53,009 bases of DNA from an uncultured Gemmatimonadales bacterium (GCA_963695555.1 CAVOGR010000008.1:1-53009); one strand, 5' to 3'; counted from the first letter of the stretch, positions 1 through 53,009 are shown. Notes: a model not told the origin generated them from the letters alone. Made by a program: numbers and translations.

Positions 1-95
1 TTCTGATCGACCCGGTCGGCGGCCAGTTCCTCGATCCCTTCTATGGTAGAGAGGGTCGAATCGCAGTCGAAGATAACCGTCCCGAATGGCGGCAT
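1..95 (-). CDS. HAD-family phosphatase (phosphoserine phosphatase-like), 5' end only
   Basis: Manual translation MPPFGTVIFDCDSTLSTIEGIEELA contains HAD motif I (DxDxT); runs off the window edge. Confidence 0.7.
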   Translation of the reverse strand, partial: MPPFGTVIFDCDSTLSTIEGIEELAADRVDQ

Positions 96-152
96 CCTTA
101 GTACCCCACGAGGGCCAGGCAAGCGGCGGCATGGCGGGCAATCATGGCTGAT

Positions 153-166
153 ATATCACGTGATAT
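153..166. promoter_or_regulatory. 14-bp perfect palindrome ATATCACGTGATAT, candidate operator
   Basis: AT-rich palindrome in the intergenic region upstream of the HAD gene. Confidence 0.35.
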
Positions 167-212
167 CTGAGGTGCTTTTCCTTTGTATGCCAATGTAGTG
201 TCCGCCTTATGG

Positions 213-1587
213 TCAATAGATACTCTGTGGCTCGTCGATCACGACTCGCGACAGATTCCTCCGCATTTGGAGCCTAACTCGGACGAGGAGAATTGCCGCG
301 ACGGCACCGAGACCTGCCAGAATGCCCCACCAGAGGCCCTGGGCCCCGAGTGGTGTCGCGAACCCGAGCAGCACGCTCACGGGGGTGCCGATGAGCCAAA
401 ATCCGAACGAGCGCCACCACCATCGGGGCGCGGGTGTCGCCCAACCCGCGGAGGATGCCCACACACACGACCTGGAGCCCGTCGAACACCTGGAACACCC
501 CAGCGATCGGGATCAGGCTCACCGCAAGCGCCAGGACCGCCGGGTCCGTCGTGTAGATCCGTGCGAGCGCTCCTGGCATTCCCAAGAAGACGCCCGCGGT
601 AGCCGCCATGAACCCGCCTCCGGTGAAGAGCGCCGCGCGCGCGTAGCGTCTGGCGGCCACCGCGTCGTTCCGGCCGACCGCGTTGCCCACCATGACCGAT
701 GCGGCCATCGACACGCCGAGCGGGACCATGAACGTCATCGAAGCAAGGTTGATTGCCACCTGGTGGCCTGCCACTTGGACGGTGCCCAGGAGCCCCATGA
801 AGATGGCGATCGCTCCGAAGGCCGTCATCTCGAGCTGGAGCTGTACCCCGATCGGCAGGCCGAGCCGGAGCATCCGCCAAATGGGCTTCAGTGCGACGCT
901 CTCCGGCAGAATCGGCGTCAGGTAGGGTTTCAGATCTTTCCACGCGAGGCTCAGGAGTGCCAGGGCCATGAGCCAGCGGCTGATGCTGGTGGCCCAGGCC
1001 GAGCCGTAGGCGCCCATGGCCGGCAGGCCCAGCTTGCCGAACACCATGATGTAATTGAGCGCGGCGTTGACCACGTTCGCGGCCAGGATGGTCACGACGA
1101 TGGGCGCCAGGCGGTGCATGGCCTGGAGTCCTTGCCGGACGGAGACGAAGGCCAGGAACGGAAACACCCCGGGCATGACGCGCATCGCGTAGCCTGCGGC
1201 CACCGGTACCAGCTCGTCCGGCTGCTGGAGGAGGCCCAGGATGGGACCCGCCGTGAGGAGCAGGAGCGAAGACGGGACCGACAGGACCAGGGCGAGCATG
1301 ATGCCGCGCTGCATCCCCCGGGCGATGGCCGGCTCGTCTTTGGCTCCGACCGCTTGGGCCACTACCGGATCGAGCGCCATGAGGACGCCGATGCCGAAGA
1401 TGGCCAACCCGAAGAAGTAGAGATTGCCGAGTGCTACCGCGGCGAGCGCCACGGCCGAGTAGTGCCCGACCATGATCGAGTCGACCGTGCCCATCACCAT
1501 CATTCCCACCTGCACCACCGTGACCGGAACGGCGAGCCGGAACAGCGCCCGCATCTCGTCGATGGTGGGCAGCACGTTGGTGGACAT
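213..1587 (-). CDS. MATE family efflux transporter (NorM-like), frameshift near 400
   Basis: Motifs GLPIG, AGHQVAINL and FQVFDGLQVV..GILRGLGDT; C-terminus (FGFWLIG..GLWWG) continues in ORF 213..464. Confidence 0.9.
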
Positions 1588-1699
1588 GGGACTCGTGTGG
1601 GTCTCGGCGTGCGGCACGGCGGCTCCGGAATGCTTCGCCTGCTCCCCGGCAGGCGAACATGAAGAGCCGGTAAGGTAATCGTGCCAGCCGGGCGATGAA

Positions 1700-4600
1700 C
1701 TAGCGGGAGGCGGTCACCACGGTCATCCGCCCGATGCGGCGGGCGCCGCCGGACTCGATATGGAAGAAATAGACCCCGCTGGCCACCGGGCGGCCGTCCC
1801 GGTTCCGGACGTTCCACTCGGCCTCGCCGCCGAAGGTGGTGGAGTTGTGCTCCAGGAGTGCCACCAGCACCCCGCTCGAGGTATAGATCCGGATGATTGC
1901 CCGCTCGGGGAGGTTCACGAACTTGATCACCCGATTGTCTGTCTCGTCGTACCCGCTCGAGAAGTAGTAGGGGTCGGGCACCGGGTGGACGTTTCGCAGG
2001 TCATCTTTGGTGACGGGATTCACCCGGTTCACCACGTCCCACGTGATCCGCAGTTCGGACCCCACCGCGGTCCAGGAGCGCGGCGGATTGAAGTCCTGGT
2101 TGAAGATGTACGGCCCGTAGTTGCCGCCGTCGCCGTTGCCGCCTGAGATGCCGCCGATATAGGTCCGGAGCGACCAGACCCTGCCGGGCGGCGGTACCTG
2201 CCCGCCCAGGAGCCCGATGGTGAAGATGTCGCCCGAGAGATAGAGGCCGAAGCCGGCATCCGGCCAGACCGGTGCGCTCTGCGCCGCGGCGAGGTCCGGG
2301 ACTGAACGGCACCACGGGACCCGAGGATCGCGGTCCGGCTCAGGCAATAGCTGGGACCGCCGACACAGGAAGCGGTGCCCACGTCATAGGCCGGATCGTT
2401 GGCCGGCGGGATGCAGTGGAAGTCGGTCGCGGTCAGTTCGTCGCGCCCGTCGAACGACCCGGCCGACGGCAGGGCCGCGGACTGGTTCAGGATGCCCCAG
2501 GTCCCGCCGAGATGATCCGCCGCGAACGGAACCGGCACGTTGTGGGTCACGTCGATCACCGAATCGATGGTGCCGCCTGCACCCCAGTACACGTTGAAGT
2601 CGGCCGCGCGCCGGGCCCCGCTCTTGATGGCTTCCATCGGCCGGAACTCGGCACCGCCCACCGACTGGTAGGCCTGGGTGTTGTGGATCAGTGTGACCCC
2701 GGTCAACTGGCCGGCGTTGTTGTAATTGGTCATCGGGATGCCGGAGAGGTTCGCCTGGTTTCCCGAGATCGGGTCGGCCCGGGTCTCGTTCTGCTGCGGT
2801 GACGGCCCGTCGAACCAGCGCGACCCGTTGTAGGCGCACTCGCGGTCGCCGCCGAAATTCCGTCGGGCGTTCACGCAGCCCCGGCCGTAGAGTGAGTGGT
2901 AGTCGGGGCCTTCCATCTCGATCGACATCGCGCCGTTGAGGACGTAGGTGCCGGCACCGCCATACCGAGCGGCGAGGCCCGGATCGAGCGTCACCGCCGG
3001 GAACTCCGCGTCCGCCCCGCGCAGACCGATCTCCTGCGGCTGGGTGATTGGCAGCATGACCTGGACCGGGGCAAGACCCGGCGCGGTCACGGTGATCCAA
3101 TATCGGTGCGGGATCGCGGGGGCGCTGTACGGGGAGCCCAGCGTAACGCTATCCAGCCGCACCCTCACGGCGCCGGAACCCGCGACCACTTCCCCCACAA
3201 ACCCGGCCAGGTCCATGCTCCAGGCGTTACTCGGCGGGAACGGTCCGGAGAACCGGCCGGTCACCGGATCGAGCGAAGGATTGGGGGCCGTGTGATCCAA
3301 CAGCACGTCGCGGCCGTAGACGCCGGTCACCAGGTCGACCGTGTTCTGGTAGTTGACGACGCGATTGGATGGCGTGACCGGCTTCAGTACCTGCGGCGAC
3401 TCGAGCGTGCTGGGCCCGGACTGCCAGGAGTTCACGTCGAACGCCGTGACGGTGTAGAAGTAGCGGAAGCTGTTGCGGGCGGTCGAGTCGACGAACACGA
3501 ACGGAACCCCGGTGTTGTCGAGGTCGCTGCTATAGGGTCCAACCAGCGGGATCGCGGCCGTGTCCGCCCGGAGCACCAGCACGGTTCCGTCCGACAGCGC
3601 AATCCGGTCGCCGAAGCGCACCTGGCTGATCGAGCCGACCAAGTCCACGTCGTTATGCGCGGTGCGGGTGACGCCGGGTGCTATCGGATCGTACACCACG
3701 GGACACTCGGTGGTGATGCCGACCTCCGGCGCGCAATCCGGCGGTTGGACGATGCCAAAGGAACTACTGTAGAAGACCTGGCCGCCGAAGTCGGAGATGG
3801 CGGTACCCGAGTAGTCGAATTGCGCAAGCAATGTGAGCGCGCCGGGGTCGTCCACCCGTCCCCGGTAGATCCGGTACCCCTCCACATCGAACTGGCGGAA
3901 GTTGGGATCGTACAGCGGATTCGGCACCGGTGCGGTGCCGCCGGGCGGAATCCAGGTCGCATCCTTGGCGACGTCGAAGTATGCGTCGCCGGTGTTCTCG
4001 CTGGCCGACGGCCGCCACAGCACCGTGACCTGTCCGTCGCCGGGAATCAGGAAGAAGTCGGGTGCTGCGGGCTCGGTGGGTGTGAGGAAGTGGTGATCGA
4101 AGAAGGCCTGGGCCAGCTGCGCCTTGCCGTAGAGCGACCGTGGCTCGAAGGTGAATTCGTACTGGGAGAGCGCCCCGTCACCGTCCAGATCGGAGGCGCC
4201 GAGGAACCCCGCGATCGAGTCGATCGGGTTGACCCCGCCGGCGAGGACGGCGGGATCTCCCATGCCCACATAGATGGACGGGTTCCCTGGGAGGATGTTG
4301 CAGGGGCCGATGGGACAGCTGCCAGTGCTGACCGGGCCGGCAAACACCCAGGCGAAGGCCAATACGACAGACTGTCCGGGACCCAGGTCGATACCAGGTG
4401 CGGATTGCATGCTCCTGGTGTCCGACGGATTTGATCCTTGCACGTAGCAGATGTGAGTGAGGAGCGGATCGCCAAAGGCACAGGGTATGATACCCACGGT
4501 CGTGGCCAGGTTCCCGGACGCAGTCCGGAAGAGTTGGGCAACGGTCTGCGGCGAACCGAACTGGCCGCCACCACCGAAGACAGTGTAGAGCTGGATGGAC

Positions 4601-5598
4601 GGCTCCCCGGTCGGGGCCTGGAGGAACTTGGTACCCACCAACCCTGTCCCCGGGAAGATGGGTGAAGAGAAGATCGCAGGGTCGAATGACCAACCTGAGA
4701 ATTGCGAAAAGCTGGGGTCCCAAGCGTACCCCATCGAGAGTGGCAGATTGACGGACCCAAAATTCTGCCCTATCGACCCTACATCCTGGTCCGCGGTGTG
4801 AGATATGAAGAAATTGGCAATGGTATATCCCCCTGCCGGGAGAGTGATCCCATACTCTGCGTTATTCCTGTCGTGGAATGCTTGGGCTTGCCTAAGCAGT
4901 ACGGGTTGGAGAGCCGATGGAGCGTGGCCGTAGGATGCTGGATCGAGCGACGTGATGTTGTAGAGGGTAGCAACGACATAAAGGATGTCATCATTGCCTG
5001 CCGGGTGGTTCCACGCCATGACGCGCATGTCCCCCAAGATTCCAAGCGGATGGGGTCGGCCTGCTGCGAGACGAGGGTCCCCCTCCCACATCATCCACCA
5101 GAAATCCTCATCCGCGGCGGCCACCCGTCCATGCAGCGCAGGGCGATACAGTGGAGTGGAAGGGACCCGGGCCATATCCGGCCATCGTGCCAGATCTCCG
5201 GAATCCCCCGATGCGTAGATCGGCTCCACTTCCAGCCCATGTTGTGTCGTCCCTTTGAGATCAAAGAAGAAACCGCCCGCGGTATCGTCAGCCCAGGGAC
5301 CACCGTCCGCGCCAATGATACCGGCAACCTGCAAGCCACTATCGTATACGTGAGAGTTGGCGGTGCCTTTCGGCCAGAACGCATCGTCAATCCTGCTGAC
5401 GTTGAACGCGTTGACGCAGATCTGTCCGTCTGAGACCAAGCCACAGGAGACCCGGTTAGCACTGATCTCCGCCAAGCTCGAGGCAAACAGGCGAAAGCCT
5501 GAACCGCTCGACTTGTTGGGCGTCTGGCCATACCCGGCCACGGCACCGCAACACGCGAATGCCATCAACGTCCAGAACGCTCGTCGCGAGGATGTCAT
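1700..5598 (-). CDS. Large secreted protein (paralog A) with FlgD-Ig/T9SS-like C-terminal domain; frameshifted near 2300-2325
   Basis: ORFs 2029..5598 and 1700..2347 join by comparison with paralog B; N-terminal signal peptide; C-terminal VPDPY...IKFVNLP..IRIYTSSG..W..RN..G..VASGVY motif. Confidence 0.8.
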
Positions 5599-5599
5599 C

Positions 5600-8500
5600 T
5601 CATCTGAGCCGGTTGACCACGGTCATCCGGCCGACTCTCCGCGCGCCGCCGGACTCGACATGATAGAAGTAGACTCCGCTAGCCACCCGGCGGCCGTCGC
5701 GGTTCCGCGCGTTCCACTCGGCTTCGCCGCCGAAGGTGGTGGAGTTGTGTTCGACCAGCGCCACCAGCACCCCGCTCGAGGAGTAGATCCGGATGATGGC
5801 CCGCTCGGGCAGGTGTACGAACTTGATCACCTGCCGATCAGGCGTCTCGTCGAACCCGCTCGAAAGGTAGAATGGGTCGGGCACCGGGTGGACGTTTCGC
5901 AGGTCGTCTTTGGTGACGGGATTCACCCGGTTCACCACGTCCCACGTGATCCGCAGCTCGGACCCCACCGCGGTCCAGGAGCGCGGCGGATTGAAGTCCT
6001 GGTTGAAGATGTACGGCCCGTAGTTGCCGCCATCGCCGTTGCCGCCTGAGACGCCGCCGATATAGGTCCGGAGCGACCAGACCCTGCCGGGCGGCGGGAC
6101 CTGCCCGCCCAGGAACCCAATGGTGAAAATGTCGCCCAGAGAGATACAGGCCGAAGCCAGCGTCCGGCCACACCGGTGCGCTCTGCGCCGCGGCGAGATC
6201 CGGACTGAACGGCACCACGGGGCCGGGGATCCCGATGCGGCTCAGGGAATAGCTGGGACCGCCGACACACGAGGCCGTCCCCACGTCATAGGCCGGATCG
6301 TTGGCCGGCGGGATGCAGTGGAAGTCGGTCGCGGTCAGTTCGTCGCGGCCATCGTATGACCCGGCCGACGGCACCGCGGCGGACGGGTTCAGGATGCCCC
6401 AGGTCCCGCCCAAGTGATCGGCCGCGAAGGGGACCGGCACGTTGTGGGTCACGTCGATCACCGAGTCGATGGTGCCGCCTGAACCCCAGTACACGTTGAA
6501 GTCGGCCGCGCGCCGCGCCCCGCTCTTGATGCCTTCCATGGGACGGAACTCGGCGCCGCCTACCGACTGGTAGGCCTGGGTGTTGTGGATCAGTGTGACC
6601 CCGGTCAGGGCGCCGGCGTTGTTGTAATTGGTCATCGGGGTGCCGGAGAAGTTGGCCTGGTTCCCGGAGATCGGGTCGGCCCGGGTCTCGTTCTGCTGGG
6701 GTGACGGCCCATCGAACCAGCGGGAGCCGTTGTAGGCGCACTCACGAGCGCTGCCGAAGTTACGCCGGCCGTTCACACAGCCGCGCCCGTAGAGCGAGTG
6801 GTAGTCGGGGCCTTCCATGTACATCGCCATCGCACCGTTGAACTGATAGCGCCTCCCGCCCCGCCATAGCGCGCCGCCAGAGTCCCATCGATCGGGATGG
6901 CCGGCAAATTGCGGCTGGTAGACTGAAGCCCGATCTCCTGCGGCTGGGTGATGGGAAACAGCAGCGTGTCGGGCTTGCCGCCGGCTGCGCGGGCGACGAT
7001 CCAGTATTGATGCGGCACGGGCGGGCTGCTGTACGGCGAGCCCAGCACGATGCGGTCGAGCCTCGCGGTCAGCGCCACCCGGCTGGCTCACCAGTTCCTT
7101 GACGAACCCGGCCAAGCCGATCTCCCAGGCGTTACTGGGCGGGAACGGGCCGGAGAACCGGCCTGTCACCGGATCGAGCGTGGGATTGGGTGCGGTGTGG
7201 TCGAGCAGCACCCCACGGCCGTAGATGCCGGTCACCAGGTCGACCGTGTTCTGGTAGTTGACGGCGCGATTGGATGGCGTGACCGGCTTCAGCACCCGCG
7301 GCGACTCGAGCGTGCTGGGCCCGGACTGCCAGGAGTTCACGTCGAACGCCGTGACGGTGTAGAAATAGCGAAAGCTGTTGCGGGCGGTCGAGTCGACGAA
7401 CACGAACGGAACACCGGTGTCGGCCAGGCCGGCCCCATAGGGAGGGGCAGGCGGAATCGCGGCCGTGTCGGCTCGAAGGATCAGTGCGTTGCCATTGGGC
7501 AGCGCGATGCGATCGCCCAAGCGCACCTGGTGGATCGGACCGATGAGCGGCACCTCGTCGTGCGCGGTGCGCGCGACCCCTGGCGAAATGGGGTCATAGC
7601 TGACTGGGCAGCCGCCGGTGATGCCCAGCTCCGGCGCGCAGGTCTGCTCCTGACTGGGAGACCGAGGCACCTGGCCTGCGAAGTCGGAGAGCGTGGTTTC
7701 CTGATAATCGAATTGCGCCACTAGGGTGAGCGCTCCCGGGTCGTCGAGCCGGCCGCGGTAGACCCGGTAGCCTTCCACGTCGAACTGGCGGAAGTTTGGA
7801 TCGTACAGCGGATTGACGACTCGGTGCGGTGCCGCCGGGTGGAATCGAGGTCGCGTCCTTAGCCGCCTCGAAGATAGGGATCGCCGGTTGCCTCGCTGGC
7901 CGACGGCCGCCAGAGCACCGTCACCTGCCCGTCGCCGGGTATCAGAAAGAAGTCCGGCGCCGCCGGGGCCGAAGGCGTCAAGAACTGGTGATCGAAGAAG
8001 GCCTGGGCCAGCTGCGCCTTGCCGTAGAGCGAGCGCGGCTCGAAGGTGAACTCGTATTGGGACAACGTCCCGTTTCCATCGAGGTCAGTGGCGCCGAGGA
8101 ACCCGGCGATTGAGTCGACCGGGTTGACGCCGTTCGCCACCACGGCCGGGTTGCCGGACCCTGCGACGATGGAGAGGTCACCCGGGCTGATATCGCAAAC
8201 TCCACCGCCAGGCACGACCCGATTCCTATCGGGGCCGCGAACACGTACGCCACCGCGAACGAGGTCGCGGCACCTGGAGCCAGATCCACCGGCTGGCCCG
8301 AGAGGAAGAACCGGATGTCGAACGGGAGTTGGTCTTCGATGTAGCAAATCCCAGTAGTGGAAGGCGGACCAACGTTGCAGGGATCGTCGCCCGACGCGAT
8401 GCTCATCGTGCCGGAGAGGTAGCGGTAGAGCTGTGTGGTGTTCTGAGGGTCACGGAAGGAACCGCCGTTCTCCGTGGCGCTGAAGACGGTGAGCCCCGGG

Positions 8501-9495
8501 TCGCTCAAGAGCTTGACTCCCACCAGACCGCTGCCCGGGAAGAACGGCGGCGAGAAGATGACCGGGTCGAAACTCCAGTGCGTGACCTCCGAAAAGCTCC
8601 GGTCCCAGCCGTAGCCCATCGCGAGCGGGAGCTGCACCGACGCGTAGTTGTCGTACACGGTTGCGACATCGGGATCCACGGCGATGGCCGCGAACAAGTT
8701 GGTGATGGTGTAACCGTCAGGTGGGAGCGTGATGCCGAACTCGGCGTTGTTCTGGTTGTGAAACTCCTGCGCCTGCCTCAGCAGCACAGGCTGGAGAGCC
8801 GAGGGAGCCTGAGCATACGAGGCCGGATCGAGCGATGTGATGTTGTAGAATGTCGTTACAGCGTAAAGGATGTCCTCGTTGGCAGAAGGGGAGTTCCATG
8901 CCATGACCCGCACTTCGGCCAGGATTCCGAGCGGGTGCGGGCGGCCGGCGGCATATGCCGGATTGCCCTCCCACATGAGCCACCAGACATCCTCGTCCGC
9001 AGCCCTGATTCGTCCATGCAATGTCGGGTGGTATAGAGAACTGGCAGGAACCAGGGCCATGTCCGGCCACTGTGCCCGATCGGCAGAGTCACCGGACGCG
9101 TAGATCGGCTCCACCTGCTGCCCATGCTCGCTGGTGCCCTTCAGATCAAGGAAGAACCCGCCTGCCGTGTCGCCCGCCCAGGGTCCGCCGTCTGCCGCAA
9201 TGATACCGGCCACCTGATGGCCGGATATATACAAGTACCCGGCGGGGGTGCCCCATGGCCAGAATGCGCCGATAACAGAGGTTCCGAAGGTTCCGCTCGA
9301 GCAGATGTAGTTGAATTCGATTCCACAACCGACTCGGTTGGCTGCCAGTATGTATCGCGCCTGGGCGAAGAGGCGAAATCCTCGGCTGGCCATCGATGGC
9401 TTTTGTGCGTAAGCGGACGACCAGGCCGAGCCGGCCAGGAGAATGAGGATGCCAGCGACACGAATGACCCGACGGTGCCACGGTTGGGTACTCAT
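5600..9495 (-). CDS. Large secreted protein (paralog B), broken by several frameshifts
   Basis: ORFs 7978..9588, 7859..8347, 5838..7778, 6773..7078 and 5600..5968 are colinear with paralog A; signal peptide MSTQPWHRRVIRVAGILILLAGSAWSSAYA. Confidence 0.75.
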
Positions 9496-9637
9496 ATGCC
9501 CTGCGCGGCATGAGAGTGGAGCCGTCTCCGCCGGCCAAAGCCCAAGGCGACTCTGCCCGGGAGACGTCTCCCCTACATTGGCAAACACATAGATGGAAAG
9601 CCTGAAATCAGTCTGAAGCTTCGCTCACCGGCGTCGT

Positions 9638-9655
9638 TAGGGAAAACCCTAGCCC
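9638..9655. promoter_or_regulatory. TAGGGAAAACCCTAGCCC palindromic motif upstream of paralog B
   Basis: Identical 18-mer at 48264..48281; 16-bp match at 51194; 16/18 reverse-complement match at 12070..12087. Confidence 0.45.
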
Positions 9656-9699
9656 TCAGCTGGCTGCTTCCGCGACACCACACCGGGAAGGCCGCAAGT

Positions 9700-10143
9700 T
9701 CACGACGGCCGCTGGACGTCCGCCCCGCGCCCGGGGCTCAGCGTCTCGGGCCGCGATTGCGACAGGAGCCGCTCGGTAAAGTCCACCCGCTCGTGCAACT
9801 CCTCGACGTCCGCACGCAGCGCGTGGAGTTCGTCGAGGACCGCTTCCGGCATGCCCAGCCGCCGAGCCTGCGAGGGCTCGGGATCCCACAGCCGCACCAG
9901 CCGGCCGTCGGCATCGCGGAATTGCCCGGCACCCACCAGGATCACATCGTAGAGATACCACAGCCCGAGGCCACCGAGAGTCGCGATCATGAGGAGGCCG
10001 GTGCCTATCTTTCCGGTGTAGAATCGGTGCCCGCCGAACACGCCGAGCACCAGCGCCAGTGCGAGGGCAACGCCGCGGGACTTGTCCGATGCGCCTGCCG
10101 AACCGGAGGAACCGTAGGTGTCATATGGGCCGGTGGGATCCAC
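9700..10143 (-). CDS. TM2-domain membrane protein
   Basis: KSRGVALALALVLGVFGGHRFYTGKIGTG is the TM2 signature; C-terminal coiled segment ELHERVDFTERLL; start uncertain. Confidence 0.8.
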   Translation of the reverse strand: MDPTGPYDTYGSSGSAGASDKSRGVALALALVLGVFGGHRFYTGKIGTGLLMIATLGGLGLWYLYDVILVGAGQFRDADGRLVRLWDPEPSQARRLGMPEAVLDELHALRADVEELHERVDFTERLLSQSRPETLSPGRGADVQRPS

Positions 10144-10274
10144 ACGCGCTCCGAGGGCTGAGGAGGTGGTGGTAAGATACGCGGCGATTAGGAGGGGCAC
10201 CACCGCACCGGAGCCGATGCGAGCCGAGCGAAGCCTGGAGATAGCCGGCGCCGGCGTCGGCCGCCCTGCGGTGG

Positions 10275-11867
10275 TTAGTGCCCGACGGTCCGCATGAAGG
10301 CGTCGAACACGTCGGGGCGCCACCAGTGCTGGTGGTCGCGCATGATAGACAGAGTCATCGACTTGGTGTTCGCAGGCCGGTAGCTCCGGTCGGTGTTGAG
10401 CGCATCATACACGTCGGAGACACAGATGATCTGCGCGTTGAGCGGTATGCGCTCTCCCGAGAGGCCGTCGGGATAGCCCGAACCGTCGAGCTTCTCGTGG
10501 TGCCAGCGGATGATCGGCTCGATGTCCCAGGGGAACTGGGTCGGTTCTACGAGATCGACGCCCCATTCCGGGTGGTGTTTGATGACGGCAAACTCGGCCG
10601 CAGTGAGTCGGCCGGGTTTGTTCAGGATCTCGCTGGGGACCCGGACCTTGCCCACGTCGTGCAAGTACGCTCCCAGCCGGACCGTCATCTGGTCGGATTG
10701 GCTCAGCCCGAGCATCTGGCCGACGGCCTGGGCATACGACGCCACCCGCTCCGAGTGCCCGTGGGTGTAGGCGTCCATCGACTCGATCGACTGGCCCCAG
10801 TCCCGGACCATCTGGAGAAACGACCGCTCAATGAGGGTCTTCTTTCGGGCCACGTCTACCCGGTCCACCCGGGCGGCGAGCCGACCGAACAACCGGTGGG
10901 CCGCATTCAATTGATCGAGCGCTTCGAGCTTCCTCCCGATCTGCTGGTAGAGGATGGCGAGCTCGCGTGTCGCCTCGGCCTCGTGCAGCGGATGCCTGCC
11001 GCCAGCCGAGAGTTCGATCGAGAGACGGAGATGTCCTTCGGCCAGAGCGGGCGCGCCTGTCTCCCGGTCGATCATGCCGAGGAAGCGATAGACCGCGGCC
11101 TTCCCCGAGGCGTCGCCGAGTTGGGCAAACACGCCCAGGGCCGCATCCGCACACTCGCGCGCGTCGTCGAACTGCCGGCGTCCAATGAGCACCTCGGTCT
11201 GGTCCAGCAGGCAGAGCGCCTGGAGGTGCAGGTTACCGACCTTCTTCGCGATGGCGCGGCTCCGGCGATAGAAGCGATCGGCATCGTCCCACTGCTCGCG
11301 ATCGGCGTTCAGCATGCCCATCGTGTGGAGGGCGCGGGCACACCCCTCATCGTCACCCGCCTGGAGGAAGGCCTCCAGCGAACGCTCGCCGTGCTCCATG
11401 GCCGCCCGGTAGTCGCCGCTCATGTTGGATAGGACGGCCAGGTTCTGTTCAATCTGACCGCGCAGCCCGGCATCGTCGGCGCACCCCTCCAGGGCCTCGG
11501 CCAAACGCGCCTTTGCCGCGTCGTGTGCTCCCGCGTCGATGTCGAAACTCGCCAGCGTGTTGAGTGCATGACCCGCCAGGGCCCGATCGCCGAGATCGAG
11601 TGCGAGCCGGTGGCTTCGCGCGGCAGATGCACGAGCCGATTCGAATTCCTGCACCCGGTGCCGGACGAGAGCCAGATGGCGAAGCGCCTTGGCCAGGACG
11701 GCGCCATCGCCTTGGAACTCAGCATCGCCGACGGCCGCTTCGAGTTCCATGACCGCCTCGAGCAGCCGTCCCTCCGCGGCGAGCGCCTGCCCGCGGACCA
11801 GGTGCTGGTACGCACCCTGGCCCGCCGGACTCACAGCCTGATCTCGGGCGAAGGCAGGTTCGGTCAT
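10275..11867 (-). CDS. TPR-repeat HD-GYP domain protein (putative cyclic di-nucleotide phosphodiesterase)
   Basis: HDVGK, HHEKLDGSGYP and DVYDAL..RSYR motifs; N-terminal TPR-like helical repeats; start placed at MTEPAF. Confidence 0.88.
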   Translation of the reverse strand: MTEPAFARDQAVSPAGQGAYQHLVRGQALAAEGRLLEAVMELEAAVGDAEFQGDGAVLAKALRHLALVRHRVQEFESARASAARSHRLALDLGDRALAGHALNTLASFDIDAGAHDAAKARLAEALEGCADDAGLRGQIEQNLAVLSNMSGDYRAAMEHGERSLEAFLQAGDDEGCARALHTMGMLNADREQWDDADRFYRRSRAIAKKVGNLHLQALCLLDQTEVLIGRRQFDDARECADAALGVFAQLGDASGKAAVYRFLGMIDRETGAPALAEGHLRLSIELSAGGRHPLHEAEATRELAILYQQIGRKLEALDQLNAAHRLFGRLAARVDRVDVARKKTLIERSFLQMVRDWGQSIESMDAYTHGHSERVASYAQAVGQMLGLSQSDQMTVRLGAYLHDVGKVRVPSEILNKPGRLTAAEFAVIKHHPEWGVDLVEPTQFPWDIEPIIRWHHEKLDGSGYPDGLSGERIPLNAQIICVSDVYDALNTDRSYRPANTKSMTLSIMRDHQHWWRPDVFDAFMRTVGH

Positions 11868-11938
11868 GGCATTCCCTTGGACACCCAATCCACCCGACCC
11901 ATGAGCGGGAACGTGGCGGGCGCGATGAGCGTGAAGTG

Positions 11939-11953
11939 GCAACCGATGTACCA
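11939..11953 (-). promoter_or_regulatory. Candidate sigma54 -24/-12 promoter
   Basis: Minus strand TGGTACATCGGTTGC = GG-N10-GC, about 70 bp upstream of the HD-GYP start. Confidence 0.55.
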
Positions 11954-12204
11954 GGCCCGGGGTCGCGAGGCCCCTTGTCGTCCCGGATGGGCTAACCGAT
12001 TGTTGGAACTGTGATTGGACTGTTCGGGATTCCAAGTATTTCAATCGCAATAAGTTGAGGCTCACCCCAGGGCTAGGGTTCTCCCCAGTGCCATTCGCCA
12101 CGAATGGCCGCAAAGCGGCTCGCATGTTGGCACATCGAGCCGCACGCGCCGCCCGCCAGCTGCGGGCCAGCGGGATCATGTGGGGAGGTCTGGTTGAGTG
12201 GGAG

Positions 12205-12278
12205 CGCGCCCGGCAGGACTCGAACCTGCGACCCTCTGCTTAGAAGGCAGATGCTCTATCCACCTGAGCTACGGGCGC
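12205..12278 (-). tRNA. tRNA-Arg (anticodon TCT)
   Basis: Acceptor stem GCGCCCG/CGGGCGC, anticodon arm TCTGC-CTTCTAA-GCAGA, T-loop GGTTCGAGTCC; CCA not encoded. Confidence 0.96.
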
Positions 12279-12522
12279 TGGGACGGCTGGGATGCCGTGT
12301 CCTGTAAGGTAACGGCTGGGGGACGGGCCGGGAAACCGGCGGGCGCATACAGGCGTAGTGGTTGGGGTTAGTGGCTATCGGCTAATAGCTATCGGCTATC
12401 AGCCATCGGCCTGGACATTCCCAGTCATCCAGACCCTTGCGGGTCTTGCCCTTTCAGGGCCAGAATACGCCTTTCCACCCACCATTCCTTCCCGCGGCGC
12501 TCCGCGCCCATGAGGACCACGC

Positions 12523-15102
12523 ATGTCGATTCGCCGAATCCTGGCCTTGCTCGCCCTGGCTCTCTTGCCCGCTATAGCCGGGTGCGCCCGCCCATCCGCG
12601 TCCCAGACTCCCACGCCCAAGCAGGCGGCTGGCGAGAAGAAGGACAGCGCATTCAAGTCCATCGCCGAGGTGACCAAGTCGAGCCGGAAGCTGGAGGGGC
12701 TCTTCACGGTCTACCAGGACACCGTCACCGGGGCGCTTCAGCTGGCCCTCGATGAGTCGCAGCTTGGCAAGGAATACATCTACTTCATGCACACGGTGGA
12801 TGGAGTCACGGAAGCCGGCCATTTCCGTGGCGCCTTCCGCGGCAACAACGTCTTCACCGTCCGGCGCCATTTCGACAAACTCGAGTTCGTCGAGATCAAC
12901 TCGTCGTATTACTTCGATCCAACCAGCGCGCTCCATCGGGCGGCGGACGCAAACATCAGCCCTGCCCTGCTCGCCTCCGAGAAGATCGTTGCCCGGGACA
13001 GCGCGGGCACGGTGCTGATCAAAGCGGACGACCTCTTCCTGAAGGAGGTCTTTGCCCAGGTCAAACCTTCGCCCAACCCCAACGTCAAGCCGGGGACCCG
13101 CTTCGCCTTGGGCAACCTGAGCAAGGACAAGACCACCATCCGAGCCGTCAAGAACTACCCGCTGAACACCGATGTCATCGTCGAATACGTCTACGACAAC
13201 TCGAGCCCGATCGTGCGGGGCAGCGGCGCGGTGACCGATGCGCGGTACGTCAGCGTCGTAGTCCAGCACAGCCTGATCGAGATGCCCGAGAACGACTTCC
13301 AGCCACGCTATGACGACCCGCGCGTCGGCTACTTCTTCACCCGGCTCACCGATCTCACGTCCACCAGCGCGACCCCGTACCGCGACTTGATCGACCGATG
13401 GTACTTGAAGAAGAAGGATCCTGCGGCGGCGTTGTCCGAGCCGGTCGAACCGATCGTCTTCTGGATCGAGAACACCACCCCCGTCGAGTTCCGGGACATC
13501 ATCCGCGAGGGAGTGCTGCGCTGGAACCGGGCATACGAGAAGGCCGGCTTCACGAATGCCGTCGTGGTCAAGGTGCAGCCGGACGACGCCGACTGGGATG
13601 CAGGAGACATCCGCTACAACGTGATTCGCTGGACCTCGTCACCCAACCCGCCGTTCGGAGGCTACGGGCCGAACTTCGTCAACCCGCGCACCGGCCAGGT
13701 CCTCGGCGCGGACATCATGCTCGAATGGGTCTACATGACCAACCGGGTGCGCTACGAGAAGCTCTACGAAACCGCGGCCCTCGGCTCCGAGCCCACCGAA
13801 CTGATAGACGACCGGTTCTATTGCTCGTTGGGTCACGAACTTCACTACTCCACCCTGTTCGGCTTGCAGGCGCTCAAGGCGTACGGCGCCGGCGAGATGG
13901 AGATGAAACAGCTCACGCGGGACGGGTTGATCTCGTTGGTGCTGCACGAAGTGGGGCACACGCTCGGCCTCAACCACAACATGAAGGCGAGCACCTATCT
14001 GTCCCCTGACCAGATGCACGATAAGGACGTGACGTCCCGCATGGGCCTCACCGGCTCGGTCATGGATTATGAGAACATCAACTTGGCCAAGCCGGGCGAG
14101 CCGCAGGGCGAGTACTACACCACCACACCCGGCCCGTACGATCTCTGGGCCATCGAGTTTGGGTACTCCGAGGCGGCCTCGGATCCGGCTGCTGAAGCGA
14201 GGCGACTGGAAGCGATTCTCGCCCGCTCCACCGAGCCCGGCCTGGCGTTCGGCAACGACGCCGACGACATGCGCGCCCCGGGCCGAGCCATCGATCCGCG
14301 GGTCATGGTGGGCGACATGTCCAGCGACGCCATCGGATACATGAGTGAGCGGATCGGCTTGGTGCGCGAGGTCATGACCGGCCTCAAGGACAAGTACGCC
14401 ACGCCGGGTACGTCCTACCACGAGCTCCGCAATGCCTATCTGATCCTGACCGGCCAACACGCCAACGCGGCCACCGTGATTTCCCGGTACATCGGCGGGA
14501 TCTACGTCGACCGCGGCATGGTCCGGCAGCCGGGCGCCACCCAGCCGTTCACCCCTGTGCCGGCTGCTGAACAGCGCCGCGCCATGCAGGTCCTCCGCGA
14601 CGACCTGTTCGCTCCGAACGCGTTCGATGCGCCGGAAGGGCTCTACAACTACCTGCAGATGCAGCGCCGTGGCTTCGATTTCTTCGGCACGACCGAAGAT
14701 CCCAAAATCCACGCCCGCGCGCTCGCCATGCAGAAGAACGTGCTGGATCATCTGCTCCACCCGACGGTGCTCACCCGCATGAGCGATAGCCGGCTCTACG
14801 GCAACGGCTACACGCTGGCGGCCATGATGGGCGACCTGACCGATGTCATTTTCGCGGCCGATGCCCGCGGCAATGTGAACACGTTCCGCCAGGCCCTGCA
14901 GCTCGAGTACACGACCCGACTCGCCGGTGCGATCTCCGACGACGGCAAGAAGAAATACGACTACCCGAGCCAATCGATGGCGCTCCGCCAGTTGAAGCGG
15001 ATCGAGCAGATCGCGGCCCGGCAGTCGGGCGTGAATGTGGAGACCCGGGCGCATCGGGAGCACCTGGCCCTGCTGATTCACCAGGCACTCGACGAGGAAT
15101 GA
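12523..15102 (+). CDS. Zinc-dependent metalloprotease lipoprotein (DUF5117/DUF4953, EcxA-like)
   Basis: HEVGHTLGLNHN zinc motif, SVMDY Met-turn, DPRVGYF, lipobox IAGC. Confidence 0.9.
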   Translation: MSIRRILALLALALLPAIAGCARPSASQTPTPKQAAGEKKDSAFKSIAEVTKSSRKLEGLFTVYQDTVTGALQLALDESQLGKEYIYFMHTVDGVTEAGHFRGAFRGNNVFTVRRHFDKLEFVEINSSYYFDPTSALHRAADANISPALLASEKIVARDSAGTVLIKADDLFLKEVFAQVKPSPNPNVKPGTRFALGNLSKDKTTIRAVKNYPLNTDVIVEYVYDNSSPIVRGSGAVTDARYVSVVVQHSLIEMPENDFQPRYDDPRVGYFFTRLTDLTSTSATPYRDLIDRWYLKKKDPAAALSEPVEPIVFWIENTTPVEFRDIIREGVLRWNRAYEKAGFTNAVVVKVQPDDADWDAGDIRYNVIRWTSSPNPPFGGYGPNFVNPRTGQVLGADIMLEWVYMTNRVRYEKLYETAALGSEPTELIDDRFYCSLGHELHYSTLFGLQALKAYGAGEMEMKQLTRDGLISLVLHEVGHTLGLNHNMKASTYLSPDQMHDKDVTSRMGLTGSVMDYENINLAKPGEPQGEYYTTTPGPYDLWAIEFGYSEAASDPAAEARRLEAILARSTEPGLAFGNDADDMRAPGRAIDPRVMVGDMSSDAIGYMSERIGLVREVMTGLKDKYATPGTSYHELRNAYLILTGQHANAATVISRYIGGIYVDRGMVRQPGATQPFTPVPAAEQRRAMQVLRDDLFAPNAFDAPEGLYNYLQMQRRGFDFFGTTEDPKIHARALAMQKNVLDHLLHPTVLTRMSDSRLYGNGYTLAAMMGDLTDVIFAADARGNVNTFRQALQLEYTTRLAGAISDDGKKKYDYPSQSMALRQLKRIEQIAARQSGVNVETRAHREHLALLIHQALDEE

Positions 15103-15139
15103 TCCCCGGCGCTCCATCGGTCACGCGGCCCAGTCGTCG

Positions 15140-16483
15140 ATGACCGCTCCCGTCACTCCACGCGGCGCCTGGAAGTCGTCGGCCGGGTTCATCATCGCCG
15201 CGGTGGGCTCCGCGGTGGGGCTCGGCAACCTCTGGCGGTTCTCCTATACCGCATCGAACGGGGGCGGCGCCGCGTTCGTCGTGCTCTATCTGGTGCTGGT
15301 GCTGACCGTCGGTTTGCCCGTGCTCACCGCCGAGCTCACCGTGGGTCGGGCCACCGGCCTGAGCCCCATCCGGGCCCTCGAGCGGATCGGGGGACGCGGG
15401 TGGCGCATCGTCGGCGCCATGTTCGTGCTGCTCGGCTTCCTCATCTTCTCCTATTACTCAGTGATCATGGGCTGGACCGCCCGCATGGTGTGGGATTCCG
15501 CACGCGGTGCCATCCCGGCCGATACCGGGGCCTACTTCAGCGCCATCAGCACCGGCAAGGCGGCGGTTCTCTGGCACGCGGCCGGGATGATGCTCACCAT
15601 CTGGATTGTGCTGGGAGGCATTCGTCAGGGCATCGAGCGGGCGGCCACCATTCTCATGCCCATCCTCTTCGCGCTGTTGGTGGGACTCGCCACCTGGGCG
15701 GCCACCCTCCACGGCGGCGGGGCGGGATACGCGTTCTACTTGAAGCCCGACTTCCGCGCGCTGTTGAACCTCGACCTGATCGCCAGCGCCGCAGCCCAGG
15801 CCTTCTTCTCCCTGTCGCTCGGCATGGGGGCGATGATCACCTACGCGTCCTACATCCAGACCAAAGAACTCAATCTCCCGAAACAAGCCGGCATTATTGC
15901 CCTGTCCGACACCGCCGTGGCCTTTATCGGCGGGCTCGTGGTCTTCCCGATCATCTTCCACTTCGGCCTACAAGACAGCATCAGCTCGAGCGCCATCGGC
16001 GCTTTGTTCATCGCCCTCCCCAAGGCGTTCCACTCGCTGGTCCCGGGCGGGGCGCTCATCGGCACCATCTTCTTCATCGCGCTCTACATCGCGGCCCTGA
16101 CCTCCGCCATCTCCCTGCTCGAGGTGGTGGTCGCGGGCATCATCGATGCATGGGGTTGGTCGCGCGAGCAGGCGGCGCTCATCGCCGGCGGGGCCATCCT
16201 CCTGGTCGGCATCCCGTCGGCCCTCAGCCTCGATTGGATGGGGTTCCTGGACAAGTTCCTCGGTGAGGCCATGCTGGCCGTGGGCGGGATCCTGATCGCC
16301 ATCCTGGCCGGATGGGTCTGGTCGGAGGGAGCCGATGCGGAATTGGCCCACGGGTTTCCCTACCCTGCACTGCGTCGGACCTGGATCTGGCTCCTGCGCC
16401 TGTTCATCCCGGTGATCTTGGCTGCGGTGGCCTACACCACATTCAAGCAGGTGGTGCCGCTGGCGCGGGCGTTGGTGGGATGA
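15140..16483 (+). CDS. Sodium-dependent transporter, NSS/SNF family
   Basis: GSAVGLGNLWRF, GGGAAF and QAFFSLSLGMG motifs. Confidence 0.93.
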   Translation: MTAPVTPRGAWKSSAGFIIAAVGSAVGLGNLWRFSYTASNGGGAAFVVLYLVLVLTVGLPVLTAELTVGRATGLSPIRALERIGGRGWRIVGAMFVLLGFLIFSYYSVIMGWTARMVWDSARGAIPADTGAYFSAISTGKAAVLWHAAGMMLTIWIVLGGIRQGIERAATILMPILFALLVGLATWAATLHGGGAGYAFYLKPDFRALLNLDLIASAAAQAFFSLSLGMGAMITYASYIQTKELNLPKQAGIIALSDTAVAFIGGLVVFPIIFHFGLQDSISSSAIGALFIALPKAFHSLVPGGALIGTIFFIALYIAALTSAISLLEVVVAGIIDAWGWSREQAALIAGGAILLVGIPSALSLDWMGFLDKFLGEAMLAVGGILIAILAGWVWSEGADAELAHGFPYPALRRTWIWLLRLFIPVILAAVAYTTFKQVVPLARALVG

Positions 16484-16584
16484 GGGCAGGAACGTCGGTG
16501 GTAGGCTGGAGTAGGTAGGTGGTGTGTTGAGGGGAGGTGCTCCTCCCTACCCTCCTACTCACAACCCTCCTCCCACCTCCCGTC

Positions 16585-16959
16585 CTACTTCACCCCCCGC
16601 ACCTTCCAGTCCCCGTCCACTTTCACCAGGGTGAGCCGGATCTTGTTCGGGTCGCGATCCTTGAACGCGATCTCGAGCCTGACGTCCGCGCGATCGTCGT
16701 TCACGGTTTCCTCCACGACCTCGACACTTTCCACCCCGCCGGTCAGGTCGATGCCCGCCGCGATCACCCGGAATGCCATCTCCTCCAAGGCCTTCGAGTC
16801 GCCGCCCAGTTGGAGGTCGGACAGGTCCATGGCGGCCTCGGTATCGCCTCGGTTGAGTGCGTTCACGAAGTCGACGGCGGTGTCCCCGGGCCGGTGGCCC
16901 CAGCCGCAGGACGCAAGTGTCAGGGTGACGGCAATGAGCAGCTCATGAACGCGTGACAT
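16585..16959 (-). CDS. Small lipoprotein, NTF2-like/DUF4878
   Basis: Lipobox LASC; C-terminus LVKVDGDWKV. Confidence 0.65.
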   Translation of the reverse strand: MSRVHELLIAVTLTLASCGWGHRPGDTAVDFVNALNRGDTEAAMDLSDLQLGGDSKALEEMAFRVIAAGIDLTGGVESVEVVEETVNDDRADVRLEIAFKDRDPNKIRLTLVKVDGDWKVRGVK

Positions 16960-16975
16960 GGATAGTGCGCTCCCT

Positions 16976-19900
16976 TTAGGTCGCGGGATGGGGGTCGGCT
17001 TCCGTGGCGAACCCGGCTGGTTCCGCCGCCGGCTCGGGTCGGCCCGTCGACTCGGCACGCGGCGTCGGGGTGAACGCCCGGTCCGCCTGATAGATGAAGG
17101 CCCGGGCAAGCCAGTCCTCGGCATCGTCGATCAAGGAAAACATAACCGGCACGAGCACCAAGGTGATGATGGTCGCGAAGGTGAGGCCCGCGATTACGGC
17201 GATGGCCATCGGTCCCCACCAGGCCGCCTGGATACCGCCCCAATAGAGTTCCGGCTCGAGCCGACTGTAGAGCCCTTCGAAATCGAAGTTCAGCCCGATG
17301 GCGAGCGGAACCAGGCCAAGCACAGTCGTAATCGCCGTGAGCACCACAGGCCGGAATCGGGTCATGCCGCCGCGGACCAAGGACTCGATCCGGCCCAGGC
17401 CGTCACGCTGCCTGAGGATGTTGATGTAGTCGATGAGGACGATCGCATTGTTCACCACCACCCCTGCCAGGCTGATGACGCCCACCCCGCTCATGATGAT
17501 GCCAAACGGCATGCGAAAGACCAAGAGCCCGAGCAGCACCCCGATCGTCGAGAGAACGACCGAACTCAGGATGATGATCGGCTTGAAGACGGAGTTGAAC
17601 TGGGACACCAGAATGAAGCCCATGAGCATGATGGCCGTGATGAAGGCCCCCGTGAGGAAGGCTTGGGATTCGTCCTGCTCCTCCTGCTGGCCGGTGTAGC
17701 GAAGCTGGTATCCGGACGGCAGCGCTCGGGCGAAGGCGGCTGCCGTCTCCTGGACCTCGGCCAGCGTGGTGTTGGCGTTGAACCCCGCGCGCATATCCGC
17801 GCTCACCGTCACCACGCGATCGAGATCACTCCGGTTGATACCGGCGAAGCCCTCGCCCACGTCCCAGTGAGCCACTGAGGACAGCGGCACCTGAACCCCG
17901 ACCGGGCTCGCGACGGCGAGATCGGCCAGGGCCGAGAGATCCTCCCGGTAGGCCTTGGCCAGCCGGACGGTGATGTCGTACTCGTCCTCGCCGTCGCGGT
18001 AGGTCGACGCCTCGGTGCCGTTGATGGCGCTCCGGACGGTCATGCCAACGGCCTGGGTGCTCAAGCCATAGAGGGCCGCCCGTTCACGGTCGACGGTGAT
18101 GACCAGCTCGGGCTGACCCTCGGCCATGTCGCTCTCGAGCCCGTCCAGCTTGGCGAACACCGGCGATCGTTCGAGCAAGGAGACCAGCGCGTTCCCGAGG
18201 GTGCGAAGCGTGTCGGGGCTCGGACCCACGATCTCGACGCTGATGGGCGCCCCGGTCGGTGGTCCCTCCTGCGGTTTCTCGACCGAGATGTCGGCCCCCG
18301 CGATCTCGGAGCCCAAGGTCCGGCGCATGCGCTCGATGGTGGTCAGCGCGTCTCTGGAGCGGTCTTGGTAGTCGATGAAGTTGACCGACACGGTCGCGAG
18401 ATGGCTGCCCTCCGTGCCGGCGTCCATGCCGCTCGTGGTCTTACTGCCGGCGGTGGTCACCACCGATTCGAAGTCTTCCCGGCCCTCGATGGTGCTGAGC
18501 CGCGACTCGATCCGACCGGCGATGGTGTCCACCTGTTCGAGCCGGGTGCCGATCGGCGCCTCGATTTGGACGTAGACCGTCTCCGGCGGGATGTCCTCCG
18601 GGAAAAACTCGATGCCCGAGTTGAAGACCGCGAAGCTGAGCAGCGCCAGCACTAGCGCGCCGACCGCGACGAGCATCATGCGGAGCCGGTGCGCGAGGGC
18701 CCACTCGAGCACGCGCTGGTAGCGTTCGAGAATTGCCGGGAGTCCGTGGTTCATGAACCAATGGCCACTCGGGTGGATGACGCGCCGGTTGAGCAATGCC
18801 AGGAGCCCGATGGTGAGGGCCAGGAGTATCGTGGTCAGGGGTTTGGTTGCAAGACCTACCACCGCCAGGAGCGCCGCCGCGACGACGGCCACGCGGTAAG
18901 CGTTCGGTGTGAGGCCGCGGGCGGGCTCGTCCTCCACTGCGAGAAAGAGCGAGCACAAGGTCGGCACGATAACCAGGGCCACGAACAGCGACGACGAGAG
19001 CGTGGTGATGAGCGTGATCGGCAGGTAGGCCATGAACTCGCCCACGATACCGGTCCAGAACAGGAGCGGCGAGAACGCGGCTAGGGTCGTCGCCGTCGAG
19101 GCGATGACCGGCATGGCGACTTCCGCGGTCGCAAACTTCGCGGCCGATGCGCGGTCATAGCCCTGCTCGCGAAAGCGGTAGATGTTCTCGACCACCACGA
19201 TCGCGTTGTCGACCAACATGCCGAGCGACAGGATGAGGCTGAAGAGCACCACCATGTTGATGGTGACGCCGATCCCACGGATGACAATGAAGGACAGCAA
19301 CATCGACAGCGGGATGGCGAGCCCGACGAACCACGCCGTCCGAAGGCCGAGGAAGAACACCAGCACCCCGACGACCAGGATGACGCCCGAGATAATGTTG
19401 TTTTCGAGGCTCGCGACCATCTCTTGAATGGCCTCGGACTGGTCGGCAGTGATGGTCACCTCGGTGCCGGGCGGAAACGTCGGGCGCTGGGCCTCGATGA
19501 CGGCCCGCACCGCGTCGGCCGTCTCGATGATGTTCTCCCCCGCCCGTTTCGACACGCCGAGCGAGACCACGGGGCTGCCGTTGAAGCGGGCGATGGTTTC
19601 CCGGTCCTTGAATCCGAAGCTGACCGTCGCCACGTCGCGGACGTAGATGGCCCGGCCGCCCCGGCTTTCGATGACGATGTCGGCGATGGGTGCGGGGGTG
19701 GTGAATTCGCCGGGTACGCGGGTCAGGTACTTCATCTGGCCCACGTCGATCGAGCCACCGGGCACTGTGACGTTCTCGCGCCGGATCGCGGCAATTACCT
19801 GGTCGAAGGACAGCCCGTACAGCTTGAGCTTGGGCAGGTCCACGTCCACCTGAACCTCGCGTTCGAGCCCGCCCGACAAACTGACTTCCAGGACCGACGG

Positions 19901-20461
19901 GATCTGCTCGAGCTCGTCCTGCAGGTCTTCCGCCACCCGACGAAGGCGCACCAGGCCATAGGGGCCGGCCACGTTGACCGCCATGATGGGGAATTCCGAC
20001 AGGTTGATCTCGAAAATGCCGGGTTCTTCGGCGTCCTCCGGCAAGTCAGGTTTTGCCAGGTCGACCTTCTCCCGCACTTGCTGCAACGCCTCGGTCATGT
20101 CGACATCGGAGTCGAACTCGACCACGATGCTCGAATATCCCTCGACCGATACCGAGGTGATGTCTTTGACGTCGTTGATCGTGTTGAGGTCTTCCTCGAT
20201 GATCCGAGTGATGAGCGACTCGACGTCTTTGGGTGCGAATCCCGGCGCGACGGTGTTCACGACGATGTTCGGGATCACGATCTCCGGGAACGATTCCTTG
20301 GGAACCCGGCGATAGGACACAAAGCCCATGATGATGACGAGGAACGTCATCACCAGAACGGTCGTTGGGTGGTCGATGGAGAACGACGTGAGCCAGAACT
20401 GCTTGAACTTCCCGGTATCCGGCGGCGGCGGCGGTCGGTCCCCTGGAACCGGATCGGTCAT
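16976..20461 (-). CDS. RND efflux transporter permease (AcrB/AcrD/AcrF family)
   Basis: GMLVDNAIVVVEN, GVVVNNAIVLID and TRFRPVVLT motifs. Confidence 0.95.
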   Translation of the reverse strand: MTDPVPGDRPPPPPDTGKFKQFWLTSFSIDHPTTVLVMTFLVIIMGFVSYRRVPKESFPEIVIPNIVVNTVAPGFAPKDVESLITRIIEEDLNTINDVKDITSVSVEGYSSIVVEFDSDVDMTEALQQVREKVDLAKPDLPEDAEEPGIFEINLSEFPIMAVNVAGPYGLVRLRRVAEDLQDELEQIPSVLEVSLSGGLEREVQVDVDLPKLKLYGLSFDQVIAAIRRENVTVPGGSIDVGQMKYLTRVPGEFTTPAPIADIVIESRGGRAIYVRDVATVSFGFKDRETIARFNGSPVVSLGVSKRAGENIIETADAVRAVIEAQRPTFPPGTEVTITADQSEAIQEMVASLENNIISGVILVVGVLVFFLGLRTAWFVGLAIPLSMLLSFIVIRGIGVTINMVVLFSLILSLGMLVDNAIVVVENIYRFREQGYDRASAAKFATAEVAMPVIASTATTLAAFSPLLFWTGIVGEFMAYLPITLITTLSSSLFVALVIVPTLCSLFLAVEDEPARGLTPNAYRVAVVAAALLAVVGLATKPLTTILLALTIGLLALLNRRVIHPSGHWFMNHGLPAILERYQRVLEWALAHRLRMMLVAVGALVLALLSFAVFNSGIEFFPEDIPPETVYVQIEAPIGTRLEQVDTIAGRIESRLSTIEGREDFESVVTTAGSKTTSGMDAGTEGSHLATVSVNFIDYQDRSRDALTTIERMRRTLGSEIAGADISVEKPQEGPPTGAPISVEIVGPSPDTLRTLGNALVSLLERSPVFAKLDGLESDMAEGQPELVITVDRERAALYGLSTQAVGMTVRSAINGTEASTYRDGEDEYDITVRLAKAYREDLSALADLAVASPVGVQVPLSSVAHWDVGEGFAGINRSDLDRVVTVSADMRAGFNANTTLAEVQETAAAFARALPSGYQLRYTGQQEEQDESQAFLTGAFITAIMLMGFILVSQFNSVFKPIIILSSVVLSTIGVLLGLLVFRMPFGIIMSGVGVISLAGVVVNNAIVLIDYINILRQRDGLGRIESLVRGGMTRFRPVVLTAITTVLGLVPLAIGLNFDFEGLYSRLEPELYWGGIQAAWWGPMAIAVIAGLTFATIITLVLVPVMFSLIDDAEDWLARAFIYQADRAFTPTPRAESTGRPEPAAEPAGFATEADPHPAT

Positions 20462-21618
20462 TGGCCCGCCTCCACCCGAGTGGCCGAATCGGACGGACCT
20501 TTCTCTACATTTACCACACGGATGAGGCTGCCGTCGTCCACCAGCTGCTGCCCCAGCGTGATCAGCCTCGCGCCGGGCTCGAGGCCCGACTCGATGACGA
20601 CCTGGTTGGCGTAGCTCGGACCTACCGTGACGGCGTGCATCTTCGCCACCGGCCTCCCATCCGCCGAGTCCGCCAGCACCACTTGGTAGCCGTCCTCGGT
20701 CCGGAGCACCGCGGTTTGGGGCACGACGATGACGTCGTCCAGCCGCTGCCGTACCACCCGCAGGTCGGCGATCATCTGGGGCTTGACGAGGCGCTCGGGG
20801 TTCCGGATCACCACCTCGATCGGGAAGGTCCGGTTTGCCTCGTTCACGCTGGTCCCGACGAAGGCGATCCGGCCGTAGAACTCGCGGCCCGGCAGCACAT
20901 CGAACGTGATCCGTGCCGTATCCGCGCGCCGGACGAACGCAGCGTAACGCTCCGGGATCCCGGCAGTCACTTTGATCGGATTCGTGGTGACGACGCGTGC
21001 GACCGGATCGCCGACACCGGCATACTCACCGGCCTCCAAGAACTTCTGGTCGAAGACGCCGTCGATCGGCGAGCGGACCTTGGTGCGCTCGAGCCGGCTC
21101 GCCAGCGTGGCCAACCGGGCGTCGGCCATCTCCGCGTCGTACTTCGCCCGCAGAAACGCGATCTCGGTTCCGATCCGCTCGACTTCCCACAGACGCCGCT
21201 GCCGTTCGAATTGTTCCCCTGCTAAGGCCGCCGCGGCCCGCGCCTCGGCCACCTGGGCCTCGAGAACGCCAGAGTCGAGCTCGGCGATGACGCCCCCCAC
21301 CGAGACCCGGGCACCGCGCGGCACGAGATATCGGCTGATAGCACCGCCTTCATCGGCGGAAATGGTCACGTCCCGGTACGCCTCCACCGATCCGGCCACC
21401 CGGATGGAATCGATGAACCCGCCCCGCTCAACCGGCGTCACCTCGACATTGATGACGCGCCGGCCGTCGTTGGCTTCCGCCCCTTGCTCGCTCTGGCGGT
21501 CTTCGCCCGCCGCCGCGCATCCCGCCGCCGCCATGGTGGCGAGCACCACGGCCAGCACCGCACGAGGCGCAGGGCGCGGTGTGTTGTTTCGTTGGTTGAT
21601 GCTCGTGTGCACGCTCAA
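20458..21618 (-). CDS. RND periplasmic adaptor (membrane fusion protein)
   Basis: Lipoyl/hairpin pattern, RSPIDG motif, operon position. Confidence 0.92.
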   Translation of the reverse strand: MSVHTSINQRNNTPRPAPRAVLAVVLATMAAAGCAAAGEDRQSEQGAEANDGRRVINVEVTPVERGGFIDSIRVAGSVEAYRDVTISADEGGAISRYLVPRGARVSVGGVIAELDSGVLEAQVAEARAAAALAGEQFERQRRLWEVERIGTEIAFLRAKYDAEMADARLATLASRLERTKVRSPIDGVFDQKFLEAGEYAGVGDPVARVVTTNPIKVTAGIPERYAAFVRRADTARITFDVLPGREFYGRIAFVGTSVNEANRTFPIEVVIRNPERLVKPQMIADLRVVRQRLDDVIVVPQTAVLRTEDGYQVVLADSADGRPVAKMHAVTVGPSYANQVVIESGLEPGARLITLGQQLVDDGSLIRVVNVEKGPSDSATRVEAGQ

Positions 21619-21621
21619 CTC

Positions 21622-23127
21622 CTAGTCCGGCACGCCGGCTTGTTCCAACCGGTCCAGGTCGGCCAGCGATTCCGGGGCGGTCCCGACGGTGGCATCGAGA
21701 TTGGCCAGCGCCGAGAGGTAGTCATAGACGGCCTGCGCGTAGTTGAATTCCGATTGCCGGAGCGCCACCTCCGCGTCGGTCACCTGGAGTTGTGAGCCGA
21801 CGCCTTCGCGATATTCGGTGGACGCGATCTGGAAGCCACGTTCGGCCTGGTCCACCGCTCGGCGCTGCGCGATCGCCCGGAGCCGAGTCTCTCCAACCTG
21901 GTCCATCAACGTCTGGATGTCGCTCGACGTCTCGTGCTCCAGCCGGGCGACCTGCGCGTCGATCTGATCGATGAGGGCGCGGGTCTGCGACATCCTGGCG
22001 GCACGCTGAAACCCCTGGAAGATCGGAAGCTCGACCCGAAGCCCCGCCACCGCGGAAGTGGTGCGCTGGTTTGACCGGCCGAAGAAGTTGAGCGGGTCGT
22101 TTTGCTGGGCCGTGATGTCGTAGCTTCCAAAGATTGAAAGCTTGGGGAAGTACTCCGAGCGCTGTGAAGCGAGCTGGGCGTGCCTCACGTCCGAGTTCAA
22201 CCGGAGTTCCCGAATGTCCGACCGTTGGTCGAGCGCGGTCCGGTGGAGATCGGTCGGGGCCAATTCCCCAATTGCGGGATTCCCGGCCAGCGCCAGCAGG
22301 CTGGCGTTGGTGGCATCGTTAGCGGCGGGATCTTCGAGATCCAACTCGTACAGGCTCCCCTCGAGCACAATCGGAGCCGTCGGCTCGAGACCCATCTCGA
22401 CCAACAGCGCCCGAGCGGCAGCCGCGGCACGCTGTTCGGCACGCAGTTGGTTCGGCTCCAGGTTGGACAATTGCACTTCGAGGCGTAACACGTCGTAGTC
22501 GCTCGCCAGGCCGGCACGATTGAGCGCACGGGTTTCGGCCAGGCTTTGACGCGTACGTTCGATCGTTTCCCGGGTGAGCCGCACCTCCTCCGACGCGAGG
22601 AGCGCGTTGAAGTAGGCCCGACGCACGGCGGAGACGACACGTTGCGCGGTGCCCCGGTAGTGCTCGTTCTCGACCCCGCGGAACCGGTCGGCTGCACTCA
22701 ATCCGATGAAGACATCGAGCTGAAACAGCGGCTGTTCAACCGACACGCCGGCGCTCCAGATATTGTCCGAGCCAAACCGCACCGGCCGCAATTCGTTCGG
22801 CGAGGCGGTGCTGTCGAACAGGAATGCCGGCAGGAACGCTTGTTGAACCTTGATGTTCCGGGCATACCGCGCGGTGGTCGCAATGTCCGGCATGATGCTG
22901 CCCCACGCCTCACGCACCCGCTGATCGGCACCACGCACGCGCGCCTCGGCTTCTCTGAGCAGCGGACTCTTGCTCAGTGCCAGCCGGAGCGCCTCACGGA
23001 GTGAATAGCTGGCCGGCTCTGCCGTCGTCTGTGCCACAGTGTGCTGCAACGGTACGGTGAACAGGAGGGCGGCCAGGAGCGCGATGCCCCGGCGTCGTAT
23101 CCGAGACAGGTTCGCCGCTGCGTTCAT
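21622..23127 (-). CDS. TolC-family outer membrane efflux protein
   Basis: Two OEP repeats (YFPKLS; YREGVGSQLQVTDAE). Confidence 0.92.
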   Translation of the reverse strand: MNAAANLSRIRRRGIALLAALLFTVPLQHTVAQTTAEPASYSLREALRLALSKSPLLREAEARVRGADQRVREAWGSIMPDIATTARYARNIKVQQAFLPAFLFDSTASPNELRPVRFGSDNIWSAGVSVEQPLFQLDVFIGLSAADRFRGVENEHYRGTAQRVVSAVRRAYFNALLASEEVRLTRETIERTRQSLAETRALNRAGLASDYDVLRLEVQLSNLEPNQLRAEQRAAAAARALLVEMGLEPTAPIVLEGSLYELDLEDPAANDATNASLLALAGNPAIGELAPTDLHRTALDQRSDIRELRLNSDVRHAQLASQRSEYFPKLSIFGSYDITAQQNDPLNFFGRSNQRTTSAVAGLRVELPIFQGFQRAARMSQTRALIDQIDAQVARLEHETSSDIQTLMDQVGETRLRAIAQRRAVDQAERGFQIASTEYREGVGSQLQVTDAEVALRQSEFNYAQAVYDYLSALANLDATVGTAPESLADLDRLEQAGVPD

Positions 23128-23765
23128 GAGGACTCGGCTCCTGCTCTCAGACCAGGCTCAACGAACCGGCGGAACTTGTGGAACAGATCGATGGGGGTTC
23201 CCTGCGCCCCACCCGGACAGCCATCCACTTCGGGACCGCCGATACCGCAGGCCAGTTCGAGTGTCACCAGACCGTGGGCGACGCTCCAGAGAAAGTGGAC
23301 GATCACATCCGGCTCGGCATCCGACCTGACCGTGCCCGCTTCGATTGCATCGACCACGCATTGGCGGAGCAGAAAGTAGCCGCCGCCACCCGGCAGCTCC
23401 TCGATGGTGCGAGGCGTGGGCGACCGGATGCCGAAAAGAACGCGGAAGTGCTCTTGGTTCTCGAGGGCGAAGCGGATGTAGGACTCGCCGAGTGCCGCCA
23501 GTCGCTCGATCGATCCCTTGGGATGAAGCTCGACCGCCTGCTCCAAGTAGCGCTCGAATCGGCGGTAGCCGCTGATGACGACTTCCTCCACCAACGCCTG
23601 CTTGCTCTCGAAGTGGTGGTAAATCGCGGTCGCGCTCACGCCGGCGCGCTCGGCCACGCCGCGCATGGAAAGGGCGTCGAGCCCGCCGGTGGCCAAGACG
23701 TCGCGGGCAATAGCAAGGATTGTGTCGCGAAGCTGCTCGGTGCGGACCTGGGTGGGCAATGCCAT
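23124..23765 (-). CDS. TetR/AcrR family regulator
   Basis: HTH LSMRGVAERAGVSATAIYHHF; WHG-like C-terminus. Confidence 0.92.
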   Translation of the reverse strand: MALPTQVRTEQLRDTILAIARDVLATGGLDALSMRGVAERAGVSATAIYHHFESKQALVEEVVISGYRRFERYLEQAVELHPKGSIERLAALGESYIRFALENQEHFRVLFGIRSPTPRTIEELPGGGGYFLLRQCVVDAIEAGTVRSDAEPDVIVHFLWSVAHGLVTLELACGIGGPEVDGCPGGAQGTPIDLFHKFRRFVEPGLRAGAESS

Positions 23766-23815
23766 TCGAAGGCTGTTCCCTCCCTCTGGTTGGACGGAGA
23801 GTGCCAGAACCTGCA

Positions 23816-23844
23816 GTTAACGGCGTTAAGTTAACGGTGTTAAG
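23816..23844. promoter_or_regulatory. Tandem palindromic operator (TTAAC-GGY-GTTAA x2), likely TetR site
   Basis: GTTAACGGCGTTAAGTTAACGGTGTTAAG lies 50-80 bp upstream of the tetR start. Confidence 0.7.
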
Positions 23845-23975
23845 AGACGGGGGCAAGGGGAAGAAAGGGAGTCGGGAGTCGGGAGTAGGGAGTGGGCAGA
23901 ACATCGGAGAAGGCCACGCTGTGCCAAAACCTGGCCGATTCCTCCTACTGCTCCCTGCTCCCTGCTCCCTTCTCC

Positions 23976-24494
23976 CTACTCCCGCTCGTACCCTCTCAGC
24001 CTGTCGTACGCTTCGATCTGCGCGGAGTCGAGGACGGCTCGAGTGGAGAGGTGTGCAGCCAGGTGCGCATATCTCAGCTCGCCCTGGAGGGTCGCGATCT
24101 CGGCCGTGGCCTTCCGGAGTGAAACGGAGTCGATGTGCCCGTGGCGGAACCGGAGGCCGAGGGAGCGCTCCGCTTCGATGATGCGCGCCCCGAGGTCGAC
24201 GGCCTCTGCTGACATTGCCTTCCGAATCGCAGCGACCTGCTCGCGCTGCGTGGCTGAGAGGCCCAAGGAATCGGCCAGCTCGAGTACGTGTTTCGGGCCG
24301 GGGTAGCGGTTTAATTCGGCGGCGCGGGCCAAGCCCATCCCCGCCCCGTCGCGGAGATCGGCCTGCTCTTTCGCGGAGAGCGATGGAATCTCGCTCCGCT
24401 CGTGGCCGGCATAGGGAGAGTGCTCGTGCTCCTGGGCCGCGACCGATGAGAGTCCGGCCACGGTGAGTCCTAGTATCAAGGCGCTTGTGCGCAT
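23976..24494 (-). CDS. Spy/CpxP-like periplasmic protein (heavy-metal-binding type)
   Basis: Signal peptide, HSPYAG and GMGLARAAELNRYPGPKHVL motifs. Confidence 0.7.
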   Translation of the reverse strand: MRTSALILGLTVAGLSSVAAQEHEHSPYAGHERSEIPSLSAKEQADLRDGAGMGLARAAELNRYPGPKHVLELADSLGLSATQREQVAAIRKAMSAEAVDLGARIIEAERSLGLRFRHGHIDSVSLRKATAEIATLQGELRYAHLAAHLSTRAVLDSAQIEAYDRLRGYERE

Positions 24495-24547
24495 TCAGGC
24501 TCCTTTGCTTGCACGGGGGACAGATCTTCGGGTCGCTGTACTACGCT

Positions 24548-25315
24548 CTACTTACGGCTCCCTACTCCCTGCCGTTCAATGGCCTCGGCTGCCGCCGCCT
24601 GGAGAATCACCGCGGTGGCGGGATCGACGTAAACCTCGCCCAACCGTGTCGTGACGGCACTCGGGAGCCCCACGGGCGAGCGCCCGGTTAAACCACCGAA
24701 CATGACCAGCGCACCTAGGTAGCTCCCCATGGGGCTCGGGTGAAAGCCATCGGGACCGTACAGCGGCAGCGACGAGTCCCGGGCCCAGGCGATGCGCCAC
24801 GCGTCACCCACCGGCAACAGCAGCCCGTCGACTCGCTCAGCCGCCATCCTGTAGGACTCGCTCACCCCGTCGAAGTCGAACGAGCGCGCCTTAGCCGGCC
24901 ATATCATATAGAGTGCCGGCTCGGCGCCATGGGCCCGGATCTCTCCGGCGAGGCGTTCGCTGTATTCCAGGAGCGAGGGCCTGCCCTCGGTGGCCGATGG
25001 GCCCTGTTGCAACACAACGAAATCCCACTCGCCTTCCCTGATGGCCTGGCGGGCCTGGCCCGTGCTCCAGTGGTCCTCGAGACCGAAGTTGGGATAGGCC
25101 ACGGTGGTCACGCTGACTGGCCCGGCCGCGGCCGAATCGATCAGGGCCTTGACCATGCCGGGGAGGTCGTTGGTGGCGGTGAGGCTGTTGCCGATGAACA
25201 GGACGCGTAACTCTGACGGACTGTCTTGTTGTTGAGCTCCGCTAGCGGGCGCCGCACAGCCAGCCAGAAAGGCCAGCGCCACGAGAAACACCGATCCGCC
25301 GAGGCTACGAGTCAT
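24548..25315 (-). CDS. SGNH/GDSL hydrolase-like lipoprotein
   Basis: FIGNSLT block I; DGFHP block V. Confidence 0.82.
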   Translation of the reverse strand: MTRSLGGSVFLVALAFLAGCAAPASGAQQQDSPSELRVLFIGNSLTATNDLPGMVKALIDSAAAGPVSVTTVAYPNFGLEDHWSTGQARQAIREGEWDFVVLQQGPSATEGRPSLLEYSERLAGEIRAHGAEPALYMIWPAKARSFDFDGVSESYRMAAERVDGLLLPVGDAWRIAWARDSSLPLYGPDGFHPSPMGSYLGALVMFGGLTGRSPVGLPSAVTTRLGEVYVDPATAVILQAAAAEAIERQGVGSRK

Positions 25316-25325
25316 GCCGTTCGCC

Positions 25326-27178
25326 TCACGGATTCCGCTCGAAGGCGATCAGTCCCGAACGCGGGACGGAGAAGATGTGGGCTCCCTGGTCCATCCGGAC
25401 GAGGCCCACCTCCACCTCGCGGCCTCGGGTATCGAAGGTGGTAAAGCGATAGGGCCCCAAGTCAGAATCGGCAGCCACTACGACGCGATCGGCGCTGGTT
25501 GCGTTGATGATGTCGATCTGGGCGAAACCGTCGGCCCGACGCATGGGCACGACTAGCTCTCCGTAGAGCGCCACGATCCGTTTGGCCGCCGAGCGGGCTT
25601 CGACCAGGGGATAGTTCAGGAGCGGCTGCCGAGGTTCGAAGTCGCCCTCTAAGAGTACCGGCCGGTTTCGTATCCAATAATTGGTATAGAACCGGATCAT
25701 CTCGAGGTGGTCGGTCGGAATCTCTCGGAGCCTCACCGATACCTGGGGCACGGCGAACAGCACATTCCATAATTGGAGCGCGGCCGTCTCGACCGATTCA
25801 TCCGGGTGCCACATGACCATGTCGGAGTGCACCGCCGTCGTGCCGCTCAGGAGCCTCAAGTCGACGGTGCGCACCCGATTGGCGGTTGCGGCACCGGGAG
25901 AGTCGCCGGCGCGGAACATGTTGCCGTACTTCCGCATGAGGGGCCCGATGTACGGTTGGCGGAATTCGATCATGACGTCCGGCTCGAGCTTCCGCACCTC
26001 GGTCAGATGTCGGTCATGAGGCGGTCGGTCGCGTCATTGACAGACGCGATGTCGCGCCCGTCGGTGGCCTCCAGGACGGTTTGGTCGTTCGCGACAAAGC
26101 GGCCCAGGAAGTCGAACTTGAACCCGTCCACGCCCCACTCGCGCACGGCGGTGCGGTAGGTCTCGATCACGTGCTGGCGCACCTCGGCATAGCGTGGATC
26201 GAGTTCGTAGGCCCCCTGCCCGTCCCAGTAGCGCAGGTATTTGCCCTTGAACGTCTGGTAGATCTTCGATTGCTCGCCCACCAGCGGCACCGCATACCAC
26301 AACAGGAGCTTCATGCCCCGGCGATGCACCGCGTCGACGAACGCCTTCATGCCGGGCATTCGCAGCGGCTCCCAGTCACCGGTGAACGCATAGCCCCGGT
26401 TGCTGTCCAGGGTCTGCCATCCGTCGTCCACGATGATGGACCGGAAGCCCAACCGCGATGCGACCTCGACTTCTCCCAGGAGCGCGTCCGCCGACACGTT
26501 TTGATGGTAGCTGTACCAGGTGGAATAGGCCGGAAGGACCGCATCCTCGGGGACAGGGGCCGGCGTGTACCCCGGATAGTCGGTCCACCAGGCCGCAACG
26601 TCGCTCAGGGCCCGGGAGTACGGCACGGCGCGCCGGTCGATTCTGACGTCGACGCTGTAGTCCGTGAGCGCACGATGCTTCTCGGTAAAGAAGCCAACAG
26701 TGTTGCGGATGGTGCCGTCTTCTTCCCGAATACCTGAGGTCAGCTGCACGGTGTGCAGGCCCTCAGACACGGCAAAGGTCAGCCGGTTTCCGTCGTCCTC
26801 ACCGAACAGCGTGATGACCGGCGCGTCGCGCGCCAGCATCGAGGTGACGCGCGACGGATACCAGTCCGCGTTCAGCGCCTTTCCGAAGTAGCTCCGGGTG
26901 CTCCAGTGGCCCACGATATCGAGCGACGGAATCGACCACTCGAGTACGATCGGTGGAGGCACCTCCGGCGTTGGGTGGCTGAGGCGGAGGGTGACGACGT
27001 CGAGTCCGGGCTCCAGCTCGGTCTGAGCGACCGCCAGCAAGAATCCGTCGAGGTCGCCAGTGATCCGGTACGGCGTGTCGGCGATGGTGAACGCGGCAAC
27101 CGTGTCCTGCCCAACCACAGGGGTGACGACCACCAGCGCCGCCAGCACCGCGGACGCGAGGAGACTGCGGGGTGACAC
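25326..27178 (-). CDS. Glycoside hydrolase family 36 (alpha-galactosidase), frameshift near 26005
   Basis: YSTWYSYHQ, IIVDDGWQ and DGFKFDF motifs; C-terminal half in ORF 25326..25997. Confidence 0.85.
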
Positions 27179-27219
27179 CGTGCGAGGTGATGGTGGGGCA
27201 ATCGCGCACGGGTGGTGGC

Positions 27220-27750
27220 CTAGTCGGGAAGCTGGAAACATGGAACCTCCTCCGGCTCCACCAAGTCAAGGGAGAGGCTGTACCCGCCGTGTGGTCCCGG
27301 CCTATGGGCTACCACGAGGACCGCCACGTATGGGGAGCGGTACCACGCTGATCGAGAGATGGCATACGAGGGAAGCGGCTGGCTCAGGGCGCCGCAATTG
27401 AACGGGACTGCGCTCGCCGCGGTGAAAGTGGTCTCAAGGCTATCGCGTACCCGGCGCCACGATGACTCATCCGGAAAGCTCCAGAAGCGTTGAACCCGGT
27501 AGTGGCCGGGTGACAATTCCGTGAGCGAGACTACCCCGTCCGCCACAATGCGCCGGCACTGCCGAGTACCGTCCGGCCGTGGTGTGGCGCACGCAGGGTC
27601 GTTCAGGCTCACGCCCAGGGAATCGGCCACCGCGAGGAGGCCATGCCGGGCAGTGGGTGGTCCACAGCCGAGGAGGGCGAGCAACAGCGCGAGTGTCTGG
27701 CCCCTACTGGCCCACCGGCAGAGTCCTCGCACGACATTGACTCGAATCAC
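27220..27750 (-). CDS. Hypothetical lipoprotein
   Basis: GTG start overlapping the M28 stop; LLLALLGC lipobox. Confidence 0.45.
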   Translation of the reverse strand: MIRVNVVRGLCRWASRGQTLALLLALLGCGPPTARHGLLAVADSLGVSLNDPACATPRPDGTRQCRRIVADGVVSLTELSPGHYRVQRFWSFPDESSWRRVRDSLETTFTAASAVPFNCGALSQPLPSYAISRSAWYRSPYVAVLVVAHRPGPHGGYSLSLDLVEPEEVPCFQLPD

Positions 27751-28721
27751 TCGAGGGTTCTCCGTCCATCCGACGCACTCCCGACGATCGTCCACAGCCA
27801 CTCGGCGAAGCTCGCCGTGCCCACCAGCGGAAAGTCTGGACGCCATTCATCCGAGGGTTGATGATAGTGGTCGAACCGCTTCATGGCCTCGTCCCGCTCT
27901 CCTTCGGTGTACCCCTTCCACGTCTTGCCGGGAATCGGAAACAACACCGGCACGCCGCGCGCGGCAAACCAGAACACATCCGAGATAGGCCGGACGGCGG
28001 CCGTCACCGTGGCCCACCCGCGCGAGCGGGCCAGGGAGTCGGCCAGGTGGGCGCCGGGGTGCATCGGCAGGCCACCCATGAGCTGCCACTCGACGGCCTC
28101 GCCGGCGGGCGACCCAGCGTCCACGCCAATCAGCAGTCGCAGCCGCCCGAGGAACGAACCAGCATCGGGCCGCTCGAGCAGGGCCTTCGATCCGAGCAGC
28201 CGCTGCTCTTCCAGGTTGAAGAACATGACGACCAGCGGCCGATCGCCTGGGGAGCGCTCGTAGCGCCTCGCCACGTCGAGCACCATGGCCATTGGAAGGG
28301 CCGCATCGAGAAAGCCGTTGTAGATGGAATCGCCCGACGCATCCGGTGCCCCGACCCCGAGGTGATCCAGATGCGCCGTGATCCCGATCAAATCTCCTGA
28401 GACGGCGCCATCGTGGCTGGGCAGCACACCGACGACGTTGAACACAGTATCCTGGGGACGGGCCTGGGCCACGAACGGAACCAGGAGGCTCCGACCAAAG
28501 AGCGGCCGTGCGCCCAGCCGCTCCAGCTCGGCCGCGAGCCGGCGGGCGGTCATCTCATTCTCGGCGGTCCACGGCCCACGTCCGCGCATGGCGTCGGACG
28601 AGAGCTCGCGAGCAACCGCGGCGATAGTGACTGTGTCCACGCCCGTCGGCGCGGGGCCGTCCGACACGGAACGCGGTGCACATCCCGCAACCAGCAACAC
28701 GGCGGCTAGCACACAACGCAT
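27747..28721 (-). CDS. M28 family peptidase lipoprotein
   Basis: AHLDHLG, IYNGFLDAA, FNLEEQ and HYHQPSD motifs; start MRCVLAAV. Confidence 0.85.
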   Translation of the reverse strand: MRCVLAAVLLVAGCAPRSVSDGPAPTGVDTVTIAAVARELSSDAMRGRGPWTAENEMTARRLAAELERLGARPLFGRSLLVPFVAQARPQDTVFNVVGVLPSHDGAVSGDLIGITAHLDHLGVGAPDASGDSIYNGFLDAALPMAMVLDVARRYERSPGDRPLVVMFFNLEEQRLLGSKALLERPDAGSFLGRLRLLIGVDAGSPAGEAVEWQLMGGLPMHPGAHLADSLARSRGWATVTAAVRPISDVFWFAARGVPVLFPIPGKTWKGYTEGERDEAMKRFDHYHQPSDEWRPDFPLVGTASFAEWLWTIVGSASDGRRTLE

Positions 28722-28798
28722 CTCTTCACCTCGTCGCGGGGGCTCGGCCAGCTCGGCACGGGATAGAGCACGGTCTCTTGCTCCGGTGTGGGGTTCCG

Positions 28799-29248
28799 CT
28801 ACAAGGCCTTCCGGAAGCACCGCACCAGGCCGACCTCGTCGAAGCCGAGGGCCTGGTGCGCCGCCACGCTTGGTGCATTGTCCGGATCTGCATCGGAAGC
28901 GAATTCGCTGCATCCCTGGGCTCGGGCCCATTCCTCCGCCGCGGCGACGAGGACCCGGCCCACGCCCTGCCGCCGAGCCTCGGGAGCCACGTACCAGCCC
29001 TCGAGGTAGGCCACGTGATCCGTGGAGCAACCCTCGGCGCACCACCGGATCGACAGCTCAGCTAGCCCGACCGCTCGCTGCGACGCATCGAACGCGAGCA
29101 ACACCTCGAAGGGCGCCCGGGCCCGAGCGGTGAAATAGGCGTCGATCTCCCCGGCATGTTCATCGAGGCTTCCCTCAGGCCAGAGAGCGGCGCGCAGTTC
29201 GAGCCACGCGTCGCGGTCGCCCCGATCCGCACGGCGCACCGCGATCAC
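28799..29248 (-). CDS. GNAT acetyltransferase, AAC(6')-like
   Basis: WLELRAALWP, YLEGWYV, EFASD and HQALGF motifs. Confidence 0.85.
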   Translation of the reverse strand: MIAVRRADRGDRDAWLELRAALWPEGSLDEHAGEIDAYFTARARAPFEVLLAFDASQRAVGLAELSIRWCAEGCSTDHVAYLEGWYVAPEARRQGVGRVLVAAAEEWARAQGCSEFASDADPDNAPSVAAHQALGFDEVGLVRCFRKAL

Positions 29249-29371
29249 GGGACCGCCACTCCTCGGAGCGCTTCGATGTCCCGCAGGATGCCCGCGACGG
29301 TCGCCTCGACCACCACGCGTCCCTTCTCGACCGTCGCGAGCGTTGCGTCGCCCCAGATGCCGCTCGCCGAG
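29245..29371 (-). pseudogene. 3' fragment of creatininase gene (fused in frame to an SDR-like N-terminus starting at 29439)
   Basis: SASGIWGDATLATVEKGRVVVEA is the creatininase C-terminus and continues ...GIYSASG from 31732-31760. Confidence 0.8.
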
Positions 29372-29444
29372 CCGATGCCGCCCGTCGGGCCGAGCACGAG
29401 GAAGGCGGATGGGCTCTCGTTGTGAGGGTCCGTGAACATGCTCC

Positions 29445-29932
29445 CTACCAAAGGTGCGTACCGGGCGTTCCTTTGAACGGCCCGACGATATTGGGCGTGA
29501 TCCAGCCGCCGTAGAACCCCCCCGGCTGCACAATCACCGGCTCACCGTTCACCAGGCAGGCGTCCATCGGTCCTGCGTAGAATGCGACACGGTCCTCGAG
29601 TTGGTGATACTCCGGCGGCAGGGCTCAGTAGGCCCACGCTGCTGTACTCGCCACCGCCTCCCCCCGGACGTCGAAATACACCGCACTGCCCTTCCATTCG
29701 CACCTGGCCCTTTGCTCAGGGGATGGAGCAGGTCCATGCGAACGTCCGCCGCGGGCAGGTAGTACGCCGGGGGATGGCTGGTTTCCAAGACCCGCCTCGC
29801 AGCGCGGGTATCGGCGATGGTCACCTCATTGTGCACCACCTGGATCCGACCCTGGAACCGCCCCACCCGGGGCGGGCACGGATAGTCCCACACCGACTCC
29901 TGACCTGGCCCCGGCGTCACACGCTGGCGCAA
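29445..29932 (-). CDS. DUF427 domain protein, frameshifted
   Basis: ESVWDYP, VLETSHPPAYY, WCEWKG and QPGGFYGGWITPNIVGPFKG spread over different frames. Confidence 0.8.
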
Positions 29933-31519
29933 TCATCCGATGTCCCCGATATCGAGCAGAGCCCGCACGAACTCGGCGTGTTTCCGAATCCGGCTACGCT
30001 CGCTCCGGCCCATGCGACCCACGTGGGTCAGTGGCAGGCGCATGCGCGGATTCCTGGCGAACCGTTGTTGATTCCTGAGTAGGAAATCCCAATAGAACAC
30101 CGTGAACGGGCAGGCATCGTCCCCGCTTCGCCTCGAGGGGTCGTACCGACAGGTCGAGCAATAGTTGCTCATGCGCCGGATGTACTGGCCCGACGCGGCA
30201 TAGGGTTTGGTGCCGACCACGCCATTGTCGGCATGCATGACCATCCCCAGGGCATTCGGCAGCGTGACCCAATCCACCGCATCGACGTACATGCCAAGGT
30301 ACCAGTCGGACACGGCGCGGGGATGCACCCCGGCGGTCAGGGCAAAGTTGCCCGTCACCATCAGGCGCTGAATATGATGACCGTAGCCGTGGCGCAGCAC
30401 TTGGCCAACGCACTGGCGGAGACACTCCATGTCGGTGACGCCCGTCCAGTAGAGCGTGGGCAGGCGTCCGTGCTGATCCAGGGCGTTTCGCCCGCTATAT
30501 TCGTGGCCTTCCGTCCAATAGATGCCTCGGATGAACTCGCGCCACCCGATCACCTGCCGGACGAAGCCCTCCACGGACTGCAGGGGCGCCTTCCGGTCGT
30601 GGAGCGCAGCCAGGGCGGCGTCAACCGTCTCCCGCGGGTCGAGCAGCTTGAGGTTGAGCGCGGGTGAGAGCAGCGAGTGATAGAGAAAGGATTCATCCGA
30701 CCACATGGCGTCCTGATAGGGGCCGAATTGCGGGAGCCGGTGGGTCATGAACTCCGCGAGCACCTGCAGCGCCTCGCGTCGCGTCGTGGGCCACCCAAAC
30801 GAAGTCACATCGCCTGGGGCGTCGGGAAAGCGCCCCTCGACAACACGAATCACCTCGCGGGTTACCTCGTCCGGGCCGAACCGGATTGGGGCCTTGGCAT
30901 CGGGCCGCTCACGAAACCGCTGTCGGTTGTTCGCGTCATAGTTCCACGAACCGCCAACGGGCCGTCCAGCATCGGTCAGCAGGATACCGAACCGGCGGCG
31001 CTGGGCGCGGTAGAAATGATCGAGCACAGGACGCTTTCGCTGTGCGCGCCAGTTGGCAAAATCGTCCAGGTTGGTGAGGAAATGCGCGTCATCGAGCACG
31101 GTAACTGGAACGCCCGCCTGCTCCCGCCACTCGTCGATCGTCCTCAGCAGGCGATGCTCCCCGGGCTGCACCACGCTGATCCGATCCGGACGAAGGTCGT
31201 GGGCGGCACGCGCCACCTCGCCGGTAAGGGTTTGGGTGTTGGCAGCATGGACCAACGGCACGTAGCGTACCCGCCACCCATCGCGCGACAGTGCCCTCGC
31301 GAAGTGACGCATTGCCGACAAGAACAATACAGTGCGCTGGCGATGGCTTGGGACATGGAGCGCCTCATCGGCGACCTCCATCATAAGAACAGCGTCGCGG
31401 TCGCGACTGGCTTCGGCGAGCGCGTTCGAGTGGCGATCCAGCTGATCGCCCAGCACCACCACGAGCTGCTCGACCCGACCAACCACCGGCGCGTCAACGA
31501 CGCTGGAGCCGGTGCTCAC
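29933..31519 (-). CDS. FeS-containing bacterial cryptochrome/(6-4) photolyase (CryB/PhrB family)
   Basis: LGDQL, EGFVRQVIGWRE, HHIQRLM and TKPYAASG motifs; four Cys (MECL, NYCSTC, ACPF); start uncertain. Confidence 0.9.
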   Translation of the reverse strand: MSTGSSVVDAPVVGRVEQLVVVLGDQLDRHSNALAEASRDRDAVLMMEVADEALHVPSHRQRTVLFLSAMRHFARALSRDGWRVRYVPLVHAANTQTLTGEVARAAHDLRPDRISVVQPGEHRLLRTIDEWREQAGVPVTVLDDAHFLTNLDDFANWRAQRKRPVLDHFYRAQRRRFGILLTDAGRPVGGSWNYDANNRQRFRERPDAKAPIRFGPDEVTREVIRVVEGRFPDAPGDVTSFGWPTTRREALQVLAEFMTHRLPQFGPYQDAMWSDESFLYHSLLSPALNLKLLDPRETVDAALAALHDRKAPLQSVEGFVRQVIGWREFIRGIYWTEGHEYSGRNALDQHGRLPTLYWTGVTDMECLRQCVGQVLRHGYGHHIQRLMVTGNFALTAGVHPRAVSDWYLGMYVDAVDWVTLPNALGMVMHADNGVVGTKPYAASGQYIRRMSNYCSTCRYDPSRRSGDDACPFTVFYWDFLLRNQQRFARNPRMRLPLTHVGRMGRSERSRIRKHAEFVRALLDIGDIG

Positions 31520-31718
31520 GATCGTCGCCCGGCGCAAACGCGCGTACCGGGTCGACACGCGCGCCTGGTCGGCTCCGAGGAACCCGTCGCCCTGGGAGCG
31601 GCCGCCAGGTCCCCCCAGGGCGCGTTGTTGGCTGGTACAGGGCGGGGATTTGTCCGAGGCCAAGAGGCTCGGGCCCGGGCCCGGAGTTTCCGCTGCCGAG
31701 TCCACCGCGTCGGTCCGT

Positions 31719-32438
31719 TCACTCCCGGCACATGCCGCTCGCCGAGTAGATCCCAGGGCCACTGCGCACCCGGGTCAGGCCGCCGCGGCCCTGCCGAGCG
31801 CTGATTTCTTTTTGGGCCTTCCGCATGTCGACCCGGTCCGGCGCGATGTAGAGCATCATGGACGTCTCGATCTCGTCGGCGTGGGTGCCGGCCGCCTGCT
31901 GCCGCACGCTCGCTTCCGCTTCGCCGGCGACGGCGAGGATGTCGGTGTATCGCAGTACGATGCCCCGCTCCGCCAAGATTTCGGCCGCCGCGGCCAGCGG
32001 CCGCGCGGTCGAGACTCCGGTGTTCAGCACATAGAACCGTTTGGGGCCGTAGCCTGCCAGGCTGGTGACGATGTCCACGACCAGGTCTCGCGCCGTCTCG
32101 AACCGGAGGTGGGTCGAGCCCGGGTACTCGAGGAAGGCCGGATAGAAATGGTAGGTGATGGTCGGCGCCACCACGACGTTGCTGGATTCGAGGATGCGCC
32201 GCTTCAGGTACTCCGCCATGTGATAGTCGTTGTCCAGGCGAAGATGGGGCCCATGCTCCTTGGCCGCGGCACCTAGCGCCATCACCACGACCGCATCCGG
32301 AGTCAAGACCACCTCAGCTTCTTGCCAGGTAAGGTCCGCCAAGTCCACGCCTTGCCGCTCGGCAACCTGAGCCACGGCGGGCAGGCTGGTTGTCAGGAGC
32401 CCGCAGCCGATAACCATCTTCCGACGCCATGATCGCAT
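31719..32438 (-). pseudogene. Creatininase family protein, 5' part interrupted by insertion
   Basis: KEHGPHL, YPGS and HADEIETS motifs; ends abruptly at GIYSASGMCRE. Confidence 0.85.
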
Positions 32439-32561
32439 TGGACCTTCCCGGTTTTCTATGGCTCGAGTCAAGGTATCACCAATACCCGTCCGGGCGACGG
32501 ATCGCAACGCACCCCCCTGCCGAACCTTGCGCCCTCTGTCACACGCGCCGATTCTCCACGC

Positions 32562-33455
32562 ATGCGCATCGGGTCGGCCTTTTCGTTCCTGCGGAACATC
32601 CCGGGGTCCCTCGGGCGGATGCTTCGAACGCCGCTAGGCAAGATTGCCGCGGTGCTCGTGCTGGCCGCCTTCGGCTGGTTGGTCTATCAGGCGGTCGCCT
32701 GGCCCGATGTGGCACGGCTCCGCCGATCGAACCCGACGACTACGGCATTTATCGAACGATACCGCGACCGTCGACGGGCGGCGGGGGAGAGCGACCGCGT
32801 GGCCTGGCAGTGGGTGCCGGCCCGTGCCATCAGTCCGAACCTGAAGCGGGCCGTCGTTGCGGCGGAGGACCTCGAGTTCTTCACCCATGCGGGGTTTTCG
32901 GCCAGCGAGGCCCGGGCCGCGCTCCGGAAGGCCATCACCGAGTGGGAGGCGCCACGCGGCGCCTCGACCATCACTCAGCAGCTTGCCAAGAACCTCTGGC
33001 TCTCGCCATCGCGAAATCCGCTGCGAAAGCTCAAGGAGGCCATCCTCACCCGTCAGCTCGAGCGCTCGCTCGGCAAGGACCGGATCCTCGAGATCTACCT
33101 GAACGTGGTGGAGTTCGGACGGGGGATCTACGGGGCGGAGGCCGCCGCTCGACATTACTTCGGGAAGCCGGCTGCAGCGCTCAGCGAATCCGAAGCGGCC
33201 CAGCTCGCGGCCAGCCTGCCGCGGCCGTCCAGCTGGCACCCGGGAGTGGAGAGTAGGTCGTATCGGCGCTACGTGGCCGATATCGAACGCCGGATGGAGC
33301 GGGCCGAGTTTCTCCAGCGGCGAGTGGGCGAGCCCGCGCGCGTGCCGGCCCCAGGTGAGGCAGAGGGTCCGACGCTGAACGACTCTGCCGGGGATAGCAT
33401 TCTCGTTCCCGGCGTGATAGAAACTCAGGATTCTACGGAGCTGCGGCCGCGTTGA
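32562..33455 (+). CDS. mtgA: Monofunctional biosynthetic peptidoglycan transglycosylase
   Basis: AED..FF.H.GF, RGASTITQQLAKNL, RKLKE and KDRILEIYLN (GT51 motifs). Confidence 0.9.
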   Translation: MRIGSAFSFLRNIPGSLGRMLRTPLGKIAAVLVLAAFGWLVYQAVAWPDVARLRRSNPTTTAFIERYRDRRRAAGESDRVAWQWVPARAISPNLKRAVVAAEDLEFFTHAGFSASEARAALRKAITEWEAPRGASTITQQLAKNLWLSPSRNPLRKLKEAILTRQLERSLGKDRILEIYLNVVEFGRGIYGAEAAARHYFGKPAAALSESEAAQLAASLPRPSSWHPGVESRSYRRYVADIERRMERAEFLQRRVGEPARVPAPGEAEGPTLNDSAGDSILVPGVIETQDSTELRPR

Positions 33456-33650
33456 TCACTCGTGCCGCGCGGTGCGTTCCGTCCAGAGCCATACCGCGAG
33501 CGCGGCCGGCCCGATGCTGGCGACGACGCTGGCCCACATGGGAACGGCAGTGCCATCCACCGTGACCGATACGCCGAGTATGAGTCGGAGCAGGTGCAGG
33601 AGTGCGACGACAAAGAGGAAGAGGACGGTGACGGTCGTGGCGGGTTTCAT
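33456..33650 (-). CDS. Small two-TM membrane protein
   Basis: MKPATTVTVLFLFVVALLHLLRL with a GGAGG RBS. Confidence 0.65.
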   Translation of the reverse strand: MKPATTVTVLFLFVVALLHLLRLILGVSVTVDGTAVPMWASVVASIGPAALAVWLWTERTARHE

Positions 33651-33727
33651 GGGACCTCCCCGGTTCGTTGGATCGGCCTTGCGTGAGACTGATCGAATGC
33701 GGGGCGCCCGACGGCCCATCCTACAGG

Positions 33728-34033
33728 TTAGTTAGGACCCCACCACTGCGTGCCCGGCCGCGAGCGAGCCGCTCGTGTGGCCCGCTTCGGCCGGGCTGGG
33801 CCGACCGCGTTGGCATAGGCCCAACGCTCCAAGGCGCGGTCCACGTCCGACAGGGTCTGGGCCGGGTCGTACGGCATTGCCGGGCACCGGCGACCTTCCA
33901 CCATCAAGTACCATGTGGGCTCGCCGCCCGGCTCTCCCTTGCGGGGATTGGGCGGCGTGCCTTCATAGGCGACGAAATGAAAGGTGCGGTCTCCAATAGC
34001 GAGATGGCGTTGCTGCGGTTTGAAGGAACTCAG
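33728..34033 (-). CDS. Hypothetical protein with probable CTG start (absent from ORF track)
   Basis: Open frame of 101 codons (SSFKPQQRHLAIGDRTFHFVAYEG...WYLMVEGRR...QWWGPN); GGAG 6 nt upstream of CTG. Confidence 0.5.
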   Translation of the reverse strand: MSSFKPQQRHLAIGDRTFHFVAYEGTPPNPRKGEPGGEPTWYLMVEGRRCPAMPYDPAQTLSDVDRALERWAYANAVGPARPKRATRAARSRPGTQWWGPN

Positions 34034-34126
34034 AGGTGACTCCAGGTGCAGGACGAAGTTTGGCCGAACTACTTGAAAGATAATCCCCTTGCCACTCGGC
34101 CGACGGATCAGGTCCCCCGTCTAACG

Positions 34127-34297
34127 TTATGGTTGAATCGCGGGCGAATCGGGAGGGGTGGAGTCGTCGGCCTGATCTGCTGTCGCGGTATCGCTCGACG
34201 CATTGCGTTCGCGGCGGCGCTTCAGCCGATCTTCGCGCTTCTTGCGCTTGGCAATTTCCTTCTGACGCTTCTCGAAGCCGTAGTTACGCTTGGGCAA
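34127..34297 (-). CDS. Small basic conserved protein
   Basis: PKRNYGFEKRQKEIAKRKKRE pattern, TTG start. Confidence 0.65.
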   Translation of the reverse strand: MPKRNYGFEKRQKEIAKRKKREDRLKRRRERNASSDTATADQADDSTPPDSPAIQP

Positions 34298-34457
34298 TGG
34301 GATCTCGTGGTCGGGGGAAATAGGATCGAGGACACGATGATCGTGTAGTATAAATGAAATATAAGGGGTTGTGCGCGATTCTGCTGAGAGCTGTGAACGA
34401 ATCGGCCGCGCCACGGCCTCGAATCAGATGTTGAGTTGGGTGAGAGACAGGCTGGTT

Positions 34458-34649
34458 CTAGTGTTTGCCTTCCAACGCTCCCCAGAGCATGAGCAAGCCG
34501 AACGCTCCGTAGGCCACCGCTCGCACCACGTGCCCCGTGGTCGCGCCTTCGACACGCATCATGCCCAGGTAGATCCCCGAAGCGAGCAAGCCCCCGACGG
34601 TAAGGATGGCAAACAACCATCGTGGGGGGCGTCCTCCTGAGGCTTTCAT
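34458..34649 (-). CDS. Small membrane protein
   Basis: Two hydrophobic segments, GGAG RBS. Confidence 0.5.
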   Translation of the reverse strand: MKASGGRPPRWLFAILTVGGLLASGIYLGMMRVEGATTGHVVRAVAYGAFGLLMLWGALEGKH

Positions 34650-34714
34650 GATTCAGCTCCCTTCCTCGTTGTTGACGTTGGCGGGCAGACGCGTGTCACG
34701 CGCGCTGACTATGT

Positions 34715-35185
34715 CTACACGCCGAACTGCCGCAGGTGATGATCGGTGTGCCGATAGGCCCACCGATGCCAGTCTCGCATGGTCATGCTCCCGAACGCGC
34801 CGTGGCTCGCGGCCAGGGAGCTGGCTGGAGCGGCGGCAAAGGTACGGAGCCCGGCAATGGCCCGCTCGCGGTCGGCTTCGAAGTCGCCGGTTTTGGTGCC
34901 GCCCGAGTGCGGGTCGACCGCGGCCGGTGTCTTGAGCCCTTGGGGCCAGGGAAGCGGCGAGCGGAGTGCGATCCACTTGAGGACCGGATGGCGCTGGGTA
35001 GCCGTGGGTGATGGATCGGTGCTCTCGGTCGTCCCTCGCTGCAACACCGAAGCCGTCGCGTCGCCCAGGTGGCAGAGCATCTCGCCGGCCGAGAGCGTGC
35101 CCCACGTGCGCGGCGTATCGGGGTCGAGGCCATTCAGACGCTCGATGAGGTGCTCGAGCGCGGTCGGGTCGGCGATGCTCTTCAT
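34715..35185 (-). CDS. DinB-like/DUF1569 protein
   Basis: WGTLSAGEMLCHL, HGAFG and HTDHHLRQFG motifs. Confidence 0.85.
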   Translation of the reverse strand: MKSIADPTALEHLIERLNGLDPDTPRTWGTLSAGEMLCHLGDATASVLQRGTTESTDPSPTATQRHPVLKWIALRSPLPWPQGLKTPAAVDPHSGGTKTGDFEADRERAIAGLRTFAAAPASSLAASHGAFGSMTMRDWHRWAYRHTDHHLRQFGV

Positions 35186-35246
35186 ACCTTCCCCTAGTGA
35201 CTCCCAACCGCCTGTTCCGCTGAGCGGCCAGGGTAAGTCTTCGGGT

Positions 35247-36112
35247 CTACTGCACCCGTTCCGCAGTCCACACCGCTAGGAATTCACGCCCCAGGGAGTG
35301 GGTCGTGCCGCGGAGTTTCTCACCGTCCAAGACGCCGGATGTGTTGTAGACGCCGGAACCGTCACTCGTCGCGAACGCGAAATGCACGGACCCCCAATCG
35401 GTGTTGATCCGGCCGTGTTGGAGCTCGGTGCCGCCATAGAACGAGCCCTCGAAGGTGTCGCCCTCGACCCGCCGGACGACGAACTCCTGGTAATAGGGCT
35501 CTGCGTCCGGCGTCGGCCGGAGGTCGACCCGCCACGTGCCAACCAACGCCTTCGCATTCGGCCGCTCCAGGGCCGCCCGTTCGAGCCGGTATTGATGCCG
35601 CTGAAGCCACTCGGTAGACCCGAGGTAGCGGACTTCCTGGGTGATCGTGAGGTCGTCGCCCTCCGTCACGACCATGCCCCGAATCGTCGCCTGCTTATTG
35701 TTGTCCTCACCCTGCCGACTGAGCACGAGGCAGAGATCTCCGGTCTTGCCATCGTGCACCTCCTCCTCGATTTGCCAGAGCGCCCCGAAGTAGATCCCGT
35801 CGGATGACGGAATGAGCCGCCGGTGCTCGTCACTACCCGGCCGTCCGGCTCCTGGTAGGAAAACGCGAACAGGAGTCCAGCGTCGTTGCCGATAGGCTTT
35901 GCCACCAGGTGCGTCGGCAGCTGCACCAGCGTGCGATCGTCACCGTAGTCCAGATACTCGAGCACGCCGTCCCACGACCCGACGAGAGACTGGTAGGCTC
36001 TTGTGTCTTGTTGGAGTGCCTGAGCCGGCGCGGACCCACCAACCACGAGTGCAAGGAGCAGTAGGGGACATACGGATGGCAAGGCTCGGAACACACGACC
36101 TCCTGGGTTCAT
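35247..36112 (-). CDS. Hypothetical secreted protein, frameshifted near 35810
   Basis: Signal peptide plus GSWDGVLEYLDY in ORF 35666..36259, continuing in ORF 35247..35759. Confidence 0.6.
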
Positions 36113-36237
36113 TGGGCGGACAATCACCGGAGCGAAGATGCGTGGGTCGGGGTTCCGTAAGCAACAAGGGGCCCGAAGGCCCCCTTGCACGACGAAGTGT
36201 CGACTCGAGCTCACTATTTCCACTATCTGGCCCGCGC

Positions 36238-37331
36238 TTAGAGCTCCTGCACCCCCCATGCGTGGTTGATGCTCTCCCAGGAAACGACGTTCGGTTTCCT
36301 GAATGGTCGGCGCACGCTATCCAGCTTCTCGCCCCTCACTTCGACATCGCGCACGCGTCGGTGATCCCAGGCCCGCCCGGTAGGCCCAGCCGAAGTGTGG
36401 GCACTTCCTGCACCCCGAACCCCATGATGTCTGCCGCGACCATGTCGGTGGCCAGAGGGTTGGTGCCCGCGATGATCAGGTTCATCGGCACCAATCTCCC
36501 CTCGGTCGGGCCGTTGCCCTCCATGGCCATCGACCCATCGATGACGGTGAGGCCGAGCTTGTTGGCTCGGACCATGTCGATGGTCTCGAAGGCGATGCCA
36601 GGCGATTCGGCCATCGCCGCGTGGTCGTGGAGCCACGACCTGACCGAGTAGTAGACCGTGCCGGGATAGAGGCCGATCAGGTTCTTCATGCCCAGCGTCA
36701 CGGTCGCCAGCACGTGGGTCTTCATCATCGGCACGGAGCACAAGAGGTCGATGTCGGTCAGCGACCGGTGCAGCGTGACCGTATCGAACACGAAGCCGTT
36801 CGGCACGTGGACCTCGGCCAGCTCGCCCGAGTGGAGGTTGATGAGCGGGACCCCGAGGGAGCGGGCGAGATCGGTGTAGCCCAGGGTGTCGAACACGTAT
36901 TGCTGCATGCCGTCCAGAATCTCGCGGTTCCGGGTCCGATAGGTGACCGGGCCTCGGACGTTGAAACCGGTAGCCGCGGCCGACCCTTCGCCGATCAGCA
37001 CGTCCCTGCCCGAGTGTTGCATGAGCCGGGCGAGAGTCCGCACCACCCCTGGTTTGGTGGTGAAATGCGGCCCCTCGGCCACCAGATTGGGCTTCAGCAT
37101 GATCCGGTCTTTGCCCTTGGCCGCCGTCTCGATGCCGCCGAGCAGGTCGATGGCCGCCTCGACGGCGATATCGACCCGGTCATTCTTGATCCTGACGACG
37201 CTGACGACTGGTCTCGTGGCCGTGGATCGCCTGGCGGGCCACACCGGCATCAGGCCTCCGGCCGCGGTGCCGAGCACCATGCCGGCGCTGGTCTTCACGA
37301 AGTCCCTGCGCGACGGATGTCGATGTCTCAT
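36238..37331 (-). CDS. Tat-exported DUF362 domain protein, frameshifted near the C-terminus
   Basis: SRRDFVK Tat motif; MLKPNLV, PMMKTH, TLGMKNLIG and EGNGP motifs. Confidence 0.85.
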
Positions 37332-37476
37332 GCGGGGCGCTCCCGGTGGCCGGGCAGTGGTCCTGTCTCCTCCACGTATGGCCCACTGACCTTCAAGGCA
37401 GCGTGAACTTCGCATGAAGGTTTGCACAGAGGAGCGTGAACGCCGGCCGGCAGTGCGTGCTGTCCACCCGAAGCTT

Positions 37477-38925
37477 CTACTTGGTGCTCCTCTTCTCCAC
37501 GAACGTTGTCTTGTAAAACTCCTTCGACCGGATCTTGACCGCGTAGTAGCCCTCTTTCACGTCGTGTCCGGAGTCATCCCTGCCATCCCAGTGCAGTGTG
37601 TACTCCCCGGGTGCGGCGTTGCCGGAATGCAGAACGGCGATGGTCTCGTCGTTCAGGTCCGTGATCTGCACTTCGATGTCCGACTGGTACAAGACCCTAT
37701 ATCGTATGACTGTGTGCGTGTCAAACGGCGTGGGCGATACGTCAGCGATGTCGCCAGCGTTGTATCCGATATCCTCCATTCGGAACGGCCCGCTGAGAAA
37801 CGCCTCGACATCGATCGCATAGAGATGGTGGTCTTCACTGCCCACCAGCAGCACGCCGTTGTGGAGAACCGGACTCGTGTGGGCATTGCCTCCGATCACC
37901 GCGATGTTCTTGACCGTCCCGGTACCTCGATCGAGTGCATAGAGATAGCCACGCCCGGTGCCGTTGCCAAAGACGGTATAGGCATCACCGGTCGTGAAGA
38001 GGAGAACATCTTGGTAAGCCACTGGCCGGGCGAAGTTGTTGAAGAGGAATGTGTACGTCCAGTACCGTTCGCCCGTCTGGACGTTGAACGCGAACATCTC
38101 ATGGTTGTCGGAGCCGCCAATATACAGAGTATCGCCGACCACGAGCGGATCTCCCGAAATCCAGCCCCCATCCTCTTCCGTATAGCTCCATCGCTTGGCA
38201 CCGGTCTTCTTGTCCATGACCTGCAGCTCAGGATTCCTGCCACCGAACACCAATACGTCGTCCGCAATCACCGGCGTTGTATTGATTGCGCCAAACGTGG
38301 CGTACGGTCTCGTCTCGAAGGTGCGGGAGACCCACACGCGTCTTCCATTGTTCAGGTCATACGCGTATATCCTGCCGTTCCAATCCCCGAAATAGAGGGT
38401 CGAGTCGTCTACGAGGAGGCCGCTTCGCACCGGCGCGGTATCAACGGTGGCGATCGCCCTGACCAACGCGCCGCTCGAGGCATCCAGGCCATAGACCTGG
38501 CCGTCACCGAGGCCCACGTACAATGTCGATCCATACATCACGGGGACTCCCGTGTGATAATCCCAGGGATCGAGCTGCTGCGCGCCCTGGTCGCTCTCGC
38601 GGGAGAACGTCCACATGTGCTTGCCGGTGTCCTTGTCGAGCGCGTAGACATCATTTGCGCTGGCGACGTAGACGACCTGATTGTGCACTAGGACCGGACC
38701 TCGCACGGCCCCTGACGTTGCGTAGCTCCATCGCTGCGTGCCTGTGTTCACGTCGACCGCATACACGGACTTGTCGCTACTTCCGAAGTACACCGTGCTC
38801 CCGCTCACGACGGGATGGGACAGAACCTTGCCGTCGGTGGCGAAAGCCCACTTGATGTACGGTCGAGTTTGTGCGTGAGTGGGTTGCAGGCCGGCCAATG
38901 CCAGCAGCAGAAGAAGAGAGCGCAT
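37477..38925 (-). CDS. PQQ-like beta-propeller repeat protein with C-terminal FlgD-Ig domain
   Basis: Repeated YAxDxxTGxxxW blades; C-terminus WDGRDDSG..V..GYY. Confidence 0.85.
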   Translation of the reverse strand: MRSLLLLLALAGLQPTHAQTRPYIKWAFATDGKVLSHPVVSGSTVYFGSSDKSVYAVDVNTGTQRWSYATSGAVRGPVLVHNQVVYVASANDVYALDKDTGKHMWTFSRESDQGAQQLDPWDYHTGVPVMYGSTLYVGLGDGQVYGLDASSGALVRAIATVDTAPVRSGLLVDDSTLYFGDWNGRIYAYDLNNGRRVWVSRTFETRPYATFGAINTTPVIADDVLVFGGRNPELQVMDKKTGAKRWSYTEEDGGWISGDPLVVGDTLYIGGSDNHEMFAFNVQTGERYWTYTFLFNNFARPVAYQDVLLFTTGDAYTVFGNGTGRGYLYALDRGTGTVKNIAVIGGNAHTSPVLHNGVLLVGSEDHHLYAIDVEAFLSGPFRMEDIGYNAGDIADVSPTPFDTHTVIRYRVLYQSDIEVQITDLNDETIAVLHSGNAAPGEYTLHWDGRDDSGHDVKEGYYAVKIRSKEFYKTTFVEKRSTK

Positions 38926-39083
38926 CAGACATGGACCTCCGTCTGGGGTATTGCTCGAGCGGGTACCTCGTATGATGACGTGGGACGGACCGTCTACCGC
39001 ACAGTGTCCTGGTGGCCGACCTATCCGCAGGAGTCCCAGGAGTGCGCCGAGCAGCGGTTGTCAGGTAGGGCGTCATTGCCATG

Positions 39084-39203
39084 TCACGTCGAGTCTGGCG
39101 CTGGCATGGCGACCCCTTTGATCAGAAACCAGAACGCAAGCGTGACCTCGAAGACCGCCACCGGCAGCCACATGAGCCAGGTGGCCACTGACGCCCATCC
39201 CCC
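39084..39203 (-). pseudogene. 3' fragment of a membrane-protein gene (DUF4386-like)
   Basis: WASVATWLMWLPVAVFEVTLAFWFLIKGV...stop, with no 5' part; abuts a truncated attC. Confidence 0.55.
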
Positions 39204-39204
39204 G

Positions 39205-39221
39205 GCACGCAGTGGTTAGGT
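39205..39221 (-). repeat. Truncated attC remnant (R'' and start of L'' only)
   Basis: GCACGCAGTGGTTAGGT matches the end of family-A attC; the remainder is missing. Confidence 0.65.
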
Positions 39222-39225
39222 GGCA

Positions 39226-40305
39226 TCAGTGTGGAACCCCGGTGAGTTCCACGCGGTACACCTCGGCTTGCCACCATCCCTCGGAAGCTTCTCGCAGGCT
39301 AGCGACCACACCTGGTCGAATAGCCTGAAGAAATGGGTTGTTCGCAAGACGTCTGGTGGCCACTACGGACCAAGTGGCTGGGTCAATGACCTCGATGATG
39401 CCGTCAAAGACCGCTGCCATATCCTCCACGGGATAGTAGCGTGCTCCACCCTCTCCAGTACGCTCTTCGCCGAGCCCGTTACTCCAGTCGGGGTCACCAG
39501 TTGCCCCGAGGACCCACAGCAGACCGATGCTATCCTGCCAGATACTCCACACCTGCGCCTGAGGCACCCTATCGGGTGTGGGAGACATGATCGAGTCGTA
39601 GGGCGCGAACCATGGTGAGTTCACCATGCCACTGTCGAGCAGCGTGCCAGTGGCATCCCACCTGGTGCCGAGGTATCCGTGATGTGCCTGAATTGCCCAC
39701 ATACTACCGTCGCTGGCAGTAGTAATTTTGTACACGTCCCGGACAAAGCCGCGGGTGTTGAGTTGTGGATAGCCGAACTGGACAAGCCGTTGGCCGTCGA
39801 AGCTATAGGCATGGAGCGGAGGACTCGAATCTCTCTGGTAATCGAAAACAAAACCATGCCCTGGTAATAGCATCGCGTCATAGGCCCAGGGACGCTGGCC
39901 AGCGATGGACATCGTGCGGACGACCTCGAAGGAGGGCGACAACACGGTGATTCGCCCGATGCCGTCCAGGATGTAGACGGAGTCGCGGACATCGACAAGC
40001 ACGGCACGGGGATACCGGTACTCGCCCGGGCCATCGCCCTCGCGGCCTTGCTTGCGAAGGAACCGGCCAGTGGAGTCAAAGACTTGTAGGACGCGGTCGC
40101 CGTCTGGTGTGATCGCAATGTATTGGCCACGGCCGTCACGCGATATGCGCGGGGGGGCGACAAAGGATCCGGGTGTTCCTCTGCCTCCAATGGTCGTCAG
40201 ATACTCAATGCTGATTGCGCACGTCTGACATGAGAGTGGCTGTCCCTCCGGGCGACACCCGGACAGGCCCAGCAAGACCAGCGTGCTTGGTATGAGTCGG
40301 AGCAT
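39226..40305 (-). CDS. Cassette: 6-bladed beta-propeller/NHL-like lipoprotein
   Basis: Lipobox LSGC; FDSTGRFLRKQGREGDGPGEY motif. Confidence 0.75.
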   Translation of the reverse strand: MLRLIPSTLVLLGLSGCRPEGQPLSCQTCAISIEYLTTIGGRGTPGSFVAPPRISRDGRGQYIAITPDGDRVLQVFDSTGRFLRKQGREGDGPGEYRYPRAVLVDVRDSVYILDGIGRITVLSPSFEVVRTMSIAGQRPWAYDAMLLPGHGFVFDYQRDSSPPLHAYSFDGQRLVQFGYPQLNTRGFVRDVYKITTASDGSMWAIQAHHGYLGTRWDATGTLLDSGMVNSPWFAPYDSIMSPTPDRVPQAQVWSIWQDSIGLLWVLGATGDPDWSNGLGEERTGEGGARYYPVEDMAAVFDGIIEVIDPATWSVVATRRLANNPFLQAIRPGVVASLREASEGWWQAEVYRVELTGVPH

Positions 40306-40323
40306 GAATCTGCCGACAATGCC

Positions 40324-40420
40324 ACCTAACGAACGTGCGCGTTGAGCCGCCGCGCGCCTCGTTCTGTCGCGTTCTAAAGAAGATGCCTCACGCGCGGGCG
40401 GCTCCAACGCGTGGTTCGGC
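40324..40420 (-). repeat. attC (unique type, 97 bp)
   Basis: Minus strand GCCGAACCACGCGTTGGAGCCG...CGGCTCAACGCG...GTTAGGT. Confidence 0.85.
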
Positions 40421-40443
40421 AGCGTCACACCTCGCGCCCGGCC

Positions 40444-41670
40444 TCAATTGAGTCCTCGATACACCGCTGCCCTGAGTTGTTTCTGGATCTCCCAAGAGAA
40501 TGGGAACGTCCTCGTCATGAACAGCCCGTAGACACGATTCTCGTAGTCGATCCAGAAGTGCGTGTTGTGATAGCCCGACCAGCCATAGATGCCCCTCGGG
40601 GAACCTGCCCCGTCCAAGGCGGGCTCCGTCAGCACCCACAGTGAGTACCCAAAGTCCTGGCCGTTGTTGTATCCTCGCCGCAGCCTGCTCTCCGTTGCCA
40701 CCGACGTCATCATCGCGATCGACTGCTCAGTCAGAATTCGTGTGCCGCGAAAGTTGCCCCGTCCCAACAACATTTCGCAGAAATGCCGGTAGTCCTCGAA
40801 CGTGCTGACCAGGCCCTCGCCACCGAACTGCGCCTTCGTGCCGGGTGAATAGGCGAGTTCATCATCTGCGGTCGAAAAGGCAGAGGTTCCTTCATCGAAC
40901 ATTGCGGGATCGATCAGTGGCTTTGGCTTCTTGAAGAGCACCTGCCAGCGCGATCGGTCGGCGGCGGACAGCTCGAATTTCGTGTGCGGCATGTCGAGCG
41001 GGTCGAAGATGCTCTCCTTGAGGAACGCATAGAACTCCTGCCCGGTCAGTACTTCGACGACTCGACCCAGAATCGCCATGTTGAGGCCGTAGAGATAGTC
41101 GGCACCTGGTTCGAACTCGGCGGGATGCGCGGCCACGTCCTTCACGAACTGATCAAGGTTGGCGTAGGGATCCAGATGGCTAGGCCCCTTGCCGCGGTCA
41201 TAGTAGCCGTAGCCACTGCGATGCGTGAGCAGATGAACCACTTGGAGCTCGGTCTTGCAGCGATACGTCTTGCCGGCCTTATCCTTGCACTTCATGTCGG
41301 CGAAGTAGGGAATGTACTTCGACACCGGGTCGCCCAACTTGTACAGTCCTCTCTCGTGCAGGATCATCATCGCCACAATGGTGATCGGCTTGGACATAGA
41401 CCAGATCGGGAAGATCGTGCTGTCCGATATCGGCGTATCGCCCACCAAGCCCGAGTTGACGATTGACATGGCAACCGTGTCGGAACCCCTGAAGACTCCC
41501 GCTACGCTCCCGGCGGTCACGCCCCTCGCAATAAGCGCCCGCTGGTATGCCTCGACATTCCGTTGCACCGCCTGATTCCGCTCGTCCGTCGCAGGACCAG
41601 GACGGCCCGCGCACGACGCGAGTCCCACGAGAGCCAGGCTCGAGACGATCGTCCGGACGTAAGTCGGCAT
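40444..41670 (-). CDS. Cassette: serine hydrolase, class C beta-lactamase/esterase family lipoprotein
   Basis: SMSK (SxxK), LLTHRSG, FEPG..Y.Y and YGWSG motifs. Confidence 0.88.
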   Translation of the reverse strand: MPTYVRTIVSSLALVGLASCAGRPGPATDERNQAVQRNVEAYQRALIARGVTAGSVAGVFRGSDTVAMSIVNSGLVGDTPISDSTIFPIWSMSKPITIVAMMILHERGLYKLGDPVSKYIPYFADMKCKDKAGKTYRCKTELQVVHLLTHRSGYGYYDRGKGPSHLDPYANLDQFVKDVAAHPAEFEPGADYLYGLNMAILGRVVEVLTGQEFYAFLKESIFDPLDMPHTKFELSAADRSRWQVLFKKPKPLIDPAMFDEGTSAFSTADDELAYSPGTKAQFGGEGLVSTFEDYRHFCEMLLGRGNFRGTRILTEQSIAMMTSVATESRLRRGYNNGQDFGYSLWVLTEPALDGAGSPRGIYGWSGYHNTHFWIDYENRVYGLFMTRTFPFSWEIQKQLRAAVYRGLN

Positions 41671-41746
41671 ACGTCTGGCCCTCCCTTGTCTTCTTGATGC
41701 CCGAGACCGCATCCTGCGCCTCCTCGGGCCATTCCCGTTCGAGTCT

Positions 41747-41878
41747 GCCTAACGGACGGGCGCTCAGCTGCGAGCCCGGCTGACCGCCAGCGGGACCGCC
41801 CCGAGGCCCGGTGTCCAGAGACTACCAGAGCCCGTTGCAGCGACGCATGGGCTCGTCAGCTGCAGCGCCTTGTTAGGC
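41747..41878 (-). repeat. attC (unique type, 132 bp)
   Basis: Minus strand GCCTAACAAGGCGCTGCAGCTGAC...GCAGCTGAGCGC...GTTAGGC. Confidence 0.88.
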
Positions 41879-42304
41879 AGCGCGCTCCCCAAGATCTAGC
41901 ATGTAGATCAGCTCTGGATCTCCGGGATCGAGGTTGTGAATGACGCCACTGGGAACGTACCCGAGCGCCTTGAGAAGCTGCTGCATGGGTTGGTTCGATT
42001 GGTTCGTCGATGTGAATAGCTTTCGTGTCTGGCACTGCGCTGCGAGCTCCTGCATGAGAGCGCGGCCAATACCTCTGCGTCGTTCAGACTTAGCCACGTA
42101 GACGATGGAGACGAAGCCCTGTTCGTAGAAGGTGTAGTCCAGCGCAGCATATGCCACTACGGCCCCGTGGCGTTCTGCGACGAGGCAACCTCCTGATCTA
42201 AGGACTCGGTCAATGAAGCGCACGCGTGCCGGATCAGCGCGCGCGACGTGGTCGAGGGCGACGATGGCGTCCCCATCTGAGGGAGTTGCTTCGCGAATTT
42301 GCAT
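41873..42304 (-). CDS. Cassette: GNAT N-acetyltransferase
   Basis: RRRGIGRAL motif A, FTSTNQSN; TAA lies in R''. Confidence 0.88.
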   Translation of the reverse strand: MQIREATPSDGDAIVALDHVARADPARVRFIDRVLRSGGCLVAERHGAVVAYAALDYTFYEQGFVSIVYVAKSERRRGIGRALMQELAAQCQTRKLFTSTNQSNQPMQQLLKALGYVPSGVIHNLDPGDPELIYMLDLGERAA

Positions 42305-42319
42305 GACCTTGGTCGCGCT

Positions 42320-42426
42320 GCCTAACGAATTCCGCGTCAGTGGCGGGCCGTCTCGCCTGCCTGCTCACAAATCAACGACTTCCTTCAGTCCCGGCAAGGC
42401 CCGGCCACTGCATGCGGCGGTTAGGC
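42320..42426 (-). repeat. attC family A
   Basis: 107-bp consensus copy. Confidence 0.9.
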
Positions 42427-42475
42427 AGCACGTCACAGCATCATCCACTTACTACTGAAACTTGACTCTCTCTTA

Positions 42476-43048
42476 CTACATCCCGCTGAATTGCTCAAAA
42501 CTCTGGCCACTCGTCAGAAATATGAGTGACCCTATAAACAGGCCTAGATTGGCGATGACCGCGAGACTAACGATCACCCAACCTACCACCGGGCGGGAAT
42601 GCAGGTGGTACCCGATGTTGAAGAAAGCCGGGGCCGCGAGGGGCAAGTTGTGAACCCCCAGCACGAGGAGTGTGATCGCTAGCCAAGCATTGAGAACCAG
42701 CGTCGTGCGGCCGTGCTCGTTGTCGGAAGCGAGCACCCTCCGCGTGTGATAGATGATCCACCAAGAGGGGGCAGCCAGGGCGATGCCGATCAGGTAGAAC
42801 ACTAGCATCGGGCCGTTCAGCGCCCCCAATACGAGCTTGGTGGTCACGGCCAAGAGATGACCAAGCGCCATGGTCCCGATCGTAACCCCGAAGAACAGAT
42901 TCATGGCTGCCAACACCCGCCGTCGGGCGGGAGTATCCACACGGCGGTTCCGGTAGAGCAGCATCGTGACGGCAAGAAGGGCGAAGCCCAGCGATGCCGT
43001 CAGCCATTTGCTTTCGTCCACGATAAGCGCAAACAATTGATCGATCAT
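42476..43048 (-). CDS. Cassette: hypothetical multi-pass membrane protein
   Basis: About 5-6 hydrophobic segments; start MIDQLF after attC. Confidence 0.75.
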   Translation of the reverse strand: MIDQLFALIVDESKWLTASLGFALLAVTMLLYRNRRVDTPARRRVLAAMNLFFGVTIGTMALGHLLAVTTKLVLGALNGPMLVFYLIGIALAAPSWWIIYHTRRVLASDNEHGRTTLVLNAWLAITLLVLGVHNLPLAAPAFFNIGYHLHSRPVVGWVIVSLAVIANLGLFIGSLIFLTSGQSFEQFSGM

Positions 43049-43068
43049 TCCGGTGCTCTCTGTGTGCT

Positions 43069-43175
43069 GCCTAACGAATCCCGCGTCAGTGGCGGGCCGT
43101 CTCGCCCGCCTGCTCACAAATCAACGACTTCCTCTGAAACCAGCAAGGCCCGGCCACTGCACGCGGCGGTTAGAC
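43069..43175 (-). repeat. attC family A
   Basis: 107-bp consensus copy. Confidence 0.9.
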
Positions 43176-43209
43176 CGCAGTCCATCGGATCGGAGCTATG
43201 CGAGCCCTT

Positions 43210-44013
43210 TCAGGTAATCATGGTCAGATCGACCCTGACAACGATCCATGCTGAGTCCGTCCGGCGCAGGTAGTACCTGTGGGTGGCTGCGAAGGGCCAC
43301 CAAGAGCCCGGTTGGGTCTCACCACGTGGGCGGACCGATGTCTGAAATACATCTACCGCGACGGTGTCTGACGTAACCGCCAATTGTGGACGGGAGAAGG
43401 CGAACGTCACGCCTACCTTATCGACGTCGCAGTGTCCTTCCGGGTCGTCATCGCAACGACCGTCGAAGGCTGGGTGTTGGCCGACACGGTCAATCAGCCT
43501 GTCGCTGTGACGCCGAGTCAACTCGATGGAGGAACGTTCGAAGATCATGTTCGTGATGTATTGTCCCCCGGGTCCCCAACTGTTGTCCAGGGAGTCCGCG
43601 ACGGCATCGAAAAGCTCGGCCAGCACGGAGTCGCTGGGGTTCCAAGGTTTCCATAGGCGGTGGAGCGAAGCGTCGTAGCGATACGGGATACTGTCGTGGC
43701 CGGCGAGCGTATCCATACGCGGGACGTAATCTAAGTCCAGAAACTGGAGGATCCATGGTCGAGAATCTGGATTGCAGTAGAGGGCGTAGGTACCATCGCG
43801 CTTAGAGATTGTTCCACAGCTGGCGCCGTTTGCCTGCACAAAAACATGCGATAGAGGAGTACCGGATACATCATCCCGCACGCCACCCGTAATGCACAAT
43901 CGAAAGATCGTGCACTTCAGAGTGGGATCTTGCGTGAGCTCTTGCGCATGCACCTCGACCGAGCTCAGACTGATCACGCACCCAAGTATTGCGGCATGTA
44001 TGCGTCGGTCCAT
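43210..44013 (-). CDS. Cassette: secreted protein with carboxypeptidase-regulatory-like domain
   Basis: Signal peptide; ITGGVRDDVSGTPL..V..GTISKRDGTY pattern. Confidence 0.65.
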   Translation of the reverse strand: MDRRIHAAILGCVISLSSVEVHAQELTQDPTLKCTIFRLCITGGVRDDVSGTPLSHVFVQANGASCGTISKRDGTYALYCNPDSRPWILQFLDLDYVPRMDTLAGHDSIPYRYDASLHRLWKPWNPSDSVLAELFDAVADSLDNSWGPGGQYITNMIFERSSIELTRRHSDRLIDRVGQHPAFDGRCDDDPEGHCDVDKVGVTFAFSRPQLAVTSDTVAVDVFQTSVRPRGETQPGSWWPFAATHRYYLRRTDSAWIVVRVDLTMIT

Positions 44014-44035
44014 GGATTCAACATGTTTGACTGCG

Positions 44036-44142
44036 GCCTAACGAATTCCGCGTCAGTGGCGGGCCGTCTCGCCCGCCTGGACACTAATCAACGACTTCCT
44101 TCAGTCCTGGCAAGGCCCGGCCACTGCACGCGGTGGTTAGGC
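44036..44142 (-). repeat. attC family A
   Basis: 107-bp consensus copy. Confidence 0.9.
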
Positions 44143-44150
44143 GGATTCAT

Positions 44151-44179
44151 TTGCTCTATATAACGTGATACGTTATATT
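44151..44179 (+). promoter_or_regulatory. sigma70 promoter with overlapping operator of higBA
   Basis: TTGCTC-17bp-TATATT; inverted repeat ATATAACGT-GAT-ACGTTATAT at 44158..44178. Confidence 0.8.
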
Positions 44180-44184
44180 TCGTC

Positions 44185-44481
44185 ATGCTCCTCCACTTCG
44201 CGTCGGCAGGCACGGCGGACATCTTCCACGGGGTGGACTCTAAGGCCGCCAGGAAGACGTGTCCGCAAGCGGTGTGGAAGGTGGCCAGGCGGAAGCTGGA
44301 CCAGCTGAATCAAGCTGAGCAACTCGACGACCTCCGAAGCCCGCCTGCCAATCGGCTCGAGAAACTCAAGGGCGATCGCGTCGGGCAGTATAGCATTCGG
44401 ATTAATGATCAGTATCGAGTGACGTTCGCGTGGACCGATCGCGGACCCGATCAGATAGCGATTCTCGATTACCATCGGTAA
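44185..44481 (+). CDS. higB: HigB-type toxin (RelE/ParE superfamily)
   Basis: RKLDQL, DLRSPPANRLEKLKGDR.GQYSIRINDQYR and DYH motifs. Confidence 0.93.
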   Translation: MLLHFASAGTADIFHGVDSKAARKTCPQAVWKVARRKLDQLNQAEQLDDLRSPPANRLEKLKGDRVGQYSIRINDQYRVTFAWTDRGPDQIAILDYHR

Positions 44482-44492
44482 GTGAGGCCCCC

Positions 44493-44831
44493 GTGCTCCC
44501 AAAGAACCGACCACCGACCCACCCGGGCGAAATGCTCCTCGAGGAATTTCTGAAGCCACTCGGCATGACCCAAACCGAGTTGGCCGATCTCATTCAGGTG
44601 TCCTACCCCCGCGTGAATGAACTCATCAACGGGAAGCGGGGGGTCACCCCGGATACCGCACTCCGGCTTGGGCGGCTGCTGGGAACAACGGCAGAATTCT
44701 GGTTGAACGGGCAGCGGAATTGGGATCTCTGGCACGCGATGCACGGCCCCAACGCCGTACGGTTGGGCCGAATCCGCCCCCTTGGTGGCCCGGCACGGAT
44801 GCGGCGATCAAGATCTGACCGTTCCGCCTAA
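44493..44831 (+). CDS. higA: HigA-type antitoxin (HTH)
   Basis: PTHPGEMLLEEFLKP, NELINGKRGVTPDTALRL and FWLN.Q motifs; stop lies in the adjacent attC box. Confidence 0.93.
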   Translation: MLPKNRPPTHPGEMLLEEFLKPLGMTQTELADLIQVSYPRVNELINGKRGVTPDTALRLGRLLGTTAEFWLNGQRNWDLWHAMHGPNAVRLGRIRPLGGPARMRRSRSDRSA

Positions 44832-44932
44832 CGAATCCCGCGTCAGTGGCGGGCCAGCTCGCCCGCCTGCTCACAAATCAATGACTTCCTTGAAAACCAG
44901 CAAGGCCCGGCCACTGCACGCGGCGGTTAGGT
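44826..44932 (-). repeat. attC family A
   Basis: 107-bp consensus copy. Confidence 0.9.
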
Positions 44933-45283
44933 AGCATCGTTTCGATACATCAGCGCCGCGTTCCAACTGTCCAGAAGGTCCGCCACGAGAGTTAGCTCCT
45001 GAGGAGAGCCACCTGGGGGCTGCGCAAGCCCGGCCTCCAGGCCGCCCAAAGCGTTGACCAAGGCGTCCAGTTCATCATTCGTCAGGTCGATGACAAAGAA
45101 GTCGGTATCCGGGCCACCCTCATGCCTCTCAGGCTTGGCTACTGGAATCGTCTGCGCAAGCTGATCGAGGCGCCGTCGGAGGTCCCGATGCTGCGGTGCC
45201 AGGCGCCAAGCTGTGGCTTCGATAGCCGACCGGGGGAGAACATCCGGTCGCGCGCAAATGCTGTGATACTCGGCCGTATCCAT
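44927..45283 (-). CDS. Cassette: hypothetical protein (118 aa)
   Basis: Fills the cassette; TAA lies in R''. Confidence 0.7.
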   Translation of the reverse strand: MDTAEYHSICARPDVLPRSAIEATAWRLAPQHRDLRRRLDQLAQTIPVAKPERHEGGPDTDFFVIDLTNDELDALVNALGGLEAGLAQPPGGSPQELTLVADLLDSWNAALMYRNDAT

Positions 45284-45300
45284 GAGCCTGGGTCGTGTCT

Positions 45301-45406
45301 ACCTAACGAATCCCGCGTCAGTGGCGGGCCAGCTCGCCCGCCTTGGTCAAATCAAGGACTTCCATTGAAACCAGCAAGGGCCCGCCACTGCACGCGGCTG
45401 TTAGGT
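45301..45406 (-). repeat. attC family A
   Basis: 106-bp copy. Confidence 0.88.
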
Positions 45407-45409
45407 ACC

Positions 45410-46183
45410 CTAATGACATGAAAACTCCGGCTCTAACCACAAGGCTTGACCTGGGAGCACAGCTCTGAGCTCGGTAGTCCACAAGAGCCCATCTATTCTG
45501 ACGATCGGGAAGTGTCCTCCAAACCGCTCGGGGAACTCTCTGTAAGCGACGCTATCGACGATGACATGGTAATCCTCTCCATGGTCTATTGTTCTGGGAC
45601 TCTCACGAGTTGGAAAGTTCTCTGGCCAGTCATGGGCAGGTACGTCGTCCCTACCAGCCCGCCAAATGATGACCTCCCCCTCCGCAGGAAACCACTCCGC
45701 TCCGTCTTTGTAGCTGTGTGTCAGATCAACGAGGGCATCATAGAGAGCGACGAGGTCGCGGGGGGCAAGGTCCCTTCTCTCCTTGGTATCCAGCCCTCCC
45801 CTCACGATGACGCGCTTGGATCGTGTAGAATCGGCGACATAAATCATGAGGATCGGTTGGTCACTCCACCCCTGTGTCAAGTCATAGAGGTCACGGAGCT
45901 CATAGAACGTATCGGGCACGGGTAATGCGTTGAGAATCTCATGAAGTGCCCGAGGTGAGAGGTGAGTCGAGCTGAACCGCACCTCCCACCCCCGTCCACT
46001 GCATGCGATGACGAGACCATCGTCGTAGCCTACGAGGCTTGGATATCCCGGGCAGTTGCCCGAGCCCCAGTAGCTGCAGCGGTACAGTACGAAAAGCGGC
46101 CTCCGCTCACTCCGTTCGTAATAGGAAGACGGAGGCGGCAAGCATGCGCTCATACCGACGACGAGAATGGTGGCTGCAAGCAT
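45410..46183 (-). CDS. Cassette: hypothetical lipoprotein
   Basis: MLAATILVVGMSAC lipobox; fills the cassette. Confidence 0.7.
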   Translation of the reverse strand: MLAATILVVGMSACLPPPSSYYERSERRPLFVLYRCSYWGSGNCPGYPSLVGYDDGLVIACSGRGWEVRFSSTHLSPRALHEILNALPVPDTFYELRDLYDLTQGWSDQPILMIYVADSTRSKRVIVRGGLDTKERRDLAPRDLVALYDALVDLTHSYKDGAEWFPAEGEVIIWRAGRDDVPAHDWPENFPTRESPRTIDHGEDYHVIVDSVAYREFPERFGGHFPIVRIDGLLWTTELRAVLPGQALWLEPEFSCH

Positions 46184-46195
46184 GGGGATTGTGGT

Positions 46196-46303
46196 ACCTA
46201 ACGAATCCCGCGTCAGTGGCGGGCAATCATAGCCCGCCCTCTCACAAATCAACGACTTCCTTTGAACCCAGCAAGGCCCGGCCACTGCACGCGGTGGTTA
46301 GGC
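46196..46303 (-). repeat. attC family A (GGGCAATCATAG subvariant)
   Basis: 108-bp copy. Confidence 0.9.
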
Positions 46304-46709
46304 AGCAGACCCAAGTTTCCACGCCGTCACGGCGCGGCCAACCACAGAGCTATGGCAATCGTACCAAATGAGTAGCCAGGACAGGTGGCGTCCTCGCGAA
46401 GCAACGAATGCATAGACGGCGCTGACCAGGAAAGTCCACCGCATGATCGCTACGGCATCCCAGGCCCTCGGCCCCAAGCCAGGCTGGAGCGCGAGCGCCA
46501 GGATCATGCCTGCGAACCCCCACCACGCGATGCTCGTCAGGTGCCATCCCATTCGGAGCGTTCGCTTTGTAAAGACGTCACTGCCGAAAAGGTGTGGCAG
46601 ATCTTGGCGCCGGAACAAGCGCCTCAAGATGAAGCGCTCACCGAGCCACGAATGGAGAATGCCGGCGGCTGCGGCGATTATCGCGCCGACCAACAGGTAT
46701 GGGATTCAT
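46298..46709 (-). CDS. Cassette: small membrane protein, copy 1 (indel near start)
   Basis: HSWLGERFILRRL, TLRMGWHLTS and SRGRHLSW motifs. Confidence 0.65.
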
Positions 46710-46743
46710 CCGGTGGTTTGTGGCATCCTATCGGTCTGTTGCT

Positions 46744-46852
46744 GTCTAACGAATCCCGCGTCAGTGGCGGGCAATCATAGCCCGCCCTCTGCACAAATCA
46801 ACGACTTCCTTTGAACCCAGCAAGGCCCGGCCACTGCACGCGGTGGTTAGAC
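46744..46852 (-). repeat. attC family A (GGGCAATCATAG subvariant)
   Basis: 109-bp copy. Confidence 0.9.
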
Positions 46853-47257
46853 AGCAACCCAAGTTTCCACGCGGTCACGGCGCGGCCACCCACAGAGCTA
46901 TGGCAATCGTACCAAACTAGTAGCCAGGACAGGTGGCGTCCTCGCGAAGCAACGAATGCATAGACGGCGCTGACCAGGAAAGTCCACCGCATGATCGCTA
47001 CGGCGTCCCAGGCCCTCGGCTCTAAGCCGAGGCTGGAGCGCGAACGCCAGGATCATGCCTGCGAACCCCCACCACGCGATGCTCGTCAGGTGCCATCCCA
47101 TTCGGAGCGTTCGCTTTGTGAAGACGTCACTGCCGAAAAGGTGTGGCAGATCTTGGCGTCGGAACAAGCGCCTCAAGATGAAGCGCTCACCGAGCCACGA
47201 ATGGAGAATGCCGGCAGCTGCGGCGATTATCGCGCCGACCAACAGGTAGGGATTCAT
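46847..47257 (-). pseudogene. Cassette: small membrane protein, copy 2 (frameshift near 47030)
   Basis: Near-identical to copy 1. Confidence 0.65.
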
Positions 47258-47292
47258 CCGGTGGTTTGTGGCATCATATCGGTCTGTTGGCT

Positions 47293-47400
47293 GTCTAACG
47301 AATCCCGCGTCAGTGGCGGGCCATCTCAGCCCGCCTGCTCACAAATCAACGACTTCCTTGAAAGCAGCAAGGCCCGGCCACTGCACGCGGCTGGTTAGGC
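47293..47400 (-). repeat. attC family A
   Basis: 108-bp copy. Confidence 0.88.
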
Positions 47401-48106
47401 GTCAGCCGAACGGTCTTAGTTTTGCGGGCCGAGTCCCAGCATGGGCTCAGTTGCCAACCATCCAGCCATGGACGGCCAGGACTGACTCAAGGGGGCCTCT
47501 GTGAGCCGGTCATGCGGTTCGCAGCGTGGTATACCCTCGCTTACGTTTCCGTGCGGAGCAAAAGGGGGATGCCTTTCTTGGGTAATCGATGCGGCCGCTT
47601 ATGGAACGGGCATACTGGTGGCTGCATGGGCCGTCTTTACGGGGAGCGAGCTGTTCGCGGGCTCAAGTTAGTATTCGGCAGGACGCAGACCATGTGTCTC
47701 GCGAGGAACTTGAGCGCAGTTCTTGCGAGAGGCGCTAGAACTGCCAGCTCCAGGGTGGGTGGTGAACTCGTGAGCTTCCAATCTGCGGTTGGTGAACGGC
47801 CATTGAGGTGCCGACACCTTATGCGTCCCATGTAACACGTGCCTATGTATCTGCGTTTCGGGGCACGAGGCCAAGAGCAGCCAGTATCTTGCCTGTCAGC
47901 TAGTATGGGCAGCTACCTCGATTCGGCTTCGAGAGATGCCTGGAAAGTGGTATGCAACGGGATGAACCGACAATCAGACTAGCTGCTTATGAGGCGCAGC
48001 TTCGGTTTGTCAAATTGTGCCAGACTCAGAGAGCTGGGTCGAATACCTGGAACGAGAACAAACCGGATTTCTAGACGGCCAGGTCTTCGAGTGCGTAGCC
48101 CTGGCC

Positions 48107-48214
48107 GCCTAACGAATCTGTGTCAGCTGCGGGCCCTATGCCTGCCCTCACACAATTCAACGGCTTCCTTCAAAACACAAGCGCCCGCCCGTCAGCTGCA
48201 CACGGCTGTTAGGG
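48107..48214 (-). repeat. attC family B
   Basis: GCCTAACGAATCTGTGTCAGCTGC...CAAAACACAAGCGCCCGCCCGTCAGCTGCACACGGCTGTTAGGG. Confidence 0.88.
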
Positions 48215-48407
48215 CCCCGGCCGCACGACCCGGTCCGGACAGACTCCGGACTGCTCGGAGCACTAGGGAAAACCCTAGCCCACCCGGGCGTACCCGGAGC
48301 GGAGCGACTCGCGCGCCGCGGAGCCCGTCTCGACAGAGACGAACAACCACCAAAGTGGTTGAGGAATTGGAACTGAAACGGAGGCGCGGAGCGTCGAGGC
48401 CTAGTCT
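48215..48407 (-). other. Gene-less cassette family, copy 1
   Basis: Homologous to 51145..51333 and 52079..52268; no conserved intact ORF. Confidence 0.75.
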
Positions 48408-48524
48408 GCCTAACGTCTCGCGATTCTGCTGCACGGCCCGTCTGCTAACAAGGGGCGCGAGCTGAAGGCGAGTGGCCCGCCCGCCCTGCAGGTAACCCGT
48501 GTCAGTAGCAATCGCTTGTTAGAA
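48408..48524 (-). repeat. attC (unique type, 117 bp)
   Basis: Minus strand TTCTAACAAGCGATTGCTACTGAC...GCAGCAGAATCGC...GTTAGGC. Confidence 0.85.
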
Positions 48525-48542
48525 AGCACGCGCCTCAAAAGC

Positions 48543-48986
48543 TCAACCGCCGCTCGTGTCTGGGCTCTCCGACCGGACGATCATTTGGTTGCCGTCGAGG
48601 TCTGTGAACGTGAACTGGCGTCCCTGCCAGGAGGGACCGATCGGCGCTCGCACGACACCGCCATGCTGCACTACCCGAGCAAAGATCATGTCTAGATCTT
48701 GAGTCAAGATCACAATACCGGGACCTGCGCTCCTTACGCTGTCGCGCAGCGCGAGCCCTATGGCCACCGGCGGCGCGTCGAGGACCGCGTAGGACGAATC
48801 AGGGCGGCTCGCTCCCCAGTCGAAGACTGCCTGATAGAAGCTGACAGCGCGCTCGAGATCTATCACCTGGATCTCGAGGAGCTGAATGCTGTTGTCGTCA
48901 GGACGACAAGCAGGCAGCGCGAGTAGGGCAAGGCAAAGCCATCCGCACTTCGAAGCCGACTGCCTACGATCGGTCGTCCTCCACAT
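48543..48986 (-). CDS. Cassette: VOC/glyoxalase family protein with lipoprotein-like leader
   Basis: EIQVIDLERAVSFYQAVFDW and FTDLDGNQ motifs. Confidence 0.82.
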   Translation of the reverse strand: MWRTTDRRQSASKCGWLCLALLALPACRPDDNSIQLLEIQVIDLERAVSFYQAVFDWGASRPDSSYAVLDAPPVAIGLALRDSVRSAGPGIVILTQDLDMIFARVVQHGGVVRAPIGPSWQGRQFTFTDLDGNQMIVRSESPDTSGG

Positions 48987-49002
48987 CGCTCTCCCCCGTG
49001 CT

Positions 49003-49109
49003 TTCTAACGAATCCCGCGTCAGTGGCGGGCCGTCTCGCCCGCCTGTGCACTAATCAACGACTTCCTTTGAAACCAGCAAGGCCCGGCCACTGCACGCGG
49101 TGGTTAGGG
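49003..49109 (-). repeat. attC family A
   Basis: 107-bp copy. Confidence 0.9.
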
Positions 49110-49706
49110 AGCACGGTGAACTACGAGTACTCACCCACCGAGGATGACCGATCGGGCGCTGTACGCGGCACCAGGGTGCCACGATTTGCGAAACACGTCG
49201 ATCGTAGAACCCGATCAGGAAAATGCGTGAGCCGGAGTCACGACGGAGGGCACGGTCAGCAATTGGCCAGGCCGGTATCTTGCGTGGATGCTCAGAGACT
49301 CGTCTCCATAGCGGTGCAGAAACCTGCGCGCGGCCCTGGCACCGACGCAACGTACCATCGAGGGCCGGCGGCCAAGCTCCTCGTTCCAAGCGGACCGACC
49401 GTGAAGGAAAACCGTGACAACGGGAGGCGCTTGCGCAGGTGCTTGCTAGATCTGGTCACACAATCGGCCCGCGCCAGCGATGACGATCCAGCCGATGCGC
49501 CAGATCGGCGTTCGGTTCGGACGACCATCCCGATCAGCAGAGCGGACTCAGCCGCTGTCGAAGCCATCGCCAGCCAAGATCTCTCGCTACGCTCGGATGG
49601 GGCCGGCTGGTCAGGTGGCACACGTGATGGGTCGCTCTAGGAGCACCCTAGCAGGCCGAGTGTCGATCGGCAGTACCTGCAGCTAGTCTCGGAGTGCCGG
49701 TGCGTC

Positions 49707-49814
49707 ATCTAACGAATCCCGCGTCAGTGGCGGGCCGTCTCGCCCGCCTGCTCACTAATCAACGACTTCCTTTGAGACCCGGCAAGGCCCGGCCACTGCA
49801 CGCGGTGGTTAGGC
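49707..49814 (-). repeat. attC family A
   Basis: 108-bp copy. Confidence 0.9.
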
Positions 49815-50603
49815 TTCACTTCAAGAGGCTATGCAGGGGCGTGATCTGTCGGATCGGATCCGATGACCGGTTCCACGTCAGGATTATGATGCGGACTGCC
49901 GTTGGCAGACTTGTACAGAATGTCGTCCTGGCTCACCCGGTGCTGAGATCCTTCGTTGCTGAGGCTGACCAGATCTGGTGACCTCAATGTCCAGCGAGCA
50001 CCTGCAATCGACAGTGGTGAACATCGCAGGCATATCTCGTAAAGTTCAGCGTATCGGATCCAGACTGATCAGCAATTAGCTTCTTACGTCCCATTCCGCT
50101 CCGAGTGACGCTTCTTACGACGCCTGCGTCATCGTCGAGCCACCTGAAGCGCCTCGTGTGGGTCGCACGCTCCAGCTCCTGTCATGTGCCCGGAGGGCGT
50201 CGCTTTTGGTGGCGAGTCGATCAGCGAGCTGATCATGCCGCCCAGAGTCTCAAGTGTCGGTCACTAGAGAACGCGGGAGAGTTTGAGGCGTAAGATGGTG
50301 CTGCAGACCAAATCTCGAGCAGACCTCTTAGGACGAGGATGGTAGTTTCGAGCAATCCGGTCGTCTTTGAAATCTGGAGTCAGCGCTTCGTCCATGAGCA
50401 CATGCCGTACGGATGAACACCATGCTCGCATCCAGGAGCAATTGCTCATCCTCAGGACGTCCAAGAAGTACGATTTCTTCGGCTCGGGTGTCGGAGAGCC
50501 GGTCGAGAGTCCACCTCATAATCTCGCGAGGGGCTGATCAAAAGGACGCCCTGACCGAAGCGCTGGGGGGTATGGTACTTTTCGGATCACGATATCAGAT
50601 GCA

Positions 50604-50711
50604 GCCTAACGAATCCCGCGTCAGTGGCGGGCCATCTCGGCCCGCCCTCTCACAAATCAACGACTTCCTTTGAAACCAGCAAGGCCCGGCCACTGCACGC
50701 GGCGGTTAGGA
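50604..50711 (-). repeat. attC family A
   Basis: 108-bp copy. Confidence 0.9.
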
Positions 50712-51036
50712 GCGACGCTGCACTCCGTCGCGCACCGGTGCGTGCAGTAGGCCGAACGACGAGTTGACGATGCACCGGACGCACGTGCGATAGAGAACAG
50801 TAGCGAGCGTCACCGCCCTCCGTGCTCGTGACAGTCTGGTGCGGATGCCATCGAGCGTCAATGCGCCCGAAGCAGAGGCTGCGATGCACGCCGCCGGCGG
50901 AGACGCTCGACTCGAGGACGTCGTAGAATGACCTCGACGCATCGCGATATGCCGCCGATCGTCAATCCAGGTGCTGCCCTGGCGAAGTCGGGATCTGAGC
51001 TCGTCGATTTCTGAGGACCGAACGTCGCCAGCGTCC

Positions 51037-51144
51037 GCCTAACGAATCTGTGTCAGCTGCGGGCTCTATGCCCGCCCTCACACAATTCAACGGCTTCCTT
51101 CAAAACACAAGCGCCCGCCCGTCAGCTGCACACGGCGGTTAGGG
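51037..51144 (-). repeat. attC family B
   Basis: Near-identical to 48107..48214. Confidence 0.88.
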
Positions 51145-51333
51145 AGCCGGCCGCACACCTCGGCCCGGACAGACCCGGGACTGCTCGGAGCGCTAGGGAA
51201 AACCCTAGCTCACCATGCGCGTACCCGGCGCGGCCCCGTTGCTTCAAGGAACCGACCGGAACGACGAACAACCACATCGTCCGTTGAGGAATTAGGAACT
51301 GAACCGGAGTTGTGGAAAGCGAAGGCCTGGTCT
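51145..51333 (-). other. Gene-less cassette family, copy 2
   Basis: Shared blocks CCGGACAGAC..GGACTGCTCGGAGC, GACGAACAACCAC and GGAACTGAACCGGAG. Confidence 0.75.
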
Positions 51334-51440
51334 GCCTAACGAATCCCGCGTCAGTGGCGGGCCGTCTCGCCCGCCCATGCACTAATCAACGACTTCCTTC
51401 AAACCCAGCAAGGCCCGGCCACTGCACGCGGTGGTTAGAC
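51334..51440 (-). repeat. attC family A
   Basis: 107-bp copy. Confidence 0.9.
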
Positions 51441-51973
51441 AGCAGCTCCCTATCGGCGACTCGTCTCGAACTGTCTGCGGCTAAGGCCCCATAAGATCAG
51501 ACCGTCCGTGTCACCCCATCGCCTCGACGAAGTACGAAGGCCTGATCGCTGGGCCTATTGGGAATCGGGTGAACTGCCGGATGACATGGCAGGCACTCCG
51601 TCTGCAGATCTCATGCCCGGCGTGAGGAAGGCTAGATGTGCAGACAGCATCATCCTCGGCCGTCGATTCGCGGCGGACCCGCACTTCTCGGAGGCGGGAG
51701 CTGTCGCTGCTTCACGTGTCGTACGGCCGAGAGCGTGAGCCGGTCCCGGGCAAGTCGGCATCAAGTGGCCAGTCGAGCCTATCGCGGGTCGAGCACGACT
51801 CGAGAGACGTTGGACCACTCTGCTCTCGGCGACCGGCCTCAACGGGCGTTAAGCTGGCCGACGAGCTCGCCCCGAGCGAGGGCATTCTGCCGATACAGCC
51901 TGGTCGAGCAGAAGCGCGACAACCTCACGTATCGGTTGCTTGTGAGCTAGTCACGAGGCTGGTGTTGGGATGC

Positions 51974-52078
51974 TGCGCACGAATCCGTGTCTAGTGGCGC
52001 TCAGCCCGCCTGTACACAATTCAACGACTTCCTTCAAAACACAAGCGCCCGCCCGTCAGCTGCACACGGCTGTTAGGG
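51974..52078 (-). repeat. attC family B, degenerate on the R' side
   Basis: Right half matches family B; left end TGCGCACGAATCCGTGTCTAGTGGCG lacks the AAC/GTT core. Confidence 0.7.
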
Positions 52079-52268
52079 GAGCCGGCCGCACACGTCGGCC
52101 CGGACAGACCTGGGACTGCTCGGAGCGAGGGAACACCGTATCCCAACCGCGCGACGACCCGGTGCGGACCCCTGGGTGCGAGGAAGCCCGCCCGGGTCGA
52201 GACGAACAACCACATAATCCGCTGAGGCGATTGGAGACTGAACCGGAGGTGGGAGAGTAAGGCCGTCT
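52079..52268 (-). other. Gene-less cassette family, copy 3
   Basis: Same conserved blocks as copies 1 and 2; palindrome degenerate. Confidence 0.75.
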
Positions 52269-52375
52269 GCCTAACGAATCCCGCGTCAGTGGCCGGCCGT
52301 CTCGCCCGCCCATGCACTAATCAACGACTTCCTTGAGTCCCGGCAAGGCCCGGCCACTGCACGCGGCGGTTAGGC
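52269..52375 (-). repeat. attC family A
   Basis: 107-bp copy. Confidence 0.9.
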
Positions 52376-52603
52376 AGCCCCTTTGGACTTGCGGGGCTTC
52401 CAGTCCAGCGAGAGTCGGCGGCCACTGCCGGCACAATCGCGCAAATACAGGTTAATCAACGTCTGGTAGGGAATGCCCGTCTCCGCGGCGAGCTCCTTGA
52501 AGTACTCAATCGTCGGTTCATCAAGCCGGATGGTGACCGACTTCTTCAAGCGCTTGGCGTAGGGATTCCGTCGCCCTTTTGAGAAATCATATTCGCGTCT
52601 CAT
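52370..52603 (-). CDS. brnA: BrnA/CopG-type antitoxin
   Basis: MRREYDFSKG..NPY, VTIRLD and GIPYQTLINLYL motifs; TAA lies in R''. Confidence 0.88.
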   Translation of the reverse strand: MRREYDFSKGRRNPYAKRLKKSVTIRLDEPTIEYFKELAAETGIPYQTLINLYLRDCAGSGRRLSLDWKPRKSKGAA

Positions 52604-52896
52604 AGTTCCCATCTCTGCGCATACTCGCGGCGCTCTGATCGAGTTGCCTTCCGGGCCGAGATGATGCGGATCGTCTCGTCGGTCTCACGGTAGCAATGGC
52701 ACACCACCAGTGTCCGGAGGCCCGCACTGAACCCCAACAAGAGGAAGCGATCTTCGCTGGCGGAGTGATCGGGATCATCGAGCAACACCGCACGCTCATC
52801 GGCAAAGACCGTCTCGGCCTCTTCGAAGCTGACCCCGTGCTTCCGTTGGTTGGTGCGATTCTTCGGTGGATCCCACTCGAACCGGAGGTCAGCCAT
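52600..52896 (-). CDS. brnT: BrnT-family toxin
   Basis: FEWD..KN..N.RKHGVSFEEA, DPDHS..EDRF and IRIISAR motifs. Confidence 0.92.
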   Translation of the reverse strand: MADLRFEWDPPKNRTNQRKHGVSFEEAETVFADERAVLLDDPDHSASEDRFLLLGFSAGLRTLVVCHCYRETDETIRIISARKATRSERREYAQRWEL

Positions 52897-52901
52897 ACTT
52901 C

Positions 52902-52930
52902 AATGTACATACGGAGTATGTACTTCGCAA
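52902..52930 (-). promoter_or_regulatory. sigma70 promoter with overlapping operator of brnTA
   Basis: Minus strand TTGCGA-17bp-TACATT; inverted repeat GTACATAC-GGA-GTATGTAC at 52905..52923. Confidence 0.78.
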
Positions 52931-52962
52931 GGTCGCGGATACTTCTGCTTTGGGGAGGGACT

Positions 52963-53009
52963 GCCTAACGAATCCCGCGTCAGTGGCGGGCCACTCAGCC
53001 CGCCTGCTC
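52963..53009 (-). repeat. attC family A, cut by window end
   Basis: GCCTAACGAATCCCGCGTCAGTGGCGGGCC... Confidence 0.85.

Follow-up and report, generated by a model that had tools for sequence, protein, structure and literature searches.

What does an integron cassette carry when it carries no gene? The question is raised by three related units of about 300 bp that lie, on the minus strand, in a chromosomal cassette array of an uncultured Gemmatimonadales bacterium, within the 53,009-nucleotide stretch of DNA analysed here (the window). Such cassettes form a sizeable part of chromosomal integron arrays, yet to our knowledge what they do has been learned solely from promoter assays in Vibrio and Treponema. 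According to Blanco et al. (2024; PMC11014356), gene-less cassettes make up 6–49% of Vibrio chromosomal arrays, and ORF-less promoter cassettes with demonstrated promoter activity occur in Treponema integrons (work cited there). A literature search on Gemmatimonadetes integrons with attC sites found nothing relevant.

The initial annotation of this DNA described the units as a selected, amplified non-coding module and offered three functions for it: a structured RNA, a mobile promoter, or a protein-binding decoy. The non-coding character, the amplification and the uneven conservation have held up, and the protein-binding option has gained unforeseen support; the structured RNA has weak to moderate support, and the promoter is not supported. 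Judged by its sequence, the family is most likely a mobile, non-coding cassette in the sedentary chromosomal integron of a Gemmatimonadales genus. We tentatively favor, as something just short of probable, the reading that its payload is a putative host-factor binding site, that is, a regulatory or decoy element.

The cassette family in its array

The region from 41735 to 53009, read on the minus strand, is the distal part of a sedentary integron cassette array that runs off the end of the window. By nhmmer, the genome (G000) contains 43 attC sites, with arrays at the ends of contigs C7, C8 and C10. The array is tied to an integron integrase and an attI that lie outside the window: three TIGR02249 pieces (218, 128 and 66 bits, in three frames) at C7:852589-853532 mark the integrase, IntI on C7 occupies the cassette-sense strand, and the attI region is conserved between this genome and a second one, G002. 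The split of the integrase match over three frames may reflect a pseudogene or an assembly error, and would matter for any present mobility of the family here. The cassette ORFs with a Pfam match (GNAT, glyoxalase, BrnA) all lie on the minus strand of the window. An ORF at 40444-41712 was considered as a possible integrase and rejected, being a PF00144 beta-lactamase-family protein outside the array.

The three dispersed units are paralogous integron cassettes, as had been proposed, each composed of a body of about 196 nt and an attC of about 108 nt (attC B); with the copy 2 body as query, BLAST recovers copy 1 at E 5e-28 and copy 3 at E 8e-36. On the minus strand each unit begins with TTAGGC (the TTRRRY start) and ends in attC B (CCCTAAC ... 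GTTAGGC), with its RYYYAAC inverse core and GTTRRRY core, the terminal core being mutated in copy 3. Copy 1 (48113..48413; body 48215..48413, attC B 48107..48214) is the most diverged of the window copies, and copy 2 occupies 51043..51339 (body 51145..51339, attC B 51037..51144). Copy 3 (~51976..52274) has an attC B that is decayed at the R'/L' end, with 83–85% identity to the other attC B sites and an R' core of GTGCGCA instead of their GTTAGGC, and its body palindrome is broken. Extrahelical bulges mark the attC bottom strand. DNA folding of the copy 1 attC B and of the common attC gives the corresponding imperfect hairpin, a long stem with two single-base bulges confined to one arm (+ strand, 3' arm); the copy 2 attC B has a different minimum-energy fold from that of copy 1.

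Every attC in the whole genome that is at least 95% identical to that of copy 2 flanks a family body (n = 6: window position 48107, three on C10, C7:857607, and copy 2 itself), as do the 85% attC of copy 3 and a 26-nt end fragment at C10:36912. When metagenomes were scanned with an attC-B pattern, a family body adjoined the attC at five of six loci, the sixth contig ending 10 nt into the body. The exclusive pairing of attC B with this body, claimed from the window, thus holds in the genome and at all metagenome loci but the one whose contig is too short. Since an attC belongs to its cassette, paralogous cassettes share their attC, and such a private attC type is unremarkable. The cassette ends had also been said to lack extended complementarity. 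Pairing beyond the core does in fact exist; what survives of the claim is that this pairing is broken after six contiguous pairs by a C:C mismatch. End-duplex energies are −11.4 to −13.6 kcal/mol in the seven family cassettes measured cleanly, and −6.4 to −17.8 kcal/mol in the other cassettes of the arrays.

The count of three copies is right for the window and too low for the family. This genome alone holds eight full copies, including a tandem run of three, together with one half copy and two remote relatives; two sister genomes add five and four further copies, and five metagenome contigs carry others. Two short cassettes at C7:857719 and C10:36333 were tried as relatives, and no relation was found. 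Outside the genus, the searches run with the body or its 5' module gave nothing credible. A BLAST search of 101 genomes matched four, this one included, and its sole match outside the genus was of 25 nt; an exact two-block pattern, run across genome contigs, matched only two sister MAGs; and a sequence model (R1), run on 151 genomes, gave eight weak matches (E 0.002–0.008) in seven genomes outside the genus, which we read as noise because none lies near an attC. A plasmid collection gave no match. As judged by these searches, the cassette family is confined to one genus of Gemmatimonadales bacteria.

In G002, four tandem family copies stand directly after attI, and on contig C9 of the same genome one copy directly follows an attI-like site that neighbors a tRNA gene. 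Between the two G002 arrays one variant is 99.5% identical. We infer integrase-mediated movement from the first positions at attI and from the nearly identical copies present at two arrays; the family would have spread and multiplied by it through ordinary attC x attI and attC x attC recombination. The repeated amplification first suggested for the family is supported by the eight copies here and the tandem runs of three and four.

Coding potential

A frame beginning MWLFV had been reported as open in copies 2 and 3 and lost in copy 1, and so it is, the frame being shifted by one base in copy 1. Across 20 aligned copies it is intact in nine (eight with ATG, one more with TTG), frameshifted in five, interrupted by in-frame stops in four and without ATG in two, and is therefore broken or startless in 11 of the 20. 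Substitutions in the aligned family copies have no codon-position bias: variable columns number 20/19/23 by codon position among 14 gap-identical copies and 14/11/10 among the nine intact ones, with no excess at third positions, and just 3 of the 21 variable codon columns are purely synonymous, the residue being altered in the other 18. Neither the kept frame nor the synonymous-biased substitutions of a small protein are found, and the non-coding character proposed for the family is upheld. The open frames, together with a GC3 of 0.76 as against 0.66 at positions 1 and 2, speak for a peptide of about 51 residues (MWLFV...LTAVCS) as the cassette product, but chance alone would be expected to give frames this long at such G+C, and we consider this product effectively refuted, with scarcely any likelihood left to it. 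The longest frame that starts inside a family cassette has about 51–53 codons, and the ORFs of 80–98 residues that run over the units start in the neighboring attC. With no annotated gene and no ORF above 210 bp, the units are gene-less cassettes as that class is defined by Blanco et al. (2024; PMC11014356).

A palindrome shared by cassette, host and attI

Conservation along the body is uneven. The five conserved blocks and the diverged centre with indels that had been described are all present in the alignment, and in the 20-copy alignment some elements are strongly kept. Best conserved of all is a palindrome, CTAGGG-N4-CCCTAG, whose TAGGG..CCCTA core is intact in 19 of 20 aligned bodies. In the window it occurs as CTAGGGAAAACCCTAG at 48263..48278 in copy 1 and at 51193..51208 in copy 2, a motif that recurs at 13 intergenic sites and in attI regions, and a near-copy with a TAGGGTTTTCCCTA core lies at 9636..9651, between two minus-strand ORFs outside the array (no strand is assigned to these sites).

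The strict pattern has 19 sites in this genome, six in family copies and 13 elsewhere, all of the latter intergenic and none covered by a credible ORF. A reversed control pattern has no site in this genome, where CTAG is under-represented about 6.5-fold. The palindrome is limited to the genus, with 15 strict-pattern sites in G002, 10 in G004, five in G001 and none in G003, and 0–3 in each of 56 other relatives searched. Four genomes of the genus have it upstream of pilT, with arms that do not vary and a spacer and flanks that diverge. On C7 of G000 and on C5 of G002 the palindrome precedes the attI crossover by about 125 nt, and it occurs twice at a degenerate second platform on C2. When body and attI are aligned, the palindrome alone aligns, with no extended homology. 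That the family's palindrome is common to cassette, host intergenic sites and attI is newly seen here; its strings had no match in a literature search, and seven palindrome-bearing loci had no Rfam match and no tRNA. An IS or transposase origin was rejected, as the flanking ORFs are unrelated (a Ser/Thr kinase, a BTAD regulator, PilT, a LuxR-type regulator and others), and so was the LuxR-type regulator beside one site as the binder, its locus not being conserved in sister genomes.

Of the three functions first offered, it is protein binding that gains support from a palindrome shared with host intergenic sites and attI. The payload would be a cis-acting palindrome of 16–20 bp (GAGCTAGGG-TTTT-CCCTAGC), with no protein product, and a dimeric host DNA-binding protein is proposed to recognize it. 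Each inserted cassette would then place an extra operator inside the array, as a roadblock, an activator site or a decoy, and the eight copies would enlarge the cell's pool of palindrome sites by about a third. Bacterial DNA-binding proteins are generally known to have dispersed operator or decoy sites. Like these, the sites seen here are sequence-specific palindromes whose arms are invariant and whose A+T-rich spacer varies, and they are intergenic, kept at orthologous places and present about a dozen times or more per genome; unlike them, they ride on a mobile cassette and lie in attI, and their binder is putative. The palindrome could simply have come in with captured intergenic DNA.

Several observations weigh against a binding-site payload. 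Copy 3 and the remote relative at C10:31987-32217 have no intact palindrome, so that it is not indispensable to a cassette's persistence; the attI-like site on C9 of G002, although followed by a family cassette, has no palindrome within 330 nt upstream; and the bodies have no promoter-like site. Common descent confounds the joint occurrence of family and palindrome, since the genomes that hold the family are each other's closest kin. A single protein site gives no explanation, moreover, of the other conserved blocks or of the sense-strand UCC/CUCC excess (48–66 TCC per kb in seven family-only bodies vs 16 in other cassettes). Helical phasing of the CTCC motifs in the bodies was not convincing.

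A more specific proposal, which we regard as a long shot, is that the host protein on the attI palindrome might also bind the palindrome of an excised cassette, join the two and so favor integration of that cassette at attI, the inserted copies serving as operators that partition array transcription. Such a shared accessory-factor site would explain why family copies in G002 take the first places after attI and stand in tandem there, as well as the high copy number.

Alternative explanations

The family might instead be a selfish minimal cassette, in which an attC B efficient in recombination drives the spread and the body is for the most part filler. Its conserved ends would then only lengthen the attC stem, and its palindrome would be a hitch-hiker or of service to the cassette alone. 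We think this rather unlikely. In its favor, 121 of 136 copy pairs are closer in attC B than in the body (median 88.9% vs 82.5%), with identities of 97.2% (attC) and 72.2% (body) for copies 1 and 2; the copy number, with its tandem runs, is the highest among cassettes seen here; the two first positions at attI-type sites in G002, and the near-identical variant at both, would be expected of it; both body ends pair together, extending the R box; and there are decayed relics (copy 3, C7:384290 and C10:31987). What it fits poorly is the behavior of blocks distant from the ends (the palindrome, TCCGAGC.GTCC and TGT.CGT), which vary little or not at all in 20 copies although body identity between copies drops to 56%. 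Nor does filler sit well with the absence of any indel across 140 nt in 14 of 20 copies, or with a palindrome that is a host motif under independent conservation.

An RNA product is, in our estimation, clearly unlikely. Transcribed as part of the array or from a promoter of its own, the body would give a sense-strand RNA with several hairpins, acting as an sRNA (for example through an anti-Shine-Dalgarno CUCC) or as an element in the processing, stability or antitermination of the polycistronic array transcript. Modelling lends weak to moderate support to a conserved RNA fold in the family body. The consensus fold of the inner body has −35.5 kcal/mol in the sense direction (z −3.9 against column shuffles) and −25.1 kcal/mol (z −2.5) in antisense, with 94.7% of cells paired and four pairs changing on both sides; yet the strongest "hairpin" is the sequence-specific DNA palindrome, without compensatory changes, and the RNAalifold covariation term is about 0. 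A covariation score of 0.135, against 0.100 in shuffles and 0.02–0.065 in slid controls, overstates the support, because the structure was derived from the very sequences tested and the copies are close kin. The diverged centre forms a nested hairpin of differing sequences in nearly all 21 sequence variants, but the z-scores of this central hairpin are not significant. The sense strand is the more stable in 17 of the 21 variants, a difference that base composition alone can give, and while the most diverged copies are the most stable (z −3 to −4.6), the mean single-sequence z is only −1.7 in sense and −2.3 in antisense.

Rfam 15 has no match at E<=1 on either strand of 40000-53009. An integron-borne sRNA cassette is known in sRNA-Xcc1 of Xanthomonas. 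The likeness lies in a non-coding product on an integron cassette, the RNA product being here a hypothetical one, and unlike sRNA-Xcc1 the family region matches no Rfam family at that threshold. The sense strand holds 9–13 UCC and almost no GGA; the antisense strand, with its 9–13 GGA, was considered as a CsrB/RsmZ-type sponge and rejected, there being no CsrA (PF02599) in this genome, which is 87% complete. Contigs of two public RNA libraries (X7 and X14) cover bodies and attCs, but the DNA run X1 covers them in similar proportion and the contigs give neither strand nor starts, so this cover says nothing on transcription. In X8 contigs, the glyoxalase cassette is covered and the family bodies are uncovered.

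A promoter cassette of the Vibrio or Treponema kind, whose sense or antisense promoter would drive or silence neighbors far from Pc, seems to us quite improbable. The array is long and its distal part far from attI, and in most copies an nAnnnT hexamer lies, in both orientations, within the only A+T-richer part of the body. There is no conserved −35-like element, however, and a promoter/terminator consensus scan placed no site in the bodies: on both strands of the three bodies nothing reached 9 of 12 matches to TTGACA-N16-18-TATAAT, and none has a sigma-70-like promoter. The mobile promoter proposed for the family is not supported. The findings of Blanco et al. (2024; PMC11014356) cut both ways, for most Vibrio gene-less cassettes assayed there had sense promoter activity where in silico prediction is reported to fail, but those cassettes are A+T-rich, with activity that is perhaps partly spurious, and the present bodies are G+C-rich (about 63–68%). 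As described there, the Vibrionaceae "promoter cassettes" resemble this family in their sedentary array, in having no gene and no ORF above 210 bp, and in being proposed regulators of neighboring cassettes. They differ in their length of 491–666 bp, their A+T-richness and their measured promoter activity; the family here is of about 300 bp and G+C-rich, has no promoter-like site, and is a single sequence family with eight copies, tandem runs and a specific host palindrome, any activity of its own being hypothetical. The Treponema cassettes, which resemble the family by description (work cited in PMC11014356), belong to another phylum, and promoter activity was shown there.

Implications

The family extends gene-less cassettes to a G+C-rich, uncultured Gemmatimonadales lineage. 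It also gives such cassettes a concrete, testable candidate payload, a palindrome found in the attI region, in the cassette itself and in promoter regions of the host, among them the one upstream of pilT. If nothing binds the palindrome, the family would well illustrate a minimal and perhaps selfish cassette. If a host factor does bind, as under the binding-site payload that we tentatively favor, this would be the first case of a "protein-binding-site cassette" that can be tested with a known sequence, and control of the integron array, or the targeting of its cassettes, would be linked to a host regulon. Should the site also be shared in integration at attI, a non-coding cassette would have co-opted the site of a host regulator to direct its own insertion to the array's head.

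A mobile family of gene-less cassettes

The three related units proposed in the initial annotation (copies 1-3, at 48113..48413, 51043..51339 and 51976..52274, all on the minus strand) are real, and they belong to a non-coding, multi-copy, recently mobile family of integron cassettes that is restricted to one genus. With the copy 2 body as BLAST query, copies 1 and 3 are recovered at E 5e-28 and E 8e-36, respectively. Read on the minus strand, each unit is a complete cassette, with a TTAGGCAGAC start, a body of ~196 nt and a 108-nt end formed by the family's own attC type, attC B; in copy 3 the palindrome of the body is broken and the terminal core of the attC is gone (GTGCGCA vs GTTAGGC in the other copies). 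The proposed total of three, on the other hand, falls short, as the genome holding the window (G000) alone has eight full copies: those in the window, a tandem trio at C10:34076, 34374 and 34671, and one each at C10:36716 and C7:857409. Profile searching adds a remote full-length relative at C10:31987-32217 (E 3e-12) and a partial one at C7:855179-855342, which has the 5' ~130 nt alone in common and whose attC, 81% identical to B, is among the next most similar. A half copy (C7:384290-384414) ends a two-cassette cluster. This small attC cluster (C7:384290-384910, locus L009) is without an integrase. It consists of a membrane-protein cassette with a short attC of ~76 nt and, after it, a family body cut down to its 5' half, which abuts a convergent gene for a glycine-rich membrane protein.

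Family matches occur in 4 of 101 related genomes, G000 included. The sister genome G002 has five copies, four of them in tandem, and the sister genome G004 has two full and two partial matches, the partials being by alignment diverged full-length bodies, one cut by the contig start; the match in another relative, G029, spans 25 nt only. Among species-representative genomes, an exact two-block pattern matched only the two sister MAGs, labelled Gemmatimonadales. In metagenomes the attC-B pattern is found at six loci on five contigs, with the family body beside it at five and the contig stopping 10 nt into the body at the sixth, in agreement with the earlier claim that attC B occurs only with this body. 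Because an attC belongs to its cassette, such sharing is what paralogy predicts.

The body is also non-coding, as had been proposed. In an alignment of 20 bodies, the MWLFV frame, a candidate peptide of ~50 aa, is intact in nine (eight with ATG, one with TTG), frameshifted in five, interrupted by stops in four and without a start codon in two. Variable columns fall at codon positions 1/2/3 in counts of 20/19/23 for 14 gap-identical copies and 14/11/10 for the nine intact ones, and synonymous changes alone account for only 3 of the 21 variable codon columns. No other reading frame is kept in the family body.

Several observations bear on mobility. The four tandem cassettes of G002 lie directly after attI, the fifth lies on another contig directly after an attI-like site adjoining a tRNA gene, and the two places share one family variant at 99.5% identity. 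In 121 of 136 pairs the attC has changed less than the body (97% vs 72% identity for copies 1 and 2). Body copies have a median identity of 83%, less than the 93-98% of the housekeeping DNA compared among G000, G002 and G004, so the variants predate these species and circulate among them.

The array and its integrase

An integron cassette array fills the window from ~41735 to its end, with attC sites of ~105-115 nt spaced 300-900 nt apart. That its cassettes read on the minus strand follows from the strand of the Pfam-matching ORFs, the bulges in the attC fold and the strand of the integrase relative to its array. All Pfam-matching cassette ORFs in the window are on the minus strand (GNAT, 41873-42304; glyoxalase, 48543-48986; BrnA antitoxin, 52370-52612). 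Folded as single-stranded DNA, the attC + strand forms a long stem whose 3' arm bears two bulges of one base each; since the extrahelical bases of attC sites as a rule sit on the R''/L'' arm, this identifies the + strand as the bottom strand, the one that is recombined. The integrase is encoded on a different contig (G000:C7:852589-853532), in the 'sense' orientation of the array that follows it; such an arrangement, with integrase and cassettes on one strand, is described for Treponema in a passage of PMC11014356. The TIGR02249 match of the integrase (locus L043) is spread over three reading frames at 218, 128 and 66 bits, so that the gene is a pseudogene with frameshifts or was misassembled. 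The ORF beside the array (40444-41712) was considered as IntI and rejected, as it encodes a beta-lactamase-family protein; with IntI elsewhere, the window therefore carries the distal end of the array.

The last attC of the array (41735-41877), of diverged type, adjoins the beta-lactamase-family gene and marks this distal boundary. Adjacent cassettes at 46309-46702 and 46857-47251 are duplicates at 96-98% identity, each with a minus-strand ORF of ~130 aa without a Pfam match. Upstream of copy 1, the glyoxalase cassette has an attC (48408-48524) of a third sequence type, missed by the attC profile. At 52370-52910, on the minus strand, a toxin-antitoxin cassette has its BrnA/CopG-type antitoxin (52370-52612) overlapping an upstream 107-aa ORF, and is covered by contigs from two public RNA libraries, X7 and X14.

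A host palindrome in the body and in attI

The best-kept internal element of the body is CTAGGG-TTTT-CCCTAG; 19 of the 20 aligned bodies keep its TAGGG..CCCTA core unbroken. It is a host cis-element, embedded both in the cassette and in attI. The pattern CTAGGG-N4-CCCTAG has 19 sites in G000, six in family copies and 13 elsewhere, vs none for the reversed control, in a genome where CTAG is about 6.5-fold under-represented. The 13 non-family sites fall outside all credible ORFs, as judged from a rough ORF map, and adjoin unrelated genes (a Ser/Thr kinase, a BTAD regulator, pilT, a LuxR-type regulator and others). Among the relatives, G002 has 15 sites, G004 10, G001 five and G003 none; the other 56 have 0-3, similar to 0-4 for the control pattern. 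The motif is confined to the genus. The site 34 nt before the start codon of pilT has the same arms in four genomes; G000 and G001 are 71% identical over this region, with differences in the spacer and in most of the intergenic flank. G002 and G004 also retain the site upstream of the Ser/Thr kinase gene, again with spacer changes. With arms that do not vary, an A+T-rich spacer that does and no compensatory changes, the element points to a protein that recognises the sequence itself and not just to a hairpin.

The palindrome also lies ~125 nt upstream of the attI crossover, flanked by two TGCAGTCCAT repeat copies (G000:C7 and G002:C5, the integrase ends and attI regions of which align closely); body and attI have nothing else significant in common. 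A degenerate second integron platform (G000:C2:289100-289990) retains an integrase 3'-end remnant, an attI-like site, one cassette and one attC, and its attI-like region carries the palindrome twice, 19-20 nt apart.

Elsewhere in G000, a ~90-nt element has five intergenic copies (C1:18040, C1:394835, C2:7273, C2:25445 and C6:249), laid out as a CGTGA...TTCACG hairpin, then TAGGG-N4-CCCTAA and ATCCCGAC, with no Rfam or tRNA match nearby. BLAST side matches reveal tandem repeats of short units (period about 7 nt), related to one another and scattered over many loci (C1:9650-9746, C1:28931-29006, C2:28213-28284, C7:258122-258182 and many more).

What the family may do

A host DNA-binding protein would recognise the palindrome, and because of this putative recognition the cassette may act as a portable operator, roadblock, activator site or decoy. 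Rival readings are a largely selfish minimal cassette, a structured sense RNA and a promoter cassette, more than one of which may hold at once. For a sense RNA, the consensus fold set against column shuffles reaches z -3.9 on the sense strand and only z -2.5 on the antisense, and four pairs are changed on both sides, with a covariation score of 0.135 vs 0.100 for shuffles and 0.02-0.065 for slid controls; these controls are flattering, as the structure comes from the very sequences tested, which are close kin. RNAalifold predicts several hairpins with a covariation term of about 0, the mean z-score of single sequences is -1.7 on the sense strand and -2.3 on the antisense, the nested hairpin of the diverged centre, present in nearly all 21 sequence variants, is no more stable than shuffles, and there is no match to any Rfam family. 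Contigs from two RNA libraries cover the bodies to much the same extent as a DNA run does, which is no proof of transcription. The three window bodies hold no sigma-70-like promoter or terminator-like site.

The sense strand is itself asymmetric. UCC/CUCC is in strong excess and GGA nearly absent (e.g. 51145-51339, minus); seven family-only array bodies have 48-66 TCC and 0-11 GGA per kb, compared with 16 and 18 in other cassettes. CTCCG is 8-fold over its genome frequency, and T is about twice A. CsrA was not found in G000, a genome 87% complete.

The boldest reading compatible with the data, and an improbable one, is that the shared palindrome couples cassette and attI during integration. 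The family falls within the definition of gene-less cassettes applied to Vibrio (no ORF >210 bp), while differing from the Vibrio cassettes in size, in base composition, in being a single amplified family and in its defined host palindrome; 'promoter cassettes' are defined by promoter activity. In the main texts of open-access papers, we found none on the palindrome and no relevant one on integrons of Gemmatimonadetes. That gene-less cassettes may hold binding sites for regulatory proteins is an idea already published, in a passage of PMC11014356; the family is therefore a further case of a known kind, to which it adds a concrete candidate site.
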